30,140 nt of DNA from a virus (lineage: Duplodnaviria; Caudoviricetes). Under the pieces are notes generated by a model, which searched no databases, was not told the DNA's origin, and was given only the letters and a program-made list of their open reading frames with translations. The stretch lies in the IMG/VR virus record IMGVR_UViG_3300011335_000497, positions 1-30,140 of that record. The stretch is one strand, 5' to 3'. A program made the position numbers and the translations under genes. This document shows positions 1 to 30,140 of this stretch, piece after piece. Every line of letters starts with the position of its first letter. The stretch's first letter is position 1.

Positions 1-157
1 CAGCAGCAGCAGCAGCAGCAGTATCAGCAGCAGCACCAGCAGCAGCAGCAGCAGCAGCAGACCAAGCAGCAGCAGACCAAGCATCAGCAGCAGCAGACCA
101 AGCAGCAGCAGACCAAGCATCAGCAGCAGCAGCAGCAGTAGCAGCAGCAGCAGCAGC
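1..157. repeat. Degenerate (CAG)n/(GCT)n coding trinucleotide repeat, left part
   Basis: CAG runs interrupted by ACCAAG, CAT, TAG, TAT and CAC units. Confidence 0.95.
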
Positions 158-433
158 GTCTAATTCTTCTTTAGTAATCTCACCTAACCCAAACGCTATT
201 GCTGCGTCTATTGCCTTAATACTTCGTTCATCTTTCATTAGGTGCCTAACTGTATTGGCGCAATAGCCTTTTGCAAGGGTTAATAATTGCAAATCATCAG
301 GGTTTGTTTTTTTAAACAACCAAAGCAGCCAGTCACCACGATCGCACGTTTCGTAAACTTCTTGCCAAGTTTTATCGGCAGCCCATTCTCTTGCGTCTTC
401 GCAAGCATTCAATTTTTTTAATAGATTTTCCAT
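1..433 (-). CDS. Ala-repeat protein, Imm5-like helical family (5' part; continues at 30140..29944, ~209 aa total)
   Basis: Not in the ORF track. ATG at 433 gives MENLLKKLNACEDAREWAADKTWQEVYETCDRGDWLLWLF...DERSIKAIDAAIAFGLGEITKEELDAAAAAATAAAAADAWSAAAWS. The frame stays open to base 2, and the codon 1/30140/30139 is GCT. Confidence 0.8.
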   Translation of the reverse strand, partial: MENLLKKLNACEDAREWAADKTWQEVYETCDRGDWLLWLFKKTNPDDLQLLTLAKGYCANTVRHLMKDERSIKAIDAAIAFGLGEITKEELDAAAAAATAAAAADAWSAAAWSAAADAWSAAAWSAAAAAAAGAAADTAAAAAA

Positions 434-443
434 TTTAGTTTTT

Positions 444-548
444 TTAAATATTAAAAATTAAATGAACAACTACGCGAGCGATAAAATACGACCCGCAAAC
501 TCCTGCGAAATAAATTTGATACTTTTGTTTTGATAAAAATTTTTTCAT
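444..548 (-). CDS. Small early membrane protein (34 aa)
   Basis: MKKFLSKQKYQIYFAGVCGSYFIARVVVHLIFNI*. It has an A-rich start region, a hydrophobic C-terminal half and fills the gap between its neighbours. Confidence 0.65.
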   Translation of the reverse strand: MKKFLSKQKYQIYFAGVCGSYFIARVVVHLIFNI

Positions 549-569
549 AAAATTGATTTTTAAGTTAAT

Positions 570-595
570 GCGCGTTTAACAGTCGCGCCCCTGTT
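570..595 (-). other. Putative compact H-type RNA pseudoknot, intergenic
   Basis: Minus strand AACAG-GG-GCGCG-A-CTGTT-AAA-CGCGC forms two interleaved perfect 5-bp stems. Confidence 0.5.
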
Positions 596-599
596 TTAA

Positions 600-806
600 T
601 TAATCGTTGTCTTTAGGAATTTGCTTTGCAATTATTTTGAAATGCATTTCGGCATAATAAATAGATTCATCAATATTTGATGCCTCGTTTACGATAGCGT
701 TATATTGTTTCATTACCTCAGTAATTTCATTTTGAAGATTACAAATTGCTTCATAGAGTTTTGCTGACTCACTTCTTAATTCATCAATTTTTTGATGTTT
801 GCTCAT
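600..806 (-). CDS. First early gene, hypothetical coiled-coil protein
   Basis: 68 aa ORF directly downstream of a TAnnTTTG promoter, with heptad-like periodicity. Confidence 0.7.
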   Translation of the reverse strand: MSKHQKIDELRSESAKLYEAICNLQNEITEVMKQYNAIVNEASNIDESIYYAEMHFKIIAKQIPKDND

Positions 807-835
807 AATTTTAAATTTTAAGTTATTTGTTGGGT

Positions 836-865
836 CAAATATATAAATACATTTTAATTATGCAA
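836..865 (-). promoter_or_regulatory. Bacteroidetes-type early promoter
   Basis: -7 box TATATTTG (843..836) and TTG at 865..863 with a 19 nt spacer, upstream of ATG 806. Confidence 0.75.
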
Positions 866-888
866 CACAATTTAATAAAAAGCATTTA

Positions 889-907
889 ATTTATATTAAT
901 TCTAAAT
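889..907. promoter_or_regulatory. Fur-box-like 19-bp imperfect palindrome
   Basis: Minus strand ATTTAGAATTAATATAAAT is 17/19 identical to ATTTAGAATTATTCTAAAT, which I recall as the Riemerella/Flavobacteriaceae Fur box. Confidence 0.55.
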
Positions 908-930
908 AGCATTATGCGGCAAAAAAACGT

Positions 931-938
931 TAACTTTG
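931..938 (+). promoter_or_regulatory. Plus-strand -7 promoter element
   Basis: TAACTTTG matches TAnnTTTG. No clear -33 TTG. Confidence 0.55.
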
Positions 939-943
939 TACAA

Positions 944-1014
944 CGGCTCTCATAATTCCGTTTTTTTTTAAGTGAAAGGACGGTCGGCAATTTATTTTGT
1001 CGTCCGTTTTTTTT
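944..1014 (+). ncRNA. Putative ~70 nt antisense small RNA with intrinsic terminator
   Basis: Follows TAACTTTG. The 5' half is CTCTCATAATTCCGTTTTTTTTTAAGTG. The 3' hairpin ACGG-T-CGGCAA/TTGTCG-T-CCGT (980-1007) has a G-U pair valid only on the plus strand and is followed by T7. Confidence 0.6.
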
Positions 1015-1018
1015 GCAT

Positions 1019-1042
1019 AAAAAAACCGCCTATTAAGCGGTT
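1019..1042 (-). terminator. Intrinsic terminator ending minus-strand late transcription
   Basis: AACCGC-TTAATAG-GCGGTT followed by a T tract on the minus strand. Confidence 0.8.
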
Positions 1043-1089
1043 AAAAATTAGCAGTTCAACTTTAGAAGGGTTGCGCTTTTTTTTATTTT

Positions 1090-1097
1090 CAAATGTA
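1090..1097 (-). promoter_or_regulatory. Minus-strand -7 element with no downstream ORF
   Basis: TACATTTG in the intergenic DNA, ~50 nt before the terminator. Confidence 0.4.
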
Positions 1098-1119
1098 ACA
1101 AATTAAATTTTTCCCTACA

Positions 1120-1293
1120 TTATTTGCTCAATTTATGAGCAAACATTTTTATGATTGTAGTAGGTTTAATAAACTTGCAAATCAATCGCAAAATAAAACC
1201 GGCATTTGTTGTTGATGCACTTTCAGCATATTTTTGTGCTGATTCATCCAATGCAAATTTAATTGGTTCTGGAATTCTGTCTAAATCTCTCAT
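1120..1293 (-). CDS. Small lysis-cassette protein with cationic amphipathic C-terminus (57 aa; start revised from 1428)
   Basis: ATG 1293 follows the endolysin stop and an A-rich leader. The protein ends GFILRLICKFIKPTTIIKMFAHKLSK. Confidence 0.6.
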   Translation of the reverse strand: MRDLDRIPEPIKFALDESAQKYAESASTTNAGFILRLICKFIKPTTIIKMFAHKLSK

Positions 1294-1309
1294 GCTAATT
1301 TTTTTTATG

Positions 1310-1774
1310 TTATTTAAAATTTTGGTAAATAGTTCGTCCATTTTCTTTTTTTGCTTTAAGTATTTGGCCTCTGTTTTTTTTGCTTGAAAATGAAACGTGT
1401 AACCAGTCCGGTTCTTTATCCGTTCCAAACTCCCAAATCAATTGGTCAAACTTCAAGTTGGTTTTTATGTAATTGAATACCTCTGCATTGGTAGGTTTAT
1501 TCTTACCCATATCAATATCCATTGCTTGACCGGAACAATGTTGGCTTGTTATCGAGCCTCCTATGGCATTATTTAATGGAATACCACGAAACATACTTGA
1601 AACAAAAATAGGTTTCTTAAAATGCTCCCTAATTGGCTCAAATACGTTTTCTGCTAATACTTTCATATTTTCAATTACTGATAGGTTTGGATTGTTGTTT
1701 ACAATACCAAGTTTATCAGCAGTATCTGAATGCGTACATTCTTCAAATGTTAAGTGTTTACTTATTTGTGTCAT
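1310..1774 (-). CDS. Endolysin, peptidase M15 family
   Basis: SSMFR...N..IGGS.TSQHCSGQAMD and WLHVSF Zn-ligand motifs (H, D, H). Confidence 0.9.
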   Translation of the reverse strand: MTQISKHLTFEECTHSDTADKLGIVNNNPNLSVIENMKVLAENVFEPIREHFKKPIFVSSMFRGIPLNNAIGGSITSQHCSGQAMDIDMGKNKPTNAEVFNYIKTNLKFDQLIWEFGTDKEPDWLHVSFSSKKNRGQILKAKKENGRTIYQNFK

Positions 1775-1928
1775 CTTTTTTGTTTAATAGTTTATATATC
1801 ATTATGATAGTGTATATGATGGATAGCATTAGCAAGAACAATCTCATAGAATTTTCAATGTTGGTAAAAGACAACCCGAAAATTGTTCCATTTACTGCGT
1901 ATAATTTTATCTGGTCTGGGTGTATCAT
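1758..1928 (-). CDS. Putative holin (56 aa)
   Basis: Not in the track. MIHPDQIKLYAVNGTIFGLSFTNIENSMRLFLLMLSIIYTIIMIYKLLNKKDDTNK* has hydrophobic segments and a charged tail, and overlaps the endolysin start. Confidence 0.7.
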   Translation of the reverse strand: MIHPDQIKLYAVNGTIFGLSFTNIENSMRLFLLMLSIIYTIIMIYKLLNKKDDTNK

Positions 1929-2179
1929 ATGGTATTTCGTATTTCATTTCTCATATCCAACACATCTTGTGGTATTGGTTTTCCAGTTTCAATGAATCGA
2001 ACAACATACCAATCTGTTTGCAATAGTTGTTGATATGCTCTTTGTTTCAATTCAAATTTATCGTCAATTTCAACAACCTCATCTATTTCAATTGTTTCAA
2101 ATTCAATTCCTTTTGGTATTAAATTAATATCAGTAGTTTCAGTTATTGAATTTCCAATTGTGTATCTATATCCTACCAT
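1925..2179 (-). CDS. Tail fibre assembly chaperone-like protein
   Basis: LLQTDWYVVRFIETGKPIPQDV..MR.EIR motif, directly after the fibre gene. Confidence 0.6.
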   Translation of the reverse strand: MVGYRYTIGNSITETTDINLIPKGIEFETIEIDEVVEIDDKFELKQRAYQQLLQTDWYVVRFIETGKPIPQDVLDMRNEIRNTI

Positions 2180-2181
2180 TT

Positions 2182-3633
2182 TTATCTTTGATTTGTAAAA
2201 GTTTGTGCCATTCCTATGTAATCAACATATACATTTCTGTTAGTAGTTCCCGCAGTTTTTGTAAAAACTATTTTAGGGCTTCCGCCGTTTATTCCTACGC
2301 CGGTTGTATGCGAAGCAACTAATGTGCCGTTGATGTAAAAATCAACTCCGGTATTATTAGCATTAACCTCTATTCTTAATCTATACCAAACTGATGCGCC
2401 TACTGCAATTCCGGTATCTGTATTTGTTCTTGTAGTTCCATTAAATGTACAACATTTCCAATTGGGTGAAGCCGCACCTCCATTTGTTGATGTACCACCC
2501 TCATCATATATAAATTGATAGCAAGTAGTTGTGTTGACTGCTATTGACGATGAATATCCAACGTGGAGTAAAAACCTTTCACCAGATGTTGATAGTGTTT
2601 CAACATTTATATAAGTTTCAAAAATTACCTTTCCATTACCAAAAAATGTTCCCGCTGCATTATTATACGCTCCAACACGAATTACACATTGTGAACCGGG
2701 ATTTGCATTTGATGACATTGCCACAACACCTTGTTGGTAGTTTCTATTTGGAAAAGTATTATTGCTTGTTATAGTTCCAGCACCAGCACTTATTCTTGTA
2801 CTAACTCCCCAACCTTCTGTTGTTGAATTCAATGAGTCACCTAAAAAATCCTCCCAAAATATAAATCCTTTTTTTGAATAAAAATCAAATAATTCCTCTT
2901 GCGGTGTATATCCAAGAACATTTGCTATTGTTTTATTCTTCCAAAGGGATGTTGCAGTTTCAAAAAATAACCCATCATTGTTGCTTGGTGTTTGTGCCGC
3001 TACATCGTGTATCTCATCCAATTCATATCCGTTTTGAATACGATATACAATTGTACCATTTGTTGGTGATGTTCTAACTACCTTTCCAATATAAACAATG
3101 TGATTTGGCGCATAAGGTTTAACCCTTGTAATATAACCAGCCGTTGTTGGACTCAAATAGATTGTATCACCATCAACCAAAGTATCTGATGTAAATGGGT
3201 TTGTAGCACTTGACCTTGTGTCCAAGTTATCAATAGTTCCAATGGTGCAAACATATCCATCTGCGTTGTTTGCTATGTCAGCAACAACAACCCCAAAAGT
3301 TCCGGCTGATGTTGCCTCGGAATTTGCTTGTGCTTTGACAAAATTTGGTAGGTTACCGGTAGAACCGGATATATACACAATAGTACCCTTATACAAAGTA
3401 ACACCGGTTGAATTTCGGCCTTGCGTATTCATTTGAGTTGCTGCACCACCACTAGGCAAAGTAGCCAAAGTACCATCACCACGCACATATTGACTGATTG
3501 TTCCCGCGGGTATGTCGTATTTGGTTGTGTCAAGGTCTTGAAAATTATCATTGCAAATGTCAAATGAATCACGAATTGTATTACCGGTATTATCATTTGG
3601 AGCAGAACCTATATTAATTGTTGTTATTGGCAT
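2182..3633 (-). CDS. Tail fibre / receptor-binding protein
   Basis: N-terminal INIG.APNDNTGNTIRDSF motif (T4 gp9/gp10-like), a Gly/Thr-rich beta middle and a C-terminal ConA/LamG-like WYRLRIEV...VDFYINGTLVASH. Confidence 0.7.
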   Translation of the reverse strand: MPITTINIGSAPNDNTGNTIRDSFDICNDNFQDLDTTKYDIPAGTISQYVRGDGTLATLPSGGAATQMNTQGRNSTGVTLYKGTIVYISGSTGNLPNFVKAQANSEATSAGTFGVVVADIANNADGYVCTIGTIDNLDTRSSATNPFTSDTLVDGDTIYLSPTTAGYITRVKPYAPNHIVYIGKVVRTSPTNGTIVYRIQNGYELDEIHDVAAQTPSNNDGLFFETATSLWKNKTIANVLGYTPQEELFDFYSKKGFIFWEDFLGDSLNSTTEGWGVSTRISAGAGTITSNNTFPNRNYQQGVVAMSSNANPGSQCVIRVGAYNNAAGTFFGNGKVIFETYINVETLSTSGERFLLHVGYSSSIAVNTTTCYQFIYDEGGTSTNGGAASPNWKCCTFNGTTRTNTDTGIAVGASVWYRLRIEVNANNTGVDFYINGTLVASHTTGVGINGGSPKIVFTKTAGTTNRNVYVDYIGMAQTFTNQR

Positions 3634-3730
3634 CTTTTACTTTTTTTTCTTGTTTCTTTAAGTACTCTTGGAACTTTTGTATGTCTTTTTCCTTGACATT
3701 ATAGATGTTTTTTTCTTGCTTTTTTTCCAT
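3614..3730 (-). CDS. Small charged hypothetical protein (38 aa)
   Basis: MEKKQEKNIYNVKEKDIQKFQEYLKKQEKKVKDANNNN* fills the gap in the late operon. Confidence 0.5.
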   Translation of the reverse strand: MEKKQEKNIYNVKEKDIQKFQEYLKKQEKKVKDANNNN

Positions 3731-3740
3731 AGTATGAAAT

Positions 3741-4244
3741 TTACAACACCCAACCAACTGGATTTGGCTTTTGATCTGGATACATATCACTATTTGAATT
3801 GGTCCAATATTCCGGGAACATAGCAGATGCGTTTATTGACATATAATCAACAAATCTTTTTGAATAAAAGTCACCAAATGTACGATGTTTTTGTACTAAA
3901 ATGTCCAATTCTTCTTTGGTTGTACTTTCAGAGTTTTCAGTACGATGTTTAAACACACCACCATTTCGGATTTGGTAGTTGGCAAATGGCAAATAATCTA
4001 CCATTGCATAATGTATCAGCATAGGTTGAACATAATCTTTTACCAGATCTAAATAATTACCGGACAAATTACCGTCTATAATATCTTGTGTGATTTTATT
4101 GTACAATTGTGTACCCAAATAATTCTGCACGTGCATCTGTTGGGCAATTTTGATGAACTGAATAAACAAATCAGTATCAACATTGCCGTTCAAAATAGTA
4201 TTTTGTTTTAGATCTATTGGTGTTATAAATAGGGTTGTCGCCAT
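3741..4244 (-). CDS. Putative head-tail adaptor/connector
   Basis: 167 aa helical protein directly after the portal; AQ.MHVQNYLGT.LY motif. Confidence 0.55.
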   Translation of the reverse strand: MATTLFITPIDLKQNTILNGNVDTDLFIQFIKIAQQMHVQNYLGTQLYNKITQDIIDGNLSGNYLDLVKDYVQPMLIHYAMVDYLPFANYQIRNGGVFKHRTENSESTTKEELDILVQKHRTFGDFYSKRFVDYMSINASAMFPEYWTNSNSDMYPDQKPNPVGWVL

Positions 4245-4246
4245 AG

Positions 4247-6130
4247 TTACATATCGTGAGGCGCAATGTACGCTTTGGGGTTATTTGTTGGTGCTATTTC
4301 CCCGGCTTTTCTTACATCTGCCGGTGTTGATGGTTGAGCAGCAGTATTTTTACCGCTACCTATTTTTCTATACATTTCACGGACCCAAAAATGTTTGCAA
4401 GTTCCAAATGGAAAATTGTCACTTAGTAAACCACCGCCTTTCCATAAGAAAATATCATAAGGTGCGTTTGGTTCTGGTGACATACCAAAACCGGGATTAA
4501 CATTTTCAGTACTCATTTCTTCAATGTCTTCTTTTCGGTACAATTTATTTGCACTCATCATCTTCTTACAAAATTCACGTTCCGGTGATTTGTTTCCAGA
4601 ATATCTGTATCTAGTAATGTATAATTTGGTGTCTTGTCTTGATGGGCTTTTGGTTCTTGCAGTACCGGTTTTAGCAGTTTCTAAATGAACTGCATTAAGT
4701 TGTTCCATTTCATTGTCCAAGGCTTCTTCTGTATCGTAATCAACCGGTGTTGAACTTACCAATTCATATTCAGATAAATCAATTTCTTCACCGTACTTGG
4801 ACAAATCAATTTCTTGTGAATTTAATGTTTCCGTCTGAGCTGGTTTTACTGAACCTTTTAAACCAATCAATGATCTAATTTCATCAGTTGTCATACTTTC
4901 AAGAACCTTATTGGCTACTAATGGTGGCAATGAATTAATACCGTCAATAATTGTATTGGATTTTTCAGTAATTGTTAAATCATTATTGGCATCAAGTGGT
5001 TGTAGTGGTTTGAAAAATAGGTTCGAACTTATTCTGTTGTATGATAAAATCTTATCAAAGGCATTTATCAATAAATTTTGAAACGGTCTGATTACGGTGT
5101 TGTCCATCAAGATAGATGCAGTTTGTAGTTCGTCTGCATTGTTTCCAAATCCGGCATTATCCCGAATGCCTAACAACATTGGTGATACAACCCGGTGAGC
5201 AACCATAATCTTTTTCATACTTTCATCAGACAAGAATTGGTATTGATTATGAGCATCACTTAATTGTACCGGTGTGATTGTTGCGGTGTTATTTGTATTA
5301 TCATTGAATGATAAGATAAAACGACCAGCGTTTGAACTTCCGCTAAATTTTTGTTGTATATTTCGTTCAATATCCCTTTGTTCATCTTCGGTCGGTGTAC
5401 CATTATTGAAATTGATTAACATTGACGGTGCTAGGCCATTCATAATGTTATTCAAATGGTAGTTGCTGATTTCTTCTTCTAATTCCGCATATTGCAACCC
5501 ACCTTGATAATCCACGGGTGAGTAAAAATAGAACCCGGTTTTGTAGAATTTAACGTATAAAATTTCCTCAACATTTTTCGCTTCTTCACTAACTGAACCA
5601 AAACCAAATGCCGGTATTGGAGTAGGTTTTTTTGACCTTGAAACTTCTGTCCAATTTTCAGAATAGTAGTATGTTTCAACCTCACCATCATCATTACATT
5701 TACCAGATCTAATTGTTTCAATTGGAAAATGATTACATTGTAGGATAGTTGATTTGTCAATTGAGTAAACAACTTGTATTGCACATTGACCCATTGCTTT
5801 TAAATCTGAACACAAACGCTCAACCATATCATCGCTGAATAGTTGTTTCATTTTTGCAAACTCCAAAGGCTTTTCTTTTGCGTCTGTTGCGTATAATCCT
5901 TTGCCAAATATCATTTGGCTAATTCCGTTTACAACTGCATTATTGGTAGGGCTTCCATTTATTCTATCTTGTAAATACCCGAAATAGTTGTTGTCCTCAC
6001 CGTATGCAACCCATTCTTGACTTTTTAATTCAACAACCTTTGGTGATGTGTACGTTGATAATTGTACAATTGATATTCCACCTGATTTTTTTGCGTCAAT
6101 TTTAGGGGTTATGCTTGGTCGTTTTCTCAT
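4247..6130 (-). CDS. Portal protein with C-terminal extension
   Basis: NGLAPS.LI.FNNG, KFSGSSNAGRFIL and IMVAHRV.SPMLLGI...GFGNNADEL portal motifs; 627 aa. Confidence 0.85.
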   Translation of the reverse strand: MRKRPSITPKIDAKKSGGISIVQLSTYTSPKVVELKSQEWVAYGEDNNYFGYLQDRINGSPTNNAVVNGISQMIFGKGLYATDAKEKPLEFAKMKQLFSDDMVERLCSDLKAMGQCAIQVVYSIDKSTILQCNHFPIETIRSGKCNDDGEVETYYYSENWTEVSRSKKPTPIPAFGFGSVSEEAKNVEEILYVKFYKTGFYFYSPVDYQGGLQYAELEEEISNYHLNNIMNGLAPSMLINFNNGTPTEDEQRDIERNIQQKFSGSSNAGRFILSFNDNTNNTATITPVQLSDAHNQYQFLSDESMKKIMVAHRVVSPMLLGIRDNAGFGNNADELQTASILMDNTVIRPFQNLLINAFDKILSYNRISSNLFFKPLQPLDANNDLTITEKSNTIIDGINSLPPLVANKVLESMTTDEIRSLIGLKGSVKPAQTETLNSQEIDLSKYGEEIDLSEYELVSSTPVDYDTEEALDNEMEQLNAVHLETAKTGTARTKSPSRQDTKLYITRYRYSGNKSPEREFCKKMMSANKLYRKEDIEEMSTENVNPGFGMSPEPNAPYDIFLWKGGGLLSDNFPFGTCKHFWVREMYRKIGSGKNTAAQPSTPADVRKAGEIAPTNNPKAYIAPHDM

Positions 6131-6477
6131 ATAGTTATATAGTTTTGATTGTTTGTTTCAGCCGATGTATACACCCCGTCATTGATTGAAAATGCTTGAA
6201 TATCTTGGTCTGTACAATACAACCTTTCTTTGTAAATTATTTTTTGAGAACCGCTAATCAAAGTCAGTTCATAGAATGTGTTTTGTGTAACTGCGGTTTC
6301 GAGTTTAAAATAAAAAATGTCGCCATCTTTATATAAATCATAAGGTTCAACTGTTTGTACTTGCTTTGTGGTTTCATTATACAATGAACAAGAATAAGTA
6401 TCGGCATTAACCGGGAACATTGTTTTTCTTGGTATTACACCAATTCTAAAACTTCCGCTTGTATCTATGTATTTCAT
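6127..6477 (-). CDS. Virion structural protein (possible head completion; start revised to ATG 6477)
   Basis: Beta-rich ORF overlapping the portal start by ATGA. Its ATG lies 5 nt after the late promoter motif. Confidence 0.55.
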   Translation of the reverse strand: MKYIDTSGSFRIGVIPRKTMFPVNADTYSCSLYNETTKQVQTVEPYDLYKDGDIFYFKLETAVTQNTFYELTLISGSQKIIYKERLYCTDQDIQAFSINDGVYTSAETNNQNYITI

Positions 6478-6482
6478 GTCTA

Positions 6483-6507
6483 TATAACGCAATATTTATG
6501 TTTTTTG
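6483..6507 (-). promoter_or_regulatory. Putative late promoter, copy 4
   Basis: CAAAA-N13-CGTTATA. Confidence 0.7.
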
Positions 6508-6508
6508 C

Positions 6509-6544
6509 AAAAAAAAAGAATGCCGCCATTTCTAGCAGCATTCT
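6509..6544 (-). terminator. Intrinsic terminator after tail tube gene
   Basis: AGAATGCTGC-N8-GCGGCATTCT followed by a T tract. Confidence 0.85.
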
Positions 6545-6575
6545 CAACAAAAAATCAAAACTATTTAACCAATTT

Positions 6576-7109
6576 TTAAGGAGCAATTTGTGTTGGTGTT
6601 GCACCTCCGGCAATTTTAGTTGTAACCAAAGATGAGGTTACAAAAGATGCCATTAAAGGTTCTTGTCCCGTGATTGTTAAACTATAACCATTTAGGTCAC
6701 CCAAGGCAACTCCGGTTGAAATTGAGCCATTTGTATCGCAACCTCTGGTCATACCAACCGCAAGATAGTTTCCATTGTTATCTTGGATAAAAACGTGAGG
6801 GCGGGCTGCAATTACTTTTTGCAATTCAACTTGGGTTAAGGGATCTAACTTAGTTAAAATTAAAGTTAATGTTTGTTCATAAAATGTTGTTCCATTGTCA
6901 TTTGACGAGGTTATTGTCTGTTCCAAACCGGATGCAGATTTTACGTCGTATTGGTACAATGTATAAGTAGTTCCGGAAAATGCAGTCACAACACCATTGG
7001 TGTAGGTTGCAGTTCCCAAGGTTCCATAATCAGCGAAAAAAATTTGTTTAATTCCGCCGACTACTTCCTTACACGCTAATTTCCGTCCAGTCGATAAAAC
7101 ACAAGGCAT
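6576..7109 (-). CDS. Putative major tail tube protein
   Basis: 177 aa beta-rich; C...GR...CK..VGGIK start, NGTTFYEQTL and G..LGDLNGYSLT.TG.EP end. Confidence 0.65.
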   Translation of the reverse strand: MPCVLSTGRKLACKEVVGGIKQIFFADYGTLGTATYTNGVVTAFSGTTYTLYQYDVKSASGLEQTITSSNDNGTTFYEQTLTLILTKLDPLTQVELQKVIAARPHVFIQDNNGNYLAVGMTRGCDTNGSISTGVALGDLNGYSLTITGQEPLMASFVTSSLVTTKIAGGATPTQIAP

Positions 7110-7136
7110 ACTCTATTTATTTAAAAGATTAATAAT

Positions 7137-7156
7137 TGGGTGAGTTGCCCCACCCA
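7137..7156 (-). other. GNRA hairpin after capsid gene (mRNA stabiliser or weak terminator)
   Basis: TGGGTGGG-GCAA-CTCACCCA, with no strong U tract. Confidence 0.55.
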
Positions 7157-7161
7157 TTAAA

Positions 7162-8106
7162 TTACAAAGAAGAATATACAACCGAGTCAGAACCAAATCC
7201 AACTTGTAAACCTTGCGTCCAACGCATTACAAATCTGACATTTTTAGATCCGTCAATATCTTGCATATCAATAACTTTAACGAGGTTGTAATCATCAACT
7301 AAACCAGTTCCGAAGAATAGGTTTTCAACAGTTGTCAATACCATTGAGTTACCGCTATCAACTACGTTTAATCCGTTTGCTACAAAAATTGGAATACCGT
7401 CAAAACTTAACGCGCCGCCAGCAGTAAACCACTGAGTTCCTTGTGCGTTAAATCCATTTGCACCAATGTTAGTTGCAAAACCACCTAAAGCAGCAACATA
7501 CGCTTTGGCTACTTTTTGAGATACATATAATCTCAATCCTTCAGTTCCATAAATAGCTTGTGGACATTGAGCAACAACCAATCGCATTTGAGCAATTACG
7601 TTAGTAGCATCAATTGTAGTTGATGTTACTTTTAATGCAGAATCATCAACCAATAATTTTGGAATACCGTTAGTTGAGTTCCAAATGAAGTTTTCAGTTG
7701 CTAATGAAACGTCTTTAAGGATTTTTCCGATAAAGAAATCAGAAAATGAAGCCGGCATTACATCGAATGCCGAGTAACCCATTTGTACTGCATCCCAATC
7801 AGATTGAAATGGAGTTTTACAAAGTTGCAGGTTGACTTGTTTTTCAGCAACGGTCAATACTTTTTCGTTCAAAGTTACAATTCCGCTATCTTCAAAATCG
7901 CAAGTAGCGTCTTGAATGATATTACTTGATGTAACGGTCTTTACAACCTCTTTGTTTTTCACATTTGGTCGAACTGTGATACCGTTGTTTGCAATTGTGT
8001 TTGCAGACAAAATTGCGGCTGCGATATAATTCCCGGCAAACTCACCAGCATAACTGGAATTGATTGTGTTGACGGTGCTTAATTGTGTTTTTCTTAAATT
8101 TGCCAT
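7162..8106 (-). CDS. Major capsid protein
   Basis: 314 aa downstream of protease/scaffold; YAGEFAG.YI.AA, PNVK.K, ATCDF, NL.FGTGL..D.N.VKVIDM..IDGS.NVRF.MR. Confidence 0.8.
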   Translation of the reverse strand: MANLRKTQLSTVNTINSSYAGEFAGNYIAAAILSANTIANNGITVRPNVKNKEVVKTVTSSNIIQDATCDFEDSGIVTLNEKVLTVAEKQVNLQLCKTPFQSDWDAVQMGYSAFDVMPASFSDFFIGKILKDVSLATENFIWNSTNGIPKLLVDDSALKVTSTTIDATNVIAQMRLVVAQCPQAIYGTEGLRLYVSQKVAKAYVAALGGFATNIGANGFNAQGTQWFTAGGALSFDGIPIFVANGLNVVDSGNSMVLTTVENLFFGTGLVDDYNLVKVIDMQDIDGSKNVRFVMRWTQGLQVGFGSDSVVYSSL

Positions 8107-8134
8107 TTTATTTTTAATTATTTTACGTTATTGA

Positions 8135-8566
8135 TTATGCTTCAGAAACCCAAACTCCTTGACCACCTTGAATGTACCAAGCACCAACCGCAATTGCTTT
8201 GATTGTAACCCAATCACCTTTTAATGCAGTTGCTTTGGTATTAATCCAATCTTTATTGACTACTCCGGCTGATCTATTCATAGAAGCCGTTGAACCGGTT
8301 ACGAATGGGAAACCACCAACAAATGCATCTGCAGAAGCGGGGCTAAGTGTAATGATTGCAGCGCCATTTGCAGCTACATTTCTAAATGTGAAAGTCAAAC
8401 CTAAATTTGAGCTTGTGATTAATGGTAAAGTCATTACCAATGCATCTGTTCCAATGTTTATTTCTTGGAATGAATCAGCCTCTGATAATGTAGTTGAAAC
8501 AGTTGGAGCAATTACTTTTGCTCTCTCTCTTAATGTTTGATTTGAAATCGAAATTGTTGTAGGCAT
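8135..8566 (-). CDS. Putative capsid decoration protein
   Basis: Ala/Thr-rich beta protein next to the MCP; TLP...GL.FTF and WYI.GG.GVW. Confidence 0.45.
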   Translation of the reverse strand: MPTTISISNQTLRERAKVIAPTVSTTLSEADSFQEINIGTDALVMTLPLITSSNLGLTFTFRNVAANGAAIITLSPASADAFVGGFPFVTGSTASMNRSAGVVNKDWINTKATALKGDWVTIKAIAVGAWYIQGGQGVWVSEA

Positions 8567-8598
8567 TTTTTTATATTTTTAAATTATTGATTTATTTT

Positions 8599-8979
8599 TT
8601 ATACGACTTTAGCGTAAATGTTAACTGATACCAAATAACTTGGTGTTGTACCACTTAGCAAATAAGTCATTGTGGTTGTATTGTCTTTTGGTACCAAATT
8701 TGTGCTTATATCAGTAATCACTCCATAAGCAGTTACGGTTTTTGAAGCAATAGTAAAATCCGCACTTAACAACGTACTGATTGCAGTATTTGTAGCGGTA
8801 ACAATAGCACTCATTGAAGCAGATGCAGTAGAGGCAGCAGTGCCACTAAAGGCAATTGTTATAACTCTACTATTTACATAATTAAAATCAGTAACTGCGG
8901 CAACAACTGGCGGTGTATATCCGCTTGGAAGTCTGTCGGCAGACAAACCATTTTGAGTTCCATTTAGTGTTAAAGCCAT
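8599..8979 (-). CDS. Putative minor virion/decoration protein
   Basis: Thr/Ser/Ala-rich 126 aa ORF in the head cluster. Confidence 0.45.
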   Translation of the reverse strand: MALTLNGTQNGLSADRLPSGYTPPVVAAVTDFNYVNSRVITIAFSGTAASTASASMSAIVTATNTAISTLLSADFTIASKTVTAYGVITDISTNLVPKDNTTTMTYLLSGTTPSYLVSVNIYAKVV

Positions 8980-8984
8980 TTTAC

Positions 8985-9545
8985 TTATTTTTGAATGTTA
9001 GCCAATCTTGCAAAAATCAAAGCCTGGGGATCGTTTTGAGTAGATTTCAATTCTACTTTTTCAATTGGCTTGTGAATAGTTGGTTTTGTAACAATCTGTG
9101 AGGACAATTTTTCCTGAACCTCTTTCATCTCTGTTTCACTTCCACTCATTGCCTCAACCTTGGCTTGTAAATCATTAATCAATGGCATAACGGCATCCAT
9201 TACTGATTGCACAATTTCCTCTAAAGTAGCAGGAACCTGAGCCATTTTTTCTTCGTCTGCCGGAGCAGCATCCTTGGCCATTTCTTTTTCAACACCTTCT
9301 GTTTGTGCTGATGCAATCTCACCAATTTTACCAGTTTCAGTAACATACAATTTGCTACCATCTTCCATAATGTATTCCCCAATTTCCAATGGCTCTTTGT
9401 TTTCACCATCGATTTTGAATACATCGGAACCCGCTTCATAAGTACTGCACTCAATAATTGAGCCGTCTTGCAAAGTCATTTGTTTCAATTCAACCTTGCT
9501 TGAAAGCAAAGTCATAATTCTGTTTAAAATGTCTGTGTTTTTCAT
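8985..9545 (-). CDS. Putative scaffolding protein
   Basis: Acidic with a coiled-coil C-terminus; PLEIGEY.MEDG..L.V.E.G.I; lies between protease and MCP. Confidence 0.6.
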   Translation of the reverse strand: MKNTDILNRIMTLLSSKVELKQMTLQDGSIIECSTYEAGSDVFKIDGENKEPLEIGEYIMEDGSKLYVTETGKIGEIASAQTEGVEKEMAKDAAPADEEKMAQVPATLEEIVQSVMDAVMPLINDLQAKVEAMSGSETEMKEVQEKLSSQIVTKPTIHKPIEKVELKSTQNDPQALIFARLANIQK

Positions 9546-9567
9546 ATATTAATTAATCAATTTAGTA

Positions 9568-9592
9568 TATAACGGGTGTATAAAAAATTTTG
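9568..9592 (-). promoter_or_regulatory. Putative late promoter, copy 3
   Basis: CAAAA-N13-CGTTATA. Confidence 0.7.
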
Positions 9593-9597
9593 CATTT

Positions 9598-9753
9598 TCA
9601 TACTGCTTTTCTGTAAATTACGCCAATTCCTTGCGCTTGTAACGAACCATCGCAACACTTGGTTGAATATCTATTATCCGGACATAAACATCCTCTTGAC
9701 GTGCTTTTTGGACTTGTACGGCTAGGTGTCTTGAATGTTTTATTTGCTTTCAT
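9598..9753 (-). CDS. Small Cys-rich basic protein (51 aa)
   Basis: Not in the track. MKANKTFKTPSRTSPKSTSRGCLCPDNRYSTKCCDGSLQAQGIGVIYRKAV*. Confidence 0.65.
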   Translation of the reverse strand: MKANKTFKTPSRTSPKSTSRGCLCPDNRYSTKCCDGSLQAQGIGVIYRKAV

Positions 9754-10360
9754 ATTTGTCCAATAGGTTTTTGATTTCCAATAAATCTAATCCGGCCATA
9801 ATTTGTTCAACAACATCATCTTCTTTTGCCATTGGCAATTTCCCTTTGTCTGCAAAATAACCCTCAATTGAAAATCCCTTTACTTTTCCGGTTTTGATAA
9901 AGTCATTCCAAATAACATCGTTGTTTACTTTGATGCTACCCATCCAAGTTCCTACCGGAACATTCAGATTGTAAAGATTTGATTTGTCTTTTTCCAGATC
10001 CTCTACAATCCAGCTCTCAACCATTGTCAAACCGGATATTGTTTCCATATGCTCAAATGTAGCATTGGATTGATTTCCGTTTTGGAAAAACATTTCCATA
10101 CATTTGCGAATTGTATCTTGGCTGAAATAAATATAATATTCGCCATTTTCTTCATCGCGTCTGTAAATGGGTTTGTCCGGTACAAGTAACGCGCCCATTA
10201 TGATTTTCTTTTCTTTGCTGACTTCTGCAAATTTGTATTCCTTATTTTCGTTTTTTAAGGCAATCCAATCTTCTTCAATAGCCGGATTTTCTACAATTGA
10301 AACGGCATCAATACCGCTCAACTCCATATTCTCGTCAATTATTAGTTCTATTAGTTTCAT
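9740..10360 (-). CDS. Prohead protease, XkdF-like
   Basis: VS.VE.PAIEE, G..LVPDK.IYR, T.EH, VESW, PVGTW and KGFSIEG motifs. Confidence 0.8.
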   Translation of the reverse strand: MKLIELIIDENMELSGIDAVSIVENPAIEEDWIALKNENKEYKFAEVSKEKKIIMGALLVPDKPIYRRDEENGEYYIYFSQDTIRKCMEMFFQNGNQSNATFEHMETISGLTMVESWIVEDLEKDKSNLYNLNVPVGTWMGSIKVNNDVIWNDFIKTGKVKGFSIEGYFADKGKLPMAKEDDVVEQIMAGLDLLEIKNLLDKYESK

Positions 10361-10365
10361 GTGTG

Positions 10366-10390
10366 TATAACGTATTAAATTTATATTTTG
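10366..10390 (-). promoter_or_regulatory. Putative late promoter, copy 2
   Basis: CAAAA-N13-CGTTATA, 5 nt before ATG 10360. Confidence 0.7.
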
Positions 10391-10394
10391 TTTT

Positions 10395-12269
10395 TTATCC
10401 TATTGTTGCCCCTTTTATAATTGACCTATCCATTCCTTGCTGACTTGTAACATCACTTGACACTACATAGGTTTTTATTGGTTGCTGATTTTGACTGCCT
10501 AATGTGTTTGCTAATTGGTTAACATTTGAACCTGATATTGAACTTGCGTTTGGCATTGCCACCGGCGGAGCACCCATTGCAGCGCCTCCACCGCCACCGC
10601 CACTACTTCCGGGAACTTTGGTAGCCAATATATTTTTAACGGCTTTGAAACCAGTAGCCGCAATAATAGCGACATTGGCAATTTTCAAACCAATCTCAAA
10701 TGGCGTGACCGTTTTTGTAGCAAGTTCTGCCGTTATACCTTGATACGTGTTTATCAATGCTGACGCAACCGCTAAACCTTTTGCCGCCGCCGTATTTTCA
10801 CCCAATAACGCCGCCGCATTTGACATCGTTGAACTGACTTTATTTATTAGTTGAGTTTGGGCTTCCGCCTTTGCTTTGTCGATATTTATTTGTGCGTCAG
10901 CGGTTTGTTTATGTATTGCGACTTTTTGTTCTTCCGTTAGTGTTGTATCAGCCAAAAGCAATGTTTCACGCTCCGCAATTAACCTACGTTTTTCCTCAAA
11001 TGTGACATTGTCTGCCTCCATTTGATTTTGGTTTTTTAATAGTTTTTCTGATTGTTCTTTTTCAAATGCAGTACGCGCATCCTCATCCGCTTTTTTCTTG
11101 GCCTCATCGTCTTTGTCCTTTTTTTCCTTTGCCAATTTTTCTTGCAATTGAGCATGCAGCAACGCATATTTTTCATTGTGTTGCTTCATTAGGGTTTCAA
11201 CATTTGCACCCTTTTTTCTTAACGCCTCAATTTCCTCAAGATCACGTTGCGCTTGCAAATCAAGTTTTTCCTGCTCAGTAATTGCTTTGGCGTCCCTAAT
11301 TGATTCAGCTTGTTTCTTTTCAAGGTCTGCGATTGACTTTAAAAAATCCTCACGCTCTTTTTTTAAACGTGCTTGCTCTTTGGCTTCTTCCTCTAATTTT
11401 TTCTTTTTTGCTTCCGCTTGCTTTTCAAGTAATTCCTTTTGTTTTTCGGCTGCTTCCTTTTCGGCTTCGGTCAATTGTTTTGTACCCTCACCAAATGCTT
11501 TCATGCTGGTTTTAAATGTCCCGGTTGCTTTGCCAAATGAACCGGTAACTTTGTCAATACCTCCGCTTATTTTGTCCCCATCAAGTGTAAATACACCCTC
11601 CAATATTTCCATTGCACCGCCCCCGGCTTCTTTCAAAAAAGTAAAGTAAGCCATCATTCCGGAGTACACCATTCCAACCGCTTTTGTGACGTAAGGCAAT
11701 GCGGTCATTGCTAATTCTAAAAAAGCATCAAGTAAAGGCTCAACCGCTTTAAAAATACCAAAGGTTATTTTCTTTAACCCATCAAACAAAGGTTGCAATT
11801 TTTTAGTTGCTTCTTCGTTTTCAGAAAACGCCGCTGCCAAACCCCCAAGCAAAGCAACAATCAATCCAATACCAGTTGCTTTTAAAGCACCGCCAAAAGT
11901 TTGTGTTGCTACCTTTGCTTTGTTTATTCCAGCACCCAACATCCCAATTGGGCCGCCGGCATTTTCTAAACTATCAACCCAATCTGACGATGTATTCTTG
12001 GCTGATTTTAATTTGTCTTCAAGCTCGTCAATATCATTGTACAACTTCTTGAATTCATCTGAACCAACCGCAACATTTTTTAATTCGCGTTTTAGTTTTT
12101 TTAATCCGGCCATTGACTCCTCAACTTGCACACCGTTACCGGCTTTGGCAAATACTTGTTGAGCATCTTGTGCATCTTTTGATGTGCTATCAAATGCATC
12201 ACCTAATCTATTGACATCACTGACTGCTGAACTGGTATCAACTTTTACTTTTACTTCTATATCTTGCAT
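10395..12269 (-). CDS. Tail tape measure protein
   Basis: 624 aa; ALKATGIGLIVALLG hydrophobic segment, long E/K/A coiled coil and IKTYVVSSDVTSQQ end. Confidence 0.8.
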   Translation of the reverse strand: MQDIEVKVKVDTSSAVSDVNRLGDAFDSTSKDAQDAQQVFAKAGNGVQVEESMAGLKKLKRELKNVAVGSDEFKKLYNDIDELEDKLKSAKNTSSDWVDSLENAGGPIGMLGAGINKAKVATQTFGGALKATGIGLIVALLGGLAAAFSENEEATKKLQPLFDGLKKITFGIFKAVEPLLDAFLELAMTALPYVTKAVGMVYSGMMAYFTFLKEAGGGAMEILEGVFTLDGDKISGGIDKVTGSFGKATGTFKTSMKAFGEGTKQLTEAEKEAAEKQKELLEKQAEAKKKKLEEEAKEQARLKKEREDFLKSIADLEKKQAESIRDAKAITEQEKLDLQAQRDLEEIEALRKKGANVETLMKQHNEKYALLHAQLQEKLAKEKKDKDDEAKKKADEDARTAFEKEQSEKLLKNQNQMEADNVTFEEKRRLIAERETLLLADTTLTEEQKVAIHKQTADAQINIDKAKAEAQTQLINKVSSTMSNAAALLGENTAAAKGLAVASALINTYQGITAELATKTVTPFEIGLKIANVAIIAATGFKAVKNILATKVPGSSGGGGGGAAMGAPPVAMPNASSISGSNVNQLANTLGSQNQQPIKTYVVSSDVTSQQGMDRSIIKGATIG

Positions 12270-12271
12270 GA

Positions 12272-12415
12272 TTATTTGCTTCTAAATAGGGTTTTAAATG
12301 GTTTTAAGGCATCATTTATTGTCATTGGTAGTTTGTTCTTGCCTTTGGCAATTGCGATGTACTTGCTATCTGATTTGATGTCTAATTTTAATGCTTCTAG
12401 TATTTGGTATATCAT
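12272..12415 (-). CDS. Small hypothetical protein (47 aa)
   Basis: MIYQILEALKLDIKSDSKYIAIAKGKNKLPMTINDALKPFKTLFRSK*. It overlaps the upstream gene by ATGA and ends 2 nt before the TMP start. Confidence 0.6.
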   Translation of the reverse strand: MIYQILEALKLDIKSDSKYIAIAKGKNKLPMTINDALKPFKTLFRSK

Positions 12416-14865
12416 AACGATTGGAATATAGGTAATTGAACAATAGTTGAAACTCCGTTTTTGAAGTATTCTAGATTAACATAGCTTGTACGATCTAAGC
12501 CAGTACCATTTGCTGGTATGCTTACATCCAACAAAACGTCTGTACTATTATTTGATGCAACTGCATATGTAATAGTTCCAGATTTAGCAATTATGTCAAA
12601 AGAATCATAATCAGATTTGTAGATTATAAATTCTACGTCCTGAGCAGTATTATCAACAATTAACACCGGTATGTTTGAGTACCTGCCTGCATAAGATTCA
12701 GGTAGTGTACGGAAGTCATTAATCAATTCAAAATCAATTTCACCACTTGTAAGATTAATTTGAATGTTATTTATCACATATCGTTTATTCGACATAATGA
12801 TCCTATCATTGATCTGCAAGTTTGTAATGAAATCTGCATTGAAAATACCTTTGACTTTGACAGAACGTGTCCTTTGGTTATATAAATTCTCAATATAGTT
12901 TGAGTAGAAATCAAAGTACAATCCATTGGTTGCATTTGATCCAAACCAAGGTGAAGTTTCAACACCCCAATTTAATGAATGTAGATATGCTAAATCACTT
13001 CCCCCAAGTAGTAATTCATTTGAGTATCTACGATAAATACTAGCAGTTGTATAGCCACCACTATACGCAATTTGGATTGGAGTTGTTAATGTCTCAACAC
13101 CATTGTTATAAATTATCATTGGCTTTGGTGTATATGCAGCAAGGTTTTTATCAACCAAAGTTGTGGTTAGCCAAGGCTCACTAGGAGGCTTTTTCCATAT
13201 TACATTTTCAAATGGAAGTTTGACCTCGTAATTTTCAGTAAACGAAGATTGAGTATTTTCATAAAACAAATCACCATAGTACTGGTTGTTATTATTTTCG
13301 TAGAATAGGTTGTTTATGTAGTTTTCGCTTTTTTCGTATTTGAAGTCGATTTTTTTAAACAAATTTGGTCTGTTGATCTCTATGCTTTCATCACTAATAA
13401 ACTCGGTTATTTCATTCAATTTGCCTCTATTATACCAATTTTCTAATTCAATGAATTCAAACTCAGTTTCACTTATTGCTACAATCATTAGATTATGCAT
13501 TTTAATTAAGCCAGTAAGAAAATCAGTTATCGTAATGTCAGGAATAAAATTCTGTATTCTCAACTCAGACAATGATGTTTGTGTAGTTGGATTTCCAGTA
13601 TACACTTGAGAAATACATACCAAATACGGTCCCTGAGTACTAGGCACCCAAAAACCTTTTTTAACTTCTGCATCAAAAGTGAAGGTAGCAGGCAAATCAG
13701 AATTTACATAAAATTCAAAATTATTTACTTCAGAAAAATATCCACTTTTGTTAAAAAAAAGAGAGTAATAAGTACCGCTGTAATTCAATATACTCTGAAA
13801 TAATACACCATTATTGTATATGAATATATTATAATTTGTACAAGTAGTTGATATTTGTAACCAAGTGGATTGTCGATATACAATTACTTCAGGAAACGGA
13901 GTTACAGGAAACGTGATAGTACCTTGGTATTGAACTCTAACAACATTGGTTATAGTAGCATTTGTTGTATTAAGAAAATCTATTTTTTTCAATGCAGTTT
14001 TACATTGCATTTTCTGTGCATTTTTACAATACAACTCGGATTGTCGAATACGTCTAGATGTTAAAAAAACACCGCTAAATGTTATTCCAAAATTGGTTTG
14101 AATTAATTGCAACAGAATAGACAATTTTATACTGGGGAATAAATCACTCCATACAATTGCTCCGGTAGTTGTTGTTACGTCCCTTACACTTGCAGTCAAA
14201 TACTCATACTCATGATCACTACCTATTAATGGAAAATGAATGTTATACGTTGAGTACGAGTTATCTATAATTGTGCTTCGTACATATCCCGCATTGTAAG
14301 GTATGTTATATGCATCATATCCATACAAGCTATTTAACTTAAAGTCTTTGAATCGATCTGTCAATTGACTAATTGAACTTACAAAATTTATTGAATAGCT
14401 ATCAACAACATTGTTTTTGATGTTTGCTTTTTGCATTGTAAAATTACCTGACTTAAATGGTAACGTATCAATTTCAATATATCCTTTGTATGTTTTTCTA
14501 TGGTCAAATGCAGTACCTTCAATAAGATCTACTGGGCTGTCTAAATTAGTTTCGCCTATTGCAGACTCATACCAATACTTAAAAATTTCATTGTTATATG
14601 TGGTTGCTGGTACAGTAAATACCTTAGTAAAATCCGCAAATAATTTAGATAAATCATTGTAGTTTTTAATAGTGCTGTTTATGGTAATTACTTCATCAGC
14701 AAACAACTCAATTCTTTTATAGTCCAATCCAGCAACACCCTCACTAATCAATGTCTCATCTGCCGTGTGATACGTATCATCTGCTTTTACAAGTGTTGTG
14801 TCGGCAGTAAACAATACATTTGGACTAATACTTTCAACTTGTATGTAAATTGATGTAACTATCAT
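12412..14865 (-). CDS. Tail tip/hub protein
   Basis: 817 aa; IELF.DE.I.I...I....DLSKLF.DFT..FTVPA...NN.IF, located in the tail cluster. Confidence 0.6.
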   Translation of the reverse strand: MIVTSIYIQVESISPNVLFTADTTLVKADDTYHTADETLISEGVAGLDYKRIELFADEVITINSTIKNYNDLSKLFADFTKVFTVPATTYNNEIFKYWYESAIGETNLDSPVDLIEGTAFDHRKTYKGYIEIDTLPFKSGNFTMQKANIKNNVVDSYSINFVSSISQLTDRFKDFKLNSLYGYDAYNIPYNAGYVRSTIIDNSYSTYNIHFPLIGSDHEYEYLTASVRDVTTTTGAIVWSDLFPSIKLSILLQLIQTNFGITFSGVFLTSRRIRQSELYCKNAQKMQCKTALKKIDFLNTTNATITNVVRVQYQGTITFPVTPFPEVIVYRQSTWLQISTTCTNYNIFIYNNGVLFQSILNYSGTYYSLFFNKSGYFSEVNNFEFYVNSDLPATFTFDAEVKKGFWVPSTQGPYLVCISQVYTGNPTTQTSLSELRIQNFIPDITITDFLTGLIKMHNLMIVAISETEFEFIELENWYNRGKLNEITEFISDESIEINRPNLFKKIDFKYEKSENYINNLFYENNNNQYYGDLFYENTQSSFTENYEVKLPFENVIWKKPPSEPWLTTTLVDKNLAAYTPKPMIIYNNGVETLTTPIQIAYSGGYTTASIYRRYSNELLLGGSDLAYLHSLNWGVETSPWFGSNATNGLYFDFYSNYIENLYNQRTRSVKVKGIFNADFITNLQINDRIIMSNKRYVINNIQINLTSGEIDFELINDFRTLPESYAGRYSNIPVLIVDNTAQDVEFIIYKSDYDSFDIIAKSGTITYAVASNNSTDVLLDVSIPANGTGLDRTSYVNLEYFKNGVSTIVQLPIFQSL

Positions 14866-15938
14866 ACCACGTTATTTACAAGGTTAAATGCGTATTCAAA
14901 TTCAATTTGGTAGTTGATGTTTTTCTCGTTCAGATGTGTTTTCAAATCCATATCTTGGGTTACAACTTTAACTGGTTGCCCCTCTAATAAGATAGTTTCA
15001 CTCAACAAAAGTTGCTTGATGATTTCTTTGTAATTCTCATCAACCCACCCGGTATTGCATTTGATTTTTTCTGTTCCATTTAGATTGAACCTTTTGAATT
15101 GACCTCTGTATGTATTGTAGATATATTTATCTAACAAGTTATAGTCAGTTCCTTTTGCGCTCATACTACTAGAACTTGCTTTGAAAAATGTAAGGAATTG
15201 CCATCCACCTAATTTGTTCACAAAGGATACATTGATTGGTTCATACTTTGGCTCACAGACATTTACTGAATTATAGATATAGTAAATATCAGTAGTAATT
15301 ACATTGTAAATTGTGAGTTTGCATTGTTCCCACGCAAATGATGGACTCGTATGAACAATAGGCACTTTTATATTGTAAATTCCGTGTGTCATTGCAGATG
15401 TAGTGATATCATAATATCTTGCGCCGCCAGTAGGTGTTTCATATTTGGCTTTGATATCAGAACCAGTATGGTCAACCAAAAAATTGATATACGGAATATC
15501 TTTGTTTAGATCGTAATAAATAATTTGGTCACTATCAGTTAATGCTTTGTAGAAATTTGTTGATATGAAATTATATCCGTCTGCATAATCGTTATATCCA
15601 TAAACTGATACCGCTTCAAATGTTTCAAGGAATACCCATCCAGTACCATAATCAACAAATTTGTCAACCAACACATTGCACCACATTGTTGTGAATTCAT
15701 TTGTTGGACTTGTTTGAATCAATGGATATGTCTGTTTAATATATCTAGAAATTACACTACTAATATTGAAATTCAATTCACTACTTGATGAACTTAATAC
15801 TTTTTTTTCAAATATTCTTGTTGGTGTTGCTGGTTGTGTATTTGGGTTATTCCAAACATACACCTCTATTTTCACACCAACTTGACCAGTTTCATCAACT
15901 GATATTGAGTATGGTGTTCTACAATTTATTACGTTCAT
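14862..15938 (-). CDS. Tail structural protein (possible distal tail)
   Basis: C-terminal CEPKYEP..V.FVNK.GGWQ...F and NTGWV.E...IKQLLLSE; tail cluster. Confidence 0.55.
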   Translation of the reverse strand: MNVINCRTPYSISVDETGQVGVKIEVYVWNNPNTQPATPTRIFEKKVLSSSSSELNFNISSVISRYIKQTYPLIQTSPTNEFTTMWCNVLVDKFVDYGTGWVFLETFEAVSVYGYNDYADGYNFISTNFYKALTDSDQIIYYDLNKDIPYINFLVDHTGSDIKAKYETPTGGARYYDITTSAMTHGIYNIKVPIVHTSPSFAWEQCKLTIYNVITTDIYYIYNSVNVCEPKYEPINVSFVNKLGGWQFLTFFKASSSSMSAKGTDYNLLDKYIYNTYRGQFKRFNLNGTEKIKCNTGWVDENYKEIIKQLLLSETILLEGQPVKVVTQDMDLKTHLNEKNINYQIEFEYAFNLVNNVV

Positions 15939-16465
15939 TATTTGAGATTGTTAAAATTAGTTTTTATAAGCAAATCAACTGTTTTTTTCACGTCAAGCGA
16001 TAATGCGTCAACTAATATGCTTGGCAATGTATTAAAATTCTTTTTGACTGAATCGGTTAAAAAATGGCTTGGCTCAATACCGTTTTTGAATATATGTCTT
16101 GACAATGCAAATTGTATACTTTTTCTAGATTGAAATTGACCGCCGGATGTTCTTGGGGCAATCCCTCGTCTGACCATCCAACCGTCAAATGCGCTAGGTG
16201 GTGGTGGTTTGGTCGTGTATGAATAATCCGTGTTATATTTTTTTTCAGTTCCAGATACCCCTTGGTCTACGAATGCTCCATATGGTGCCATATTGATATT
16301 CAACTCAATTGAACGTTTTGAGGCCTTTACGCGGTTTATTTTTATGCTTTCGAGCAATTTGCCGCTTGCAACCTTTTTATCCCTCTCAAGGTTACTCTTT
16401 GCATCTAGAACTACTTGCTCCGCAAATTCCTCCAATGCAATTTGTAAGTTTTCAGTATTTAGCAT
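15938..16465 (-). CDS. Tail completion/neck protein (HK97 gp10-like)
   Basis: ASGKL..SI, YG.FVD.GV.G, PP......W...G and GI.PS.F. Confidence 0.6.
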   Translation of the reverse strand: MLNTENLQIALEEFAEQVVLDAKSNLERDKKVASGKLLESIKINRVKASKRSIELNINMAPYGAFVDQGVSGTEKKYNTDYSYTTKPPPPSAFDGWMVRRGIAPRTSGGQFQSRKSIQFALSRHIFKNGIEPSHFLTDSVKKNFNTLPSILVDALSLDVKKTVDLLIKTNFNNLK

Positions 16466-16968
16466 TTGTTAATGTCATTTGGCAAAGTGATGTTAATTAC
16501 GGTTTGGTAGCCGGCTAACATATTTTCCATTTCCTTGTTTATGACTTGGCTCTGTGGGGTGTTGTCAAGTTCATATTCCGTGTTGGTTGATAGTATGTTG
16601 GTTTGCCTTAGTTTAGTCACCAACTTATTTACAACGAATAATTGATTTGTAAGTATGTAAATCAAATTGTCATTGCCATATGTGCCTGTGGGTTGGCTAA
16701 TTGCTTCGGGCAAATCCTTTGAAATGTTAACTATATCCAAATTGAATAACGTGACGTCAAAGGTTAATGAATTTATGTTGTGAGTTACTGAATTTATAGT
16801 GATATGTGCTAAAGGGAAAATGGTCATTTTAGCCAAATCAATTTCAGTTAATTCGCCAATGGTTACGTTATTGCAAAAATCACTTGAAAGGAGTTCATTT
16901 TTCATTATTTCAAGCACATTATAAAGTGATTGAACACCCCTTAGCTGATTGTTATTTATTACCGGCAT
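16459..16968 (-). CDS. Putative tail terminator
   Basis: VT.G.L.EIDL.K.TIFPLAHI and EN.LAG; size and position fit. Confidence 0.5.
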   Translation of the reverse strand: MPVINNNQLRGVQSLYNVLEIMKNELLSSDFCNNVTIGELTEIDLAKMTIFPLAHITINSVTHNINSLTFDVTLFNLDIVNISKDLPEAISQPTGTYGNDNLIYILTNQLFVVNKLVTKLRQTNILSTNTEYELDNTPQSQVINKEMENMLAGYQTVINITLPNDINKC

Positions 16969-17221
16969 ATTTCTTTTGTATTTGTTTTAGTTGTTTATCC
17001 TCCATTTTGCGTTTGTCAATATTGTAACACAATTTTTTCAAACAAGTGTGCATCGGTAACTCTGTTACTTCTTCAAACTTTGTAACATCCCCGCCAGCGA
17101 GTTCATCGAGAGTTGCGTACCAACCCCACTCTCTAACAAATTGACTTGCTTCGGGAATGTCGTCTGTTGATCGTCCAAATATTTGGTAATAGCTATCAGC
17201 AAGTCCGTCCCTAAATTCCAA
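16952..17221 (-). CDS. Frameshifted C-terminal extension of the tail assembly chaperone (gpT-like)
   Basis: Begins exactly at a T9 run in the -1 frame; F...WGWY..LDELAGGDVTKFEEVT.LP. Confidence 0.7.
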   Translation of the reverse strand: MEFRDGLADSYYQIFGRSTDDIPEASQFVREWGWYATLDELAGGDVTKFEEVTELPMHTCLKKLCYNIDKRKMEDKQLKQIQKKYAGNK

Positions 17222-17715
17222 AAAAAAACCATTGCACCAACCACGGCATCCATTGTTATGTCTTTGAGTTGTTCGTGGTATTTGTCGCCTTGATATTCCT
17301 CAATTGCATATTTGCCAGAGCTGCCCTCTTTTATGATTGGACGATATAATACACCCATTGCAATGTGCATTGTTTCCCATTCGCTAATATTGTTGTTAAG
17401 GTCTAAAAATTCGCCCCAACTCATGCTGTTTAAATCCGTGTGAAACCCAAATTTTTTATTGTCAATGGTTACCTTTTGCACATAGTCGTTTTCCATACGA
17501 ATAACCTCGTCAATTTTATTCGAGATTAACCAAACGTCAGACATTTGTATTTTTAAAACGTCAGCCATAGGCACAGAACATAATACTGATATTTTGGTCT
17601 GTATTTTTAAATCTTCGCCAGCTTCGCTTTTGTCAATTTGCTCAACTTTATTGATGTATCTTTGGTATTGCCTTAGGGTAATATCTTTTAAACTGGTTGG
17701 AATAGTGATTTTCAT
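17065..17715 (-). CDS. Tail assembly chaperone (gpG-like)
   Basis: IP.SLKDITL.QYQ, GF..DL..MS.GEF.DL and MGVLYRP, followed by GAMVFF at the slippery site. Confidence 0.65.
   Translation of the reverse strand: MKITIPTSLKDITLRQYQRYINKVEQIDKSEAGEDLKIQTKISVLCSVPMADVLKIQMSDVWLISNKIDEVIRMENDYVQKVTIDNKKFGFHTDLNSMSWGEFLDLNNNISEWETMHIAMGVLYRPIIKEGSSGKYAIEEYQGDKYHEQLKDITMDAVVGAMVFFWNLGTDLLIAITKYLDDQQTTFPKQVNLLESGVGTQLSMNSLAGMLQSLKK
17220..17229 (-). other. -1 programmed ribosomal frameshift site
   Basis: GTT TTT TTT TGG contains T TTT TTT. A -1 slip continues as TTG GAA TTT AGG. Confidence 0.7.
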
Positions 17716-17729
17716 AGTTTTATTTTCTA

Positions 17730-17753
17730 TATAACGTGATTAATTTGCTTTTT
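17730..17753 (-). promoter_or_regulatory. Putative late promoter, copy 1
   Basis: AAAA-N13-CGTTATA, 14 nt before ATG 17715. Confidence 0.65.
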
Positions 17754-17773
17754 TATAGTATGGTAACATAAAT

Positions 17774-17798
17774 AAAAAAGAGTGCCTTTTACACCCTT
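17774..17798 (-). terminator. Intrinsic terminator after terL
   Basis: AAGGGTG-TAAAAGG-CACTCTT followed by TTTT. Confidence 0.65.
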
Positions 17799-17801
17799 AT
17801 T

Positions 17802-18980
17802 TTACCTTATAGCATATTTCCCATAATTTGGTCTGGATAACTTATTGTACAACACATAGCGTATTGCATCGATTGAGTGATTGAACATATTAACGGGTTT
17901 ATTTAGTACGTTTCCGTTCTTGTCCTCAACCCATTTGTAGTTTTTAAATTCCTTGATCATGTTGGTTGATTTCATGGTCACGTTTAAACGGTACCGTTTC
18001 ATCATATCAATACCGAGCAACACCTCTTTTTTGTTTGCCTTTTTAATGTTCCAACCCATGCGGTAGATTTCTTCAATTGATTTCGGTTCGCTATCATCCG
18101 CAAAGATTTCCGTTCTTCTATCAAATCCTAGCTGCGTGAATTCCTTTGCTATGTCTTGATTGGTTAGGTTGGTTTTGTATAGTAATTCATCTAGATACAA
18201 TTCATCACCTAGTAGGTAAACTGCAACGATTGTGGTTGGGTCATTCGTGTACCCGAAATCGCATCCGTATGCTAACAACTTGGCCTCATCAGGAACTTGC
18301 TTCACTTCATTAATTCTAAATATCAATGATTGATTTGAACCTATTTGACCCAATCCGTATATCAACCAATAATTTAAGTCAATGTCTTTTAGGCGTTCAA
18401 TTTCGTTTACAGTTTCTTGTTCCAGGAATGGATTGTCAAGGTAGGTGGTGATGTAAAAATCTGAATCATCCCTTGGCTTTATTTTGTCGTATATGAAATG
18501 AAACTCATCAGAAGGGTTGTAGTCCAAAATAACCTTGCCGGTAGTTCTGAAAATAAGTTGTTGCCAATCTTCAAAGTAGATTTCATTGGCCTCGTTTACA
18601 TATAGCAAATCCCTTTTTCGGCCTCTTAACTTTTGGGGTTGGTCAAGTGATATAAATTCAATTAAGTTGCCGTTAAGCAAATATTCTGAATTGGATTTGT
18701 TGTGGTATTGCTCATCATACAAATCATAGTTTTTCAATATCTCGAAAAAATCACGCATACAACTTGCTCGAAGTGCTGGGTAAGTTTTTCGGCAAATCGT
18801 AATGGTATGCCCTACGTTATCCGATGTGTACTTGAAGATAATCCACATGAGTATGTTGTAGGTCTTTCCAGAACGCGTACCCCCTTGCTCAATCGTTATT
18901 CGCTTGTCGCTATTCGTCAGATGCTGAAATACTATGTTGGTCTGTATTTTCTTCTTTTCTGCCAATGATTTCGATTTCAA
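17802..18980 (-). CDS. terL: Terminase large subunit, PBSX type
   Basis: Walker A QGGTRSGKT, LRGRKRD, Walker B LYVNEA, DYNP, and nuclease GCDFG and NHSIDAIRY. Only TTG starts (18980 or 18965) precede Walker A. Confidence 0.95.
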   Translation of the reverse strand: MKSKSLAEKKKIQTNIVFQHLTNSDKRITIEQGGTRSGKTYNILMWIIFKYTSDNVGHTITICRKTYPALRASCMRDFFEILKNYDLYDEQYHNKSNSEYLLNGNLIEFISLDQPQKLRGRKRDLLYVNEANEIYFEDWQQLIFRTTGKVILDYNPSDEFHFIYDKIKPRDDSDFYITTYLDNPFLEQETVNEIERLKDIDLNYWLIYGLGQIGSNQSLIFRINEVKQVPDEAKLLAYGCDFGYTNDPTTIVAVYLLGDELYLDELLYKTNLTNQDIAKEFTQLGFDRRTEIFADDSEPKSIEEIYRMGWNIKKANKKEVLLGIDMMKRYRLNVTMKSTNMIKEFKNYKWVEDKNGNVLNKPVNMFNHSIDAIRYVLYNKLSRPNYGKYAIR

Positions 18981-19314
18981 ATTGTTTTAATTCATGCTTA
19001 TTGTCGCTTTCAACAAAAGTCATTGATAGCTTTTTAAGTTCTTCAGGCGTTGCAATCAATTTCATTAACGCCATCTGTAATGCTGGAGCGTTGCTAGTGT
19101 ACCATTTAGAACGCATTGATACTTTTAAAGTTACTCTATTTTGTTCTAGCAATTCTTTTAGCTCGTTGAGTTCGTTGGATTCGGGCGGGAAAAATTTATA
19201 AAAAGTAGTTTTATCGCAAGGCAAAAAAGCAACAATATCCTCCACAAAGAAAAGTTTATGTTTTACTATCATTTCCTTTGCTTGTTCAAATATCTTTTGT
19301 TTGTCGTATGCCAT
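18910..19314 (-). CDS. terS: Putative terminase small subunit (start revised to ATG 19314)
   Basis: HTH-like N-terminus and overlaps terL; TAATG coupling to the upstream gene. Confidence 0.6.
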   Translation of the reverse strand: MAYDKQKIFEQAKEMIVKHKLFFVEDIVAFLPCDKTTFYKFFPPESNELNELKELLEQNRVTLKVSMRSKWYTSNAPALQMALMKLIATPEELKKLSMTFVESDNKHELKQFEIEIIGRKEENTDQHSISASDE

Positions 19315-20498
19315 TATTTCCAATCGTTAGTTACATCAACTCCGTTACGTTTAATCGTTAAAGTAGGGTCTAATGTAATCATTCGCTTTACAATTACATC
19401 GCAGTATTTAGGGTCAAGTTCCATTCCGTAACATTTTCGCTTAAGTTGGTGGGATGCTACCATTGTACTTCCGCTTCCAAGAAATACATCTAACACAACG
19501 TCCCCTTGCTTTGATGAGTTTTCCAATGGTTTACAACACAAAGGGATTGGTTTCATTGTTGGGTGTTCTTCAGAACGGCTTGGTCTTTCTATGTCCCAAA
19601 CAGTTGTCTGCTTTCTATCTCCATACCATTGATGAGATGCCCCCTCTAACCATCCATAAATACAAGGTTCGTGTTTCCAATGATAGTCAGAACGCCCAAA
19701 TGTTGAATTATTTTTATTCCATACAATGTATGATTTAAATAAAAATCCTGCATTTAAGAATTGCTGAATAAAATTGTGTGTTTCCGTTGATGCGTGCCAT
19801 ACATAAATCGCCCCGCCTTTTTTCAGTGCCGTTGATATTGTAGTGTAGACATCATATAAAAACTTAGGAAAATCATCCAACTTGTCGTTTGCTATTTTTT
19901 CTCTTTTTTTGCTTCCACCTTCGTAGTCAATATTGTATAGTGGGTCTGTATGACACATATCAGCAAGTTCCCCATCCATCAACTTTGCAACCGCATCACT
20001 ATCCGTTGAATCACCACACAACAACCGATGCTCTCCAATCTCATACAAATCTCCTAAAACGGTTATAGGATTTTCGGGTGGTGTTGTATCAAAATCATCT
20101 TCGGTTGCTTCGAGCACTTCATCAACTTCAAATGATGGAACATCTAATCCCCAAGCATCTAACTGCTCAACCTCCCATTCATTTGCTAACATATCCCAAT
20201 CCCATTCGCCACCGCTTACGTTGTCCTTTATTAAGAACTCTCTTTGCTGCTCCTCTGTTAAATTGTCCGCCACTATGATAGGTATTTCTTTTAATCCTGC
20301 TTCTTTACAGGCCTTATAACGCATATTGCCACCAAGTATAATCATATCTTTATTGACTACAATAGGTCTAATATTAAGCATTTCAGGAAAGTCTTTAATA
20401 GACTGAACCAATTTCTTGAATTTGTCATCCTTGATTAACCTCGGGTTGTTTGGGTTGACTTTGATTTGTGTAATTTTTAATTGTATTGTTTGGCTCAT
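19314..20498 (-). CDS. ParB-N domain fused to N4/N6 DNA methyltransferase
   Basis: NP.NPR, RPIVV and LGGNMR in the ParB domain; HRLLCGDST, DPLY (variant motif IV), HPTMKP and DVFLGSGST (motif I). Confidence 0.9.
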   Translation of the reverse strand: MSQTIQLKITQIKVNPNNPRLIKDDKFKKLVQSIKDFPEMLNIRPIVVNKDMIILGGNMRYKACKEAGLKEIPIIVADNLTEEQQREFLIKDNVSGGEWDWDMLANEWEVEQLDAWGLDVPSFEVDEVLEATEDDFDTTPPENPITVLGDLYEIGEHRLLCGDSTDSDAVAKLMDGELADMCHTDPLYNIDYEGGSKKREKIANDKLDDFPKFLYDVYTTISTALKKGGAIYVWHASTETHNFIQQFLNAGFLFKSYIVWNKNNSTFGRSDYHWKHEPCIYGWLEGASHQWYGDRKQTTVWDIERPSRSEEHPTMKPIPLCCKPLENSSKQGDVVLDVFLGSGSTMVASHQLKRKCYGMELDPKYCDVIVKRMITLDPTLTIKRNGVDVTNDWK

Positions 20499-20707
20499 AA
20501 TTTTACAAATGCTTCGTTAATTTCATCTATGTATAATTGAATAACCGTTGGCGTACATTTGCAAGGATAGTTTACTTCGTGTTCAAATAACCTTGCGTGT
20601 ATTTCGCAAATCATTTTGTATTCATCATTTTCCAAATAATTCCTTGGTGTTTCTCTAAATTTATCCCAATAGATAAAATCATCGGTTAGCATTTTAATGT
20701 TTGGCAT
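20495..20707 (-). CDS. Hypothetical protein with CxC motif
   Basis: 70 aa ORF overlapping its neighbours; H..LF.H...YPCKC. Confidence 0.6.
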   Translation of the reverse strand: MPNIKMLTDDFIYWDKFRETPRNYLENDEYKMICEIHARLFEHEVNYPCKCTPTVIQLYIDEINEAFVKL

Positions 20708-20879
20708 TGGTTTCTTTTTTGTAGATTTCTAAAAGTTGCTCAATTGAGTTTTTTTCAACTACTTGCAGCTTCAAATTGTATACCCAAATTGCAAAATTTA
20801 TAGCGTGTTCATCTTTGGCTTTTTGCTCTAATTTTTCTTTTTGGTTATACTCATAATCCATATTGTCACTTGCTCTCAT
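20694..20879 (-). CDS. Hypothetical protein
   Basis: 61 aa ORF tightly packed in the operon. Confidence 0.55.
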   Translation of the reverse strand: MRASDNMDYEYNQKEKLEQKAKDEHAINFAIWVYNLKLQVVEKNSIEQLLEIYKKETNAKH

Positions 20880-21061
20880 TTTCTTTTAAAGGTTATATTG
20901 TTCAACATTTCTTGTCTGTCATCGCATTTGCAATTAGGGTAGATCCACTTTACAATTCTTTTAATGCCAGTTACCCGGAACAACCATTCAAGTTTATCAC
21001 CTAGCTTCAATTCATTTAGGTATTCATCGATTTCTTGTTTTCTTGTTTTCATATTGATCAA
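20876..21061 (-). CDS. Hypothetical protein with CxC motif
   Basis: LGD......TGIK.IV....CKCDDRQE.LN. Confidence 0.6.
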   Translation of the reverse strand: MINMKTRKQEIDEYLNELKLGDKLEWLFRVTGIKRIVKWIYPNCKCDDRQEMLNNITFKRK

Positions 21062-21606
21062 ATTTGCTCATCGTTAATTTGTCTTTTAATGTTGTTGAGT
21101 GTATTTCTCAAACTCCAATATGTAATGCCAATTTCTCGGCTTAAAACGCTTAGATTTACTTGCTGAACAATTACTTTTTCGTAAATGTATTTGTAATAAT
21201 TCAAAGTGACTAACCTTTTGGAATATTCAATTTGCTCTAATTTTTCAATTTCTGAATTTAATTTTATAATCCAGACTTCAACGGCTTTGATTTGAGTATT
21301 AAATACTTCTTCAGAGTAATCATTTTCTATTAGATATACGTTTGTGTCAATTTCAACTAATAACTGCTTATTTGCCTTTCTAATAGCGTCATAATACAAG
21401 TTCTTTAAAGTTACATATATAAAATAATAATTAACCTCATCTTCATTAAACATCAAATCGTTGTTATTCTTTTGGGAATAATGATGGATTTTGATATACA
21501 TTTCTTGAACAAAGTCCTCGGCAATATCTTGGGAGCAACCAAATGACCTTACATATTTTATCCAAGTGCTATGCTTTAAGAAAAGTATATCAAGTAGGTT
21601 TTTCAT
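21058..21606 (-). CDS. ECF-like sigma factor / late transcription activator
   Basis: Region-2 motif AEDFVQEMYIK...Y.Y..LKNLYYD and a C-terminal HTH LSREIGITYWSLRNTL. Confidence 0.75.
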   Translation of the reverse strand: MKNLLDILFLKHSTWIKYVRSFGCSQDIAEDFVQEMYIKIHHYSQKNNNDLMFNEDEVNYYFIYVTLKNLYYDAIRKANKQLLVEIDTNVYLIENDYSEEVFNTQIKAVEVWIIKLNSEIEKLEQIEYSKRLVTLNYYKYIYEKVIVQQVNLSVLSREIGITYWSLRNTLNNIKRQINDEQI

Positions 21607-21614
21607 TTAAAATA

Positions 21615-21622
21615 CAAAGTTA
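21615..21622 (-). promoter_or_regulatory. Host-type -7 element upstream of the sigma gene
   Basis: TAACTTTG 8 nt before ATG 21606. Confidence 0.55.
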
Positions 21623-21802
21623 ATTCATTTTTGATGGCAATATCAAAAATCCGTCGGTTTCGTATTGCTTTACGTATTTTGACAGGGTTTTTAGTGAAAT
21701 GTCCAAATCCATTGCAATTGATTTTAAGCCGTTGGCTTTATGAATTAAATAGTATTCAATAATCATGATTTTTTGATGTGCCGAAAATGATTTGTTTGCC
21801 AC
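21620..21802 (-). CDS. Small HTH protein
   Basis: LKSIAMDLDISLKTLSKYV; GTG start. Confidence 0.6.
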   Translation of the reverse strand: MANKSFSAHQKIMIIEYYLIHKANGLKSIAMDLDISLKTLSKYVKQYETDGFLILPSKMN

Positions 21803-21984
21803 TACTTTTTGATTTTACGCAATACGGTTGTTTTGCTGTCTATTATTACCCAATGGAAACCGTTTTTTAATTTAAAAGCCTCCGTTTCCTTTGCTTCTTC
21901 TAAAACGACATTTGCTTTTCGCTTCAATCGTTTTTCAGTTTCAAAAATAGTTTAGGTAATTGGTTCTGGTTGTTTTTTTGACAT
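21802..21984 (-). pseudogene. 61-codon frame interrupted by an in-frame TAA
   Basis: MSKKQPEPIT*TIFETEKRLKRKANVVLEEAKETEAFKLKNGFHWVIIDSKTTVLRKIKK*, with TAA at 21954..21952. Its TAG overlaps the next GTG start. Confidence 0.5.
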
Positions 21985-22030
21985 TTTATCTTAATTTAAA
22001 AATTTGTACTAATAATGAAGTTTTGTTTTC

Positions 22031-22100
22031 GGCAACTTCGCCAACCCCCGATACGTTAGCGGATATGGCAGTAGAACCGCAGAACTACCGCCAACCCATA
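22031..22100. repeat. GC-rich inverted-repeat element, attC-like remnant
   Basis: Minus strand GTTGGCGGT (22095..22087) ... TCCGCTAAC (22063..22055); CGCCAACCC occurs twice. Confidence 0.35.
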
Positions 22101-22107
22101 GCTAAAA

Positions 22108-22308
22108 TTAGAAACGTAAATTTATTTTTTCTCGTCTTCTGTAATTGTAAATTTCCTCAATCAAAGATTTGTATTGAGATATATTTGTGCAGTCTTGCAT
22201 AGTTGTAGGTTGTTGTTTTAGTTTAGCTATAAATTCTGTAAACTCAAAATTTTCATTTTTAAACATCGAAACTAAAGCAATAATAAAACTTCTTCTTAAA
22301 AAACCTTT
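22108..22308 (-). pseudogene. 3' fragment of a phage gene, 5' part missing
   Basis: KGFLRRSFIIALVSMFKNENFEFTEFIAKLKQQPTTMQDCTNISQYKSLIEEIYNYRRREKINLRF*. No start codon follows the upstream A-rich leader. An internal ATG at 22266 would give 52 aa. Confidence 0.5.
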
Positions 22309-22330
22309 TTTATTTGTTTTTTTAAGTTAG

Positions 22331-22429
22331 TAGTCAGGACAGGATTCGAACCTGTAATCAACTCTTTTTGCGCCAAGATAAAATCTCGGGGTTGTAATCA
22401 ACTGCGTCTACCAATTCCGCCACCTGACT
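22331..22429 (-). ncRNA. tRNA-like RNA (Leu-type body) without a canonical anticodon arm
   Basis: Acceptor AGTCAGG/CCTGACT, D arm GCGGAATTGGTAGACGC, T arm ACAGG-TTCGAAT-CCTGT; no encoded CCA. Confidence 0.75.
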
Positions 22430-22436
22430 ATTTTTA

Positions 22437-22520
22437 TTAATCTTTGTTCCAATGCCAGGTAATGAAAATCATAAAAAGAGCAATGCCTATTGGAACTCCC
22501 ATTAAAATACCTAATGCCAT
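22437..22520 (-). CDS. Small membrane peptide (27 aa)
   Basis: MALGILMGVPIGIALFMIFITWHWNKD*. Confidence 0.5.
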   Translation of the reverse strand: MALGILMGVPIGIALFMIFITWHWNKD

Positions 22521-22524
22521 AACC

Positions 22525-22758
22525 TTATTTGTTTTTAAACTGTTCAATTAAAGTTTCTTTGAGGTCAGTAACATAATTGTTTTTAGTTAACCACTCAAAG
22601 ACTTCTTCAATTGTTTTTTGTGTTTGTTGATTCTCCATTTCTAAAATGTAGTGGTAATTATTTATAAATTCCCTACCTTCTGCTGAGTGAATATTAAATA
22701 AATTAGGATATTCTTTTTCTAATTTTGAAAATAATTCTTGTACTGCTGTTAGTGCCAT
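22525..22758 (-). CDS. Hypothetical protein
   Basis: 77 aa ORF; TAVQEL start. Confidence 0.6.
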   Translation of the reverse strand: MALTAVQELFSKLEKEYPNLFNIHSAEGREFINNYHYILEMENQQTQKTIEEVFEWLTKNNYVTDLKETLIEQFKNK

Positions 22759-22762
22759 AATA

Positions 22763-22882
22763 TTATTTTATTTTTAGTGTTATTCCCCAAAAGATAAACC
22801 CAATCATTATTGACTTATCTCGAAATGACAAATCAAATCCAAAAACTATTCCGTTAAAATCCCGATCAAATGTTATTGCCAT
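22763..22882 (-). CDS. Small hydrophobic protein (39 aa)
   Basis: MAITFDRDFNGIVFGFDLSFRDKSIMIGFIFWGITLKIK* fills the gap. Confidence 0.5.
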   Translation of the reverse strand: MAITFDRDFNGIVFGFDLSFRDKSIMIGFIFWGITLKIK

Positions 22883-22884
22883 AA

Positions 22885-23106
22885 TTATATTTTTTTATCG
22901 ATGTGAATTAAGAAACTGATTTTTCTTGTTATTGTTGGGTACTTTTCTACAAGATATAAAGCCAATTTATCTTTTATAGCAATGTCAAGTTTACCAACAT
23001 TAAATTCTGCGTAAGTATGTATTTTATGACCTGAAAAAAGTTTAAGTCGTTGTAAATGCTTTGGCAATTCCGATAATTTAATGACTGACCTGGTTATTTT
23101 TCTCAT
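22885..23106 (-). CDS. Hypothetical basic protein
   Basis: 73 aa ORF, packed. Confidence 0.6.
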   Translation of the reverse strand: MRKITRSVIKLSELPKHLQRLKLFSGHKIHTYAEFNVGKLDIAIKDKLALYLVEKYPTITRKISFLIHIDKKI

Positions 23107-23108
23107 TT

Positions 23109-23321
23109 TTATTTTTTTAATTCAATTGTGATTGTTAAATTTCCCTCGTGTGCTTCTAAATTGTCAATCCCAAGCGTTGACATTGCTTTTTCTAACTTAA
23201 TGAAATACGGCGGCTGCTTACGCTTCAAAATTGATAAATTGGCCGGAGTGTAGTTTAAAACTTTTGACAATTCATTTTGCGTAAGGCGGGACTTGTAAAA
23301 TAGTTCTTTAAATAACCCCAT
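23109..23321 (-). CDS. Cro/XRE-like HTH protein
   Basis: LTQNELSKVLNYTPANLS. Confidence 0.65.
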   Translation of the reverse strand: MGLFKELFYKSRLTQNELSKVLNYTPANLSILKRKQPPYFIKLEKAMSTLGIDNLEAHEGNLTITIELKK

Positions 23322-23688
23322 TGAATAGCGTTTTAATGATTTTTTGGAATAAATTTAATTTCTTTACAGGTTGAGGCAATTCCGGTTCAATTGTTTCAAT
23401 TTTCTTTTCAATTAAATCTTCTTTTTTGTTCGAGGACAATTCTCTTGAGATTTGCAAAACTTGAAATGCTAATTCAGGCGAATATTTTTTTAATAAAAGA
23501 AAGTGCTGATTATGGGGCGTGCCTATATTTTCTATGATTCGAAGTTTAACCAAAGACGTAAAGAAATTTTTATTGATCCTGTACTCCCTTCGTAAATCTG
23601 TAAAACTAACCTTTGCGCCGTGTTCAATAGCGTGCAAAGTAATTTTCAATACTTGTTCGTACTTTTTTAAAGTTTCGCTTTTTTCCAT
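23308..23688 (-). CDS. Hypothetical protein (possible winged helix)
   Basis: 126 aa ORF, packed. Confidence 0.6.
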   Translation of the reverse strand: MEKSETLKKYEQVLKITLHAIEHGAKVSFTDLRREYRINKNFFTSLVKLRIIENIGTPHNQHFLLLKKYSPELAFQVLQISRELSSNKKEDLIEKKIETIEPELPQPVKKLNLFQKIIKTLFNGVI

Positions 23689-23708
23689 TTTTTTAAGTTT
23701 TTAAGTGA

Positions 23709-23966
23709 TTAAATAAATTTTTTAATTGTTATGCTTTTTACTTTGTTGTTGTTTATGCAATACAAAAATATTTCTTTTGTTGCGAAATTGTAAAACGGTC
23801 TAAAATCGTTTTCGTTAATTTTTACATTTTCAAAGAAAGTTCCGTCGTCTCTTTTATAAACTTCATTGCCAATGTTTAAAAACGTTCCTGTTATTCTTGA
23901 ATTTTTAGAAATTGAATTTACTTCGGTAATTGCTTTTAAAATTTCAATTGTTGTGTTTGCTTTCAT
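23709..23966 (-). CDS. Hypothetical protein (start revised to ATG 23966)
   Basis: AATTATG start 17 nt after a promoter element. Confidence 0.6.
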   Translation of the reverse strand: MKANTTIEILKAITEVNSISKNSRITGTFLNIGNEVYKRDDGTFFENVKINENDFRPFYNFATKEIFLYCINNNKVKSITIKKFI

Positions 23967-23983
23967 AATTTTTATTTTTTTGT

Positions 23984-23991
23984 CAAAGATA
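23984..23991 (-). promoter_or_regulatory. Host-type -7 element
   Basis: TATCTTTG in an AT-rich intergenic gap. Confidence 0.6.
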
Positions 23992-24044
23992 TAAATATAT
24001 TTCAATTACAATAACAAAAACAATAATATTTTTATTTATTTTTT

Positions 24045-24266
24045 TTACTTGCGTTCAAAGAACGGGTTTAAAACGTCGTGCCTACCTACATAAAATTCGT
24101 CGTTGTCGATATATTTTATTTTGTGATACCAAACGCCGTTTTGGACAAACGTTCCCGACAAATAACATTCGCGCTTATTTTTGTCTTTTTTTATTTCGCA
24201 GTTTTCGGGAACTTGTTTTGTTCCGTGCCAACGGAAACCAGCACGCAATTTACTTTGGTTTATCAT
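24045..24266 (-). CDS. Hypothetical protein
   Basis: 73 aa; ATGA overlap with ninG. Confidence 0.6.
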   Translation of the reverse strand: MINQSKLRAGFRWHGTKQVPENCEIKKDKNKRECYLSGTFVQNGVWYHKIKYIDNDEFYVGRHDVLNPFFERK

Positions 24267-24808
24267 TTCATTTCCTTTATTAAAATATCATATTTTAATT
24301 TTTTAGCGATTAATTCGGCTTTTGTATATTTATAATCCCTTTTGCTGTCCGAAATAGCGTCTAATTCGTTAACAAAGTCGTTTCCGTATCGTTTAATCAA
24401 TCCTTTTCGATATTCGAGTAAATTACCGCTTAAAAATTTATTACAATGGCTGTTGCATTGTTTGTGGCAATTGCGTTCGTCAAACATTAAACCGCTGTAC
24501 ATTCCTGCGCTGTAAAAATGACCACCCGCCCAATCTGTTGGGCTTGCATTTCCGCAACTTATGCAAGGCAAATCTTTATCCCGGTAGCGAATAAATCTTT
24601 GAAACGCTTTTTTTGCGTCGGCTTCATACTCTGACAAAGTTTTCAACTTTTCTTTTAAAACTTTCTTTTCCTGTTTGGCCTTATTGGCTTTCAATTTGTC
24701 GGCGTAAACCTTTGCGCATTGATAACTACAAACGCCCTGCAATTGTCTTGCGGGCGTGAATATAGTTTGGCAAATTTTGCACCTGCGGGGTTTGATTTTA
24801 ATTTCCAT
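24263..24808 (-). CDS. ninG: NinG/Rap-family recombination endonuclease
   Basis: CKIC...CS..CA, F.RFIR.RD...PCISCG, GHF, FDERNCHKQC..CN..LSGN...YR..L. Confidence 0.9.
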   Translation of the reverse strand: MEIKIKPRRCKICQTIFTPARQLQGVCSYQCAKVYADKLKANKAKQEKKVLKEKLKTLSEYEADAKKAFQRFIRYRDKDLPCISCGNASPTDWAGGHFYSAGMYSGLMFDERNCHKQCNSHCNKFLSGNLLEYRKGLIKRYGNDFVNELDAISDSKRDYKYTKAELIAKKLKYDILIKEMK

Positions 24809-24828
24809 TTAATTGTAGTTTAATTTTT

Positions 24829-25272
24829 TTATGAATTACCAAAATCCAATGTCATTTCTTCGTTTGGTTCCGGTATGTCTACCCCGAAATATTCGTTTGT
24901 AAATTGTCGAATTTCCGTCACAAAATCCATAAACTGCGACGTCGACAATTCCGTCGTTGACTTGACCCGCTCTACTATTTCGCCCGTTTCTTCGTTTGTA
25001 AAAATTGTTTCTTTTAAAAACTTTAATTTAATTAAATCGTGGGTCGCCTCGTTTGTCATAACATAACCAGCGTCGCGCAAACAGTTTTGTACTATCGGAA
25101 TAATAACTCCGTGATAAAATGCGTTTTGCGGGTTCGATCGTTTCTTTTTTGGTTTTTCCAATGTGATTAAAACGTCTGTACCCTCGAAACTTTTAATCGC
25201 GTCAATTATTAAATTGCGGTTTCGTTTCAGGTTCCCGTTGTTGACGTTTGACCTGATTGTTATTTTTTGCAT
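24829..25272 (-). CDS. NinB-like recombination accessory protein
   Basis: KRS..QNAFYH and STTELS..QF.DF...I. Confidence 0.65.
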   Translation of the reverse strand: MQKITIRSNVNNGNLKRNRNLIIDAIKSFEGTDVLITLEKPKKKRSNPQNAFYHGVIIPIVQNCLRDAGYVMTNEATHDLIKLKFLKETIFTNEETGEIVERVKSTTELSTSQFMDFVTEIRQFTNEYFGVDIPEPNEEMTLDFGNS

Positions 25273-25649
25273 TATATAAAAAACTTAAAATTTGCAACAA
25301 TTTTTCTGTTTTCGTCAAATTTAAAATAACCCATTTCTAAACCCTTTGCAAAGTATTTTTGTTTTTTATCGTTGGCAATTCTGTATTGCAATTCTTTGCG
25401 TTCCTCTGGGTCGCTTATGTATTGAAAAAAAGAATATGAATTGGTTGGGTTGTATATTTTTTTAATCAATCCCAAGTCTTCTAATTCAGATAATCTGGCC
25501 GAACACGTTTGATGCTTCCAACCTTTTAAAATAAAGTGTCCAAGTGTTAAAGGTTGTTTTGATATTTCCAACAATATTTTTGCGCTGTCGCTTTTTGCTT
25601 TGCCTGACGTAATTTGATAAATTAAAGCGTCGATTTTATTTGATTTCAT
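25272..25649 (-). CDS. Winged-helix-like hypothetical protein
   Basis: HQT.SARLSELEDLGLI. Confidence 0.6.
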   Translation of the reverse strand: MKSNKIDALIYQITSGKAKSDSAKILLEISKQPLTLGHFILKGWKHQTCSARLSELEDLGLIKKIYNPTNSYSFFQYISDPEERKELQYRIANDKKQKYFAKGLEMGYFKFDENRKIVANFKFFI

Positions 25650-25660
25650 AATTTTTATTT

Positions 25661-26545
25661 TTAAAAGTTAGGTTTATTTTTATTGTTAAATATCTGTTCA
25701 ATTTCTTGTTTTGAAAGTGATTCGTCAATTACGCAAGGCAGCCAATCGGAATTGACTTCAAAGGCGAAATTTTCAAACGGTGGGTTTCTACTGTATTCCG
25801 AAGTTACCAAAACGGCGTCGTCGTCCTTTTCTACAAATACTACCGTTTCGGCTTTTTTCAATACTGCCGACCCCAAATGCCCTGTTGGTTTTTTGCTGCC
25901 AAAATTCCTGTGAAGCACCGTAATGATGTGACAATTTTCGTTCCCGCTCCATTCCAAAAGTTTTTGCGCAACTTCGTTCGAGGCTTCCAGGTTGTTCACG
26001 TCGTTTACTAAATCGGCAACCCCGTCAATGATCAATAATCCGATATTGCCTTTGTACTGGCTTTCGTTAAAAATCCAATCAATAAACTTAAAACGTTCCG
26101 ATGCCGATAAGGTACGAAGCGCAAACGGTTTGTAATTTTTTGGGTTTGTCCCTACCATTTCGGCAACCCTTCGGAAAACGCGTTGGGCTTGATATTCGCT
26201 TTGCTCCGTGTCAATATCAATAACCCATTTATTGCCGACGTTATGTCCTTTAATTTCGAAACTGTATTCGTTTGAATTTCCGCCAATATAACAAGCCGTT
26301 ATTAAAGATTTTAAAAAAGTTTTCTTTGACTTTGACGCCCCGACAATACAGGAAAAATCCCCATAACTTCCAAACGGTATTGGATAGTCATTGCCTTTGT
26401 ATTTACTTACCCCGATACTTATTGCAACCGGTTGAGGTTTCAAAACTTTGTCGATGTCAACAAATTGCAAATCGTGAATTTTTGTAAAATCAAAATACTG
26501 CTTTGGCGGTTCGTTTTTCAACTCAATTTTTGGCAATTCAATCAT
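25661..26545 (-). CDS. RecA/AAA_25-type ATPase, putative replicative helicase
   Basis: Walker A variant GASKSKKT, DTEQ, Walker B LLIIDG, VLH and GHLGS...KKAET. Confidence 0.8.
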   Translation of the reverse strand: MIELPKIELKNEPPKQYFDFTKIHDLQFVDIDKVLKPQPVAISIGVSKYKGNDYPIPFGSYGDFSCIVGASKSKKTFLKSLITACYIGGNSNEYSFEIKGHNVGNKWVIDIDTEQSEYQAQRVFRRVAEMVGTNPKNYKPFALRTLSASERFKFIDWIFNESQYKGNIGLLIIDGVADLVNDVNNLEASNEVAQKLLEWSGNENCHIITVLHRNFGSKKPTGHLGSAVLKKAETVVFVEKDDDAVLVTSEYSRNPPFENFAFEVNSDWLPCVIDESLSKQEIEQIFNNKNKPNF

Positions 26546-26552
26546 AATTTTA

Positions 26553-27056
26553 TTAATTTAAGTTTTTGTAGTGGTTTATTGCTTCCGAAATTTGACTATT
26601 TAGCCCTTTTTCTACCTTTTCCGACGTCCAAATACCTAAAAGGTGATTTTGTATGTCTTCAAAATTATCTTTAATTAAAACGGCGTCTTTGTCTTTTTGT
26701 TCTTGCGTCATAACTAACGGGTGCAAATTACAAAGGCCAAGCGATTTTGTAAGGGAATTATATTCGATATTGTTTAATTTGTCTTTGAATTGTTCGTACA
26801 ACTGTATTAACGGGGTTTTTAAAATTTCGTGCAATCTTTTTTGTGCAAATTTTAAGTTTTGATAAAATTGCAATTCGTTGATAAAACAATAAACGTACAT
26901 TTTTGCAAACAACCTGTTTTGTTGTAGTTCCTGCGCCTTTTGTCGGTTAATCCATTTCGCAACAACTGTGACGGCTTCGATGTCGTTTTGGTTTGGTGTG
27001 TGCGTTCCATTAGATACCCTCCACACAATACGTTGCATTGCCTTTTCGATTGTCAT
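26553..27056 (-). CDS. Hypothetical protein
   Basis: 167 aa ORF in the replication cluster. Confidence 0.7.
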   Translation of the reverse strand: MTIEKAMQRIVWRVSNGTHTPNQNDIEAVTVVAKWINRQKAQELQQNRLFAKMYVYCFINELQFYQNLKFAQKRLHEILKTPLIQLYEQFKDKLNNIEYNSLTKSLGLCNLHPLVMTQEQKDKDAVLIKDNFEDIQNHLLGIWTSEKVEKGLNSQISEAINHYKNLN

Positions 27057-27361
27057 AAAGCCCCAATTTTATTTGCGTTTTTAGACTTTATATATTCACG
27101 AACCCAAAAGCATATTTCTTGTGTTGATAATTTAAAAGTGCGTCCGTACATTCCCAAACTTCCGTTTCTTAATGCGAGAATAAAATCAACTCCACTTAAC
27201 TTTGGAAATTCCGACAATACGTCTTGAACTAAACCAGTAACATCGAAAGGTTCTGTTTTTGTGCGTTCAAACGCGAATAACAATGATTTTTCCAAATCTA
27301 CTTGTCTTTGGTTACCCGTTTTCATTTTTTCTGATTTCGTTTGTAATTCTTGTAAGCTCAT
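27053..27361 (-). CDS. Hypothetical protein (possible helicase loader-associated)
   Basis: 102 aa ORF directly after the initiator. Confidence 0.65.
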   Translation of the reverse strand: MSLQELQTKSEKMKTGNQRQVDLEKSLLFAFERTKTEPFDVTGLVQDVLSEFPKLSGVDFILALRNGSLGMYGRTFKLSTQEICFWVREYIKSKNANKIGAL

Positions 27362-27944
27362 TTTGTTTTTGTTTTTTATGGTTATTATTATTAAAATTGG
27401 TCTCGTTTTTTGCCCATGTTTCCAAACGCCTTTCTAAACTCCAAGTCCTTTCTAATTCTTGTTTAAATTTTGTGTTTGACTTATTTGGCTCTGTCCAATA
27501 ATTATAAAATTCTCTAATTAATTCTTTTGTATAATTATCAATAAAAGGTTTTAGAGTGTTAGCAAATTTTAATTTGCGACTATCTATACTATTATTATTT
27601 ATATGTATTACTTTATCACTTACACTTACACTATCACTTACGGTATTTTTGGTATCATTTGGTATACCATTTATACCAGTGGTATTTTTGGTATTTTCCC
27701 ACCTCTTATTAATATTTTCAATATTTCTTTGTCTAGTCCTTTCATACTTAACTAAATCACGCTTTAAACACTGTTTTATAGGCTCAAAAGTTAATTGAAT
27801 AATTAGGTCATCGGTAGTTGGTTCTTCATCGTTTACGTAGCTTAAAATGTGTTTAAACAATTCCCCAGCATTTTCATTTGGCATTTTATTTACAGTATGA
27901 ATTAAATCACAATACAGTAAAAATGATTTTTTATTTTCTGCCAT
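27312..27944 (-). CDS. Replisome organiser/initiator (DUF6291-like N-terminus)
   Basis: KKSFLLYCD...G.LFKHIL.Y...LKRDL.KY, a low-complexity linker and C-terminal FYNYW.E....K. Confidence 0.75.
   Translation of the reverse strand: MAENKKSFLLYCDLIHTVNKMPNENAGELFKHILSYVNDEEPTTDDLIIQLTFEPIKQCLKRDLVKYERTRQRNIENINKRWENTKNTTGINGIPNDTKNTVSDSVSVSDKVIHINNNSIDSRKLKFANTLKPFIDNYTKELIREFYNYWTEPNKSNTKFKQELERTWSLERRLETWAKNETNFNNNNHKKQKQNELTRITNEIRKNENG
27614..27697. repeat. Iteron-like repeats, putative replication origin
   Basis: GGTATTTTTGGTAT twice (27642, 27681), GGTAT/ATACC at ~10 bp spacing and CACTTA repeats, all inside the initiator gene. Confidence 0.55.
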
Positions 27945-27962
27945 AGTATGTATAAATGTTAA

Positions 27963-28044
27963 AATCCGATACAGTCAGCGTATTGTGAGATTTCGCTTTC
28001 CGTATCGGATTCTTATAATATTTTTATTTTGTAATAAATCTCAC
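27963..28044 (-). promoter_or_regulatory. Structured 5' leader of the initiator gene
   Basis: 10-bp stem 27963-72/28002-11 with inner stem AGCG/CGCT. The loop (27985-93) is complementary to 28036-44. Confidence 0.6.
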
Positions 28045-28056
28045 TAAATTACAATG

Positions 28057-28064
28057 CAAATATA
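28057..28064 (-). promoter_or_regulatory. Host-type -7 element for replication genes
   Basis: TATATTTG in the intergenic gap. Confidence 0.65.
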
Positions 28065-28085
28065 AAAAATATTTTAAATAAAATG

Positions 28086-28727
28086 TTATTTATCTTCCGG
28101 AACTTGCTGAATTTGATCTTCTTCAATTCCCGGAAACGGTGATGCCTCAATAGTTCGCGAAATTGCTTCCATGTATTCTGGCGTCTTTACGATTTTTTCT
28201 TTTATAAAATCGGGCAAACTATCGAATTTTATTCCGTCGAAGTTTTCAAAGTCAAACACAAATGTTTCGTTTACCTGCGCCGGGCAATCCAATCCTCTTG
28301 GCATTGGGGAAACGCTGCCGATTTCCTGATAAATTTTGGTCGGGTCTTTTGCACCTGGCTTGTGAATAATGTTCAACATACAGGGAACGCCTAATAGTTT
28401 TGTAATGTCGAACGCTTCAGCTTCTTCGTCCGAAAAGGCTTTGCCCCTCCAACTTTGTAAATCTTTGCGCAAATTGGCTTTATCTGACAAACTCAATGTG
28501 TATTCCTTATCGATAACGCAAGGTTGTTCGCCTTTTTCAGGATTGAAAATCTTTAGTTCCGTTGGAAGCTCCCAACCGATTCGGACTTTGTGCATTTGCT
28601 TTTTTACTCCCAAAAATTCTTCTTCGCACGTTCCGATGTCTATCATTTTATAACAACGGGCAACGTAATTCCCCGCCATAATTAATTCTCTTTCGAACGT
28701 TTCAGTTTTTTTTGCTATGATTGCCAT
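28086..28727 (-). CDS. Putative ssDNA-binding/replication protein
   Basis: G.YVARC..MIDIGT, YTLSL.DKANLRKDL.SWRG..F and LLG.PC.L.I.H, with an acidic tail. Confidence 0.65.
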   Translation of the reverse strand: MAIIAKKTETFERELIMAGNYVARCYKMIDIGTCEEEFLGVKKQMHKVRIGWELPTELKIFNPEKGEQPCVIDKEYTLSLSDKANLRKDLQSWRGKAFSDEEAEAFDITKLLGVPCMLNIIHKPGAKDPTKIYQEIGSVSPMPRGLDCPAQVNETFVFDFENFDGIKFDSLPDFIKEKIVKTPEYMEAISRTIEASPFPGIEEDQIQQVPEDK

Positions 28728-28750
28728 AATTTCTAATTTTTAAGTGTTTA

Positions 28751-29194
28751 TTAAAATTTTACTGTGATTGAACTTTTACGCGGGGTTGTTCCAACTTTTG
28801 GAACGTCGTTTCCATACGCGTCGATTATTGTTTGCTTTTGCGCCAATTTTAAAAGTTCGACGCGTGCTTCCAGGTCGGCTTTCAATTGGTTGTAAATTTC
28901 GTCTTCTGAATAATTTACCGTTGCACCGCCGTTTGTATAATTAAATTCAACGCCGTTTTTGTCGGTCTTTTCCAAAATGTCGATTTTGTCCCGGAACGCT
29001 GCGTCGGCGGAATTGACAACTTCTTTAAGTCTGACAATGTTTGTCCAAACTTGCAACGGATCAACTTCGCCTTTTTCCAATAGGTCGTCAACCATGCGTT
29101 TGCCTGTTAAAATTGCTTCTTTTTTTGTGAAAGTTGGCGCGTACATTGTTGCAACTTGTTCCGCCTTAAATTCGAAATAAAGGTCTTTGCTCAT
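28751..29194 (-). CDS. Hypothetical early protein
   Basis: 147 aa helical ORF preceding the SSB-like gene. Confidence 0.7.
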   Translation of the reverse strand: MSKDLYFEFKAEQVATMYAPTFTKKEAILTGKRMVDDLLEKGEVDPLQVWTNIVRLKEVVNSADAAFRDKIDILEKTDKNGVEFNYTNGGATVNYSEDEIYNQLKADLEARVELLKLAQKQTIIDAYGNDVPKVGTTPRKSSITVKF

Positions 29195-29214
29195 AATTTT
29201 AATTTTTAAAGTGA

Positions 29215-29352
29215 TTAATTTGTTTCTGAAATTTCGGGGTTTTCGACTTCGATTTCCTCGATGTCTTCGTAATCGTGGTAGTAATCGTCGTCGCTTTGAT
29301 TTGCTGGGTTGTTGGAATTAAATGTTCCCTCGATGTAGTCGTCTAAAGTCAT
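29215..29352 (-). CDS. Small highly acidic protein (45 aa)
   Basis: Not in the track. MTLDDYIEGTFNSNNPANQSDDDYYHDYEDIEEIEVENPEISETN*, with an AATTATG start. Confidence 0.65.
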   Translation of the reverse strand: MTLDDYIEGTFNSNNPANQSDDDYYHDYEDIEEIEVENPEISETN

Positions 29353-29524
29353 AATTTTGATTTTTTAAGTTAGGCGAAGTTAATCTTTTTTTTTGATTAC
29401 ACAACACAATTAAGTCATTTTTTTTATCTAAAATTAATAAATTAAAAGCCAATTGACCTATTGCGTTTAAATCTTGGTATCTTTTACCTTTCAACATCCA
29501 ATAACCCTTTTTTAACTTTAACAT
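29318..29524 (-). CDS. Hypothetical basic protein
   Basis: 68 aa ORF overlapping both neighbours. Confidence 0.5.
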   Translation of the reverse strand: MLKLKKGYWMLKGKRYQDLNAIGQLAFNLLILDKKNDLIVLCNQKKRLTSPNLKNQNYDFRRLHRGNI

Positions 29525-29676
29525 TGGATTGCGTTTTTTAAAAGTTTGTAAGCGTTTTCGCGGCCTCCAACGGCATTGATTTGGTTTTGCGAGAAAACCA
29601 ATTGAAAACGTTGATTTTTTACGTCCAGCGGGTCGATTGGTTTCGCCCCGCGCTTTTTTTGAGTTTGTTGTTTCAT
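29518..29676 (-). CDS. Small basic putative DNA-binding protein (52 aa)
   Basis: MKQQTQKKRGAKPIDPLDVKNQRFQLVFSQNQINAVGGRENAYKLLKNAIQC*; TAATG coupling. Confidence 0.6.
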   Translation of the reverse strand: MKQQTQKKRGAKPIDPLDVKNQRFQLVFSQNQINAVGGRENAYKLLKNAIQC

Positions 29677-29939
29677 TATTTAATTGAGTTTTTAAGTTCC
29701 GACATTACTTTTATAAACGCGTCGTTGAATTCTTCTTCCGTGCTTGTAATTGCATCAATATTAAGAGGCAATTCAGCATAAGTTTTTTGAATTGCAATAT
29801 TGTCCGAACTCTGGGTTACGCAAATACAATCATCTTTAGAAATTACTTTAAATTGGTGGCAGTATGTTTTATAAAACGCTGGCAATTCGACTTGTATTTC
29901 ATTGACTAATTCTGTTTTTTGTTTGATTGTGATTACCAT
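29676..29939 (-). CDS. Hypothetical protein (start revised to ATG 29939)
   Basis: ATG lies 4 nt after the stop of the Ala-repeat gene. Confidence 0.65.
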   Translation of the reverse strand: MVITIKQKTELVNEIQVELPAFYKTYCHQFKVISKDDCICVTQSSDNIAIQKTYAELPLNIDAITSTEEEFNDAFIKVMSELKNSIK

Positions 29940-29943
29940 TTTT

Positions 29944-30140
29944 TTAAATATTAAATTTTTCAATTGATATGCATTTGCGAACTATGTCCGCCGTTTGTTG
30001 TTCGTTTTGTTTTCTGACAGCAGCAGCATCAGCAGCAGCAGCAGCAGTAGCAGCAGCAGCAGAACAAGCATCAGCAGCAGCAGCAGTAGCAGTATCAGCA
30101 GCAGACCAAGCATCAGCAGCAGCAGACCAAGCAGCAGCAG
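29944..30140 (-). CDS. Ala-repeat protein, 3' part
   Basis: ...AAAWSAAADAWSAADTATAAAADACSAAAATAAAAADAAAVRKQNEQQTADIVRKCISIEKFNI*, in frame with 433..1. Confidence 0.8.
   Translation of the reverse strand, partial: AAAWSAAADAWSAADTATAAAADACSAAAATAAAAADAAAVRKQNEQQTADIVRKCISIEKFNI
30018..30140. repeat. Degenerate (CAG)n/(GCT)n repeat, right part
   Basis: Same units as 1..157. Confidence 0.95.

Follow-up and report, generated by a model that had tools for sequence, protein, structure and literature searches.

A conserved candidate antisense RNA complementary to many early gene start regions of its own phage

The junction between the late and early genes

The window, the whole stretch of DNA that was analysed, is an entire phage record of 30,140 bases with 34.6% G+C. 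All plausible genes are on the minus strand. The late block encodes terminase, portal, protease, tape measure and endolysin proteins. The early block encodes NinG, NinB, an AAA_25 ATPase, a sigma-like protein, a ParB-methylase and many small proteins without names. Genes were called with our own script, with ten starts added and three moved by hand in the window, and the early and late classes are defined by gene position on these calls. Judged by the DUF6712 protein, the closest cultured phages are the Nonlabens phages P12024L/S (33% identity); a blastn search of window positions 500-2200 against cultured phages gave no match. This kinship, the TAnnTTTG promoters and the A-rich starts together point to a Bacteroidota host, probably a member of the Flavobacteriales. 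A CAGCAG-type repeat is present at 1-160 and 30018-30140, within the gene starting at 433, where it encodes Ala-rich repeats, and the circle of the phage was opened inside it. A tRNA-like Rfam match at 22331-22429 on the minus strand (42.8 bits, above the gathering score) was not called by ARAGORN.

A promoter-seed-terminator unit occupies 931-1014 on the plus strand, where the lysis genes meet the first early gene, with all coordinates as given in the initial annotation. That annotation described it as the sole plus-strand transcription unit. A promoter-to-terminator scan gave one other plus-strand unit, a weak one inside a gene (10099, -8.4). The -7 box of a host-type promoter (Bacteroidota primary sigma), TAACTTTG, is found at 931-938 and follows the consensus TAnnTTTG described for Bacteroidota (PMC7366714). 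The box is kept in 11/11 closest relatives and is accompanied by a TTG 17-19 bases upstream in 10 of them; the window's own unit promoter has no TTG at this distance. The late genes have a different motif, GCAAA-N14-CGTTA(T/A)A, which precedes 74/425 late versus 6/478 early starts and occurs in the window as GCAAA-N14-CGTTATA before starts 17715, 10360, 9545 and 6477. It is likely read by the 182-aa sigma-like protein of the phage (21058-21606). This motif does not fit the unit promoter (spacing 4 versus about 14).

The predicted small RNA is approximately 70-75 bases long (942-1014, plus strand), with the 5' end placed from the promoter. The fold z is -4.3, and 0/200 shuffles were equally good. 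A 5' hairpin at 942-962 (AACGG/CCGTT), absent from the initial annotation, places the anti-AUG seed CATAATT (951-957) in an 11-base loop, CTCTCATAATT. It is followed at 963-976 by a single-stranded second seed, TTTTTTTAAGTGAA, the complement of an ACTT(T)AAAA tag that lies 17-21 bases before early AUGs. The intrinsic terminator (976-1014) consists of a hairpin with G-U pairs at 976-1011 and a U tract. It was correctly described as strand-specific, because 976-1016 folds at -16.6 kcal/mol on the plus strand versus -7.1 on the minus strand. Back to back with it, a convergent minus-strand terminator (1014-1042) closes the late/lysis transcript. On the other side is a divergent early promoter on the minus strand (836-865), with TATATTTG at 836-843 and a TTG 19 bases upstream. 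On the minus strand, TACATTTG at 1090-1097 precedes the late terminator and is altered in the X13 contig of a relative.

The unit was aligned between the window and nine of its 11 closest relatives, two duplicates being left out. The anti-AUG loop TCTCATAAT, the second seed TTTTTTTAAGTGAA and TTTTTTTAAGTGAAA are invariant, and 97% of cells pair. Three core pairs of the 5' hairpin are kept in 10/10 sequences, with one G-C to U-A double change. The terminator hairpin is paired in 100% of alignment cells, with invariant G-U pairs and two double changes. All three two-sided changes in the stems come from one sequence (L547). The G-U pairs of the stems hold on one strand only.

The unit thus has a promoter, an intrinsic terminator and no conserved reading frame, as expected of a stand-alone small RNA gene. 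It is intergenic, overlaps no target and pairs imperfectly, which sets it apart from cis-encoded antisense RNAs of the Sar, OOP and aQ kind. Searches with Rfam families, Flavo-1 and other Bacteroidota motifs included, gave no match to the unit in the window or its relatives. The C4 model (RF01695) matched neither the window (E up to 5), nor seven relatives (E up to 1), nor eight more (gathering score).

Predicted pairing with early start regions

The seed, conserved and exposed, is complementary to the start regions of several mRNAs whose genes lie away from the unit. The initial annotation had placed CATAATT over the ATG of the genes at 806, 20498, 22882, 23966, 25649, 26545, 28727, 29194 and 29352, and all nine were recovered. 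The extension of this match to CTCATAATT is present at 806, 20498 and 29194 and fails at the other six. The second-block matches at 816-823, 29361-70, 28737-46 and 26557-63 and a bulged match at 29205 were also as described. Three block-2 targets had been missed, namely 23688, 548 and 29676.

All predicted target regions are on the minus strand. Both blocks match at the first early gene (ATG 806; 802-823), gene 29352 (29349-29370), the conserved 147-aa gene 29194 (29190-29213), the 213-aa gene 28727 (28725-28746) and the AAA_25 ATPase gene 26545 (26542-26563). Gene 25649 (25646-25670) combines the anti-AUG seed with a looser block 2. The anti-AUG seed matches at gene 23966 (23963-23985) and the 39-aa gene 22882 (22880-22900), and it is the only match at the ParB-methylase gene 20498 (20494-20504), a weak predicted target. 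Block 2 matches at gene 548 (546-565), gene 29676 (29674-29697) and gene 23688 (23686-23707), which has two copies of the tag and the best predicted duplex (-17.8). The targets had been assigned to an early/replication programme. The replication part is only partly borne out, since only the AAA_25 protein and the ParB-methylase have names among the tagged genes. Atlas look-ups gave no name for the 213-aa or the 147-aa protein. In X13 contig 9 the first early gene (window 601-803) is swapped for another 280-base sequence, and the tagged start region is kept from 803 on.

The claim that late starts are free of the seed was borne out. AATTATG is found at 9/31 early versus 0/21 late starts of the window (Fisher p 0.007); the two groups do not differ in A content (0.50 and 0.51). 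ACTT(T)AAA precedes 8/31 early and 2/21 late starts, and both tags occur together at five of the 31 early starts. CATAATT is also present at six non-start places, one of them over an ATG inside the late gene 9545, in frame and ten codons from its start.

The five best early duplexes have a mean of -16.2 kcal/mol, compared with -11.4 for late genes and -11.2 +/- 1.6 for shuffled RNA (n=60), in line with the expectation that pairing would exceed these controls. Shuffled leaders of the window (n=100) gave -13.6 +/- 1.1 kcal/mol, with 2/100 as good as the real ones, and in seven other genomes 0/100 were as good. The early caveat that the matches might be compositional is thereby largely answered, also in view of the equal A content of early and late starts. 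The duplexes are rich in A-U and of modest energy (-13 to -18 kcal/mol). A plain whole-genome duplex scan, which ignores accessibility, is dominated by G+C-rich coding sites; only one of the 15 best sites in the window is an early start, and there are 4, 1, 4, 4 and 3 among the 15 best in five other genomes, with about 1.5% expected. Accessibility-corrected energies (20 C) separate early starts from random sites, with medians of -7.5 for early starts, -4.5 for late starts and -1.6 for random coding sites (n=120).

To assess pairing with the host, 12 Flavobacteriales genomes that may not include the phage's own host served as proxies, with a sample of 800 kb that covered ribosomal-protein regions. 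Of 736 starts, none has CACTAAAA (the tag of most relatives, described below), 16 have ACTT(T)AAA, 35 have AATTATG and none has both window tags. The median proxy-host duplex (-8.6) is like that of late starts (-8.1) and not like that of early starts (-10.7). Among 610 starts from the lower-G+C genomes, 21 (3.4%) equal the window's fifth target in pairing, which makes side-targets in the host possible. The initial caveat that host mRNAs could be the real targets is weakened but keeps some force.

Relatives and the joint change of tag and anti-tag

The 147-aa early protein was used to search for relatives of the window type. The search gave 61 loci, of which 59 were examined (L593 and L597 were left out). 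The predicted conservation of the seed was found in all 11 closest relatives (86-95% identity in this protein), which carry the unit 1.0-1.7 kb upstream of the 147-aa gene and always inverted as in the window. The X13 contig likewise has an inverted unit, with four changes in it. Among 48 more distant loci (45-70% identity), many of which stop short of the junction, a look-alike unit was seen only in L549, L580 and L589. Five loci (L590-L592, L594 and L596) have a promoter-to-terminator unit 450-820 bases before the 147-aa gene, and GTCAGGA near its 5' end is complementary to the 5' arm of the terminator, in an attenuator-like arrangement. Four whole records of the window type (G076-G079) have no DUF6712. 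The window is a mosaic that has its early block (83-94% identical proteins) in common with these four, whose structural block differs and whose 147-aa gene keeps the tag. The window thus combines their early block with a different structural block, and the unit moves with the early one.

A second set of relatives was defined by DUF6712. In this close clade (at least 71% identity, window included) the unit precedes the first early gene in 21/29 records. The majority type consists of TAnnTTTG, mostly CAT(A/T), mostly TTTTAGTGA, and a terminator. Apart from the window, all of these (20 of the 21) have the unit on the gene strand, where it nevertheless remains complementary to start regions; in G001 this complementarity extends over 19 bases without mismatch. 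Because the unit is antisense to the starts in either orientation, the seed is tied to the unit's own promoter and terminator and not to the genome strand. Eight records have no scored unit, and in seven of these the sequence stops short of the expected place or starts at about that point. The eighth, G038, covers the place, and its gap before the early genes (approximately 8750-8830) holds, by eye, a variant unit with a non-consensus promoter, a different tag and a seed complementary to the record's own AATAGAG leaders.

Real RNA pairs better than shuffled RNA at z <= -2.6 in 19/21 genomes. Early pairing exceeds late pairing at p < 0.05 in 17/21 and does not in the other four. In G006 and G020 pairing was not clearly above shuffles, and G020 favoured foreign RNA.

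The tag that corresponds to the majority RNA is CACTAAAA, present within 30 bases before 84/478 early and 0/425 late starts. It is mostly found at -15 to -19, overlapping TAAAA, a common start element in Flavobacterium (PMC6028130). Covariation of seed and targets had been proposed as a check, and it takes the form of a reciprocal tag switch between lineages that matches each lineage's RNA. The early starts of G076-G079, whose RNA reads UUUUAAGUG, have ACTT(T)AAA at 25/111 and CACTAAAA at 1/111 (late starts, ACTT(T)AAA 4/90). In the 20 majority genomes the early starts have ACTT(T)AAA at 10/447 and CACTAAAA at 83/447. A third pair is seen in G019 and G022, which are without CACTAAAA and have the tag ACCAAAAC and an RNA that reads GUUUUGGU.

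Own and foreign RNAs were compared in a 20 x 20 matrix, from which G007 was dropped (under 15 early genes). After centring, own RNA was better in 19/20 genomes, a result reached in 0/100,000 permutations and inflated by kinship. In raw duplex energy own RNA is first in only 3/20 columns. Ten disjoint nearest pairs, chosen by identity of the sigma-like protein, had own RNA better in 8/10 (sign test p 0.055, Wilcoxon p 0.024). The joint change of tag and anti-tag suggests that one RNA would likely silence early-gene translation as a group.

Distant records (n=11, DUF6712 57-67%; G023-G031, G039 and G040) and P12024L have a promoter, a U-rich stretch and a terminator at the same junction. Only 2/11 reached a pairing z of -3, P12024L gave -0.3 and most were not above shuffles, and these records were not counted as family. 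The P12024L unit (L480; NC_018272 9826-9897) has an 11-base match to the gp25 leader. A looser script found 34 distinct unit cores over all fetched loci, one of them unchecked as a relative. A first scan with the window's exact seed returned 74 loci, apparently chance matches. Further pattern scans gave true units in 5/21, 4/8 and 7/66 loci, all from the same phage group, the rest being chance. Approximately 4300 stored stretches match marker patterns of this aquatic Bacteroidota phage family.

Other RNA-like elements were observed in these phages. A second conserved promoter-to-terminator RNA follows the lysis genes and has constant ATCAAT..CCTATTGATTTAGG flanking a variable 8-mer. The 8-mer is complementary (6-8 bases in 6/6 parsed) to the apical part of the terminator hairpin, suggestive of a covarying pseudoknot or kissing loop. 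In gene-strand coordinates this RNA is at G006 1072, G007 17525, G014 154, G017 8728, G019 3874, G020 4779, G022 13329, G033 17994 and G010 28898, and it is also present in L386, L003 and L007. It has no Rfam match in L003 or L007 and was not seen in the window. A third conserved promoter-to-terminator unit of approximately 115 bases directly follows the endolysin region (G019 2649, G022 12103, G035 18429). A sequence resembling the hammerhead type III ribozyme lies directly before the first early gene's tag in L004 (5667-5722) and L006 (5679-5735), and its scores of 33.9 and 37.2 bits fall short of the gathering score (48.5).

Proposed function, alternatives and known systems

On balance we consider it probable that 931-1014 holds a conserved non-coding gene and that the 70-base RNA predicted from it would pair in trans with the tag at approximately ten early start regions, likely blocking their translation together. 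The initial proposal of one RNA antisense to the phage's own early starts thus stands with regard to predicted pairing, conservation and covariation, and silencing remains a prediction from the sequence. Under this model the RNA would be transcribed by host RNA polymerase as soon as infection begins. The loop CUCUCAUAAUU would contact AAUUAUG first, and UUUUAAGUG would then cover ACUU(U)AAAA. This tag overlaps the A-rich element at which ribosomes load in Bacteroidota; their loading would be blocked, and the mRNA may decay. A host-type promoter alone gives no delay. Since the unit lacks the late-promoter motif, synthesis of the RNA probably begins with infection itself, and its effect would come from build-up, as a delayed negative feedback in which the RNA accumulates while early mRNAs turn over. 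Early protein output would be capped and ribosomes freed for the late genes, which have another promoter and no tag. An RNA would then be doing the job of T4 RegA and RegB.

The same pairing could serve another purpose, with the RNA acting as repressor of a non-integrated carrier state or excluding phages with the same tag, and tag variants defining immunity groups. A host-type promoter could stay active in a resident phage, no protein repressor was found, tags are lineage-specific with own RNA better than foreign, and RNA-based exclusion is known from STnc6030 and sas (PMC12197685). However, tyrosine integrase (PF00589) and HTH_3 repressor (PF01381) were absent from 30/30 relatives, 21 of them at least 90% complete, and no antirepressor, repressor or integrase was matched among 55 window proteins. 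The DUF6712 scan of bacterial genomes gave three loci, all on short contigs of metagenome bins, the majority pattern occurred in 0/401 Flavobacteriales genomes searched, and many foreign RNAs equal own RNA in raw energy, which implies poor specificity for immunity groups. The lack of integrase and HTH_3 repressor in the 30 relatives favours a lytic timer, and immunity or a carrier state seems unlikely, though worth keeping in view. It is rather improbable that the tag acts without RNA pairing, as a site for a phage or host protein (in DNA or mRNA) or as a leader module that was duplicated, with the inverted copy as an extra site or a relic kept alike by recombination. Covariation alone would fit a shared protein site or gene conversion too, and leaders persist while the genes behind them change, as in the X13 contig. 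A promoter lies within 90 bases before 30/144 tagged versus 30/400 untagged starts, and G-U-compatible mismatches at 57 target sites number 19 versus 16.4 expected, with 34 versus 29.9 in the mirror class. On the other hand the copy is always antisense, in a gene-free promoter-terminator unit and in both genome orientations, it sits in the loop of a covarying hairpin, and the block spacing differs between RNA and targets in a way that a duplex would tolerate.

Host mRNAs could instead be the main targets, a general Bacteroidota start region being blocked for host shut-off with the phage matches as a by-product. The TAAAA start element (PMC6028130) is found 6-47 times per genome sample, AATTATG is at 35/736 proxy-host starts, and the 3.4% of 610 starts that pair like the window's fifth target would amount to approximately 100 genes per genome. 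We regard this as quite improbable given that CACTAAAA and the two window tags together are each at 0/736 starts, versus 5/31 early starts for the latter, that the proxy-host median resembles late and not early genes, and that the seed tracks the phage's own tag changes. The sequence would also serve well as a start region, and with a 7-codon frame present on the window's gene strand it could be the start of an opposite-strand mini-gene and not an antisense seed. This candidate was rejected as very improbable, because frames over the 21 units vary from 1 to 37 codons, have no common sequence and are missing in two, and because in 20 genomes the strand opposes all genes and the promoter and terminator face the other way. 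Finally, A-rich starts and a U-rich spacer could match by composition. Both partners are A-U rich and pairing in the distant relatives is not above shuffles, but chance is scarcely credible against equal A content, leader shuffles as good in 2/100 (window) and 0/100 (seven others), and CACTAAAA at 84/478 early versus 0/425 late starts. It is largely refuted for the close clade.

C4 RNA has two pairing blocks. C4 (P1/P7, RF01695) and Sar (P22) are likewise small phage RNAs that pair with the phage's own mRNA and lower expression (PMC8198154, PMC2864571, PMC12197685). C4 and Sar act on a single operon (ant) in temperate phages, beside protein repressors, whereas here approximately ten separate early starts are predicted and neither repressor nor integrase was found. 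Among the 55 window proteins, and for the HTH_3 and tyrosine integrase families in the 30 relatives, no antirepressor operon plus protein repressor of the C4 kind was found. As far as the cited parts of these sources describe them, C4, Sar and OOP each act on single operons, and the unit RNA is not one of them (PMC8198154, PMC2864571, PMC12197685). No description of this RNA was found in the literature, closed papers and supplements being outside the scope; an entry in a table of predicted structured RNAs is possible.

In mechanism the candidate is closer to GcvB of enteric bacteria, which is trans-encoded with its own promoter and terminator and uses one seed against many mRNAs via a C/A-rich element before the start (PMC3879156). 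GibS of Bacteroides thetaiotaomicron has two adjacent seeds over a start codon and works in a Bacteroidota cell without Hfq (PMC7366714). No sequence likeness of the unit RNA to either was found in Rfam. GcvB and GibS are regulators of host metabolism, whereas here a single 30-kb phage genome carries both the RNA and its predicted targets, and the two vary jointly from lineage to lineage. With regard to target region the likeness is to T4 RegA, which covers the AUG region of approximately 30 phage mRNAs at sites such as AAAAUUAUG, and T4 RegB inactivates early mRNAs, freeing ribosomes (PMC3014915). However, both are proteins and not RNA, and the RegA sites are without a clear common tag in the cited parts of PMC3014915.

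Closest in layout is the start-associated sequence (SAS) of cluster K mycobacteriophages, a private tag just before non-structural starts that is rare in the host and, in the cited parts of the sources, has no explained function (PMC3203893, PMC11373665). Four K1 phages have one inverted SAS copy away from gene starts (PMC3203893). The layout is similar here, with an asymmetric tag before non-structural starts, rare in the proxy host, and one inverted copy. The sequence and host are unrelated, and the inverted SAS copy is not in a promoter-terminator unit. SAS has a 13-base consensus with a Shine-Dalgarno core 3-9 bases before the start, whereas the present tags are A-rich and mostly 15-19 bases before the AUG. 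In Adephagia (JF704105 58,682-58,694; L598) and Anaya (JF704106 59,870; L601) the inverted SAS reads as an anti-SAS and, on the transcribed strand, falls within the loop of a hairpin that is predicted to be long; Adephagia has 16 sense copies in the 44.6 kb examined. No inverted copy was found in the examined parts of Pixie and TM4. Late transcription in Adephagia is reported to start in the gap that holds the inverted SAS (PMC11373665). We treat the parallel as a lead and not as support. If true, a hairpin-loop anti-SAS at the head of the K1 late transcript would give SAS a function. Whether the inverted SAS of Adephagia and Anaya is an antisense repressor becomes a testable form of a 15-year-old question, in cultured phages with published RNA-seq. 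A broader reading, which we offer tentatively as a possibility somewhat against the odds, is an RNA-only repressor-operator in which private start tags and a mirror RNA run the early regulon where other phages would use a protein repressor, drifting specificity groups may exclude kin, and the same logic arose independently in the K1 SAS hairpin loop.

We conclude that the unit is real and conserved and specifies a candidate antisense RNA, whose predicted pairing with early start regions of the same phage has comparative support. In the literature covered, the targets of phage antisense RNAs are a single gene or operon, or genes of the host, and where a phage controls its early translation as a group the known agents are proteins (T4 RegA, RegB). 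If correct, the present model would add a new way to time the lytic programme or exclude kin in a large aquatic Bacteroidota phage family. It would also offer a short, swappable RNA-tag pair for gene silencing in Bacteroidota, which have no Shine-Dalgarno pairing and no Hfq. The type of mechanism, a trans-acting antisense RNA, is already known; the candidate novelty is one RNA set against many of a phage's own early starts.
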